Below, in pieces: positions 1-64,000 of a DNA stretch of 64,000 nt. Under the pieces are notes generated by a model. The model did not search any database and was not told where the DNA came from. It worked only from the letters and a program-made list of their open reading frames with translations. Made by a program: the position numbers and the translations under genes. Source of the DNA: Paramecium tetraurelia (Eukaryota); the NCBI GenBank assembly GCA_000165425.1, contig CT867992.1, positions 1-64,000 of the forward strand. The letters run 5' to 3'. Every line of letters begins with the position of its first letter. Position 1 is the first letter of the stretch.

Positions 1-2
1 AG

Positions 3-413
3 AATAGTGGAGCAGTAGTTTCCTCAAAATAATAAAACTTCTTTCCTGGAACCAATAATGCAAGTTGTTATCGCGATAGTATTTATACGATAACAGGAGG
101 GTATGGATATACTTGGAGTCATATCGGATTTTCAATAATATGAGATTTATAGCAATAATATGAATTGAATCCCTTAAAAATATGGATTTGGGACTAAGAC
201 AATAGATTTTATACACTAAAAGTGTATTTAATATACAAAAATGTAGAAACAATGATTTATTCAGGTAGTAGTATATAATCAATAACTACTTTTAAATTTT
301 CAGATTAGTAGGTTGAGAAAATTAAAATATTAAATGTTAATGGCAATACTTATAATGATGGACTCCATAGCATAAAAGCAGAAGCCTACTATAAGCACAA
401 GTCGAATTTTTGA
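3..413 (+). pseudogene. 3' part of a Paramecium-type multigene-family protein (YELNxLKIWxWDxDxRxY motif) with an internal stop
   Basis: Code-6 frame reads ...YTWSHIGFSII*DLQQQYELNPLKIWIWDQDNRFYTLKVY...NGNTYNDGLHSIKAEAYYKHKSNF*. In-frame TGA at 141-143, terminal TGA at 411-413. 5' end lies outside the window. Confidence 0.6.
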
Positions 414-756
414 AACCAATAACAATAATATTATTAATTATCTATTTTTTATAGAATCCTCTTAAATATCTAGCATTTAAGGAAAGTTATAAAATTTTAA
501 GAAGAATAAAGATTAATAAAAGTATTATTTATTAAAATCTGAGTTTTTCTATAAATTATTTTTAATTAAAGGATGAATATCAAGTAATTTAAGTATATAT
601 TAATAATGAGTTGATTTATCAAAAGAAATAATTTATAAAAGCCATTTGGATTGTAAATGTATTGCATTCATTATTCTCATTCAATAAAAAACATAACTAA
701 TAAGAATGTGAGAAAATAAACCATTACATTTTATCATTAAATTCTGGAATTAAATT

Positions 757-1900
757 ATGATCATGAATATCTTAAACCAAAAACAATTATAAGAACAATA
801 TGAAATAATATGCGAAATTCATAACTTCGAATTGATTGCAGTCGATTTTGACTTATCAAAAAAGAACAAAGCTCAATTTTTTTGTGGCAATTGTTTAGTA
901 GAGAAAATAAATAATATTAAAAGTGACTACGATAGAATAATCAAAAGGGTGGAATCTAATAAATCAAAGCATAATAAAAAGATATTAAAACGAAAGAGAA
1001 TCAAGCTAGACTCATCTATCAAATTCTTATTTTCAAACAATCCATACAAGATTCTTTGGATAAAATATATCAATAAATATAATAGTTCATATTTCCAATT
1101 TGAAAAGAAAAATAAGAATTATAAGAATATGACTTATAATTTAATTACTTTGAAGATATATAATAATTATCAGAATTATATTCCTAAAGTTAATAGAAAT
1201 AAATTAAATTATAAGTTGATCATTATTCAAATGAGGTAATCTCAAGGCGGTTTGAACTTTTATTGAATTGTTCTGAATACTCTTAGACTTTATAATTATT
1301 TAAGAACACAAAAGAGACACTTAAGGATTTAATGGAAAATGATGTAATTGATTTGATTTCTGGAAACTATAAAAAATAAAATGAAGCTGTATTTTTTAGA
1401 TTATTAATAGAAAAACACCAAGTTTAAATAATATTTGCAGTAATCATAAAAAGGAAATTATTATGATTTATATGGATTTATAGAATAAGAAGATAGATTC
1501 GTATTTGTTGATTGCATCTTTGAAATCCCTTAATTAAGTATCAAAACATTGAAAATATCGATAAACAATGGAAGGAATTTAACTCATAATTTAAAAAAGC
1601 TTAATGGAACTTAAAATTGAGAGTTAAACTAAAAATTAGAATTATTAAATTAAATGGCTTTTATGAGAATAGATTACAATAAAAATTGACTGAGATTAGT
1701 GACAAAGTGGTTGCAGAATAATATTTAGGTATTGAAAAGTCTTAGGATTTAAATCATATTAGAAAAATCTCTATTTAAGCTTTGGGTAATGAAGAATTAC
1801 TCACAGATTTAAATCAATTGATTGAAAAGAAAAATACCATAAAACCAATTAATTAAATTTGTAAAAAATAAAGCTTGTATTTTCAAAACAAACATAAAAT
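757..1900 (+). pseudogene. Frameshifted relic with two CxxH...CxxC modules and coiled coil, resembling the N-terminus of Paramecium WD40-family proteins
   Basis: ATG at 757 gives CEIHNFELIAVDFD...FFCGNCLVEK. The continuation KVTTIEQSK is in another frame, a second module CSNHKKEIIMI lies near 1437, and there are several frameshifts and TGAs. No WD repeats follow. End approximate. Confidence 0.55.
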
Positions 1901-2049
1901 ATCCTTTAAAATTGCATTATTAATAAGATATATAGTCATCATTGAATATTTTATAAGAATTTTCAAGTATCTATTTATTTCCATTTAATTAGAGGAAAAT
2001 TCTTTAATAATATAGTTAACTGAAACGGTTTAATAAATTTAAAAAAGTC

Positions 2050-5000
2050 CGTCAAAAGATGACAAGAATGTACAGATGAAAATACTTGCACATTATGGAA
2101 TAGTACATATGATTCTAATATTATAAAATTCTCCTAGTCAGATTGTTTAAGTCATTAATATTACAATGTAAATTAAGTAAAATGTTTGAATTGCCCAGCT
2201 TCTTGTATCACTTGTGTTTCTCCTATAGATTGTCAAAGTTGTTAAGCTACTTACACTCTTACTAAGCTTGGATGTGTTTGCAAATAAAATTAATACGAAG
2301 AATCAGATTAATGCTATGATTGCCCTACTTTATGCAAATAATGCTAAAGTTTGACTTTTTGTATCGAATGCTTTTTTAGTGATTTTAGAGAGCTAGTAGG
2401 TGGATAATGTGACTGTTTTTAGGGATATTATCAAGTGGAAGGCAGTTCGGTTTGTTTATAATGCAATACGTTCTGCAAAGAATGTTTTGGTGCAACTTTT
2501 AATGATTGTAAAGTTTGCAGCAACATTGTGGGCATTAAAAAGATTGGTTCTATTTGCTAATGTCCAGATAATACAGTTTATGAAGAATAGACTAATTCAT
2601 GCGTTAATTGCCATTCAACTTGTTAGACTTGTTTTTCCAAATACATAAATGGATGCTTAACTTGTGATGCAATATTAAATAGAACTCTAAAAGGATTAAA
2701 ATGCGAATGTTCCTTTGGTTACTATGAGGATGCTAATATATGTTTGAGTATGATAAATTCTTATTATATTAGATTGTCCTGTAACTTAAGATTCTTCTTT
2801 ATCTCAATGCTATGTTTTATGTGATAACAACCAATTAATTTGGTTTTCAACTGGTTGTTAAGGCTGTTCTCAGGGCTTTCACATGGTGAATACAGAATGC
2901 TAGCCGATTTGTGGTGATTTAGTAGTTGTAGGAAATGAAGAATGTGATGATAATAACACAGACTTAAATGATAAATGCTTTAATTGCAGGTTTTAATGTC
3001 CAGCAAATTGCTAGACTTGTGATAAAGATACTATACTTCCATGTCTAGATGTGTGTGGAGATGGATTGATTACTGGTAATGAAGAATGTGAGGATGGCAA
3101 TAATATTTAATTTGATGGATGTTATAATTGCAAATATCAATGCTAACAATCTTGTACAAAATGCTTTATGGGAGAGTGTAATGAATGTGCTGAAGGATGG
3201 TACATAGTCCCATATACCTGGAGATGTAAGGAGAGATGTGGAGATTAAATGATAGTAGGAGAGGAATCCTGTGAGGATGGAAATTAAATAGATACTGATG
3301 GATGCAAGGAATGTAGATTTGTTTGTAGGATTGGGTGCTCATAATGCGATGGTCCCAAATGTCTACTTTGTGAATTTCCTGGATTCATTCCATATTAATA
3401 TTATTGTAAAAAATAATTGTGGAGACGGAATAGTTGTTGTAGATCCCATGGGGTCTCTTCAGAAGTTTGTGATGATGTAGGTTGTAATTCAGCCTGCAGC
3501 TAATGGTAATAAGGGTATCAACTCAAGAAGATTATATGCGAACCTATTTGTCAANNNNNNNNNNNNNNNNNNNNNNNNNNNNNNNNNNNNNNNNNNNNNN
3601 NNNNNNNNNNNNNNNNNNNNNNNNNNNNNNNNNNNNNNNNNNNNNNNNNNNNNNNNNNNNNNNNNNNNNNNNNNNNNNNNNNNNNNNNNNNNNNNNNNNN
3701 NNNNGAAAGGTGAGAAGTCTCAGGTATCAACTCAAGAAGAGTATATGCGAACCTATTTGTCAAGATAACTTATTGGTGGAAAAAGCAAATGTGCGAATCC
3801 AGTTTCATCTTGCCATATAAAGGGTGCTAGAATTATCAAATAAAGTGTTAGTCGTCCTGCTTATAATGTGATACAGTTTAATTCTCAATACTATTGTAGG
3901 ATTATTTAAAATTTATGATCTACCCTGAATGTTGACGATATATGTTGGATATAAGATCTTGGATCATATTTGTTATTCTATTTGTGGAGATCAGATAGTA
4001 ACTGTTGATGAGGAATGTGATGATGGAAATTTAATAATTGGGGATGGATGCCATTTTTGTAATTATAGCTGTTAAGATTCTTGTTTGAATTGTGTATAAG
4101 GAGAATGCTTGAAGTGTAAGGAAATAACTAATAATTTCTATCAAATTGCTAATTCTGTAGCTTAGATAAAGTCAATCATTTATTGACTTTATAATAAATT
4201 CAGAGATTTAAATTGAGACATTTTCCTAGAATTGTAAGATTTGTCAAATTTAATACTTGTATCGAATGTGAATTAGACTATTATGGTAAAATGTGTCAAC
4301 CAAAATGTGGAGATAAAATTGATGTACCTGAAGAAGAATGGGATGAAGGTAAAAGTAATCTTACTAACAAATGTTATAATTGTAAATTAATATGTTCAGA
4401 ATTCTGTTAATGGTGCGATTTTGGAGTTTGTAAACAATGCTAACTAAATATTATTTAGATGAAAGTAACAATACTTGTCAGCCTATTTGTGGTGATAATA
4501 TATTAGCTCCTAATGAAGTTTGTGAAGATGGAAATGATATAGAATTTGATGGATGCTTTGAATGCTAATTTTAATGTCAAGTTGATTGCAGATTTTGCTT
4601 CCTTGAAAATGTTTACAATGTTTGGAACCATTAGTCTTGGTCTAGTCTAAAGGAAAATGTGAACTTATAAAATATTGTGAGGCTGAAGCTGGCTTCTATT
4701 ATTAAAGTAGTACCAATAGTTGTGTTAATTTATGCGGAGATGGCATTGTGACAGGCCAAGAAGAATGCGATGACACTAATATAATTCCATATGATGGTTG
4801 TTTTGACTGTAGATTTCAATGCAATAAGTAATGTGAGTTGTGCGATAAAGGAGTATGCCTTATTGAAACTTGTCCCTTAGGATCTATATGGATAAATAAA
4901 TCATGTTGTGGGGATGCTATCTAAAATGGAGATGAAGAGTGTGATGATGGAAATCATATAGATTATGATGGATGTTCAAACTGCCGATTTCAGTGTCATT

Positions 5001-6690
5001 AATTTTGCAATATCTGCTTGAATGGCATTTGTAAAGAATGCTTTGATGAATATACATTAGATTAGAATAAATGTGTTAAACAATAAAGTATCCTAGTAGA
5101 TAATGGAGATTCAAATCATTTAAGATATAATTAGGATTACATTTGCCTTGATGATGAATGTGCATTTTCTCTTAAACCAAAAATGAGTCTAATCTATTTA
5201 AATTAAACTTTCTCTCATTAATATGTGGAGATTAACTTTAATTAACAAATACAATATGCAAAAATGCCTAATAAAGGTTAATTTTCACCTTTCGAAATAC
5301 AAATTCAAAATTTAAGTGAAGAATATTATAAAATACAACTTTATCCTATCAGAGACATCACATATGATTTATAATTTGTTTAATATGTCGCTGACATAGA
5401 AATTTTTCTAGATCTCTAAGAGGAACCCATTTTATAGATTACTCTAATTTAAACTGTTATTAACTACAATAATCAAACTATTATTGAACCAAATCAATCT
5501 ATTTTCCTCTAAGAGCCTAGGATTTTAAGTGATGAGCTTAAATCCAGAAGCGTTGCTATCAGTAAAACAAGCAAAGCATTTATGATCTCTGCAATTACTA
5601 TATCTTCTGTATCATTCATTTTTGGTGATTCCACCCTATTAAATGAAGCCTTGAACATACTTTAGTATTAGTCCTATCTCAAATTTATTAATCTTGAATA
5701 TCCAGAAAATTCATATATTTATTTTCAAAGCTCAGAAATGTTATCAATTTCTAACTATTTATCGAATTTGTAAATCGATTATGTTCTAGGTGTCATTACA
5801 AGCAAGGAAGAAGAATAAATAATACTTGATGGAAAGTTCGCATAATATGATGTAGATTGCGATCTTATTCTTAATTTAATTCCTCAATGCCCCAATTAAT
5901 AATACTTTTAACTCTAATTCTTAATAGCAAGACAATTCATCTTAAGTACTAAATTTTCATTTGGGCTCAGATTTTTAAATACGATTTTCAAAATCTATCG
6001 AGTGGTAAAAAGTTATTAGTAGAATTTGCTTACAGGTCGGATAATAAATACAGGATATTATAAAATACAGGTATTAATTTAGTTTGAGATTAATCATGCC
6101 CATTTTATCTTTAAATGCTTGGGATATTTTATTTAAACTACTACTACAAATTCATATCAATAAACTATAGAACGAAAGAGAACACTCTTAATATTTTCTC
6201 AGCTTTTCTATAATAATACTGTACTTAATCTTATAGCAAAAGCACCTTTTGGAATGTGAATTCTAAAAAGAATTCCCTTTAAATAAGATATGAATCATTA
6301 GATATTTTTAGAACATCCTTCTTTCATGTAGTGTTAGTTTTCTTTTAAAATCATTCAATACTTCAGTCTTTACTAATAGCAATAAACAGTATTTTTCAAT
6401 GCTACTTTATTTAAAAATATTAATAAGTTAACAAATTAGATAACTTTGTTAACATAGTTACAGAAGCAACTGTAGCACTTTATAGTTTAACTTCTTACAT
6501 ATATTATAAAGAGAATCTATTCCCCTATCAAACTGTTGTAAATGTTGGATTTTTTCATATTGGTATCTTAATGTTTAGTTTATCATTTGTCTTATGTAAG
6601 CAAATTTACAAAAAAATATAGATCATATCATCAAAAGTTAACAATTATAAAATAGAAAAATTAAAAAGTAAATTGTGACTATTGAAATTT
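2050..6690 (+). pseudogene. Large cysteine-rich multi-pass membrane protein (furin-like CxxC repeats plus CGDG..EECDDGN..DGC repeats, C-terminal TM region); 5'-truncated and frameshifted
   Basis: Code-6 translation gives CPASCITC, CHSTCQTC, CGDLVVVGNEECDDNN, CGDGLITGNEECEDGN..FDGCYNC and LQYQSYLKFINLEYPEN. Intron at about 2748-2772. No ATG or signal peptide found. Frame breaks near 3410-3480, 3900-4200, 4600 and 5880-6300. Spans an N gap. Bounds approximate. Confidence 0.75.
3555..3704. other. Assembly gap (150 N)
   Basis: Run of N, same length as the second gap, so probably a placeholder size. Confidence 0.95.
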
Positions 6691-7314
6691 TAAATATCTA
6701 AATTATTAATTATGGTTTTAATTAATTAGTCCTTGGTTTTAATTCATAATTCTTAAATAATCATTAATGTTACTTATCTTTATTCTTTGACAATAATAAT
6801 CTCCTTTTTTGTAAATTACCAATATTTCAAAGAAACAAGTATTCAAATATTCTAAGAAAATAAAGATCAAATACTAAATTAGAAAATATTTCTAAGATCA
6901 TTTATATAGTTAACTTTATTTTTGATTTTATTAAATAAAACATAGTAGACTTAAATTTACGTCTCAAATTTAGTTTAACGATTAATATAGTAACCTTTGG
7001 GTTAGGAATATTTTCTTAATTTAATATAAATGCTGGTGAGAGAATATGAATAGTGATATTTCTGAAATGTTCATATTTAATGATTAATAATAAATTTAAC
7101 TATATAATAATTAAATCAAACTAAAATAAAAGTGTTTTTCTTAGATTAATTATAATAATAATGAACTCTTACAAATACCAAATAAATTTAGATCATATGA
7201 ATGCATGAGACAAGTACAGAATACTCATATTAACAATGAAGTCATTAAACTATTAAGATGAAGTCATCATATAGTATAAAAATAATTAAAAACAAAATTG
7301 TAAATATTTATTGA

Positions 7315-8409
7315 ATGCATTAGACATTATTATTATTCCAGCTATTCACAATAATATCTTGTTATTCCTATCTTCCTTAACTGGAAATTGACTTGAATGC
7401 CCCACCAAAATAGAGATGGATGAAGGCAGTATAAACAGTCCTTGAATTACATGGATATTAAAATTCCTTTGGTTCAGTATTTGCTTTTCATAATCAACAT
7501 TCTTTTCATATATTAAACAAAGATGACTATGATACAATAGCATATTTTTTAAGAAAGAACTTTCCAGAACATGCATTAGAATTGGAAGGGGTAGTAGAAG
7601 CATTGAATAGACCAGAGATCACCTTCGAATATATGGCTGGATGGGCATATTTCCATGAGATAGCACATGTTACAAATTAATTTTAAGAGTGCACAGGAGT
7701 TTTGTTATCAGCAGGTGACTAAGTAATTCATGGAAGAAATATGGATTAAGCACCAGGATAAGGTAGAAATCTAGTGTTGCATTTATTCATTAAAAAGGAT
7801 GGAAAATATATTGGAGAAGTAGTCGATTGGTATTGGTTCAAAGGTGGATTTATTACAGCATAGAAATATAATGTTGCGAGTCTTGAAGAAAATTGGAGAA
7901 TTGATAAAAGATTAACAAAATAATCAGTTATGTTATTTATTTAAAGTGGATTACCATCATTGACTTAGTCCTTTAGAGAGGTTTTAACAAATGACAAACT
8001 CAACACTTATGAAAAAGTAGTATAGTATCTTGAGACTCATGAGGTAGGATGTGGTTTATATTATATCGTGAGTGGTAGTAGTAAGGATTAAGGTACTATT
8101 ATTACACGAGGACCATAGGAAACCATTCCATCGTTGAAATTAAACACCGCAAGTGGAATTACGTACTTAGTCTAAACAAATTATGATCATTGGGAAGTTG
8201 ATCCAGAGGAGGATCCCAGAAGAACTGTTGCAGAGGATTTACTTTAAAAAATGAAAATTAATCTAAAGAATGAGTTTGGCATTTATGCTGTAATGAACAC
8301 TTTTCCTGTCCACAATGAAGGTACTTTCGTCACTGTTATAATGAATACCAAATACAACAGATTTACAACTTTAGGACAAGAAGCTATTACATTTTTTGAT
8401 GATGAATGA
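7315..8409 (+). CDS. Acid ceramidase / N-acylethanolamine acid amidase (Ntn-hydrolase), secreted or lysosomal
   Basis: Intronless 364 aa. Signal peptide MHQTLLLFQLFTIISC, IDLNAPPKQRW, autocleavage nucleophile CTGVLL..VIHGRNMD, LVQTNYDHW..DPRRT. Confidence 0.9.
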
Positions 8410-8714
8410 AAGATTCAATATATTTTATATATTAAAACACACATAACAATATAATTATTTTTAGCTAAGAGAAGATTTCCAATCTCAAATATGTATTAGA
8501 TATATGAAAAGGTAGTTATATTTATCAATAGAATTGTAACATATTTATAATTAATTTCATTTATATTTTGATTCATAAAAATTAAATAATTTTATAAAAA
8601 TACCTATTGTATAAATATAGATATTTTTAGTTTTTTATCATTCTGATTTTTAGAAATTGGAATTAATTAAGTATTAAGCAGTATTAAAATCAAATAAAAA
8701 AAAATGACCGAAAA

Positions 8715-10343
8715 TCATTAATATTTTAATTCATACATTTAATATTGATTTTCACCTTGAATTGATTAATTTTCAGGTTTGCCTATCCAGGTGACCAAAA
8801 ACCTTCCATTATTTGATACGGTGGCAAATAATAATTAATATTTGTATACTAATTTACCTATCTTTTCAAATCTTCCATTAACTTATTTTAAAAAGTGAAT
8901 GCATCTATTATGTTTAACAACGAATAAATTTCTGTTTGGGTCGTGCCAAATAGGAGTAAATATATGATCCATATTTCCTGATACTAAATTAAACTCTGTT
9001 TGTTAGTTTTATAATTTATTATTTTAAATTTTATAATAAATTAATTTACCATCCCTCTGATTCAACAAAAAAGATGAATTGTCAATAAATTTAACCCTCA
9101 TTCCATAAACTTTACAATCTAATTTGTCTATTTCAATTAGTTCCTAACGAATAGAAAACAACCTTAAGCAACCATCCATTCCACATAACACCAAATAATT
9201 TTCATCTTCATTGAGACTCAGTCCAAATATAGGTTTTGAATTTTTATCAATTTCTTGAATTTTAGGGTTTCCTAGAACAAAGTTTTTAAAATTGACTTCA
9301 ATAATTGCAATTTATGCTTTCTAAGTCCCTATATATAATTTATCTCCCTTTTTATTCAAACACATGACTTTTGCACCTCCATTCAATTATTAACTTCCCT
9401 ATTCTTCCCATATCTTTTATTCAGTACGTTTCCAAATTTTGATTTTACAATCATTATCTCCTCCTCCAGATATAAGGGTATCTGAATTCTTATCAAAAAG
9501 GAGACAACTTATTTCACCCTTATGTCCATTCAACTCAGCAATTTACTCCATTTAACCTTCTAAAAAGTTCCAAATCACTATTGAATTATTTTTTGCAGTG
9601 GCAATCAGGTTATCATTTTAATTAAAGCATAAGGCTTAGCATTTTTCAGATTATTCTTTAAAACCTATTTATTAGCAAATGTTTCCCAAATTAATCTCCA
9701 GGCCTTTTAAACTAATGAATTCCTTACAAATTGATTCCTCATACTCATTTTAATCCTTTAAACTCTATTCTTAACCAATTTCTGATATATCTGGTTCATA
9801 TTAAAAAAAAAATTTCTGCATATCTTAAATAATTCCTTCCCCATCTATGTCTTTCATACCTTTAAATTTATTTGTTAAAGTTTCAAAATCTTATATAATT
9901 TTAATCTTAGTTTAATTTGGTGCATTTTTATTTTGAAAAAGTTGGTTTATGTATTCATCCCTTAGACCGGATAAAAGAAATTTATTTATCTAGCATTCAT
10001 TACATACTTTCTCAATACCAATATTTGAGTCATTGATGATTTACTCAGTTTTATTAATTGAACTATTTTATTTTAGAATAGCTTTATGTTAATCAACTTA
10101 AAGTTCCAATTCATCTTGTACTCCTTTGATTAACCAGTTTCTATTTTTTTCTAAAGCAAACCACAGCTCCTTTATATCATAGATTTCTGGGGAATAAATT
10201 TAAGTTTTATTAAGGTCATCAAATTCTAAAGAAGAAAAAAAGGCTTCACATGACTAATTTTAATCTTTCACATTTCTTAAATTATCAGAAATTAGGTTTA
10301 TTATTTTCTCCACTAATTCTCCTCTTTGCTGTTTATTCAACAT
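8715..10343 (-). CDS. WD40-repeat protein with N-terminal helical region
   Basis: Span is 543 codons from ATG to TGA. ELNGHKGEISCLLFDKNSDTLISGGGDNDCKIKIWK and NNSIVIWNF. Confidence 0.75.
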
Positions 10344-10429
10344 TTCTTTCACTATATTTATTTATACTACAACCTTGAATCAAAATTCAATATTTAGATG
10401 TATTTAGTTAATTTACAATTTAATAGAAT

Positions 10430-11126
10430 TTGATTCTATGTGAACATATTAAAAAATTAAATTAGAAAATAATTTTGAATCTGTTAATATGGTATAATAA
10501 ATTTCTAGATTATAATGCAAGTATTACCTTCAACCATCCTTGTTTAACATTTTTCAATATCCTCATCTGAGTATACACTAACTTCCATGAATATTAATTT
10601 ATGCATTTCAGCAAATTTTTATGCTTTTTCTAATGAAACTTCTCTTGATTTATTATTGTCAGCCACCTTGTCAATTTATTACCAATTAACATGATAAAAA
10701 CAACATTGTCTGCCTTGGATTTTACATCATTCAACCAATTTTCTAATTCATCAAAAGTTGACTTTTTGTGATATCATAAACTAAATAAACCCCTTTTGCT
10801 TTTTATTGATGACTAATATAAATATCAACATTTTCATACTCTAATACAACCTACCTATATCTTTCCTACCCAGTTGTATCCCAATAAAGTAGATTTACTG
10901 TCTAATTATTTGATACTTAGTATTTTTTTTAATCATACTCAATACCAATACTTGGTTGGTTTACTTTTGGCAGCTTTCTCCAAACAAGTCTTTAATTTTA
11001 TAAAATACAACCAAAACCTATTGAATAAATGTGTTTTTCCAACTGCTGTATTTCCATCAAAAGTAACTAAATAAATGCAATTGTATAAATACCCTTATAT
11101 GATTTAATTTTTTCTGGCATGTCCAT
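10430..11126 (-). pseudogene. Divergent Rab GTPase pseudogene
   Basis: GNTAVGKTHL (G1), YWDTTGQERY (G3), VYLVYDIT, MLIGNK then a 1-nt frameshift before DKV..REVSLEKAQKFAEMHKLIFMEVS. No C-terminal prenylation cysteines seen. 3' bound approximate. Confidence 0.75.
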
Positions 11127-11457
11127 TTAAGTTATAATTATAATTTTCTTGTAATTATAATGTAAATTTAGGTTTTAAAATGATGTTGATTCCAAAAGAA
11201 GATCATCACTTATATGTAATCTAAGGAGTGTGATTCAGAATTGATTATATATATTAATCAAGAGATTTAATTTGCTATGACATTAATCATAATAATTAGG
11301 AATGAATATTGTGATTAAGTTAGGAGTTTCTTATTCATTTTTATTTTGTAAGATAAATGCAGCAATAAACAATAACACAATATTAAATATTATAATTGTG
11401 GAATACACATCGATTTAAATATTGTTGAATTGATAAAAACAAATTTATATATTATTT

Positions 11458-12160
11458 ATGTAAGTAAATTACGAAGCTATCATTGACGGTACTTTAATAA
11501 TTTGATGGAATAGAGGCTAAAAACAAAATGATGAAGTGGCAGGAAATAAATGAACAGAACATGTGGGAATTATTTTCGAACAAAGAAGGATACATTGTAT
11601 ATACCAAGAAGAATCCAGAAAATGGTATCAATATGAATAGATCTCAAACGGAAATTGCCAGAACCCCCGAGTAGATTCTAGATTTGGTTGCTGATGTCAA
11701 TAAACGACCATTATATGATGAAAAGGTGGAAACTGTATGTTTTCCACATAATAATAATAGGCTCATGTGGTTGAATAAATAGATGCCAACACCAGAGTTA
11801 TTTATGTGAGAATCAAACCACCCATCCCATTCATGAGTAGCAGAGATCTAGTTATGGTTTAGAAGGTTTATAAACAAAATGACGGAGTTTATATTGTATG
11901 CTGTACTCTCTTTGTCAATATCATTAGCTAAGTCAATTATTCATCAAAAGACTCCTGCAATTAATAAAGTCGAAAGAGCTGAAATGCATCTCAGTGGCTG
12001 GATCATCATTCCATAATAAAATCAAATGACTAAGATTGTGACTCTCTAATGTTTTGATCCAAGAGGAGACGTACCCACTTCAGTCACCAATCAATATGCC
12101 AAACTCTAAACAGACATGATGAAGGCTGCAGTCAAGTACATTGCACTTAATTATAAATGA
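11458..12160 (+). CDS. START-domain lipid-transfer protein
   Basis: Three short introns. RPLYDEKV, IYVRIKPPIPFMSSRDLV, VERAEMHLSGWII, FDPRGDVP. Confidence 0.88.
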
Positions 12161-12296
12161 TTCACAATATTAACATAATTAAATCAATTCATACAATTAT
12201 TCTATAAATTTAGAGTGAAAAAAGATTATTGAGACTAAAAACATTACTATTTATGCTCTATAAAATTAAATCTCAAAAACACATAGTCTTATTGTT

Positions 12297-13464
12297 ATGA
12301 TATTAGAAAATTAGATCTCTAAAACCTAGAATGCCCCATCTCCTCAACTCAAAATAAATAAGGATTATAAATCTTAATAATTCTCTTCACTTAACACAAG
12401 TCATTAATCAATAGATCAAGAGAATTAGTATCCTCAAGAAGGCAAATTGTTGAACTTTATCATGGAACTAGAGGAACTCCAATAAAAGTCTATATTCAAT
12501 TTAACTTTGAATTCCCTGTCCTTAGAACAATAGAAATGTATCCAATTTTAGTATGTTTTAGTGGCTCTTACAGATGATCCCAACAATTCTTAATTAAGGA
12601 GGTAATTGCAATATAATAAACACTATTACCAAGAATTTCAACATTCACTTCAGTAGGAGAATGTCTATCTCGGAAATTGTCTACAAAATCATAAGGTTTC
12701 GTAACAATTAAGAAGTCGAATGGTTGATTGGATGATTGAAGTCTTAGGAAATTATAATGAAACTACTACCAATGCCACATTTTTTAGATCTGTCTCTATC
12801 ATGGACTACTTCCTATCAAAATCTAATACTTAATACTCTGATCAGCATCTGCATCTCATTGGAATGAGTAGCATGTTCATAGCCACAAAATTGGAAGACA
12901 TCTATCATATCCCTTTATAAGACTTTGTCTAAAGAGTTGGTCATAATAAATATTCTACGTAATTTTAAATTATTATAATATAGAATAAAAGTCAAAGCTG
13001 CGGAGCAAATGATATTGGAAACATTGAATTATGAAATCACTTTCCCGACTATTCTTGATAGACTTTATAATCTTTATTATTAATGTTTCAGTGTAAACAA
13101 TGAGTAAGAATAACAATTATTAACTTTAGTACTAATTTGTAGAACATATTAGAAGCAAGCATCTACATCTTAAAGATGTGTCTTCATGATTATACGATGA
13201 ATACCTTTCACGCCAATACTTTAGCTGCCAGTTCATTTTTTTATTCAATATGCGATTTTGTTATTTCGAAAGATTACCAGCATTAAGATCAAATAATAGA
13301 TTAATTTGTACTTATCCTATTAATTATTATAGAGTAAACGAATTACACAAATATCTGAGATAAATTTGTTCGAATTTAATCAATGTTAAGGGAAATTAAA
13401 GGAATTGATCAATTCATTTAAGAAAAAGTATCCAGATTTATAGAATTTAGATAGGTTTTCTTGA
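12297..13464 (+). CDS. Cyclin (cyclin A/B-like box)
   Basis: RSRMVDWMIEVL, TFFRSVSIMDYFL, LHLIGMSSMFIATKLEDIY, EQMILETLNYEITFPT. Three short introns in the 3' half. Confidence 0.88.
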
Positions 13465-13761
13465 TTTTATAATATTAATTCTTTCAAATAATCAGAATAT
13501 AAATATTTATACATTCTTATCCAATGATTATAATAGAAGTTATTTAAATCAATTAATATTATATAAATAATAGTTATGGAATACAATAATAAAAGAGACC
13601 AATTTGAACAATTAAGCTAAAATTCTGTTTTATTTACTAATGCAAAATAAATATGATAGTTATTCAATTCATTCAGTTATCAAAGTTCTCTTTTTGTAAA
13701 TTGCTATATAAACAAAATAGATGGAAAATTACATATAAAATATTAATATATTATAATTAAA

Positions 13762-14628
13762 ATGGGAATGTGTGAATCACGAGAAGAATTGAAAGATCCT
13801 TAATTTGGGAGATCAACAATTTAGCCAAAGATGTCAGAGAATCCAAATTTAGATTTTTATAGAGGTGTCTACCCATTTTAGCTCAATAATTAGATCTAAT
13901 TTCACATGAGACATTGGAAATCCTATAATTAACAATATCAATGGATTAAGTTTTATTCAGATTTAGAATCAGATAAGCAATTTATGCAATGGCTTTATCC
14001 GAATTTCTTCTAATCATTTTTCAACACAACTAGTTTTAGATTGTCAATCAAGGAAAGGAATAGTTTCATAGAGGATGAATCAGTAATAATGATTATTTAT
14101 AGCGTAGATTATGAAATAGTATTTGGATAACGTCAGTATGTTTTAGAGATTCTTAGGGATTGGAAGAGATGAAAGCTAATAATTATAAATCTTAGATCAA
14201 CAATAGTTTGATCAATGCATATACTCCTATACGCAAAATCTGGTAAGGATCCAACGATTTATTTCCTCGATGAGCATATTGGGTTAGAGGGAATTGGCAG
14301 TTGAATTTTTACAAGTTATAAAGAATAAGTTGACTAAAAAGAATAAGATTTATACATCGAAATTCCAAGGATTCGAGTTGTTGATTGAAGAGATTGATTT
14401 ATCAGCACAATCTTTGTATTCAAAGAAAGTATCTCAAAATATTATAATAAAAGAAGCCAACAAAATCATTTGGAGAATTCAAAACACATTATGTGTAAGA
14501 GGATCTGTTGAATGAGCCCTGGGTTTAGGCTTCAATATTAACAAAGGCACCAATAATAAGCATTTAAGAAAAAAGGGAATCGTTCGAAATTAAATAAGAA
14601 GTTTGATGATAATGATTACTTTTAATGA
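13762..14628 (+). CDS. OGFr_N-like (opioid growth factor receptor conserved domain) protein with MGxC N-terminus
   Basis: PNLDFY, DLESDKQFMQWLYP and QNLVRIQRFISSMSILG resemble OGFr NLxFY, LExxHxYIQWLFP and HNNLRITRILKSL. One intron at about 14084-14108. 3' end uncertain: TGA at 14513-14515, or about 14628 if a further intron is spliced. Confidence 0.7.
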
Positions 14629-14632
14629 ATAA

Positions 14633-15369
14633 TCATTTTTTAGTTGATAAATTGGTATTGATTTTGGAATTGACAGTTTTGAACTTTTCCATTTTGAATG
14701 GTTCCTTTTTCTCCACTCCTCGAATAGCAGCTAATTTTTTATGATTTGTATCATAAAACAATTAAGATGCTTTGTTACTCTTTACTATTGATGAGGATAA
14801 TTTGGAATCCTTTATTTAGATTATAGTTACTTATGAGCTTGCTCTAACTTAGTATTTCTCTAATATCGTGGATTCAGCCTCAATTCCATAGGAGTTACCC
14901 ATAACCAATTTCATGGGTGTGGATGGTCTAATGTAAATATATTGAAATGAACCTATTTTTACGACCATATCTGAATTCTTCTTCTGGCAATTCTATGGCT
15001 TGTATGTTGGTACCCTTTTTAAGTTTTAACCTGGCATCGTGTGTCTATCTAAATTTATACATATCCTGAATAGAATGTACAGTTACATGTGCTTTGACAG
15101 ACCCATTATGAATGGACTATTTGTTTAATTCAGCAAAATCTCTGTTGGGCACTTTGTCTTGGGATTCTTAGTGGAATTTCCAAGTCATGGTAACTGAGTA
15201 AGGATTGTTATTTACCTTCTTTGGCTCCTTCCTTATCCCTTGCCAAAGGGTGTCCATAGACAAAGTCTTGATTAGGGAGATTGTATGTTGAGGGTTTGGA
15301 CTTGCCTACATCATCTTTGGTCAATAGAGGATTAGTGTGATTTTGTGAGAATGGCGGTGTTGTTTGCAT
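14633..15369 (-). CDS. CFAP77: Cilia- and flagella-associated protein 77 (DUF4483)
   Basis: NPLLTKDDVGKSKPSTYNLP..FVYG, RDFAELNK, FRQTHDARL, YGRKNRPSTPM, PFKMEKF. About four short introns. Confidence 0.85.
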
Positions 15370-15513
15370 TTTAATAATAAATAATTAATTAATTTGTATT
15401 CTAGAATTGCAGTCATAGAAATGGTGTGGATTGATTGGGGTGATATTGATTATGTTTAGGAATGATAATAATAAAATAATGTTGATTATATATATATTAA
15501 TATTAATAAGCAA

Positions 15514-16289
15514 ATGAGCCAGGATGAATTTTGGCCGAAGGAGGAGGGAATTCAAGAAGGTTAGGATGGTTAAAAGAAGAGAAAGAATAATAAAAGAGTA
15601 ATTACAAATCCCAGTTAATAAACAGGTCATTGGAGTGAATTGGAACATTAAACATATATCGATTTTTTGAATATGCATAGATCTGTGATGGAATCACAAG
15701 ACCAAAAGAAGACAAGCAAAATATTTAAATTGATGAGTGAGACCATTGGTACTAGAAGTCCATCGCAATGCAGGTTCCTGATTTCATAAGAATTATTTAG
15801 ATCTCATCATTAGAAGTTCAATCCTTTTGTTCATCAAATCAAGAAGAGATAAAAGAGGAAAAAGGAGAAATAAAATACAGAGAAAATAACGAAGAATGAT
15901 GAAAATGCATTCTTGTAATCTTTGCAAATTCAGCATCAATTATTTTAGTAATAACCTTTGGTAATTCTCTAATCAATGTATAGGAATATTAAATGTTATA
16001 GATTCCTTACTTCCCCTATGTTCCTGTATTTGATAATCCATTGAAGGAGGATGAAAAGTTTAATGAGTAATAGCAGTTGTATTTTCAACAGTGCATGCTC
16101 TTGCAATAACAATTACCTTAATAATTGGATGACAAGAACATTTGTTGTTTCAATTTTAATTTCATGCCCCAACAGCAGATGCATTTAAATTTTAATTACT
16201 TCCAATAATAATAAATGTTCAACAATGATTTTCAAGCTTTAAATTCATGCGATCTTAACATCAAGGAAAACTAATTCGATGAGCAATGA
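15514..16289 (+). CDS. Single-repeat Myb/SANT transcription factor (SHAQKYF-like)
   Basis: GHWSELEHQTYIDFL...IFKLMSETIGTRSPSQCRSHHQKF, Q-rich tail, two introns. Confidence 0.85.
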
Positions 16290-16350
16290 TAATTAATAAA
16301 TCTATATAGTGATGTAATAATATAAATAATTATAATATATATAAAAATAA

Positions 16351-18249
<1,899 letters not shown>

Positions 18250-18269
18250 ACCTATAACACATCATTCAA

Positions 18270-19877
18270 TTATATTTAAATATTATCTACTTAGTATAAA
18301 AATATACACTATAATAATCATCAAAAATGATCTACAAATATTCATATTAAATTCCATTTTCAATACATCTTCTACTGAATATACAATATTATTCTAAAAC
18401 CTATCAATTAATACAATATTTTGAGTCACTCTATCTTAAATATTTATATTCAATCGCAATAATTGGATATCCATTGGAATATATTTCATTACATGATTAT
18501 TTGAATATTAAGATTTATATCATAAAATAGATATCAAAAGAGAGACGTATAAACATAAGATAAGTATTTAGAATAGTAAAGTTATTTAATACTCAAATAT
18601 TGGAATTCTGCATAAATGTATGAAGTTCTTTAATGCTAGAACACTTAGCTTTTTATTTAGTTCTTTTATTGATTACAACAATAATGTTATTATCTGTTAG
18701 ATTGATTGAGAAGTTGAAGTTATCAAATTCAATTTCATTTCTTTTATCCAATTTATTAAATCCTAAGAGTTTAATTTATTAGATTAGATCATGATCGATA
18801 GGTTATTGTCTGTGATATTTTAGCTAATTATTTTGATCGAATTCTTTGAAGAGAGAAAAAAAGATTTATTCATTATCTTTACTGTAGATGTCTCTGGTAA
18901 CTAATTCTCGTAGAACTAATTTGTAATCAGTGCTTTAGGTTGATCGGTAGATAATAGTTTTTAAGGCTTCTCTTAGATCCTTTTTTTCAATATAATTTTA
19001 ATGTAATTCAAGAGCAACTCGATTATAATCTATATTAGATCTGGGATCAATTCTATCAAAGAGGAATTTCTCCTTTTCTAAATACATTTGATAGAAACTC
19101 TTAAAAATTTGAAAGGATACAAATGTATTTGATTGCTCATCTAATAGGATTAAGACTATTCGTTTAAGATGATTAAATATATTTCCCTATCCTTCAGTTT
19201 GATCAAACAATAATTCAAATAAAATGTGAAAGAGATTGGCTTTGGTGATTTATTCAACTCGGATTCTCTCCTTTTCATCCAATTACTCAATTTTCTTTAG
19301 ATATAGATCGAATAAATATTGTTTAATTTAAGGTTGGTATCTTTCATCTTGACTCAGAATAAACTTACTGCAAATCAATTTACTCAGAATCATCCTAAAT
19401 TTTGTCCTGTTTACAATGCTAACAACACCTCTGTTCTAAACATAATAATAATTCTACTATTTACTCCTTGTAAATAATATTCATATAATTAGAGCAATTC
19501 ATCTATATAAGAGATTTCGTATTATTTAGGTTCAATTAAGACATTCAACATAAAGTCAAGGACTTCATTCTGTTCCTGTCTGTCAAACATTGGGCAAATA
19601 CAAGACAAAGGCTTTTAATTAAAAAAACCAAACCAAGTATCTTTTAATAATTGTCTAAATTGCTATTCATTATGTGCTAATTGTCCAATCTTAGAAATCT
19701 GGCTCAGAAATGAGGTTCTAAAACTTTCACCTAAACCCAAATTGTCAACCATTTTTTCATAAAACCTTTAATTATAATGAGAGTTGTTTTGTACCATTTC
19801 TATACAGAATCCAAATGAGTTGGCAAGTAATAGTCATAAGTCTTAAGATGATCAAACACTTTTTGATTAGGCTTCAT
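18270..19877 (-). CDS. Hypothetical helical protein
   Basis: ATG at 19877 (MKPNQKVFDHLKTYDYYLPTHLDSVQKW), long code-6 open stretches and short GT-AG introns. Exon structure and 3' end unresolved (TGA at about 18520 or about 18270). Confidence 0.5.
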
Positions 19878-19936
19878 TATTAATTTTATTATAATAATAA
19901 ATTTCAATTTGTATATATGTTTTTGAATATGAATCA

Positions 19937-20500
19937 TCAATCTTATTCTGACAATGCTGTTCCTTCCAATGCTTATCTTTATTGTTCCTCTTTGTGTTCT
20001 TACTCCATCTAATCTTCTCTCATAATGTTGTCCAAGTCTGTTTACAATTTGACCATAGCTGGACCTCTCTCAATCTCTTGGGTCATTTGAAGATATGCAG
20101 TATTAAATTACTTGGCCAAATGATCACCAGAATCTTACTCAATGATATTTCCATTTGAATCTGTGACTGTGTATGAATAAACACCAGCATTATTAGATAA
20201 ATCAGTAACCTATCCTACAACACCTGGAATATACTCAGCATGAGTTTCAACTAAGGATTTATGTTTTTTGTTCTCGTGCTTCACATCCTCTGAAGTTATT
20301 TGAGCCCAGTGTTCTATTCAATTTACAAATTTTATACGAGCTTCCTTTGGATTCAGATGGTAATCGCTGTCCCCCAAATTTACAAATTCCATGAATGCAC
20401 TATTGAATGTTCTCTTCTAGTGAACTGCACCGTGTGATTTTCTCACGTGTCCAGCATATGCTGTTAATAGCAATGCGCATATAAGAACTGATTTGTACAT
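19937..20500 (-). CDS. Small secreted protein of unknown function
   Basis: Signal peptide MYKSVLICALLLTAYA, one 24-nt intron (20314-20337), acidic C-terminus, clean TGA. Confidence 0.85.
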
Positions 20501-20983
20501 ATTAAAATTATTAATAATCGTTTTTCCACTTTTTACTTTTACATTGTAAAAAATAAAATAACAGATTTATCCCCTTTTATTAAACATAACCAAGAGTACT
20601 TCTACTAGTCTAAAATATTTGTTAACAATTATTAGCCCAATCCCTATTTAACTAGATAATTTAAATATTTTATCAATACTTTCAAAATACTTTTATTAAG
20701 ATCTTGAATAACTTAATATAAGAAATAAAATATACCATATCTTATATTTAAACTGCTTAAGATACTAATTTTATAATATTAATTAATTATCAATTCTACA
20801 CACAGGTCTTAAAGGTAATCCAAACTGATGTTTCTTCCTTTTGGTGTTGAATAATTAGACAATTAATAATATAATTTATTTGATAATATATCACGCATAT
20901 ATATATGAGTTCCTGTTAATATATTGATCACAACTCATAATTAATTATTTCACAATCTTGTAATTTAATTACTAAAAAATAAA

Positions 20984-22619
20984 ATGCTTAATAACTTGAG
21001 AGATAGTTAGTAAAACAAGTAGGTTTTAGTAATTATTTAGTTACTAAAGTTAACTCGAAAATTCATTAAGCAATTAAGTTTAATAAGCCTTCTAATCAAC
21101 TGTTTAGTTTCGAGTAATCTCTTTTCTGCTTTATTTCTTAATGGTAGTGATTGTGATAACTCTGCTTATTTCTATTGTTGTCGCCAATAAATATAGACAA
21201 TCCTAATAATTACTTTTAGTGGGAATTTTGATGATTCCTTTGTTAGTTGTTCTCTTTGGATGCACATTGTACGTCCAACTTTAATTTTCTGATGCAAAGG
21301 AAAGGCTGAAAAAAGTACCCCAAGAGAGGTATTTGAATAGATGGATGTACTAGTCATCAATTAAATTCTTCTTTTTCTATACAAACTAATCTTAGTTTAC
21401 TGCAATTAGATTGACATACTTATATATTGTGTTTGCTATCTTTATACTCATTCGCAACGTGACAAATTTATCAAAGGATGAATACAGTGAAGATGAAGAT
21501 TATAAGGATCTAGATGAAACAAATAACGATGATAGAATTAATTACTAAACTAAACCATAAATTAGAGGAAACTTATTACTCGCTTTAATTATCTTTTGTT
21601 CATTCTTGGCTTCCCTTTTCTTTATTTACGAAGCCTTGAAAATCGTATTGACAATCTATTTGAGATGCAGAAACAGTTCAGTACTTCGTTATTAATACAC
21701 TGATGTCAATCTAAGTAATTTTCAATTTAATCAATAGATGTTCTGAGAGTTATCAGATGGAGTAAAGCATTTTGTGGGCTCTTTCTTGTGAACCATATTG
21801 GAAAAATGATGATCTTGTGCACTATATTTATTACTCCCAATTCTTCCTCATATGTCCTAATAGGATCTAATATCTATTACCACTTCTTTATGGCAACTCT
21901 AGTCAATGCCTTATTCAATGAGATCTCTGCAAGTATACAATATTACCCATCTTAATATAGTCCAAAGACCTCCTTAGAATGACAGTTCCCTATTCATCAA
22001 CCATCAAGTGTTAATAGATTCAAAATTAAGAAGTATGCAAACCAAGAAAGCATTTTAAATCCTATTAATCACATCCTTCATTTTTACAATCGTGGGGACA
22101 TGCTTATTTAGAATTTAAATATATACATTTAGTGGGATCCTCAATTTTGACATTTTCATATTCTATGATTGTTCCATAACTTAATTAATATTGTTAGGTT
22201 TGGCTATTCTGAAATACTTGGTCATTCCCTAATTCAATAGAGAAAATGTCCATATTGTACAATAACAATAGGCTTAGGGTATTGAAGATCAGTAATTGCA
22301 AACGATTGAGAATTAACAAATACGATTGTCCACAGAGTAGGCTTAATTGGATATGATTCTTAGATCGTAGAATGATGAGATCTATGAGAATTCAAGAAAT
22401 AAGCTTCCATTCAAGAAAGTTAAAAATATTGATTGCATCATTTAAAATGAAAATGAGAAATCAGATTGCATCATTTGTTTGCAACCAATGGTACTTAGTT
22501 CAGATGATCCTCTACTGTAATTAAATTGCCATAACACTCACATCTTTCATAAGAAATGTATTACAGATTGGCTTGTCTAAAATAAAAAATGTCCATTATG
22601 TAATACTCAAATTTTATGA
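20984..22619 (+). CDS. Multi-pass membrane RING-H2 E3 ubiquitin ligase
   Basis: Several hydrophobic segments. C-terminal CIICLQPM...LNCHNTHIFHKKCITDWLVQNKKCPLC. Several short introns. Confidence 0.85.
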
Positions 22620-22734
22620 CATAATAATTATTATTTTTATATTATTTTCAAATTAGAATCAATCCTATAGCCATTTTAGTATAAAATATATGGCGAATAA
22701 ATGTGATTAAATAAATATTATTATATAAATTTTA

Positions 22735-23116
22735 ATGAACACAGAGAGCCAAGCTATTGATTTAAACAGAAAAATATTAAAATCCAGTTTAACGAGATAA
22801 TTCACGAGATCTCCAACGAGATCAAGGAAAAGAATCATTTCATTACCTCCGTTAGAGGCAGCATAAAATTAATATTAGAAATTAAAACAACGAAATATTA
22901 GCTACCACAAAGAGAGTCCAAGAGAAGTATTTATTTTATTTATCAGTGTTGTAAGGTTTGATCTGTTTGACCATCAGAGAATTGAATGGCCTGTGTTTGA
23001 ACACCTGTCGATACACCAAAGCCAAAGAAGAAAAAAAATATTTTCTTAATAACAAATATTTTGATTCTTGTTTTAATGCAATGAATAAAAGGAAATTCCA
23101 ATTATTTAATAAATGA
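22735..23116 (+). CDS. Short hypothetical basic protein
   Basis: ATG after an AT-rich leader gives MNTESQAIDLNRKILKSSLTRQFTRSPTRSRKRIISLPPLE. Splice and stop positions unresolved. Confidence 0.4.
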
Positions 23117-23719
23117 TTTTAAATATATCTCATATTCATATTAATATACATTAGACTATTACCATTGTTTTTTCAGGCTTCTAAACATATGCACTCAATC
23201 CGTTACTTTATTAATCCATCAAGACTCTTACTGAATTAATTGATCTTCAATTAATAAACCTAAGAAACTCATCAAATCTTTTGGAACTTCTTTTTTCTGG
23301 AATTTGAATATGCTATCTAAAATTATGGATAAATTAATTAATACGATTTTGTAAATAGAAATCAAATTATAGTAATCAAGTATAGGGCCAAATAAATTTG
23401 CGACTTTCGTAATTGAAGGTCTAGTAAAAGTATTTGAGGAATGTTAGGATATCTTTTAGATTGAAAATCAAATTAACTTCTTTTTAATACACCCTAGCAT
23501 TTCCAGTTTATTCATTTGATTAACTCCTTGGGTCTCTACTTTTCATGAATAATATTTTTAGATGATATCATTTTGCCATAAATTATGATTATTGTTGCTT
23601 TATGGTTATAAATTATATATTGTGTATATATATAAAATTAACAGTAGGAATTTGTGAATTACTATTAAACCTAACTCTTTTGAACTCTGTTCTGTAATTT
23701 TCATTTAATTTATTTTATA

Positions 23720-25122
23720 ATGTTAAAAAACTTCATTGTATATGAGAAGTTGGGAGAAGGTAATAATAGATGCAATTTTATGCCATAGGATCGTTTTCTA
23801 CAGTGTTGAAAGTTAAAAGATAATCGGATCAACAGGAGTATGCGATGAAGAAAGTAAGGATGGGGCAATTAAAAGAAAAAGAGAAAGAGAACTCTTTGAA
23901 TGAAATTCGGATATTGGCTAGCATTTAACATCCAAATATAATAGCCTATAAAGAAGCATTCTATGATGAATAATCTTAATGTTTGTGCATTATAATGGAG
24001 TATGCAGGTTAAGGAGATTTACAATAACATATCTAATAGCAACTTAAACAAAAGCAATACTTCTAGGAAATAGAAATCTGGAAGATGATTTACTAAGTCT
24101 TACTAGGTATTTACATTTTGATTGCATAATTTATAGCTTTGCGAACGTTACATCAGATGAAGATATTACATCGAGATTTAAAGTCAGCCAATGTATTCCT
24201 TCATGAAAGTAACTACAAACTTGGTGACATGAATGTTTCTAAGGTGGCCAAAAAGGATTTAGTATATACTCAAACAGGAACTCCATATTATGCCAGTCCT
24301 GAAGTTTGGAGAGATTAGCCTTATGATGCCAAAAGTGATATCTGGAGTTTGGGTTGTGTGGCATACGAGATGGCTGCACTTAAACCTCCCTTCAAAGCCA
24401 AAAATATGGAAGGCTTGTACAAGAAAGTCTAAAGAGGATTATTCGAACGAATTCCCTCTAAATTCAGTGGAGAATTGATGACTATTATTGGATTATGTTT
24501 ACAAGTCCAAAGCAAATCTAGGCCGTCTTGTGCTCAATTGCTAGCCAATCCTATTCTATTGAGGAATGCTCGACAATTCATTACTGAAAGCAGAATTTCA
24601 TAATAAACTTAGTCATCCCATAATGGTTCCATGATGCTTCTATAAACTATTAAACTACCGAAGAACTTGAAGCTACTTAAAGAGAAACTTCCTAAATCAC
24701 AATACCTTATCGAAAGTGGCAATAAATCTTATGATGAATCTTTAGTAAATAGGTCCTTTCTACCTAAAATTCAAAATCAAAAAGAGATTAGACACAATGG
24801 TTCTGTTCCACCTCTAAAAAGTGATAGCTATCTCTAGTAATACTAGTCATACTAACCAACATAAATCAATTCCTTAAATGATGATAAACCTAAACACAAT
24901 GGCAATTCAGTCTAAATACTAGAGATGGAAAGAATCAGACAGAAGAAGTTACTTGAAAAATAACAAAATCTCAAGATAAGTGTTATTCAATAGAATGCTA
25001 TACCCTACATCAATAGTTCATCTTCTTAAATTCAAAATCTGTATTAAAACAAACTGTCTAATCATGACTAAAATCAACAAAAACACTACTCTGAAGCTCC
25101 TAAACCCATTTGGTGGGGATGA
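23720..25122 (+). CDS. NIMA-related (NEK) protein kinase
   Basis: [58 protein letters not shown]. Ends PKPIWWG*. Two introns. Confidence 0.92.
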
Positions 25123-25763
25123 TTCAAAGTTTTATTATTTATCTAAAAGATCTTTTAATCAAAGATGGAAAAATATCTTAAATTTTTTTATTAAATATAT
25201 TAATTAACTTGATTCTTCAATAATGCGAAATTATGTCTTAGGTAGTCATATTATGTCCTCTCCTTTAAGTAATAGAATAAGATATTTTAAATAATTTCCA
25301 AGATGTATTATTTTATTAGCAACTTTGATAGAATTCTTCATAATAAATTATAGAAAGATAATTTTTAATGTATAAAATTAAACCCCACATGAATAGTTAA
25401 TTATCGAATGAGAATTTTCAATTTTATTAAATAGATTAATTGAAACTGTGAAATTTCTTTTATTTGTTAATTAATTTAGGTTTAGATTGAGATGTTGAAT
25501 TGAGTGATTCAAATAATAAATTTTATTTGAAGCAATACTAATTTACTTATTTTAAACTAATCTCAAAATTTGATTAATTTAAATATAATATGTGATTATT
25601 TTAATGTTTTGGTTTAAAATACAAATTTCATCAACTCTGAATTAAATCTCTTTAGATAACATTTTAATTAGTAAAGTGATTAAATACTGCATTTATTAAC
25701 CAATCATTAGTCTTATCAAAATTAAATAATAATTAAAGTTTGTTAATTAAAATTACGTTCTAA

Positions 25764-27424
25764 ATGGAAAGAATCCATCCTGATCCGGAGTAATCGGAAT
25801 AAAATAGGTTAATTTTTCTTGCTTACATAGGGAACAAAATCAAAATAAGAAAGAGGGGTAATCTAACGTAAATTTTTGCCCAATTTTTTTTATTTATAAA
25901 CTTCTTATGATCTACATTGTTATAACTATCATCTTTTGTATGTTTGTAGCTAGCAAAAATAATGATTACAGTTAAATTATATATTTTTGCACTTGTGAGA
26001 TAATCTTGAAGGTGATTATTTTAGTTTGCTTATTGTACCAATATTGTTAGTTTATTGAAGCTGAGAATAAAGCAGGACTCATAAATGAATAATCTCGACG
26101 AGAAATTGAAGTTAATTTAGTACTACATTAATCAACATTCTAATTTGTGATCGCATTTGCAAACTAATCCCAATATTTATGGATTAAAATCATACTTTTT
26201 TATTGTTCTCTTTGTCTATTAATGCTAAATGTATAAGTAGATCAAAGTTCACTACCTATTTGCTTGTGTCATGATTCTATGGAAGATCAATATATAGAGT
26301 TTAATTATTCTGAGTTAAAATGCCTTTTAGAGAAGGATTGTAGAATAGAAGACTTTGAAACCAGCTCATTTCCATATTTAACGCAATTAACTTTAATGGA
26401 TTGGCCAATCATTGTTATTTTGTTGATTTTACTGTTCGCTAGAGTTTTAATCATGCCCTTAGCATATTGTATTAAGAAACTCTAGATTATAGAATACTAG
26501 TATAGTTATAATAGTGCATGTAATTCAACACATTAAACATTTTAGTTAAATAAAGAACTCTCTCTTCTGGGTCATTTATTAGCGGATCCATAATTTTTTC
26601 CAGTTTAGTAAAATTAATAGTTCTCAGTTTATTAATGATACTTACTAAAAATAGTTCTTGTTATGTTTTAGTAGCATCGAATATATTCTATCATATATTG
26701 ATAGCCATGGCGTTCAACTAGATCAAATACACCATCAATTTTGGTATTAAGTATAATTAATTCTATAGAATAAGCACTTGAAGAATAGTGCTACCAAAAT
26801 TCTTAAATTCTTATAGATTCCATCTTATGGATGAATAATTTAAAAAATGCATTTTTTCAATTTGGATTACTCTTATGTTTAATATTCACTACAGTTGGCT
26901 AATCAAGTTATTAAAGATCTGATAAAAGTACAAATATAATGAATTATGATATCTTCATTGAATTCGATTGTGGAATATTTCAATTCATAATGCTCACCAT
27001 TTTGATTTATAAATATATCATTTATCAGAAATGTAACAAAAGTAGGATCTTAATATTCAACAAATATTATCATGGAAGCAACTAAGAACTATCAACAAAT
27101 CAATCCTCATTTCAAAATTAATCAATGTTAACTAATAGCAGAATACCAACTTAACCTAATAACGCAACCATAATTCATTAATAAGGTAATCTACTTAAAG
27201 AATTAAAATTTGCATCTCAAGAGTTATCAATCTATAAGGCTGTAAAACATATAACAACTGACATAGACTGTTTAATATGCTTAGAATAGTTGACAAACAA
27301 ATCAGCTAATGTTGTGTCATTAAAATGTCATCATCTTCATATGTTTCACATGGAATGTATTAAATAATGGTTTCAACGTCATACAACATGCCCAACTTGT
27401 AAACATGAGTTTTTTATTAATTGA
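25764..27424 (+). CDS. Multi-pass membrane RING-H2 E3 ubiquitin ligase
   Basis: Hydrophobic segments such as IYKLLMIYIVITIIFCMFVAS. C-terminal CLICLEQL...LKCHHLHMFHMECIKQWFQRHTTCPTC. Middle exon frames not fully traced. Confidence 0.78.
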
Positions 27425-27733
27425 TTTATCATCATCAACCTTTTGCATAATTAATTTTATCTCATATAACATATTTTATATTAACACAATCATTTTTGAT
27501 GTTTCAATTTATTTGTATCATAAACTATCTCTGATTTTACTATGAGAGAATTGTTTCAATTATGAAATATGAATTGATAACTCATAGATGTTTGATAATG
27601 TAGGTATTCTTAATTAGTAATGCGTAGTGAAAAAGTGGTAAATCACAATATCCAGAAATGAATTATAATAAAAAATTGAATAGAATTGGAATTTCGGAAG
27701 TATTTTGATGAATTGTGAAAGAGGGAATCAAAA

Positions 27734-28196
27734 ATGAATGAGGATTAATTGGATAATAAACAGAAGTTGAGTTTAAATGATCCAGAATATTAATAAATCT
27801 TGGAATATATATTTAATTTAAATAACAACGAGATGGCTTAAATGGACCTAGAAGTCACAAAATCTTAATGTGACACATCGCAGAGTTCTAAAAAGTAATA
27901 GAAGAAGTGCGGACATTGGAATTAAGAGGAACATGAATCATATCTTCGCTTCTTATAAGAAAATGGCAATCATAATAAGGGCCAAAGGTTATTTAAGAAG
28001 ATGAGCCAAATCATAGGAACAAGAACGCCTAGTTAATGCAGGTAATGCTAAATTTAATAAGATTAGATCTCATCATTAAAAGTTCAATCCTTCAAAACCT
28101 TGTTTCAAGTTAATTTAAACAAAAATAATGAAAACAAAATAATTGGCTCGCTTGTACATGAGTAGACATCAGGAAAAAGATGAAGATGAAGACTGA
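27734..28196 (+). CDS. Single-repeat Myb/SANT transcription factor (SHAQKYF-like)
   Basis: GHWNQEEHESYLRFL...LFKKMSQIIGTRTPSQCRSHHQKF. Intron in the same codon (R of QCRSHH) as in the gene at 15514. Confidence 0.85.
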
Positions 28197-28509
28197 ATGA
28201 TAGTTTTTTATGTATATAACAAATTCAATTTTTGCTTGTTGCCGATGTTTAAATATTTAAATAATCAAGAAATTTTGTTTTCTCAAGTTTCACCAAATTG
28301 AAGGGCTTGGTTTTTGATGAAATATTACAAATACCTATAATAGGAAGGTTACATGAAATCTGTTATGTTACTGTGGAAATCCAAATAAAACTGAATAAAA
28401 TTTAAGAAAAATGTTGAATTGACTATGAAGCGAGTGTGATTGATAATTTAATGGGAAAAAGTGCTATCTTAAGTAATAACTGAATCTGTTATGATATTTA
28501 ATATATAAA

Positions 28510-29706
28510 ATGAATTTTGACAATATTGTGAAATTTATGGAGAAATCAGAGGCTTGTTTAAATTATGAGTTGATTAATGTGCCTTTTGTTCCAAATACAT
28601 TTTCATTGTGGAGAGATGTTGTCTATGAAAATTTGGAGTAAGACCAATGGTTTGAGTTTGTGAAATAGATTGACAAGTAGTTGTTTTAAAAATATTTGGA
28701 GAAGGTAAGAGAAGCATATGCAAGGAAACTAACTTATTAAGATTTGAAGTTGAATCTTAGATACGATATAGATGCCAAAAAGTTTGAGAGCATATTCGAA
28801 AATGAATTAAGTAATAGAGTTTAAAATGATAATAGAGAAACAGGTTGATACAATAACAGTGCATCTCTCCTATTATCAAGCTTAGGTTGAATATGCATAT
28901 GACTTGTTAAGGAGAATACATACATATAAGTTCGTGGATTTCAATGTAGAATAAATTTAGACATGGCAGAAAGATTAAACTTTGTATTAGAAATATTTAG
29001 ATAAAATTGTAATGATTATTTAAATTCATCGTATAGATGAAAGGATTCATTACGAATGTGTAGGAGATTGCAACTGAGAAGATAAAGGAATTCTGTGCCA
29101 CTGGGTTAATAAAGAATAATTCATTCTTGGATTCAGGGAAATCCTTTTTTAAATCATTCTTTTTCAATGGAAGTGTTGCTGTGGCTAAATTGAGTAATTT
29201 GAATTTGGGTTTATTTGTAAGATGTTTAAATAACGATTTAGATTGGTGGAATAATAGCAGAATAAGTTGTCAGTAAAGTGGCATTGAGTATAATGACATA
29301 GAGGATTAGTTCTAAATTAGATTTCTTGTAATTGGAACTTGATCAAATGACAAATGAATTAACTTATATCAATTCAGATTTGGATCATTTGATTTACAGA
29401 GCTGTCGAAGAATTCCCAAAGAACTTTGATTAAAACAAAAATTGTAATTATAGATTCTAATAGAATTCAGTTATTCAAGCCTTTGTTTAAAAGAACTACA
29501 AAGTGAATTTGGGAACTGACATCATCTATTGTCCAGATACTAATACCATTATTCAGAAGAGTGTCGAAGAGGACTGTGTGTTGTTGAATGAAGTTGAATA
29601 CAATCTACCTCTTTAAGAAGAGATCGACGAAGATGCTTGTGTCATAAAATTATCCACCAATATTTCAGACAACATTAATAAATAACATTTTGATTCTATG
29701 TATTGA
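28510..29706 (+). CDS. Hypothetical protein
   Basis: MNFDNIVKFMEKSEACLNYELINVPF..., 25-nt intron at about 28811, ends EEIDEDACVIKLSTN...DSMY*. One internal junction untraced. Confidence 0.6.
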
Positions 29707-29778
29707 ATTGAGTATATGAAATAATTATTTACTTAATTAATGCTTATAAGAAATAATTATTTACTAAATTAATTTATA

Positions 29779-32064
29779 ATGTAAAATAATAACAGCTTCG
29801 AATACTAATCAAGTCAAGGTAAAAGAGAAATTATGCTCTAGTAAATTATCTTGGAGCAAAAATAGAAGATTAGAGATCTAGAATTACAAACACAAAAACA
29901 ATAAACACCTCCAATGTATAAACAATAATTATTGGAATGCACAAATCAATTGGAGGAAAGCAAGAACATAATTAAACAACTCCTGCAATAGAAAGATCAA
30001 TTGACTCAAAAAATACAAACAATTGAATCTGAAATGGAAGTGCAATAAAGTCAAGCTGTCTAAGAAATACAAAATCAATACAATCAGAGAATCAAACAAT
30101 TGCAACACGAAAATCAATTATTGCAAGAAGAATTGCAACAGTTCTAACCATTATCTAAAGCATTAAATAATTATACTCAAGAAGAGAAGTACATCTAATA
30201 AATCAACATTTTATACGATTTCTTAACTTAATGGCAGAAATAGAATATGTCAGAATTAGTTTATTACAAACGAGAATTAGAAATACAAATAACCTAAAAA
30301 GAAACATTAAATTCAAAGCATATCGAAGAAAAGAAGGAACTCACTACTCAATTGAATTAGAGAATTAAATTGGATCAACAAATTTAAAATGATGTCATAC
30401 TTCAATTATAAGCCACTCTTCAAGAAATATCCAAATTCCAAAATGAAATTAAATAATTTAAGCTTTTCAATGGCAATTATCAAAAGATAGAAGAATCTCT
30501 CCTTCAATAAATTGAAAATCTTAAACCAATCTCAACTATTCAATAAGTTTAATAGATTAAATCTAATCAATCTCAATATACTACAAAAATTGAGAACAAT
30601 CAGTAGGATGATCAAATTGCCTATCTGAGATCAGAAAATGAATAATTAAAATAAGCAACTGATGACATCAAATCGTTATCCTTACTCAGAGAGAAAACAT
30701 TAAAATAGGAGATACAAAGAAACAAAGACAAATGTGAATATCTCACTTAACAAATCGAGAGTAGAGAGAAACATTACATTTAAGATTTACAGAAAATTAA
30801 ACAATATATTGAATAAATAGAGAAGAATTATGAATCAAGGGAAAATTTCTATAAATTTAATAGTGAAGAACTCTAATCATTACTTGACAATTTCAGGAAT
30901 ATCACATAATAGATTTCAACAGAATTAAGAAGCAGAAAAGGCAATGAACACATTAAAGAATGTAAGGATTTATTGGCAAAGTTGGTTCAAAGTAAATCAA
31001 AATAACCCAAACAAATTAAAAGTTTAGAAAAATTAGAAACTATTTGTAAAGATTTATTGAAAAATTAATAATTAATCAAACAAAATGAAGATCTAAAGGA
31101 TTTAATCATAGATGTTAGCAAGCAAATTTTGAATTCACAAGAGTACAAACAATAAACCATTATTTTGTTTGAAGCCCTTGATCAATTAGAAGGCATTATC
31201 ACTAGTCCTAATAAACGGGTTGATGATTTGCTGGATTTATTCCACAAAGAATTACAATAGCTAACCAAATTAAGAGAATAGACTTATCAAAATAATAATA
31301 TTTACACATAGATCTTAGAAATCATCAAAGAAAAATAAGATAGCCCAACAGTATAAGCTAGCAATTAAAAAGAAGTGGAACATATTTCTTAATTGAGATA
31401 ATTGGAATAAGAACAATATAAAAAAGAAATCGATATTGCTATTAATCGAAGTCAAAAGCTATTGGAAGTGCAGGAGATGAAGATTAAGAATCTTGAGTAC
31501 TAGATAAGGAAGTAGGAGCAATATATTAATTAATAATATCAATCAACATCATCTTAGTAGACTGAAATGGATGCATTGATTAAGCAGCAAAATAAGTAAA
31601 TTATTAAATTATAGAAACAATTAAATGAAATCCAACAGCAAAGAGTCTAAGATAAAAAGGACCTGATTAAACTTATATAAGATAGCGAAGCCAAACAAAT
31701 TGAGAATTAAAATAAGATGTTAAAATTAATAGATGTAAAATATAATACCATTGCTGATATTGTTAATAAGAAAGTGAACAAATTAATTAAACCAGAAAAA
31801 GTTTAAAATAATGAGGAACAATCAAAAATAATACAATAAGATACTAATTCTCAGATTAAATAGTTGATTAAGAAGGATCAAGAGAGAGATCAACAATACT
31901 AATCATAATTAGAGTAACTAAGACAAGTGATTGATGAATTAAAAAATAGCATCTAGAATCTTCATGCAGAAAAAGGAGAATTAATTTAGCAATTGGATGA
32001 ACTTAATAAGGTTGTGCAAACTTAAAAAAAGGTTTACTATTCTTTTCGTTAACAATAATAATGA
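29779..32064 (+). CDS. Long coiled-coil protein (about 761 aa)
   Basis: Q/E/K/L-rich heptad-like frame. ATG-to-TGA span is a whole number of codons, apparently intronless. Confidence 0.8.
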
Positions 32065-32085
32065 TTTATGTTTATTTATTAAAAT

Positions 32086-33589
32086 TCAATAGTTTTCATT
32101 ATACATATTTATCAATTTCACAATTAAACTTAAGCTTTCAAAAGTGATAAGATTGTCAATATCAAACCAATTAAATCGATATTAATAAATAATCCCTTTC
32201 AGTACTCTTTCTAAGCTAACTACTTCATGATCTTTAACCTTATTAGAGCTCTCAATAACATTAGACAAATCTGTCAATGCAGAGAATATCATGTTTTCTC
32301 TGATATTAATCTGCTTATTTGCATGTTAAGTACACAATTGCTTTATCAGTTACTTTACATATATCAATAATTAAGGTCTAGCCATTAATCCATTTTTATA
32401 TAGATCGTGAATACATTTCACTGTCAATTTAATTATTTCCTAATTGTTCAATGAATTTTGAAATCTCTCCTCAATGCACATATTCAAAGTCTCTCTCAAC
32501 AAGGGTTTCTTCTTATTATTCTAATAAAAGAGTGATTTCAACTCTGGATTAGATATAAAATTTAATAAACATTACACATATTTTGAATTTTACTCTAAGA
32601 TCAATTTGTCCAAATATACATCTACAATATATTTAACTAAATCTTTGTAATTCAAAGCAATTGTTCCAATAAATTACTCAACCAAGACATTCTTTGGAAC
32701 TTGAGGTAGTGACAAAATGATTTCTTATTTTAAATTATCTATTATATTTATCTCTTAAACATTAAAGTCCTTGTTGATTCTTTCTTGAAACATTTGATTA
32801 AATTGCAACTTAGGTGTCAAATACACTTTTGAATAGAGTATACTATAATTATTAAATAATAATTACCAATTCTTGAGTTGCTCTTTGTCTAACTTAAATA
32901 GTTCTTAAAACACTAAGATTCTTTATTCATATAATGATTCCATATATTATGACTCGACAATTTAAACTTTCGAATCAGTTAACTCATAGATTGAAGCGAT
33001 GATACTGTTAAAGTTTTTGAAATCATAAAGATAGCAAAAACTATAATGTAAGATTAAGTTTTGATAGATTGATATAAGAAAAGCGTCTTCCAAAATCCCT
33101 GATAAATGTTTAATAGCAAGATAGACTTTCCCATGGTTAGCTTTGATGTCTTTAACTATTTTTTTTTATATTGCTTCTTAAAAGTCATTTTGTAAATTGA
33201 AGATATCGAGTATCACTTAAATATATTCCTTGTTGTCAGTTCTATAAAACCATTCAATGCATTATTCAGCTGTATTTTAAACTAAAATTGTAAAATGCAA
33301 TTTTACTAATTAAGTACTCGTCATCAAATTATTCAAAAAGCAATTAACTAATATTCGGATGGGTAAATGCTTGTAATAATCTATAAGTATTCAAAATCTT
33401 CTCTTAATATTAATGAGATTATTGATATTATTCTCTAATGATATCATCCTACAATTTGTATTAAGAGTTTGATTATCTAATCATTTTTCTATCTGCCAAC
33501 TTCTTTAGATGATCAGTATTATCCCCTAGTTCCACATTGTCAATTAAATAAGCCAGTTGTTCTGCTGTGTAGTAATTCTGTTATTACAT
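32086..33589 (-). CDS. Hypothetical helical protein
   Basis: MQQQNYYTAEQLAYLIDNVELGD... ends YRFNWFDIDNLITFESLSLIVKLINMYNENY*. Probable short introns near 33290 and 32850. Confidence 0.6.
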
Positions 33590-33636
33590 TAAAAATACGA
33601 TTTATTTTCTTTTATAAAATATTAATAATTTATAGT

Positions 33637-34663
33637 ATGGGACCAATGTGTTCAAGCTCGTAAATTAAAAGAAGGGAATCAAAATAAATTTAAACTGAAA
33701 AAATTGTTGAATAAATTAATAGCAACACAAATATCTTTAATAGCATAAACATAGTAATTGAGTTGATTAACGATATTAGTATCAATGATATGGAGATATA
33801 TTAGTAAATAATCTTGATTTGCCATTAAAGCAAGAGGTGTATGTAGAAGAATAGATTAAGATTCAAGTGCATTAAGAGGTTGAATAACAACTTGGGAGTT
33901 CTGTTTCAGAATAATAATAAAATCATTCTTTGGTTCCCTCTCAAAATCCACATCCATCAATCACTTTGGAAAATGAACAAGAACCTTATTCACAATTGCT
34001 GTAAAGTATGATAGTGAAAAAGAAGGAGAAATTGCAGATAATGCAACAAGACATCTAATTGCTTGAATATTCACCAATCAAACAAGAATTCAAATCTCAA
34101 AGTTCCGATCTCATTCAGTCGGTTGAACCATTTAACTTTGGATTTTGAATCATCCTCCTCCTCCTAATCAATCTAATGGAACCAGGAGTACACAATTGAT
34201 AGTAATGGAGAAATTTTAGTGACTGGAGTTGTTATAGGGGATAATTGACTTTTGAATATTATGAATAATATAAAACAATTAATTGAAGCTATTTAAAAAG
34301 TGGAACAGGAGTTTCATAAATTAAATATCAATCCTGAGGATCGAATACCCATCATTAGCAAAATGCTATTTAATTAAAATTTGCAGACTTTGGATAATCT
34401 TGATTAAGTATTGATCGCATAATTTTAGCAAAGTGGTATACATTCATATAATCAAAGGTCTAAGTGAACTTAATCAATATATTGATTACTTGCTTTATAG
34501 ATTGGATTCGTAATGCGATTTTGAGCTAAATTTAAATTATTAAACAAATGATAAAATATTAGAGGAAATCTCGTCATATCAGTAATAATTTAAGGAACAA
34601 GCGACATAAGATGAGAATGAGGTTAAGAAAGTATCAAGGCCGAGAATCTCAGCTCAGAGATGA
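33637..34663 (+). CDS. Hypothetical protein with MGxxCS N-terminus (possibly degenerate)
   Basis: MGPMCSSSQIKRRES... and a 3' frame HIIKGLSELNQYIDYLLYRLDSQ...RPRISAQR*. The central frames contain TGAs that I could not splice out with confidence. Confidence 0.45.
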
Positions 34664-34734
34664 ATTATATGTCTATACAATTGATATAAATTTGATTGTT
34701 GTCTTAGATATAAAATATAATCTAAATGAAAATA

Positions 34735-37700
34735 TCACAATTCTTGAAGATTTTAAAACAAAAAGTCGAAGTATCTATCTCCTTTTATATTTAAAATGTC
34801 TAAATATTATTTTATTGCAATTTAATTATTTTCATCCTTATGAATAAAGAAGAGAAGCTCTTTGATATATATAATTCTATCAAAGTAGTTTGTGTCTAAA
34901 TGTTTTAATATAATAAATACTTTCTTCCTCTGGAGCCCTCTCAAATTCATCAAACCAAGCTGCTGTGTTGACAAAGTTTTCCTTATCAACCAAAGGCCCA
35001 TTTAATTAGGCTTAATACATTTGCAATTCCTCTTCCTTTGGAGTTGGGGATTGTAATAAGATCAGGTAAGTACATATTTATCTGACATTGACATAACTAT
35101 AATTGAATAGAAATGGTGAAATACCCATTTTGATCTAGCACTTTTAGAGCTCGCATCCATTATGCAGGAGTGAATTTAAGTACACCATAGGAGGATCTAG
35201 ACAAAAGTATAGCAAGTTGTTTGATATCAATGAGCAAGTGAGTACTAGTAATGGCTCTTAAGTCTTCTATTAAATAGTATAATTGAGATATGGAAAATCT
35301 TTCTTTCGATAAAGGTTCTCTGGCGGTCAAGGGAGGTGGAATAGGTGTCAAGAAATTAAGCACTTCATGACTAATGATGACATCCACAAACTATAGTTAG
35401 AGTTCCTTCTAAATTCTCTCACATCTCTCTATGTACCCTCTGAATAGATTAGAAATGGCATCTAATGCTTTGATTTCAGTCAAATGAGTGTAATGTATCC
35501 ATTCATCTAATTTAGAATATAATAGATCAGCAGCCTATCTATATTTCAGAATAGTTTAAGTAGCAAATCTTTTGATCACATCAACTCTTTCTTTAAATAT
35601 TTGTTTTTCTAAATTGATAGCATTTACAGCTTCAGCATTTTATAGTTCCTTCTTAATAACTTCCTCTTCCTTTCCTTTTTTTCCCTTTTTCTCTTCTTTC
35701 TTTGCTGGTTGTTTACCGCCTTTCTTAGTTTTGTCCTCTACGATTTCCTCTTCTCCTGCAAATATTCTCAAAGCATCAGCTATCAATTTATCTAATCTAA
35801 CTTAGGGATCATCTCCATCCATCAATTGTAATTCTCCAACACCAGGTTAAATATCCGATAATTCAATGCCTTCCAATGTACTATAATAATCATTTAATAA
35901 TTAAATCGAATTCTATGCTCTATCTAATTCAATTGCCAGCATTGACTTCAATTACTATAAATAGAGATCAATTTCATTTTCTATAAATTGTGAAGTTTAT
36001 ATTTGTTATTTCTCTACTATTAAGTCATCTCTCTTTTAATCAATTAAATCTATTAATTAATCATATAAGTCATCAACTCTCTAATGTAATTCTTCCTTAC
36101 AAATATCCTCCTCACATAAATCTGGATTCTCCAAAACAAATTCGTTGTATTATTCTTAAAAATTTCTAATGAAAAAAAACTTTTCATCTGGCGTGTTAAT
36201 CAAATCAATGAATTTGCGCTAAATATCCATTTGATAATTGATAATGAATTCTCTTTGTTCTCTGAATCCCTTGAAAACATTTTAAAGGGACATGTACTTA
36301 TTCTCAATTAGATTCCAAAAACCATTTAAGTATTTTAAAAAGGCCTAATTTGGTTATTTCACAGGCAATGTATCTAATTGAACTTATTTAAATTAACATT
36401 TTTTATCTGATTCTTCTTACTCCTACTATTATTTTATTGATTCTTCTTGCTCCAATATTTTATTCTATTATGCTTCATATTTTTATTAAATTTAATTAAC
36501 TTGAATTTAAAGAAAGTTTTAGAATACTTAGTCCACATCATAAAATACTCTTTCATAATTATTAGATGCATCTATACTTATGAATGCCTGTTATAGATTG
36601 GATGCACATTTGGATTCAAAATTATCATACCAATTTCTGACTCCCTCTATTTGAGTCATAAAATATGAATTTTTATCTGAGATCTACTATTAAAGATTGT
36701 CAACTTCATATAAAGGTTTGATTCTTTCAATTAAGGGAGCATTATCTACAGGAGGAGGATTGGAATCTAGATGATACAATAAGTTGCTATGATTGTCATA
36801 TCTTCTTCCAACTGCTCTTCTTAGACACATTTCATTAGATGGCATTTCCAAATACACACAAACTCCTACTCCACTCTCCTGTTTAGTCCTTGGAACCTTT
36901 TGGTATTCATTGGGTTTAACTATTCTAGCAGCGTCTTCGAGTCTAGCTTATAATGCTGTAAGTTCATCCTATGGTTGTATATTTGTTAGATATTTTTCCA
37001 AAAGTTTAGCTTAATCATACGTATGAGGAAACCCAACCAATAACCAGCCTGTGCAATAAGGTTTATTATTTATCATATTATTTCGATGAAAATCTTCCCA
37101 ATTAATACCATCATCATTGAAATCATCAATAGTTTTTATGGTTCTGGCATTATGATTTTGGTTTTTCGCTTTTTACTCTTCATAATTGTCTTCGAATTTT
37201 TAGTAGGGAAATGTTCTTTTAATTTTCAACACAATAGCTTTGATGTATAGTTCATCAGGAATATTTTGTCCTTCTAAGAGATAATTGGATATCGATTGAC
37301 CCAATTCTATTTATTGCTGATCCCATACCTATGAATGCTCTTCTCCTTACTGATATATACTTATGTATTCCAATAATTCATTGATTATGACATCAACACA
37401 CAATACAGTAATTCCATACTTCTAGCTCAATAAGTCACTGATAGTTCTCTTACCACTAAATGCGAATCCTATCAAAGACCCTCTAAATGGAACATAAGGA
37501 ATGTGTAATTCTTGCTCTTTTGTTTCAGTAACTTCAAATTAACTCTCAATTAAATATCTCACTAAATTCCCCAGAGTATAATTATTTTATGCTTGATAGA
37601 TACTCCATGCTCCAGTACCTTCTAAATAGTCTTGCATTTCCATTTTGGCCAAAAACATTTTTTATTAGTTATTTTAATTCTCCTGTTTCTTCATTTCCTT

Positions 37701-39095
37701 TATGGGATCATAAGTTCTAAATCTTTTGTAAGGGATCAATTCCATTCCTTACTCAAATAAATGATTATTTTCTCTAGTGAATTACTCATTTATTTGATTT
37801 GAATCATGATTTTACAGATGTTCATATACTTATTCTTCAATTTCAAATAGAATTTCAACTAATTTTCTGCATTTCTCATAATTCTATTGTCTAATCAACA
37901 ATTTATATTCAACATTTATTTCTAATTATCTCTTCTATTGTAATTCAATTTCTTCATTAAATTCTTATTATAAAGATCTCAACATTTCTTCCTCCTTGAA
38001 TTTCCGATTGATAACATTCAATTCCTACTTATTTTTATAATTCTCGTCTCTTAAATTTCTGTTTTCACAAATCACTTCTTTACATTAGAATGCTCTCCAT
38101 ATCTCATACATTATTTCTTACTCTTATCTACTCTATTATTTCAGTTTCTCTAAAACACAACATTCTCTTCTTTGTAGTTCATTTGTCTACTTCTCCTAAT
38201 CTACAATCATCTTCCTTCTCCTTTTATCTCTCTCCTTCCTCATGAATTCATTCATCATCTTATTTCTCAATCCCAAACTAACAGGTTCATCTTGTTATCT
38301 ATTCTCAAATTATTCAATCTACTACTCCATCTCCCCTTTCAAAAACTATTAAGTCTAAACCAATCTATCCTCTGCTATTTTCTGCATGGTAGATTTAAAT
38401 TTATCATCATCCACTCTATTTTTATATCTGATTGACTAATTTTTCTTCCAATTATCAATTCCCTTTTAATTCCAATCTTCCATAAATGCCATGTTTCTTT
38501 ATAATTTATTCAATTGTATCTTTCTCATATCTTCTTTAAGATTCCTCTCCTCTGTTNNNNNNNNNNNNNNNNNNNNNNNNNNNNNNNNNNNNNNNNNNNN
38601 NNNNNNNNNNNNNNNNNNNNNNNNNNNNNNNNNNNNNNNNNNNNNNNNNNNNNNNNNNNNNNNNNNNNNNNNNNNNNNNNNNNNNNNNNNNNNNNNNNNN
38701 NNNNNNCATCATCACATCATGCGGATCATTCACTTTTTACAATTACTTTAAAATATCAGATCTCTCATACCATCTATAATTGATATAACAATTGCATCGC
38801 CACTCCCTTTTTACCCTTAATAACTTAATCAGCCATCTAAAAATTAAATGAAATGTGAAGTGTCTTGAATGTTGGTTCAAGCAATTAGAAATTCTTCATT
38901 TTAGCCTCTCTAACATCTCTATCTCATTATCTTATTTTATTACTTATTTGAGAATTCTTCAAAATTTAGCTATTGATTGAATTTGCTCAGCAATTCACCA
39001 AAAAGATATCCATTACTGAAATCATGCTCAAATGATTTTACCTTCTTACTTAATTGGACTTCATCATTAAGCCACACCATAAGAAGTTACGACAT
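34735..39095 (-). CDS. SPEF2: Sperm flagellar protein 2 / CPC1-like central-pair protein
   Basis: N-terminal CH domain MSQLLMVWLNDEVQLSKKVKSFEHDFSNGYLFGELL, coiled coil, adenylate-kinase-like region (IGFAFSGKRT, GWLLVGFPHT), KEELHQRVDDL. Spans an N gap. Confidence 0.9.
38557..38706. other. Assembly gap (150 N) inside SPEF2
   Basis: Run of N. Confidence 0.95.
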
Positions 39096-39124
39096 TTTTT
39101 TAATTATAATAAAAAATTATCAAA

Positions 39125-40555
39125 TCAAATAACAATTGCATTCAGATTCGTCTTCAGAATATCGTGATATAATTGAAAATCGTAGTCATTCAGTTTACTC
39201 TAAGCCAATTCCTCATAATCAATAGGTGAATCTTTGCCATCTCGTAACACTCTTGCAAAGTTGATCAAATATTCTGTTAATACCAATAAGTATGTTTCAC
39301 TCATATTTTATATATTCCTTTATGCTATTGTCAGATACTCTAAGCAATAATCCTAACAAATTTAGGGAACTCTCTCAATACTAAATTCACATGATAATCT
39401 TAATTCTTCTATATCGTGCATAAACAGTACATAAAAATCGTGTTCCCTTTTTAGTTCTGGTAACTCTTTTATTAATTGTTGACTCAAAACTAAAACCCAC
39501 TTTGATAGACAAAAGGATAGTTTCAATAGTACATTATTGCCTTCGCAAAATTGCAGAATCTCTGACTTATTAACTAATATCTCTTAACACAAATAATGCT
39601 TAAATATGATCTCCTACCTTTTCTTTTATTATTCTGGTTAGATTGAGTTGATATTGGATTTGGTATCACATGAGGCACTTACTTCTAAAATATTGGTTTT
39701 GCTCTGAGATTGCGGTTGTGGAATTGAGTTTTTATCAGCCTTCATTAAAGGAGATGTATTGACCATCTAGACCACTTCTTACCAATTCGGTCTTCGAAAT
39801 TCGTCTATAGTCAGTGTCTTCTCTAGGAAGAACATGCTGAATTAACTAATTTTGGCTTATTTCAATTTCTCTATGATTGGTTGATTCAGGATCTTTTTTA
39901 ATAAGGATTAAGGATCACTAGCTAACCAAGGGAGATTTCCGAAAATCATTTCGAAATAGATGACTGCCAGAGACCATATGTCGCATTTGAAGCAATATTA
40001 TTAATAACCAAGTAATTGCGGTGCCATGTAATAGGGGGATCCAACCAAAGATTTAAGCATGTTTGTGCTTGAATAATTGTTCACTATTTTGGCAAACCCA
40101 AAATCTGCAATTTTGAAAATTCCATTGTTAATCAAAATATTGGCTGGTTTCAAATCTCTATGAATAATGCTATGTTTTTGTAATTCTTTGAATCCTTCAA
40201 CAATTTGTCTGAGGACATCGAATGATTCTACTTCGCTTAATCTTTTTTAATTCAGCAGTTCTTTTAGATCGCCGTCTTTGCAGTATTCGATAATGATGTA
40301 GATGTATTTGGGAGTATCAATCAAATCTATAAATCTAACAATGTTGGGGTGATTGCATTTTTTTAGAATTTCGATTTCATTAATGATCTGTTATTTAATA
40401 TACTTGTCTTGTTACTCGATGAATTTGGTGTCTATTTATTTGATAGCTACTTGCTCATTGTTTTCAGTGTCTTATCCGAGGAACACTTTTCCATAGGCAC
40501 CCTCTCCCAAACAAAAGCGAGAATTGAATTAAAACTTGCCAACTTGAACATTCAT
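39125..40555 (-). CDS. ULK/ATG1-like Ser/Thr kinase
   Basis: LGEGAYGKVF, VAIK, EYCKDGDL, HRDLKPANIL, IADFGFAK, SLVGSPYYMAPQ, then a helical C-terminal region. Confidence 0.88.
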
Positions 40556-40578
40556 ATTTAATCGTTTTTATAATAATA

Positions 40579-41900
40579 ATGAAGCAATTCATATGTGTGT
40601 TGCTATTCTTAGGAGTGATGGGATCTGATTTAGAAAGTACAATAAAAGAAGTAACAACTCAAAAATATGTAGATGAGACAAACAGAATTCGGTCGATCCT
40701 TTTTAGAGAAAATACAATTGATAGATCCAGTTGAGAAGATAATCAGGGACATTGCCAACTTTTACAATAGTGTGGACAGAAGATTGGAGGAAGGAGTGCA
40801 ACAGTTCAAACAATCACAGGAGAAATGCAATTAGGAGATAAAGGAATTGAAGACTAATGATGATGAGTTGAATCGAAAACTAGTAATCAAATAAACTATA
40901 ATATATAGAGAGATATTCAAATAACCAGGGCACGTAAATAACCTCGTTATGATCTAATAATCCATCGATTTCATCAGAAAAATAAGATGAGACAAGAACT
41001 TGATCACTAAGAAACCAGATATATTGAATTGAGAGAAGCAGAATAATCTTTTTTCAATTACAATCAAGATTAACTGGATAAAGCTATGGTGGTTATAGTG
41101 GAAATCAGGAATAAATTTATTGCTTACTTGTCGTTGAGATAGAATAGACAGCGAAAGGCTGCAGTTAGAGACAATTAGTACTGGGATGACGATGAAACTC
41201 CATTTAATGATGATGATTATGATGAAGAGGAGGAGGAAAGACAACATAATGAGAAGTATGCCTTCATTCAAATTATTGTGGCTATTTAAAGAGTCAAGAC
41301 TGGATTAGAAATGGTATGAGTATACATATTACATTCAGAATGGAGTTACTCAATTGGTTTAAGGCATTGAGGATTTATGTTAGCAGATGCATGATATCAA
41401 GGAAGGAAACATTATCTATGATGATTCAGAAGAAACTCTCAACAAATTGGCTAGCTAAGTCATTGATATCACATCAAGTGTTTTAGATTGGATTGCCTAA
41501 GTGAAGAGGAGGGAGGAGAAAGCTGATGATAGCAAAGGAGATGTAATTATCTAGACCTTGAAATTGATTAACAAACAAAAACAATAGGCTGATCTAGAAA
41601 TCGCACAATTAGGCAATGAATCTGCTGCCTTAAGTTAGCAATTGAGTTCTTTGGAGTAGAGTGAGGATTTGACCAGATTTTCAATTAACAACAGCAAAGA
41701 CTTACTCTAAACAAAGATTGAAATGTGCAATGATTAGGAGGCAGCTTATAAGATGGAAAAAAGATAACTGTAAATTGTTGATTGACATTAGGGAAGAATA
41801 ATTGAATACTGTTGGGTTACTGTTGGAGGCTATGGAATAGAAAGGAGGATAGTTTAAGAGAGTTATGAAGACTTTGGAAGGAGTGGCCGATTACAAATGA
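40579..41900 (+). CDS. Trichocyst matrix protein-like (TMP/Grl family) secreted coiled-coil precursor
   Basis: Signal peptide MKQFICVLLFLGVMG, MRQTEFGRSFLEKIQL..DPVEKII, central AFIQ motif, spaced single Cys, heptad repeats, short introns. Confidence 0.72.
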
Positions 41901-41943
41901 TTCTGCATCTAGATATAATAAATTATTTAATTATAAATTAATT

Positions 41944-43392
41944 ATGGAGCAAAACATTCCTCATCAGTTGGTTATTCGGAACAAAAATGGAGTGTATCTT
42001 TCCAATATGTTGGCAAAGTCAGATGAGGAAATGCAATTGATTAATTAGGATGGTAATGCCTAATTGATCCTTATGGAAAATCATATAGTCATGTTCAATA
42101 AGTAATCCATCAAGCTCCATGATTATAAATAATAAGCGAAGGAACTGGAATTCACGAACTTGTAGAATATTCACCTTACAGAATCTAAATAAAATCTTAT
42201 TGTTATGGATAAATTAGATTAATAACAATATCAATTGCAAATCTTAAAGTTTCCTTCATTGGAATCAAAGGGTATCAATTTCAACTTTAAAAATTTCAAA
42301 AGAGAAGCTTGGCCAATCTTAAAATTTTCATTTGAAGATTAATACTTTTTTATTATTCAAAATTAAAAGTTACATTGTTATGCAGATAATTAATTTGTCT
42401 ATTAAACTGATATTGGAAATTGCGAATATTTTAGTGTTTAACCTAATACTCAAAAACCGTTGGTTGTTTGTTATAGTTTGATGGATTTCAATATTAAGGA
42501 ATCTTATTTAAAGATAGTTGACATCAATGGCAAAATAAAATATGAAAAGAAATTGCATTAAACTAGTGATTTGGAAGTGATTTGGTCACCAAATGGATAA
42601 TCTTTATTGATAAATAAAGGGTTCCATGAAGACAATACAAATAAGAGTTATTTTGGATAAAATTAAGTTTTGTTCTATGATTTCCCTAAAAATGCTCTCA
42701 GAGAATTGCCAACTTATGAAGGACCCATTCATCATGTTTAATGGTCACCATCCTCTAAAGAATTCATCTTACTATCCGGTTTCATGCCATCTGGGGCTGT
42801 TATGTATGACAATACTTGTAAACCACTGTTTGAATTCGGAAAAGATCATAAGAATAAAATTATTTGGGGAAATGGTAGATTTGTCATGATTTGTGGATTT
42901 GGAAATCTTGATGGTTCCATTCATATTTGGGATGCTAAAACTCTTAAATAAGTAAGTACAAACAAATACAAATCAGCTAGTTTATGTCACTGGTCACCAT
43001 GTAGTCGATATTATGTTTGTGCAAAAGTAACACCCAGAATGAATGTAGACAATTAATATTCACTCTTTGATTATCATGGTAAAGAAATAATCAATAGAAA
43101 ATTCTTGGAATTATATGATGTTTAATTTAGACCTTCAAATATTAAATTTGAGGAAAGACCACCTACTCCTCCTAAGCAAATTCAGTAAGAACCACCAAAA
43201 AAATAATTCATTGCCTTTGCTGACAATCCACTTGCATAATAAATGAGAGCTATGAAGGCAGGAGAGGGTGCTAGAGTATTACAAGTTGATGAAACTTTTG
43301 GAAAATAATCTAATAATTTCCCTCCTGGCTATGAGCCTCCAAAAGAAAAGAAGAAAAGAGTAAGAAAGCCAAAATAATAGTAATAATAATGA
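41944..43392 (+). CDS. EIF2A: Eukaryotic translation initiation factor 2A
   Basis: NKSYFG, EGPIHHVQWSPSSKEF, GFMPS, CGFGNLDGSIHIWD, WSPCSRY, PRMNVDN. Apparently intronless. Confidence 0.9.
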
Positions 43393-44134
43393 TGATTTAT
43401 CATATAAATCTAGAATAATCTATTTCTCTTATTTCTTCCTTCTATATATATATATATATAAAAATAAACTAGTAGGTTTCAATTATCTATAGATAGTAGA
43501 GATTTTTTATTAAGAACAAATTCTAATAATAAGAATAATATTTTTGATATTTCTATAAAAGGAACTAGCATGGAAATCCATCAATTATGTTTTAATCTTT
43601 GTTTAACATTATTATGAAAATTTTCTTATCATCGACCACTCTAGTATATTAATTTGTGAATTTCTATATTCAATCAGATCTGAAAATTCTTATAAGAAAA
43701 AAGAACTAAAATGTACATAATAATTTATTAATAATAAAAATTGTAATCAATTAATTAACATAACCAATCTTATGTAAAGTTATTAAATTATTAAGCAAGA
43801 TATTTGAGATCTCATTTATAAGTTTGAAATAATAGAACAATAGTGTTAATGTGGTTTATTTATAGCATATATATACCTTTGATATAGATAATTTAGATGT
43901 TATTTTATAATCTTTCTTCCATGTTTTTTCAATTAACTAATAAATGAATGTCATATATTATATTTATTCGTAAATTAATATGTATTTTGCTAAAGGGATG
44001 TAGAGTAGATATAGATAAGCAAATCATAAAGTAACTGAGAATCAGAACCTTATATAATAAGAAAATAGAGTTGAACATGAACTAGCGACATTTTGATTAT
44101 AAATTATTGTATTATTATTTTAAAAAACGAATTA

Positions 44135-45320
44135 ATGATAGTTGCCTTATTTATTACAACTGCATTAGCTCTATAGATGAATGAGCAGGCCACACTCACA
44201 ACGGAAGCTCAAACTGCTGTTAGAGAATTTGTTCAATCTGGTCCATTAGGGAAGATGATGTTCGAGTTTGCTTAAGTAGAGATGCACGTAATAAGCTTTA
44301 TCAAAAATTAGAGGCTTCTGGTGCTGTAGACATCTTGATTGAAGTTCTCAAGGCTTTTGGTCGTCAATAAGAAGACAGATTGAATGATGAGAATACTATT
44401 GTAATAATGGCTATTTAATATAGTGGTAAAATAGACTTGGAGATCATAATGCTCGTAGAATTCAGTATGAGTCACTGGTAACAGAAGGGGTGGATTAGCT
44501 ATTAATAGGGATAGGAAAAAATTAACCCTAAGAATATGAACCTAGAAAAGAGGAACTCAATGAAATTTTAACAACTTTGAAAACAAACATGGGCAAAAAT
44601 GAAGTTGCTAAAAAGAATGCAGAAGCATTGAGAGCTGAATAGAATTCATAATTCTAACAACAAGCAAATGAAATTACTGAAGCTATTAAAGCAACTGATG
44701 ACACTCTAGAATACATCAAGAGATGCAGTCAGGGTTCATTTATTGAAGTTGACAAAATTAATGATCATCTTCTTTTCTTGTAAAAGAAATCATCTAAATC
44801 TACTGATTATGTTGGATCAATAATCTAGGCATTAATGTAAATTAGTGAAAAGCAGAACTTTGCTGATAGAGAGGTTTAAAAGTAATTGGTTGATCTATTG
44901 TAATCATTGAGAGGCTATTTTGTGGAAACTTTATAAGCAGCCTACAATGATGAGGATTAATAGAAATTATTGCATGAAAATAGAATGAATCAATTAGAAA
45001 ATGAAAAATAAGTATTTGAAAAACAATATAGTGATGCTTATGCTGAAAGAGAATAAAGATCATGTAATATATATTTATTCTATTTCTTAGTATAAATCGA
45101 AGATACCAATAGATTATTAGATACAAGAGGCAAAGAATTAGCAGGTTATTAAGATCGATTGACTACTGAAAACAATAATTTTTCTTAAAATCAAAAGATT
45201 CATGATGATCTAGTAGCAGCTATTAGTGGAGAAATAGGTTTTATTGAAAAAGCATTAGATGTTTTGATGACCTAAGCGTTTTCTGATGAACTCTAATCAG
45301 CTATTAATAAAGCTAAATGA
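44135..45320 (+). CDS. Trichocyst matrix protein-like precursor
   Basis: Hydrophobic leader, GPLGKMMFEFAQVEM, GAVDILIEVL, GSFIEV, QNFADREVQKQLVDLLQSLR. Three introns, the first requiring a GAG acceptor. Confidence 0.78.
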
Positions 45321-45469
45321 AATATATTCAAATCAAAAATATTTATTATTTTGTTATATTCAATTAAAGCTTATGATTAAATTATTCAAAACCTATAAGA
45401 TTTCAAATTAGATAGGAATTGTAATTAGATTTAGTTTCAAAATTCGTAATAACTTAAAATTATATAATC

Positions 45470-47140
45470 ATCATGAAAATTCTGTGTTACAAATTGGACA
45501 TTTTTTTGTATAGTTCAACCAATTCTAAATACATTGCTAGTGAAAAATATGAGAAACGTGACACTTTAATTGAACTATAGGATTCTGTTAAGAATTATAT
45601 GTAAGTTATTGTAAACAAATTGTGCAATCTGATTTTTCTTTGAGTTCTACTTTGAAGATAAAATTTTTATTGACATTTTAAATAGGTATTAGTTATGGTA
45701 GATTATTTTGAACATTATTTATGGGATCAACATTTACTCTTTGGTGAGGTTACTACTATTGTACGTCAATTTATTAGTTCTATCTATTTTATATTTATCC
45801 TTCTTAATTTACTTATATCATATTACTGGTATATTGATCAGTAAAAAATGGAATAATTAAATATTTTAAAAGCATCAATCCTAGAAATATTAATTAAGTT
45901 ATTCCACACTCATATTCCAAGAAGATATCATAATTTATTATTACATCATCTTTTTCCATCTCATTAGAAAACTCTGATATTCCAACAATTGTGAATATCA
46001 AGGATGTTATTAAAAAGAGTTTAAATAGTTTATTTTACTAGTTGCTCCTCCTTAAAATTTAATCTATTAATACTTAATAATCGATGAACTATAGGAGACG
46101 AATATTTTGATAACTGTTTTCTATAAATATCTAAGATATAATATTACCTGCAGAAAATAAATATAATAATGACAAAGTGAATATTATCATAAAAAAATGA
46201 TAAAATAAATTTGATGAAATTAGAATATATGAAGAAGCATTTGGAGTTAAAATTATTATTACCAACAAAGCTATAAATTTACCTAGATTATTAAAAAGTA
46301 GGATAAAACAAAATACTATTATTTAAATTGTTACTTAAGCAATATCTAATCAATATAAGGAATCTATACTTTGGTTTTGGGGATCGTGCTAATATGAAGG
46401 CCAGATACATTATTAGCACGCCAAATAAATTCTTTATGAAATGCTTAAGCCTTCATAAATTATAATTGTGAAGAAGACTATTTCACATGATATTCCTAAT
46501 TCATACAGCATGGGTCCTTAAAACTTAGCAGGTATCTTATCTCTAACGCAATCATCATAATATTAATTTTCATCTAAATGATCAGTCTCATAAGGACGAT
46601 CATTTTTACTATCTTAACATGCATAATAAGTCTTATCTTAAATATTTCTGGTCAATAAGAAAATTGCTACTACACAGTATAAATATGTTAATCTGATGAG
46701 AGTAAATTTTGACTATGTCGTAAATTAAAATAGTATGTAACTTGCTGATAAATAAACCCAGTCATTCATCTGAATTTCATTTTGGATTCTAATGTTATTC
46801 GTTTAAAGTTATGAAAATTATTGTTTTATATACATCATACATCCAAAAAGTGTTGTTAACAAAAGTATGAGTAAAATGCCTAAATAGACTACCTATTATT
46901 ATTCATTATTTTTGATAATTGCAATAATCGATATAATTAAAGTAGCAAGTATCAAAAGCATTACACAATATAGCAAATATCGAATGCGAGAATTCCATTT
47001 ATTTTATTATAATGATGCTTAAGTTTACAATCTTTACCCAGGTTCAGAATCCCTTTGATTACTTTAAAATTATAGAAAATTTATGAATACCTATCTTACT
47101 ATTAAAACCTTGAGCTCCTTCGCATGAATTGCCAAATAGA
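45470..47140 (+). pseudogene. Degenerate coding-like relic, family not recognised
   Basis: Protein-like code-6 fragments (FDEIRIYEEAFGVKIII, ESILWFWGSCQYEGQIH) broken by many TGAs and frame changes. Confidence 0.3.
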
Positions 47141-48148
47141 ATTATAAGAGTAATAAATATATAAATATAACTTCATAACTTAGTATTAACATTTAATTAG
47201 TCATTTTTCGTATTAAATAAAGATAAACTTAGTGAATATTTAATTATTCATATTTATTTTCTTGATTAAAGTAATAAAAATAATAATACTAAAGTTACAG
47301 CGCTTAATTTTAAAATATATTTTTTATAATAATTATTTTGATTAATTATTAAATTTATAATGCAATTGAAAAGAGGGTTATCCATATTTAAACGATTTGT
47401 TATCCTAAAGATAATTATGATTTTTTTTAAATTAACTTCACGCTTATTTATTTATTAAAAATACACTTTATACTATTAACTTTAAATTAATAGTAGTTAT
47501 CTCATTATATTGAAATTAAATTTATAATATTATCTCCATTTACTGTTTAATCTAATTATGATATCAATCAACAGTTCATTAAAACGTTAAAAGGCAATCT
47601 ATATACTATTAAATATTCGATTTTTATAAAATTTTAATGATTCTGCAAAAATTATTTAAAGGTAAGTTATATTCTAAACTGACACAAGGTCTTAGACAAT
47701 ATATGCAAAAAGATTAATTTGGGCCTGATCTTATGTTTAATAAAGAGTTGCTTTTCAGTTGAATAGTAATTAAATTTCTTTTAAGCTCAATAAAAGTGGG
47801 AACGCAAAAACTTAATTTTTTTACCTTCATGTCAATTGAATAAATGATTTTAATTTGAGATAAATTCTTGAGTTTATCTAATGATACAAGGAATAACTTT
47901 AATAAATGCGTAATTAGCGTTAGAATATTCTCTTCAATAAGAGATTTTATAAATGGAATAAGAAAGTATTTCAGATAAGTAGCCTTAATATAGAACTAAG
48001 TAGAGTTATGAAATAATAACAGCATATGACTTAAATTAATCTTTTGCTTATGATTGATTTTATATAAAAATTATAAAAATTTGATATAAGATAAGCAAGA
48101 GTTTATAACATTTGTGAAATATTATGAAGATTATATATTTTTTTTAAA

Positions 48149-49502
48149 ATGTATGACCAAAATAACCCTTTGCAAGTAATACAGCTTAGCGGTAACAAGG
48201 TCAATTAAGGATAAAACATGACTTATGAATGCTAATTATCGACATTGTTGGGCTACGGAATAAATAGAGCATATGTTGGAGTTGATAATTTTGGCAACAA
48301 AGTAGCTATAAAAGAAGTATTAATGATTTGATTCAAGCATCACAATGAAGAAGCGATGAAAAAAGAAATTTAAATATTAGAATAACTCAATCATCCAAAT
48401 ATAGTGTAATATTTAGATTCATGCAATTTATTCCATTAAACCAATCAATATCATTCAGAATGGAATGGTTATATCTGCATGGAATTAGGTATCTACGATT
48501 TGTGTACATACAAACAAAAAAAATTTTCAATTGGCAAGGAATTAGTAGATTAGATGTTGAGTGCATTAGCTTATTTATAAAAATAAAAAATAGCCCATTG
48601 CGATATTAAGCCTTAAAATATTCTAGTTATGTAAACAAATCCTATTGTTTTCAAAATATGCGATTTTGCATCTAGCAAACTGGAAGAATCAGAATTGACA
48701 GAAAGATCAGAAATACAAAAAGCTTAAAAAGAATAAACACGATCAAAAAAATAGAAGAAATCATATGAAAAAAGTTTTGTTTAGATTGGGGTACAAAGTA
48801 GCATTTATTTAGACTAATTAATATATGTCTCCTGAAATGATCAACAAAAATGTCTAAAACTATTACTTATCTGATGTTTTTTCTTTGGGATTAGTGTTTT
48901 TATATGTTTTTAGGGATTACAGTCTGAATTAAGTAGACAGAGAATTACTAAAAGAATAAAAATTTAGTTAAGAAATACAAGATAAAATAAATGAAAATGA
49001 AGATGATATTCAAAGAATTCTAAATTAAATGATTTAATTTGATCCTCAAGATCGATTAGACTTTGTAAAACTTCTGGATTTTTGGAATCAAAATAAAAAG
49101 AAAGTCAAAAAATAAGAATATAAATTGACACCTGTTAGAATGAATAGTACAGAATCAAGATTTTTAACGATTTAGCAAATTCAGAATTAGAGAGCACAGG
49201 TTTTCAGACTACCTTAATTAATAATTAAGAGAGGCTAAAGAAATTAATATTCTCAACATTATTAAAGTTCAACTCCTTAAAAAGATAATTTAACTATTGA
49301 TAGGGTTGGACACTCGTATTCAAAACCAAAAAAATTGTAATAACTCTCTCCCTCTAATAATTATTTTATAAAGCCTCCTAAAACTCCTCTTAAATCAAAA
49401 ACTTCAAGTCCTACAAAGAGTATGATGAGTAATAAATTATAATAAACTCAGCATAAAGAAGAAAAAAATACTTTTTCTATAAAGTTAATTTAAGGAATAT
49501 GA
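48149..49502 (+). CDS. Divergent non-RD Ser/Thr protein kinase
   Basis: VAIKE, EIQILEQLNHPNIV, HCDIKPQN, ICDFA, GTNQYMSPE, SDVFSLG. Introns at 48317-48337 and about 48791-48812. Confidence 0.85.
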
Positions 49503-49558
49503 ATTATTCACATTTTTTGATAGATTATAATTTAAGGATCAAAAACATTAATAATTGT

Positions 49559-51046
49559 TCATTAATTTTGAATATCATTTTCTTCTAAAATTTATCCTTC
49601 TTATTATAATAATTGTTATTATTATTATTATTACTATTATGGTTATTCTTATACAAATTTGATTGTTTTTGCTCTAACTCTCTTTTCGAATTTCTCTCTG
49701 TCTTTTGGATCACTATCATTTGAATTTTCAGTCCTTTTTAATTGCATAGCATCATCAACATCATCATATTCTTTCTTTATAAATAACAATTCTGTAGCCA
49801 TTTCATCATCAGGTACTTTATATTAACTTAGTAATCCATTTATCTTCACCCATTACTTTTCTTCTTCCTTAAGACGTGCTTTACATATTTCACAAAGCAT
49901 TTAAAAATCAGTTCTATTGTTACACTTTGAGCATGGTTCTATTGTGATCTAGAAATCTAATTTAAAGAATAGTGTACAATGACTTTAAAATTTTTATCAA
50001 ATCTTTCGTCCTTAATTATCTAACTTGGATCCAAGTCTTGTAATGAGAATTCCAGAGAACTTTAAAATATTAAGTATAAAAATACTTTTACGCAGTCTCA
50101 TCAATGAATGCTGTATTGAATGCTAATCTAAACATTTTCTCTTTTTTCAAGATTCCTTCGTTAAAGACTTTAATTAAAATATCCCCATAAATTGGCATTA
50201 GTTTGTCTAATTTGAGCTTTAATTCACATAAATTTAATACATCATGAGAAACCCCTTTATACTTTTTTGCTTCTTTTTATGTGGAATAAAGTTCTTTATC
50301 ATTTTTCACTTAAATTACTTGCATATATGGCTTACAACTGCCATTCATATTAAAAGCAGGTGCTCTGTAAATTTAAATAATAATCTTACTTTCCCTAAAA
50401 TGTGATTCTTTTGAGAGTAACGACTGTTGGATAAATTATATAGCCCAAAGTCAAAAGTTTATAGAAGTATTCAACATATTTCACTTAACAAGGTTGATTG
50501 ACTCCCAGACCCTCCTCTTCAAATCTCTTCTTCCCATAATAATAGAGCACATCCTTCACGCTCTTGAATTTGCCTGTATAGAGTAAATAACAGCAGATAA
50601 TTGTGCCTGTTCTGCCTTTGCCAGCAAGACAATGAATAACCACTACATTAATTTTGTCGCCTATTTGTTAATATAAATCTCACCTTTCAAATAACCATGA
50701 ATAAGATCGCAGATCTCAAACAAAAGATCCAAAGGGGGAGAATGATGATCTTTCCATATCCAACAATCCTGTACCACTCCTCTGAATTTTGAAAAGTCGT
50801 ATTTTCGACCACTTAAATTGAAAACCATATAATCTGCATTATGTTATGTATTTAAATAACCAGCAACCTAATTATAATAAAGGTATCACCCACCTAATCT
50901 ATTGGATTTCGATATAAACCTTCTATTCCTTCCCCAGGATAACTCATCGCAATTATCCTTTTAGTCACGTACGTAAGATCAAGATTATATCCTTCCTATA
51001 TTAAACGCTTCTTTTTTCCTGAGACCTTCTCTCTTAAGTAATTCAT
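49559..51046 (-). CDS. PTEN: PTEN-family phosphoinositide phosphatase with C2 domain
   Basis: [76 protein letters not shown]. Gln-rich tail. Confidence 0.93.
49600..49640. repeat. Imperfect (TTA)n microsatellite encoding poly-Gln in the PTEN tail
   Basis: ttattattattatta run, read as TAA codons on the minus strand. Confidence 0.6.
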
Positions 51047-51067
51047 TTTAATATTAAAAATATAAAA

Positions 51068-52420
51068 TCAAATACGAATCATTTCCAATAGATTATGCAA
51101 TTAGATATTCATTTTCTTTTGAACTTCAATTATCAATTCAAGAAACTAATAGAAATCGATTCGTTGAACTTAAAATTTGCAAAACAAAATTTGATATTCC
51201 ACTCTTTAAAGATTCTCATTCAGCATCCCTGAAAAGTTACTAATTTTACAAAACTAAGAAATTGACAAGGTTTTTATTCCTTTCCCACAATACCAAAACA
51301 AATTCAACAATTCAAGAACCGAATTATTGACTAGTTAATATTCATCGCTTAATAATTTATAAGATGTATCCTTCCATTCTTTTTATTGAGTAGAAATCAG
51401 AATTGCGTCAGTGACAACTAACTCTTTAACATAAAAATCAAAGGGAGAAATTTCTTCTTTACTATTTTTGAATTAAGTTATTTATAAACTTGGGGCTGAA
51501 TTCATTTCTAATATGAAGGGTTAACCTTGGTTGTTTAATAAAATATCTAGACCAATAATACAAAAATTTTGAGAATATTCAGGCTTATCACTTTTTGAAT
51601 GATAAAGTAAGAATGGATAAATGGCTTTCATGAATTGAGCTATTACATTTTCGATATTTTGAAATATCGCTTAATCATCTTATCCTTGTTTTTATAATTA
51701 TTATCGAAATGCTTAGAAACTCTATTTGTTTGATTGATTATCAGTCATAAAGTCCGTTGAACAAGGGACATAATTAGTGCTTTCACAATTGATTGCATAA
51801 TTTGTTAAATGAGCAAATTGATTTTTATTAGTTTTTTCATAGGCATCAACACATATTCTAACCAGCCCTTCTTTATTCAAATAACAAATATAGGGACTTA
51901 ATTTTTAAATGAGAATGTAAAATCTAAGATCGAATTTTTTATTATCTATAAGCATGGGGTTATCTATATATTTCTAAACAACCATCTGCCCTAGGTCTGC
52001 TTTTTTGATTAAATCATTCATACTATTAGGGAAGAATATCCCTTTTCCTTCAGATCCATTTGATGGCTTAGCAATGAACTAATTGAGATTTTTAGAATAC
52101 AAGAGATTTCTGTCTTAAGGATAAATGTAGGTTTCAGGGTAAATTTAATTAATTTCTGGGTAGAACATCCCAAATGAGGACAGACACTACTTTGTGGAAG
52201 CTTTTGAACTAACAATACCAACTCCTTTAATCCTGTTGCAGATTTATAATCTGGGTCTATCCATTGAAAATTTAGAGCACTTATCCTTTTTTCTTTAATT
52301 CCAAACAATTTTGGCTTTTGAATGTTATTCTCCACAATCAATCCAATTCTATTTTTCAATAATCTTTTTTAAAAGAGTCCTTTCACTACCCTTAACATTT
52401 GATATATCAAACTTTAGCAT
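51068..52420 (-). CDS. Tubulin-tyrosine ligase-like (polyglutamylase-type) protein
   Basis: 450 aa span, apparently intronless. YPETY, IAKPSNGSEGKGI, VVQKYIDNPMLIDNKKFDLRFY, EGLVR, HLTNYAIN, IGLDIL..PFILEMNSAPSL. Confidence 0.92.
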
Positions 52421-53097
52421 ATTATATATATATTAACAAATTAATATTAGATCATCTAGATTAATATTAAAATTTATATAACTTTATAAAATAATACTTC
52501 ATATTGGATTTATTATTAAAACATTGTAATTGATTATGTCTGTAGAATATGTTACTTATCAACTAATTCTGAATCAAATTTAAAACCTATTATATTATAA
52601 GTTTTATTGGTAAGTAACTTATTGATATCAGCTAAAAAGAAAAGGGTTTTCTCCTCTTAGTTTTTATATTAAGAATTATCATTTAATGGTTGCTCTGACT
52701 TTCTTTTACTTTATTGATGAGATAGGCCTTGTTAATAAATTTAATTTAACCCTATCTTTTTTGTTAAATATAGAAATAATGTTATTTTTATTTTTGATTT
52801 CTACGCTTTCTCTCTTCTTTAACTGTTTTAAATACTTTCTGTACAATTATTGAATTATATCTTATCATACTTTCCATCAAGTTATTTATCTAACACATTT
52901 TAAGGGTTAAAGTAAAATCTCCTATGATCTAGGTTTATTTAGATAATCTAAATAAATTAAATTACTAAGGGCAAACTTAAGTTCTTTAATTTAATAAAAA
53001 AATGATCACTTACTGAGTTTATGATGCATAAAATTAGAATTTAAATTATTTTCTAAGTGACTTTTTTTAATAATCTTAAAATTACTAAATTTTATAA

Positions 53098-53963
53098 ATG
53101 GAGGGATAATAGTATCAATACTTGATGGCAGATGAGTACTTCTTAGAAAATAATGAATCTTATTCATCATTTTCACTAGGTGATATTTAATTTTTAGTCA
53201 ATTTAAATGATTTTGAAGCTCCTATTTTTCAACCCTCCAAAATTCATAATCCATATGTTAGTTTGGTTGGGAATTATTGCATGGCTGGTATTATGATTAT
53301 TGATAGAATGTTTAGATTCATCTATTATTTTCATCAACAAAGTCGACCCAATATTTGTTGCTATTCGAGTACTAAGAAATAAATTAGCAAATTAATAATA
53401 AGAGAATAGTATTGAATTTGAGAACATTTTCAATGGTGAAGATACATTTGAAGTTTACTTAAGCAAGCACAAGCAAATAAGATAGAACATTGATTGCATA
53501 AGTAACAAAAAGGAGATTGGCGATGAAATATATGTCAAGTTGGATAAAGGAAAGCTATTCTAATTTTTAGATGTTAAATACAATAGTATTCGTCAATATT
53601 CCCAAAAAAGTGTGTACTTTGTAGATGATTGCAATTAAAAAAAATAAGATGGTATACATAGATATTATAAACTTAGAATCTGAGTTAAAGATTTGCGATC
53701 TCTTTAAATAATATATCGGAGAATAGCTATATAATGACTATTAGGCTACTAAAAAGATTGTTATAGCCAATTAGACCTCAAAATTTGAATTTCATAATGA
53801 ACAAAATGGAAGTAATATTAGAGAAGACAAAGAAGTAATCACAAAAAAGACATAATCTAATTCCAAGAGAAATTAGGAAACCAATGAAAAATAGGTCAAA
53901 AACAATAATATCTTAGATCAATACTTTAAAAAAATAACTAAGTAACCAGAATAAGAGAAATGA
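53098..53963 (+). CDS. RNASEH2B: Ribonuclease H2 subunit B
   Basis: SLVGNYCMADSSIIFINKVDPIFVAIRVL, YVKLDKGKLFQFLDVK and a C-terminal PIP-box-like NNILDQYF. Two introns. Confidence 0.72.
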
Positions 53964-54099
53964 TCAATAGTTATTTTTAAGATATGATTTTGTTATTAGT
54001 AGTATTTAATATTATGAAATTCACATTTGCTTATATGTAATTCTAATATAATTAATTGTAATTATATTGTTCTTTATATTTTCTATAAAATAATACTAA

Positions 54100-55472
54100 A
54101 ATTATAATTTATAACCCCTAATTTTTATTAATTATATATTTTTGTTTTTGGGTTTCTAAGTAGAAGACCAGAAACAAAGGAGAACTCTGAGGAATAAGGG
54201 AGACGGGGCTTATCCTGAGTCAGGAATAAGGGAGGTGGAAATGATTTGGATGCAAAATAGTGAAGCTTAATGTATTCACAATAATTTGAAAGTTCATCGA
54301 TAGAATCATGTTTCTTATTCTTCTTTAATTTCAGGGAGTTGGTGGAGGAAGGAGCTATAATAGGTTTGCATGCTTGATTATTGTTAGATATAGGTGCTTA
54401 TATTTATGGGCTATTAAATTGGTAAACAAAAATACATAATATGGTGAAGGAAGTGGTTGAAAAAATAATAATTACTCAGGTTTAACCAAGATGGCACCAT
54501 AACCGTTATTTTAGTCTATGTTTTAGGATGTGAAAGATGATATTTATTAATACATTAATTGTGTAGGATGATATGTATTATGATGAAATTGAAATTTCTA
54601 ATATAGTTTTTGCAAGGGACATGATTTCATTGTGAAAATCGGAAGTTGAAGCTATATCCTTTGGAGGAGGATCTATTGAATATAGAACAATTAGAGATAC
54701 ATGGTCAATATTCAGTTTTTTGAGTTTGGTTTTCAGTTTTAGATTTTTGGATCTACTTTTGGAGATATTTTTCTTCTCTATATGATGATTGTAGGATTCA
54801 CTAGATTAGTTAATATAGGTACTTTAATTGTTGTAACGTTTGAAAAATGGATTTAATTTTATCGGTGTCTTCGATATCAATTTATTAGGATAGGTTATAA
54901 TTTTTGTATTTAAGAATAATATTTCGAAAGAGCTGAGCAAATTCAACTTTTATGGCACCATTATTTGCATTTTGATTAACGCAAAAAATAGAGGAAATAA
55001 CAGAGGGTTTAAGAGTTTTAGTCATTTGGGATCCTTTTAAAGTAAATTCATATATCTACCATTCTTATCTCCATTAACCGTTTTGGAAAGACGCCTTAGA
55101 ACTTTTCGAACCAATGAGTAAAAATAATTCTTGATTAAACCATCTGTTCTTTATGGCAACTCCTTGGATATACTCCTCTAATTAAGTATATTTTAACATT
55201 ATTACCCATCGATTACCATATTTGCTTTGCAATTCAAACAGTTTGTCCACTTCATTTTGAGTCCATTGATCTTTGTTGACAACAGGATTTAACTAATTAT
55301 GGAATCTCTCCTTGCACGATTTACCTGATCTTCTATAACCCATGGAGATCATTATTTTTGAAACTCTCCTCTAATTATAATTTTAAGACTTGCAGATTTC
55401 AAGCAAAGCCTTATCCTCCTAGTTTAAAATTATTAAATAGTATACTTCTGGTCTCCAATTCTTCCTTCTCAT
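54100..55472 (-). CDS. R2R3-type Myb transcription factor (3' end uncertain, possibly decaying)
   Basis: WRPEEDKALL, RSGKSCKERFHNQLNP, WTQNEVDKLFELQSKYGNRWRSISKELPQRTDGLIKNYFYS. No clean stop near the expected end. Confidence 0.8.
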
Positions 55473-55515
55473 AATTAATATATATATATATATAATTATA
55501 TAGATAATAGACTAT

Positions 55516-56587
55516 TCAACTCATCTTGATTGCAGCTAATTGTTCTTTCAAAGCAGCTAATTATAGTTGTAATTATAATAATTCAGGACTTGTTCTCATC
55601 GATACTTTAGGAGTATAAACTGGAGCAGGCATATTATTTCCATACATCATTTTTTTGAGCTTACGAAACCTATATGAATAAGATAATGGGGATAATTTAC
55701 ATTTTAGATACCTGTTTCATTCCAATCATTAATCATTTTTTGTCTTTCAATAGAATTTCTACGACTAGATTCTCTACTACTACTGCTTTTCTTTTTTTTG
55801 CTTTTCTTCTCCTTCTTTTTATTTTTCTTGGGACTCTTTCTAAACATCATAACAATGTCTTACTCAGTATTGACTTCTTTCTCCTTTTTCTCTCTATATT
55901 CTGGATGCTCTTCATACATTTGATTGAACAAACTCTTCTTAAATTTGGTGGATATCTTCTTTAGATGTAAATAATTGCATGCTCCACCTCTTAAAGTCAT
56001 TAATTTCTAATTCCATACCTTTAACATGTCCCATCAATATATTATTTGCATTTAGCACTGCTAAAATCTAATACAGGCGAATATTCCATCTGCAATGGTC
56101 TATTTTCATATGATAGATTCTAAAGAGCATTGAAGCAGGACTCTGCAAACAATTCAGATGTATATTTCACATACACATTTCCTACTAAATGATCACCAAT
56201 GTTTTCGCATACTATCAAATCCTCAATTTCACCAAACTCTGCTAACTTAACATAATTATCCACTTTTACTTTCAAAAATACATCTTCATAAAAGTTTTCG
56301 AATTTCTCCAATGCCTCCTCAATACCCGCTTAAGACACTGCATTTCCTGAAGCTATTGCCACTTCCATTGGAGAGTTTTAATACATATGCTGACCATTAT
56401 ATCACAATTCCTTACTTTAAATAAAATTGTCTAAGAGATTGGAGGGATGCTATGGATTCTTTAACATTTATTTTCATAACGACAGGCTCCAATTTTGATA
56501 TAAAATGAGCAATTCACCTAAAATTAGAGGTGTTAATCATACTTTGTCTTCTTCTGTTCCATACACTCTTTCCAGTCCGCCTGCCAT
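55516..56587 (-). CDS. U2AF1: U2 snRNP auxiliary factor small subunit (U2AF35)
   Basis: GTEEDKVNCSFYIKIGACRY, FENFYEDVF, VCENIGDHLVGNVYVKY, CKQY..GTCQRGGACNYLH. Several short introns. Last exon frame ambiguous. Confidence 0.93.
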
Positions 56588-56796
56588 TTAATAAATAATT
56601 ATATATTTATATTTTAGTAAGAGTGAACGCCAATTATAATATTTTCATAATTGTGTAAAAATATTTATAATAATATTAAGTGTCATTAATATTCAATATT
56701 TGTGATAATTGACTACCTTAAGTTAATAATAAAGTGAAATTTACGTTGACTTTATCAATAGATATAATATAATAATAAATAATTAAAAATTTGGAA

Positions 56797-58508
56797 ATGC
56801 AAGCCATCCATTTTCAAAATATCTAGCATAATTTCACGTATCTTAAAAATTTGAGACTAAAAAATCAATTACTCATTTTGATTAGCTTTTAGATTATTTT
56901 CATCGTGACTTTCCTTGTTTGTAGCAACTACATCCACACAACCTTTATTTAGCTATTTTTTGCTGAGTCCTCTCAATAAATTTACCTCAAGACCTCGAAT
57001 TCAATGCTTAAAACATAATTAAATGAATATAATTCATACTTCACTTCGTTGTTTCATACTAGTAAATATATATATTTATAATTAGATGGGCAAACACTGA
57101 TTTCATTCTTCTAACTTTACACATATCTCAGAAATAAAACATAGACACATCTTGATTCTCTAAATCCTAAGTTTGACATGAATTACGGAGGTATCAATGC
57201 CAAAATACCTAAATCAATTTAATCAAAAAGAATTGGTGCTTACAACACCACCATCTCCTGTCTATGTTATACCAACACAACTAAATTTCATCAACCTTAT
57301 ACACACGAAGAACTAATTAACATTAAAACTCAGGAATCGATGTAAAGTTTCGGCATGGTTATTTTCCAGGGTAAAACCACATTGTAATCGTTTCTCTATG
57401 GATATGTAAAAAGAGATAACATTTTAATGACCTATCCATGTTTACAAAGACACGATATTGCTAATTATATTCCTGAAAATAGAACTTGGTATATAGAAGC
57501 CAAAAGAAATTTTTAAGCTCACAAAGTTTTTGATAAATACAATTTTTCGATAACTTATCCCTATTTACGTAACTAAAAATTAAAATTAATTTAGTATTTA
57601 AGTCAACAAGCGTAGGGTTATCTATGGCGATACCATTTGTCGATAGGAATCTCTCTTTTATTGGAACTGGTGCCTTTGATTTGATTCCATCCAGCTTATT
57701 AAAAGAAGTCACTTAATAATTTGGCAGAGATTTCACTTCTATATTTCTTGCATCATTAGATGGAATATTGATTATGCACCCTTTCAATATCACCTTTGAT
57801 AAAATACCACTTTATTTCTACAATCAATCTATAACTGGGTTTGGCTTAGAAGATTGGTAAGGCTTGTCCGATCCTTTATTCAAATCAAATTGCCAGAATT
57901 AAACAACAACCATGGATTTTAAGTGTCTATATAACTCATTTTATAATTAAGACATGTTCGTAAGTTAATAAATATTGCATGAATTTAATATGTCTGTCAT
58001 AGTGTAAGTTATCTATTTATATTTTAGATTGGTTAGCAGTTCAGAATTTAATAAGTTTTCTGATGAATTCAATTCTAATTTGATCTCAAAATTATAGATT
58101 ACATTCTCAAATTCAATAATTGAATAAGCAAGTCTGTTTGTATTCCTGTGTTTTCTAATTTACTTTATGATTTCATATTTGTTCTATCCAATAGAATTAA
58201 TCATAAATGCAGCCATGAATTAAATTCAAAAGAAAAAGTACCAAAACAAAAATTTGAATACAATATTATAATCCCTATTAAGCGTCTAGATTTTAGACCT
58301 CTATAGATCATGCTAACATTTTAATAAATTATTTGAGAGGCTCTCCTTCAATAAAAATGAATAGTGTTAAAAAATTGAAAATCTATAATATCCCTAACAG
58401 ATAGAAGAAATTAAATTGTGTTGTTTTGTAGATCATAAGAAATTTAGAAAGCTAGATGTATTATTTCTTGTTAAAAAAATAGTTTAAATTACGAAATCAG
58501 TCAAATGA
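56797..58508 (+). CDS. Two-TM membrane protein with extracellular dCache_1-type sensory domain
   Basis: N-terminal TM (QLLILISFQIIFIVTFLV), YIPENRTWYIEA...TYPY...IGTGAFD, FLASLDGILIMHP, second TM (LFVFLCFLIYFMISYLFYPI), short cytoplasmic tail. Three introns, frame open throughout. Confidence 0.82.
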
Positions 58509-58642
58509 CAATTTTAATTTAGTGAAATCGTTTATCAAATAAGCCTATTTTAAACTACGACTCAAGTGAATTTTGATTACTATAACTTTTTTTTTTTTCA
58601 TATAGTTATATCATAAAAATTGATAAATAATAAAAGTATTTT

Positions 58643-60209
58643 TCAAATCCTCACTGCTTTTCCAACTTAAGAATCTGCTCTTTAATGATGTAACAATTTG
58701 AGATGTAAATTTTTGAATGATTAATTTTGCAGCATTGGATTCTCAACTGGTATACCTTATCTTTAGGTTGATTCTCCTCTTTCCCCTTTATCCTTTTTAA
58801 AAGCTTTCACTTATTGTTTAAAAGTGCATGTATTAAATGATTTATCATTCACTAACTCGTCTAAGCCTAAACTTGGTGTTCTCTTTGCGCTAGTATTCCC
58901 AATATTATTCACATAATTTTTCAATCTATCAAAGGCATCTATAAAAATAGTTATAACTCTTACTTTATCCATTCTATGAATCCAAGTTAATTGTTACTTT
59001 TGGTGCTTCATATTTACCCAAACCTAATTTACCCATAAAATTTGATAATTCGTCCTTTCTTTTATAGGGCTTAACATTGTCTTTGACTTCAACCGTAAAA
59101 TTCATTGTTTGTTATACTTTAACATTGAGATAAGTATTTTCTTTCTTTGTCTTTTGGCCTGAAGTCCCGATAAATTATGAAGAAGGACTTGCTTATATAA
59201 AACCAAATCTGGCATTTGGAGATTTGCCATTAGATAATTTGACATTGACTTGTGGAACTTATGAATTGAGATAGGTTCCTCCATTTTTACCACTTCCATT
59301 CTCAGTCAAAACCTCTTAATTGAATTTATTTGGAGTATTAAATTATTATAACAAAGTATCAAATGTTTTAGTCTTTGATTTTTGAGTTTAATCATTACTA
59401 ACCTTAGTATTAGAAGTGTTATTTGTTGGGTTCGAAGGGAGTTCTTATTGATTATATCTTTCTTTGAAAGGAGTTCTTCGATTGAATAAATCAGTTAGAT
59501 CTTCTAATGTAGCTGCACTCTTAAATTAATCTAACAATTCCATGTAATTGTTTGCCACTACCGGATGATCTGGAATGACGACTTCTTCTTTTTATACAAC
59601 AATATCTGAGTTCTTTACTCTGAGTTCTTAATTCTATAAATAATCTAATTTTTTTTGGGATTAGATTTCTTGTTTCGAAGGGTGTTAATCTAAATTAATT
59701 GTATCAGCAAATTTCAAGCTAAAATCATATTTAAAAGAAACAGCAGTTTAATTGATTGGTTCTTATTTATAAAGAGTTTCATTGAGTTACATTAATTATT
59801 CTGGATCTTCTTCTAATTTTACCTCCTATTAAGTTTATTCATTCTATTAATCAGAAATTCCTTAAGAAACTTATTGTTATAAAGTGACATCTTGTGTTTC
59901 GATTGGTTTAATCTCTACTTTATTTAATACAACCTAGTCTTCTTAAGGATTTAAGTTTTGCTTATTACTAATTTCTATTTTATTAATGTTTGTTTCAATT
60001 TTTATTGATTATTGTGGTGCTTCAGTGTAGCCTGCTTGTACAGCCATAGCTTTGAATGCGTCAAACTTATTTTTATATTTATCAATTAAATCTTTTGATG
60101 ATCTTGCCCAAGTGTTGAGAACTTTGGATTCTTAAGGTTGTTCTTATTAAAGAGAGGAGTCTTAGACACTTTATTCTTGAATTTCAGACGATTACTAATT
60201 ATCGGACAT
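58643..60209 (-). CDS. Hypothetical low-complexity (Q/E/S/T-rich) protein
   Basis: MSDNQQSSEIQEQ...LNTWARSSKDLIDKYKNKFDAFK..., a 25-nt intron near 58940-58964, ends QVGKAVRI*. Confidence 0.72.
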
Positions 60210-60308
60210 TTTATTATTAAATTTATTTTCTTAATTTTACAATATACATTATGATCTATTTAGATAACAAAATAATATTAAATTCGGATTATATATATAT
60301 ATTAATAA

Positions 60309-61272
60309 ATGGAAATTTATCGTATTCCTGAAGACTTGAGATTCGTAAATCAGATTGGTCAAACTCTTAGTGCAGAAGAGAAGTATTGATTAATGTAATG
60401 AAGGATCAAGTTAGAAATAGCTTTGATAAAGTTAGGCGAAACTTAGACATTTGATTAATTGCTATTTTGGGGAAGAATCGAAGGAACAGTTGCCAATTAT
60501 TATATTGCCATTGGGTTGAATTTCAAGAATAATTTTGAATTCCCTCACAAAACATTCTTCTACACTGCAAATTTAAAGGAATTCTAAAATTTACCACCCC
60601 TCAATCCAGAATACAAAGATTAAGTTGAAACTTTCAGACAGTTATTTTCAGGATAACCTGAAAAAATACTCATTAATATCACAGGTGAAGATGGAGATCA
60701 ACCACCTGCTGATTAACCTAATCCAGATGAACCTCAACAAGTTCTAAAAAATGATGATGACTCCGATGTTGAAATAAAACCACCTCCCAAGAATTTCTTG
60801 GAAGTGGATAGATTAGCCTATGTGGTCAATGCGATTGAATTCGAATGTGCACTTCTCCCTGTTGGTGCAGTCAGATTGACTCCTACTCATGAATTAAGGT
60901 ACTTAATTAACTATCTTTTTCAGATATAATGATTCATTCGAAGGACTCAATCTCTAAGAAGCATCAAAAATATCCAATTATCAGCATTTCAGAGCACCTC
61001 AGAGTCCCAACAAAAAGGCATTGATTGCATAAGACGATGCCCTTTTTCATTATGACTTCTTTGATTAATTGGATGACCATCCTGTAGGATAATGGAGTTT
61101 ACAAACTGATTCCTCCAAATATCAAGTACTCATTTCATATAAATTTAAGGTCACTGTACGTAATCTCTAATGGCCAGGCTTCTTGGGTTATCATAGAGCA
61201 GGAACTAGAATTTTTGGATATGCCTATTTTGGTGATGGTATTAAGAATGTAGATTTGGCATTTCAACTATGA
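60309..61272 (+). CDS. RSPH9: Radial spoke head protein 9
   Basis: GQTLSAEERIKL, FWGRIEGTVANYYIA, EVDRLAYVV, LLPVGA, VRNLQWPG, YFGDGIKNVDLAF. Three introns. Confidence 0.9.
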
Positions 61273-61307
61273 TTAATAATAATAAATATCCATGCATTCA
61301 AAATAAT

Positions 61308-61673
61308 TCATAGTTTATATTACATAAATTGCAAAATCATTATAATTCTATTTTTATAATTTTCTATTTACTTTTGAATTACTTTCTCATTTATAATTCC
61401 TCCATTTGTTTTACTCATCTCTATAACTATGTAAATTTTGCAGAAATTTGATTCAATCATTTCATTTAACTCAATTAAATTTAATGTCAACCCTTTTAAT
61501 GATACTTCATCTTACTTTACTTCTTTCAATATTTATGTTGACATATATACTTTTAAACCACAATAAAAATAGTATTATTCTTTGAGATTTATTGCTCTTT
61601 TATCATTTTCTATTGATTTCTTTATTCTCAAGTCCAGTGTATTCAAAATATATTATAAAATATTAATTTTCAT
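61308..61673 (-). CDS. Short hypothetical ORF (121 aa)
   Basis: ATG-to-TGA open frame in code 6, no recognisable motif. Could be a chance ORF. Confidence 0.3.
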
Positions 61674-62330
61674 AAAAACTCCTAAAAATTGATAGAATTG
61701 AATTTCAAAATTTAATCATAAAAATAACAATCTCATAATTGATTTCAAATCTTTCAAATTAAGTATTTTTAATTATTACATAAATAAATGAGGAATTTCT
61801 AATAATTTGTTGAAGTAAAATACTTACATTAGACCAGAATAATTTTTAGATTTGGGAACTACTGGAGTTATAACGAAGTAACGCACTAATCCATTAATAA
61901 AAAGTATTAGAACTTAATATTATGGTTGTGATCTTAGAACGCAAATTATTTGATTGTATGATTTATGAAATTCTTGCTTTTATACTAAAATTATTATTTA
62001 TTGATTGAGTAATATGAATGAGTTTATCTATTTTAATTAATCAAGACAAAATTGGACATTCTATAAGAAGATAACTATATTAATTGTAAAGAAGCTTGCC
62101 TCTATGATCATTCTTTTGGTCGCGAATGGAAATTAATTATTGTTTTTTGGATGATCTTCTAGTGCCGACATATGATGATTCAAAATAGTATAAATGTAAG
62201 GTTATTAATTTTGACTTTTTTACTATTAGATTCCTTTTGATTTGAAACGATTTAATTTAGTTAATATTAATTAAAACTATTGTGACTTAATCCAATATAA
62301 GGAGAAATATTATATTATATTAATAAATAT

Positions 62331-63375
62331 ATGAGTAACCCCTTTTAGATTGTTCCATCTGATACTTTTTTGAATATACTTAACCAAAATAACTACTCGG
62401 TAGTGGATATGGATGAAGATTATAGAGCCGAATAGGATTGGATGTTTGAAAACGATTGCAATGTTATGGAAGAATAGATATTGCAATAGGAGCCTCTAAT
62501 GCCAGAACGATCAAAGGCATTAATTGGAGGAGAATTATTGCAGAAATATAAAAAAAATAAGGATGATGAACTCTTGAAAAAAAATAAAGAGGTTTTTCAA
62601 GCGAATCAATCTAAAAGCATTTACCTGAACAAAATTCAATAATTAATAGATAAACCCACAATGGTTGGCAAGCCAAAGCAAACGTAAATCTTATTTATTT
62701 GTAAAGTCGTTAAAAAGTGATTGTTGATAGTGACTCATCAGATGGAAAGAATAGATTGGCTAAGAACAGAGAATCTGCTCGAAATTCGAGGAAGAGGAAA
62801 AAGGTCTATATAGAATTATTGGAAATCAAGGTGAAGGAATTAACAGAGCAATTGCAATAATTAGAATATGTAGTTTAATAAAACAAAATTAAACATCTTT
62901 AAGTAGTTATTTACATATGATCTTAAAATTTAGCTTGAGAACTTTATCGAAGATTATCACAGATCAATTGCGCAACTAAATGACACAACATCTATTCAAT
63001 TGTTGCATGAGAACTTTGGTGCGACATCTCAGAGAAGATGGATGGTATGCACTGAACTCATTAATCTATTAATTGAGACAACTATCCCAATTGAAGTCAA
63101 GAAATTGATGGAGTCTGCGAAAAAGGGCACTGATATGTTCATTCAACCATTGCTTCAACATAATCCATGTTTAAATTATCGAGATTATTTTAAATAAGGG
63201 ACAATAGATTTAGAAATGTATTCATTTATTTAAATTGAGAGCAACAAAAAATTTTGGTTTGGCTTATGATAAAATAAGAGAGCAAGTTTTTGCTTTGGAG
63301 AGGTTTAAATAAGATATCATTTAAAAATTAGGAGCACATTCTTATATCGAGTACTTAAATTCATAACAATTGTGA
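62331..63375 (+). CDS. bZIP transcription factor
   Basis: NRLAKNRESARNSRKRKKVYIELLEIKVKELTEQLQQLE. Three introns, the last with a GAG acceptor. Confidence 0.9.
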
Positions 63376-63456
63376 ATTAAATATATTTATAACAAACACA
63401 TTTATAGTACTAATGCAAATTGAAATGTAATTTATAAATGATATTAATTTTAAATT

Positions 63457-64000
63457 ATGATTAATCGAACAATTTAATTTGTGAAAGAAACTCTTTGTCA
63501 TGCTGAAAGTGGACACGATTACTTCCATATTGAGAGAGTTCTCAAAATGGCCACTCGCATAGCTAATGAGGAGAGCAAACATAAGCAAGTTAATTTGAAT
63601 TTGGTTCAATTGGGAGCTCTATTACATGACATAGCAGATCATAAATTCCATGGTGGAGACGATACTATCGGACCTAAAGTAGCTAGGCAATTCTTAGAAA
63701 AGGACGGAGAAGCCCATGAGGACTTGATTAAACAAGTAGAAGATATCATCAAGGAAATATCCTTCAAAGGCGCCAAAGTGAAAGACCAGATGTCAACCTT
63801 TGAAGGACAAATAGTTTAGGATGCTGATAGATTGGATGCTCTTGGAGCCATTGGTATAGCCAGATGCTTCACTTATGGTGGATACAAAAATAGATAATTG
63901 TATAATCCAGATTAGAAGCCTTAATTACATGACAACTTCTAGGATTACAAGAAAAATGAGTCAACTACTATCAACCATTTCTATGAAAAGCTATTGTTAT
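63457..64000 (+). CDS. HD-domain phosphohydrolase (YpgQ/YedJ-like), runs off the window end
   Basis: [62 protein letters not shown]. TAG read as Gln inside VQDAD. Confidence 0.93.

What the first reader, a model, noticed from the sequence alone, without database searches (positions are those of the whole stretch)
56797..58508. Chemoreceptor-like TM-dCache-TM protein with an intact amino-acid-binding motif but no signalling output domain
Seen: an intact spliced gene with topology short N-tail, TM, large extracellular region, TM ending in YPI, then about 100 aa of cytoplasmic helices. The extracellular part contains Y-IPEN-R-T-WY (from 57466), a later TYPY, and D 30 residues after that last Y (57678-57680). 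Established: YxxxxRxWY...Y...D is the dCache_1 amino-acid-binding signature of bacterial chemoreceptors and alpha2delta subunits, and TM-Cache-TM-HAMP is the bacterial receptor layout. Inference: a stand-alone amino-acid sensor that must signal in trans, through a channel, cyclase or kinase partner. It is a candidate for ciliate chemoresponse to amino acids such as glutamate. The WY-to-Y spacer is longer than usual.
Basis: partly seen in the sequence, partly recalled or inferred. Interest (0 to 1): 0.72.

Follow-up and report, generated by a model that had tools for sequence, protein, structure and literature searches.

The report
Ciliate amino-acid receptor without output domain
This Paramecium gene encodes a bacterial-style membrane sensor with an intact amino-acid pocket but nothing inside the cell to pass the signal on; it is one of a large family of such genes and most likely works paired with a few longer partner receptors, an arrangement also seen in Asgard archaea, which would be an undescribed way for a eukaryotic cell to taste its surroundings.

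Summary
Confirmed and extended. The gene is real and transcribed. It has four introns and ends at 58569, not 58508 (557 aa). A model of its orthologue is a single dCache_1 domain (PctA Z 18, rmsd 2.9) between two transmembrane helices, followed by a HAMP-like segment and a short tail. The full Y-R-W-Y-D amino-acid motif is in register. There is no VWA insertion, against the published statement that all eukaryotic dCache_1 proteins have one. The genome holds at least 63 such output-less genes; 27 keep the full motif, the rest have altered pockets. The family aligns over its whole length with the output-less member of an Asgard archaeal receptor pair (dCache-HAMP plus dCache-HAMP-TPR-vWA), which this scan noted before on other DNA. 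Five long TM-HAMP-TPR-vWA homologues of the other member are in this genome. Best reading: many ligand-tuning subunits share a few transducer subunits. Ligand binding, pairing, location and role in chemoresponse are all inferred; none was shown. Nothing points to glutamate, or to a channel, cyclase or kinase partner. My literature searches found no paper on the family.

The parts
56797..58569 (+). Coding region, five exons, 557 aa, ciliate code (table 6)
   Evidence: orthologues P0068, P0002, P0003 are all 557 aa
57062..57085 (+). Intron 1 (24 nt, in frame)
   Evidence: left out of contig X4
57569..57594 (+). Intron 2 (26 nt), between Y248 and D278
   Evidence: left out of contig X4
58004..58027 (+). 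Intron 3 (24 nt, in frame)
   Evidence: left out of contig X4
58458..58482 (+).
   Evidence: restores gap-free match to orthologues; no read coverage
56869..56925 (+). TM1 (about residues 25-43) after a basic cytoplasmic N-tail; continues into the stalk helix
   Evidence: hydropathy; helix 21-109 in the model
56959..58064 (+). Single dCache_1 ectodomain (residues 55-398), distal and proximal modules, no VWA insertion
   Evidence: PctA 5ltx Z 18.0, rmsd 2.9, 237 of 243 residues aligned; Foldseek Mlp24 E 1.6e-10; modelled on the orthologue P0002
57466..57492 (+). Carboxylate half of the amino-acid motif, Y216-x4-R221-x-W223-Y224
   Evidence: aligns to the same motif of 6iop and 7k5n
57562..57564 (+). 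Y248, amino-group half of the motif (PctA Y144 position)
57678..57680 (+). D278, amino-group half of the motif (PctA D173 position)
58116..58178 (+). TM2 (about residues 416-436)
   Evidence: hydropathy
58179..58340 (+). HAMP-like segment (residues 437-490): helix starting at YPI, long connector, second helix
   Evidence: profile alignment to the Pfam-positive HAMP of the Asgard partner; helices to 454 and 472-490; no direct Pfam HAMP hit
58353..58394 (+). Family-wide tail motif K-x3-C-x2-IE-x2-QYP (residues 495-508), function unknown, candidate docking site
   Evidence: consensus of 36 sequences and genomic paralogues

Best explanation
The protein is the ligand-recognising ('tuning') subunit of a two-chain membrane receptor. 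An extracellular amino acid binds the distal dCache pocket (carboxylate on Y216/R221/W223, amino group on Y248/D278), shifts TM2 and changes the HAMP bundle. Because HAMP works as a two-chain bundle and this chain stops soon after it, the signal is passed through a partner chain: one of five long TM...TM-HAMP-TPR-vWA proteins in the same genome, whose TPR and vWA domains dock cytoplasmic proteins with no enzyme step in the receptor. At least 63 short subunits with varied pockets and five long ones would give a combinatorial chemoreceptor repertoire, descended from the same gene pair found side by side in Asgard archaea. Shown: gene, transcript, fold, motif, family size, whole-length homology to the Asgard short subunit, presence of long homologues. 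Inferred: amino-acid binding (about 0.7 on its own), pairing with the long proteins (about 0.55), surface location, role in behaviour.
For: Fold and motif. In PMC8915833 every selected bacterial and archaeal motif-bearing domain that bound a ligand bound amino acids, and D173A or D173N abolished binding. Motif kept in 8 of 8 sequences of this clade across Paramecium species while pairwise identity falls to 55% (P0001-P0007; own-genome paralogue L072). Repertoire: 63 genes, 53 keep Y/F-R-W, 27 the full motif, with clade-wise swaps at the Asp position (L 8, H 5, N 5, Q 4 and others); 63 of 63 are 441-593 aa and stop at most 174 residues after TM2. Asgard link: family profile versus Asgard short subunit 99.6%, E 8e-24, 459 columns from TM1 through HAMP, versus the long subunit 99.1%, E 4e-19; in reverse the short-subunit profile scores the ciliate proteins higher than the long-subunit profile does (96/74/68 versus 84/34/61 bits for the three standard-code members; 8 versus 0 of 63 Paramecium members listed). 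In 20 of 20 Asgard regions fetched a 885-957 aa and a 467-544 aa two-TM gene are adjacent (regions were chosen for having two hits); Pfam gives dCache-HAMP-TPR-vWA and dCache-HAMP in the two pairs scanned; the same pair is on a giant-virus bin contig. Long homologues in this genome: Asgard HAMP/TPR junction hits C30 at E 4.6e-10; a junction pattern gives 5 matches and 0 control; TPR and VWA by Pfam; C47 copy versus Asgard receptor 95.9%, E 5e-9.
Against: No physical pairing was shown. Short and long genes are not adjacent in this genome (nearest seen about 30 kb apart on C30). A Cache fold for the ectodomains of the long Paramecium proteins could not be shown (weak 16.6 bits against a shuffle maximum of 4.0 for one of three; single-sequence model pLDDT 35), and the C47 copy may have a much shorter ectodomain. 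The ciliate tail motif after HAMP has no clear counterpart in the Asgard short subunit, so it could carry its own output. This protein misses the Pfam dCache_1 cut-off (12.9 of 45 bits) and has Leu250 where 6iop and 7k5n have Asp two residues after the third Tyr (a ligand contact in bacterial structures, recalled), so affinity or ligand class may differ. On the distal module alone bacteria score as well as Asgard proteins (up to 76 bits), and the share of genomes with E <= 1e-12 is similar (8 of 301 Asgard, 37 of 1054 bacterial); no tree tested the origin. The function of the Asgard pair is itself only predicted. Expression is low (depth under 10 in three runs).
Confidence: 0.45

Rival explanations
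1. Homodimeric (or short-short heterodimeric) amino-acid receptor that signals by itself: HAMP changes expose the conserved C-x2-IE-x2-QYP tail to a soluble effector, and the long proteins have become independent.
For: The tail motif is conserved across the family and is an addition relative to the Asgard short subunit; 63 to 5 is a steep ratio; tandem duplicates of short genes only (C33, C57, C313, C402).
Against: No known effector-binding motif is detected in the tail; homologues of the long subunit are retained in three subfamilies, which fits continued joint function.
Confidence: 0.22
2. One reading: an auxiliary sensor that regulates a channel, the cyclase/K-channel fusion or a kinase in trans, like alpha2delta or CACHD1, and mediates attraction to glutamate.
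For: L-glutamate binds cilia, hyperpolarises the cell and raises cAMP within 30 ms (PMC8964087, passages); the profile also matches the motif-bearing region of CACHD1 (E 1.2e-6) and the model matches alpha2delta (Z 17.6, rmsd 4.1).
Against: No VWA domain, two TM helices and a HAMP, unlike alpha2delta/CACHD1; the whole-length relatives are the Asgard and giant-virus short subunits; the review names an NMDA-like candidate for the glutamate receptor; no evidence on location.
Confidence: 0.15
3. It senses or captures solutes in the food vacuole or secretory pathway (nutrient monitoring, uptake helper) rather than at the cell surface, or binds a ligand other than a free amino acid.
For: The same topology fits a luminal domain; 36 of 63 paralogues have altered pockets; Leu250 replaces a usual Asp; amine sensors evolved from this motif (PMC10589655, passages).
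Against: All five defining residues are intact in this clade; nothing positive points to an internal location.
Confidence: 0.13
4. A truncated or decaying receptor, or a gene-model artefact that lost its output exons.
For: The public model of this gene is wrong at both ends (476 aa, no TM1), so models here can mislead; reads do not reach the 3' end.
Against: Orthologues in three other species have the same 557-aa length and C-terminus; the next gene, on the opposite strand, ends about 70 bases downstream (its reads begin at 58656); all 63 paralogues and an intron-free member on a standard-code contig are equally short.
Confidence: 0.03

Closest known systems
Bacterial dCache_1AA chemoreceptors PctA/PctB/PctC (Pseudomonas aeruginosa), Mlp24/Mlp37 (Vibrio cholerae), and the Aeromonas diguanylate cyclase sensor 7K5N
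   Same: dCache_1 fold, all five motif residues in register, TM-dCache-TM-HAMP order
   Different: No MCP, kinase, cyclase or phosphodiesterase domain; W-to-Y spacer 25 instead of about 16; Leu at the Tyr+2 position; extra cysteines and N-glycosylation sequons; eukaryotic, intron-containing, 63-member family
alpha2delta subunits and CACHD1 (eukaryotic dCache_1AA proteins, PMC8915833)
   Same: dCache_1 with the amino-acid motif in a eukaryote; profile hit to CACHD1 718-865
   Different: Single contiguous dCache_1, no VWA insertion, no nested second dCache, two TM helices with HAMP. The paper states that all eukaryotic dCache_1 proteins carry the VWA insertion; its Dataset S3 lists only Litonotus among ciliates
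Asgard archaeal enzyme-free receptor pair (dCache-HAMP-TPR-vWA plus output-less dCache-HAMP); not in print by my searches, noted earlier in this scan
   Same: Whole-length homology to the short member including the long-connector HAMP; homologues of the long member's TM2-HAMP-TPR-vWA part in the same genome
   Different: Genes unlinked; short member expanded to at least 63 with the intact motif on the short chain, long members lack the motif and have unrecognisable ectodomains; added QYP tail; propeller and arginine decarboxylase partners not looked for here
Giant-virus 'Cache domain protein' A0A481Z124 (Mimivirus LCMiAC02, 565 aa)
   Same: Best whole-chain structural match: E 3.9e-17, TM 0.61 over 521 columns
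   Different: 14% identity; predicted structure only; function unknown
Insect odorant receptors with the Orco co-receptor (recalled, analogy only)
   Same: Many divergent tuning subunits sharing few conserved partners
   Different: Unrelated fold; those are ion channels; the logic is inferred here, not shown

Membership tests
dCache_1 (PF02743) | Stalk helix plus tandem distal and proximal PDC modules | tested here: met
   Model of the 86%-identical orthologue, pLDDT 74; PctA Z 18.0, rmsd 2.9, 237 aligned
dCache_1 (PF02743) | Pfam score over the gathering cut-off (45 bits) | tested here: not met
   12.9 bits for P0001; 32-39 for the sister clade; 71 and 52 bits for standard-code members P0056 and P0070. 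Membership rests on fold and on relatives
dCache_1AA amino-acid sensor | Y, R, W (carboxyl) and Y, D (amino) at PctA positions 121, 126, 128, 144, 173 | tested here: met
   Y216, R221, W223, Y248, D278 align to 6iop and 7k5n motif residues
dCache_1AA amino-acid sensor | 13-17 residues between the two motif halves (prokaryotes) | tested here: not met
   23 residues between Y224 and Y248; a loop insertion by alignment; the paper allows longer spacing in eukaryotes
dCache_1AA amino-acid sensor | Motif side chains meet in one pocket in 3D | tested here: inconclusive
dCache_1AA amino-acid sensor | Measured amino-acid binding | not testable with these tools
   needs thermal shift or ITC
alpha2delta / CACHD1 | VWA inserted in a dCache_1 domain | tested here: not met
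   No VWA by Pfam; contiguous alignment to PctA leaves no room
alpha2delta / CACHD1 | Two nested dCache_1 domains | tested here: not met
   One dCache_1, residues 55-398
Bacterial chemoreceptor / sensor kinase / cyclase | Cytoplasmic MCP, HisKA-HATPase, GGDEF/EAL or cyclase domain in the same chain | tested here: not met
   About 120 aa after TM2, no Pfam hit
HAMP (PF00672) | AS1 - connector - AS2 directly after TM2 | tested here: inconclusive
   No direct Pfam hit; profile alignment to the Asgard partner's HAMP, which scores 26.8 bits over a cut-off of 25 in one of two scanned; helical pattern fits, pLDDT 57-85
Short subunit of the Asgard-type dCache-HAMP / dCache-HAMP-TPR-vWA pair | Whole-length homology to the short subunit, ending after HAMP | tested here: met
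   99.6%, E 8e-24, 459 columns; reverse scores favour the short subunit
Short subunit of the Asgard-type pair | Long TM-dCache-TM-HAMP-TPR-vWA subunit present in the genome | tested here: inconclusive
   TM2-HAMP-TPR-vWA part found in 5 genes; Cache fold of their ectodomains not shown
Short subunit of the Asgard-type pair | Gene adjacent to the long subunit | tested here: not met
   Neighbours in the window are other genes; none of the five long loci lies beside a family locus found
Short subunit of the Asgard-type pair | Physical heterodimer | not tested
   no complex prediction was obtained

The most novel reading that the evidence does not exclude
Ciliates use an enzyme-free, two-chain chemoreceptor class inherited from (or shared with) Asgard archaea: dozens of VWA-free dCache-HAMP tuning subunits with diversified pockets pair with a few TPR-vWA transducers, and together form the main small-molecule chemoreceptor repertoire of Paramecium, a counterpart of GPCR and insect OR/Orco repertoires built on a prokaryotic fold.
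Probability: 0.3. Interest if true: 0.92.

Novelty: new variant of a known kind. Interest (0 to 1): 0.74.

Why it matters
Receptors for most Paramecium attractants are unidentified or rest on theses (review PMC8964087). This gives a defined, RNAi-tractable family of at least 63 candidates with predictable pockets, and five candidate shared partners whose silencing should remove many responses at once. It also contradicts the published view that every eukaryotic dCache_1 protein carries a VWA insertion dating from the last common ancestor, and offers a laboratory organism in which to test a receptor pair otherwise seen in Asgard archaea and giant-virus bins.

Tried and rejected
Pfam on single exons found nothing. 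Word-based searches for fused forms gave none at 1037-2960 aa and only close relatives at 192-1036 aa (candidate list saturated): weak negatives. The full-library profile search listed 56 proteins at E <= 0.001, none a long fused receptor; P0059 was a repeat-protein chance hit and was left out of alignment A2, as were fragments under 300 aa and P0012. Three of 52 'TG[FY]xxxDW' pattern hits and 8 of 20 fetched motif-pattern hits were chance and were dropped; one further hit with an in-frame stop was not fetched. Pfam VWA_2 loci (30 of 33 cut out, 49 of 118 frames scanned) showed no TPR-vWA receptor; the long receptors were found only with an Asgard query. Two of the 7 hits were ordinary TPR proteins. 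A single-sequence fold of a long receptor's ectodomain failed (pLDDT 35). No complex prediction was available, so dimer questions are open. No RNA holder was listed on record; contig X4 is RNA by guess, though it lacks three introns. The UniRef label 'Peptidase A1 domain-containing' for this gene has no support in any search. Gene ids of four family members were absent from the BBS pull-down tables of PMC3556005, which are too small to inform on location. Viral contigs hold no close relative of the short subunit by pattern scan. ESM Atlas neighbours were taken as leads only.

Full report
Gene. The window is the first 64 kb of contig C9 of a 72 Mb, 697-contig genome; the database protein encoded here is labelled Paramecium tetraurelia GSPATT00028469001. 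The gene starts at 56797. One assembled contig covering 56788-58320 lacks 57062-57085, 57569-57594 and 58004-58027. Three oligo-dT runs show low coverage over the gene (bin depths up to 9.5 from 33-42% of each run), first mates on the minus strand, which in most stranded libraries means plus-strand RNA. A fourth intron, 58458-58482, is not covered by reads, but removing it gives 557 aa with a gap-free match to the P. octaurelia protein (517 of 557; 24 of the last 30 columns against 5). The real stop is 58567-58569. The public model (476 aa) lacks TM1 and keeps intron 4.

Observation. Profiles of the family align these residues to the motif of Mlp24 (6iop) and 7K5N, with the extra length as a loop between WY and the third Tyr (best E 2.1e-16, PctA 3.2e-12). 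An AlphaFold model of the orthologue P0002 (478 of 557 identical; pLDDT 74) has a TM1-stalk helix, two PDC modules, a TM2 helix running into the cytoplasm and a further helix at 472-490. It matches PctA at Z 18.0, rmsd 2.9 over 237 of 243 residues and Mlp24 at E 1.6e-10. The window's own protein was not folded. Pfam dCache_1 gives only 12.9 bits, which probably explains why it was missed.

Against the literature. I read parts 1-4 of 5 of PMC8915833 (main text) and searched its supplements. It defines the motif, shows that D173A and D173N abolish binding in PctA, and states that in all eukaryotic dCache_1 proteins a VWA domain is inserted. Its eukaryote table has no Paramecium or Tetrahymena entry, only five Litonotus rows. 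This protein has no VWA. The exception is not unique: PMC4822843 (passages) mentions Cache domains in fungal and plant histidine kinases and a Naegleria cyclase, and the ESM Atlas lists chytrid clusters of similar length (leads only). Searches for the family, its gene ids or the pair found no paper on them (listings only, plus passages of PMC5847659). The library lacks most subscription papers, and ciliary proteome tables outside it could bear on location.

Family. A nine-codon pattern from the proximal module gave 52 matches against 1 control and a motif pattern gave 50 against 39. A spliced profile aligner, which recovered the three proven introns of this gene, confirmed 49 of the 52, 2 further loci from other searches and 12 of 20 fetched motif hits: 63 genes, a lower bound. 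Of the 63, 58 keep R, 53 keep Y/F-R-W and 27 keep all five residues; the Asp is replaced clade by clade. All are 441-593 aa and end within 174 residues of TM2 (unmodelled last introns could shift single ends). Members occur in P. bursaria and, with the full motif and no introns, on a gene-dense standard-code eukaryotic contig, L091, where the next gene ends 5 bases after the stop; that this is another ciliate is my inference. All share a tail motif K-x3-C-x2-IE-x2-QYP, looser in the standard-code members.

The partner. Earlier notes of this scan described an Asgard gene pair, so I tested it. The family profile hits 54 of 301 genomes of that phylum; four matches run to profile positions 465-478, the best at 100 bits. 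In 20 of 20 regions fetched, chosen for holding two hits, a long and a short two-TM gene are adjacent; the two pairs scanned are dCache-HAMP-TPR-vWA and dCache-HAMP. Profile comparison gives 99.6% over 459 columns with the short subunit, including both HAMP helices and the long connector, and 99.1% with the long one; reverse scores favour the short one. As a control, 1,054 genomes of four bacterial phyla gave 37 with E <= 1e-12, up to 76 bits, but none of the listed matches passes position 301 (4-5 candidates scored per genome). The Asgard share at that threshold is 8 of 301, so the difference is in match length, not frequency. A giant-virus bin contig carries the same pair, and a 565-aa Mimivirus Cache protein is the best whole-chain structural match (TM 0.61).

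Long subunits in this genome. The Asgard HAMP/TPR junction hits C30 at E 4.6e-10 and six weaker places. Five are TM2-HAMP-TPR-vWA genes in three subfamilies (C30; C47; C17, C125, C672; C125 was seen only at the junction), and a junction pattern returns exactly these five with no control hit. Pfam confirms TPR and VWA for C30 and VWA for C17 and C672; the C47 copy matches the Asgard receptor at 95.9%. Their ectodomains show no Y-x4-R-x-W motif in the frames read, and I could not show that they are Cache domains. A 1,282-aa Tetrahymena TPR protein hit by a bacterial dCache query in the paper's Dataset S4 (E 2e-6) hints that long ciliate forms keep one.

Mechanism. Most likely (0.45): amino acid binds the distal pocket of the short chain, TM2 moves, and a mixed HAMP bundle relays the change to the TPR-vWA end of a long chain, which docks cytoplasmic proteins. 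Pockets vary on the many short chains and the motif is lost on the few long ones, the split expected of tuning and transducer subunits. HAMP needing two chains is established knowledge, recalled; pairing is inferred from the Asgard gene order and was not tested. Leu250, where the bacterial structures have Asp, and the long spacer are reasons for caution on the ligand.

Verdict. A real, expressed member of the dCache_1AA kind by fold and motif, not an alpha2delta/CACHD1 and not a classical chemoreceptor. New variant of a known kind; interest 0.74. The two-chain repertoire model is the novel case (0.3) and is directly testable by RNAi.

Noticed in passing
G000:C30:142.5-146k(-), C47:407.7-410k(+), C17, C125, C672 (L303, L304, L307-L309): Five TM...TM-HAMP-TPR-vWA genes homologous to the Asgard long receptor; the C17 and C672 copies have a long low-complexity insert within the TPR region and a degenerate vWA metal site (D-x-S-x-E); the C47 copy may have a short ectodomain.
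   Followed up: partly
L099, L102, L104, L105 (C47, C213, C347, C358): A four-gene clade keeps Y-R-W-Y but has His at both amino-group positions; other clades have Asn, Gln, Leu, Met or Gly at the Asp position, suggesting other ligand classes.
   Followed up: no
L310:937-5221: A contig from a giant-virus bin carries the short (504 aa) and long (895 aa, motif N-half present) subunits side by side.
   Followed up: partly
L281:5240-6682(-), L276:3-833(-), L279, L280: Neighbours of the Asgard pair are beta-propeller proteins (weak hits to BBS2_Mid, WDR19 and IFT80 propeller models, all under cut-off except one CGLA hit) and a PLP-dependent Orn/Arg decarboxylase; a Paramecium counterpart of the propeller was not looked for.
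   Followed up: no
L277:2066-3697(-): One Asgard short subunit ends in zinc-ribbon/RING-like cysteine motifs after HAMP, showing the short chain can gain a tail.
   Followed up: no
ESM Atlas clusters: Chytrid clusters of 535-566 aa resemble this family and may be another eukaryotic lineage with VWA-free dCache-HAMP proteins.
   Followed up: no
window 55500-56588 (-) and 58643-60647 (-): The gene lies head to head, about 210 bases apart, with a U2AF35-like gene (by eye, not searched) and tail to tail with an uncharacterised gene; no linked signalling gene in the window near it.
   Followed up: no
L147-L225: Many short contigs in bacterial genome records carry eukaryote-like actin at 65-70% identity, probably contamination.
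   Followed up: no
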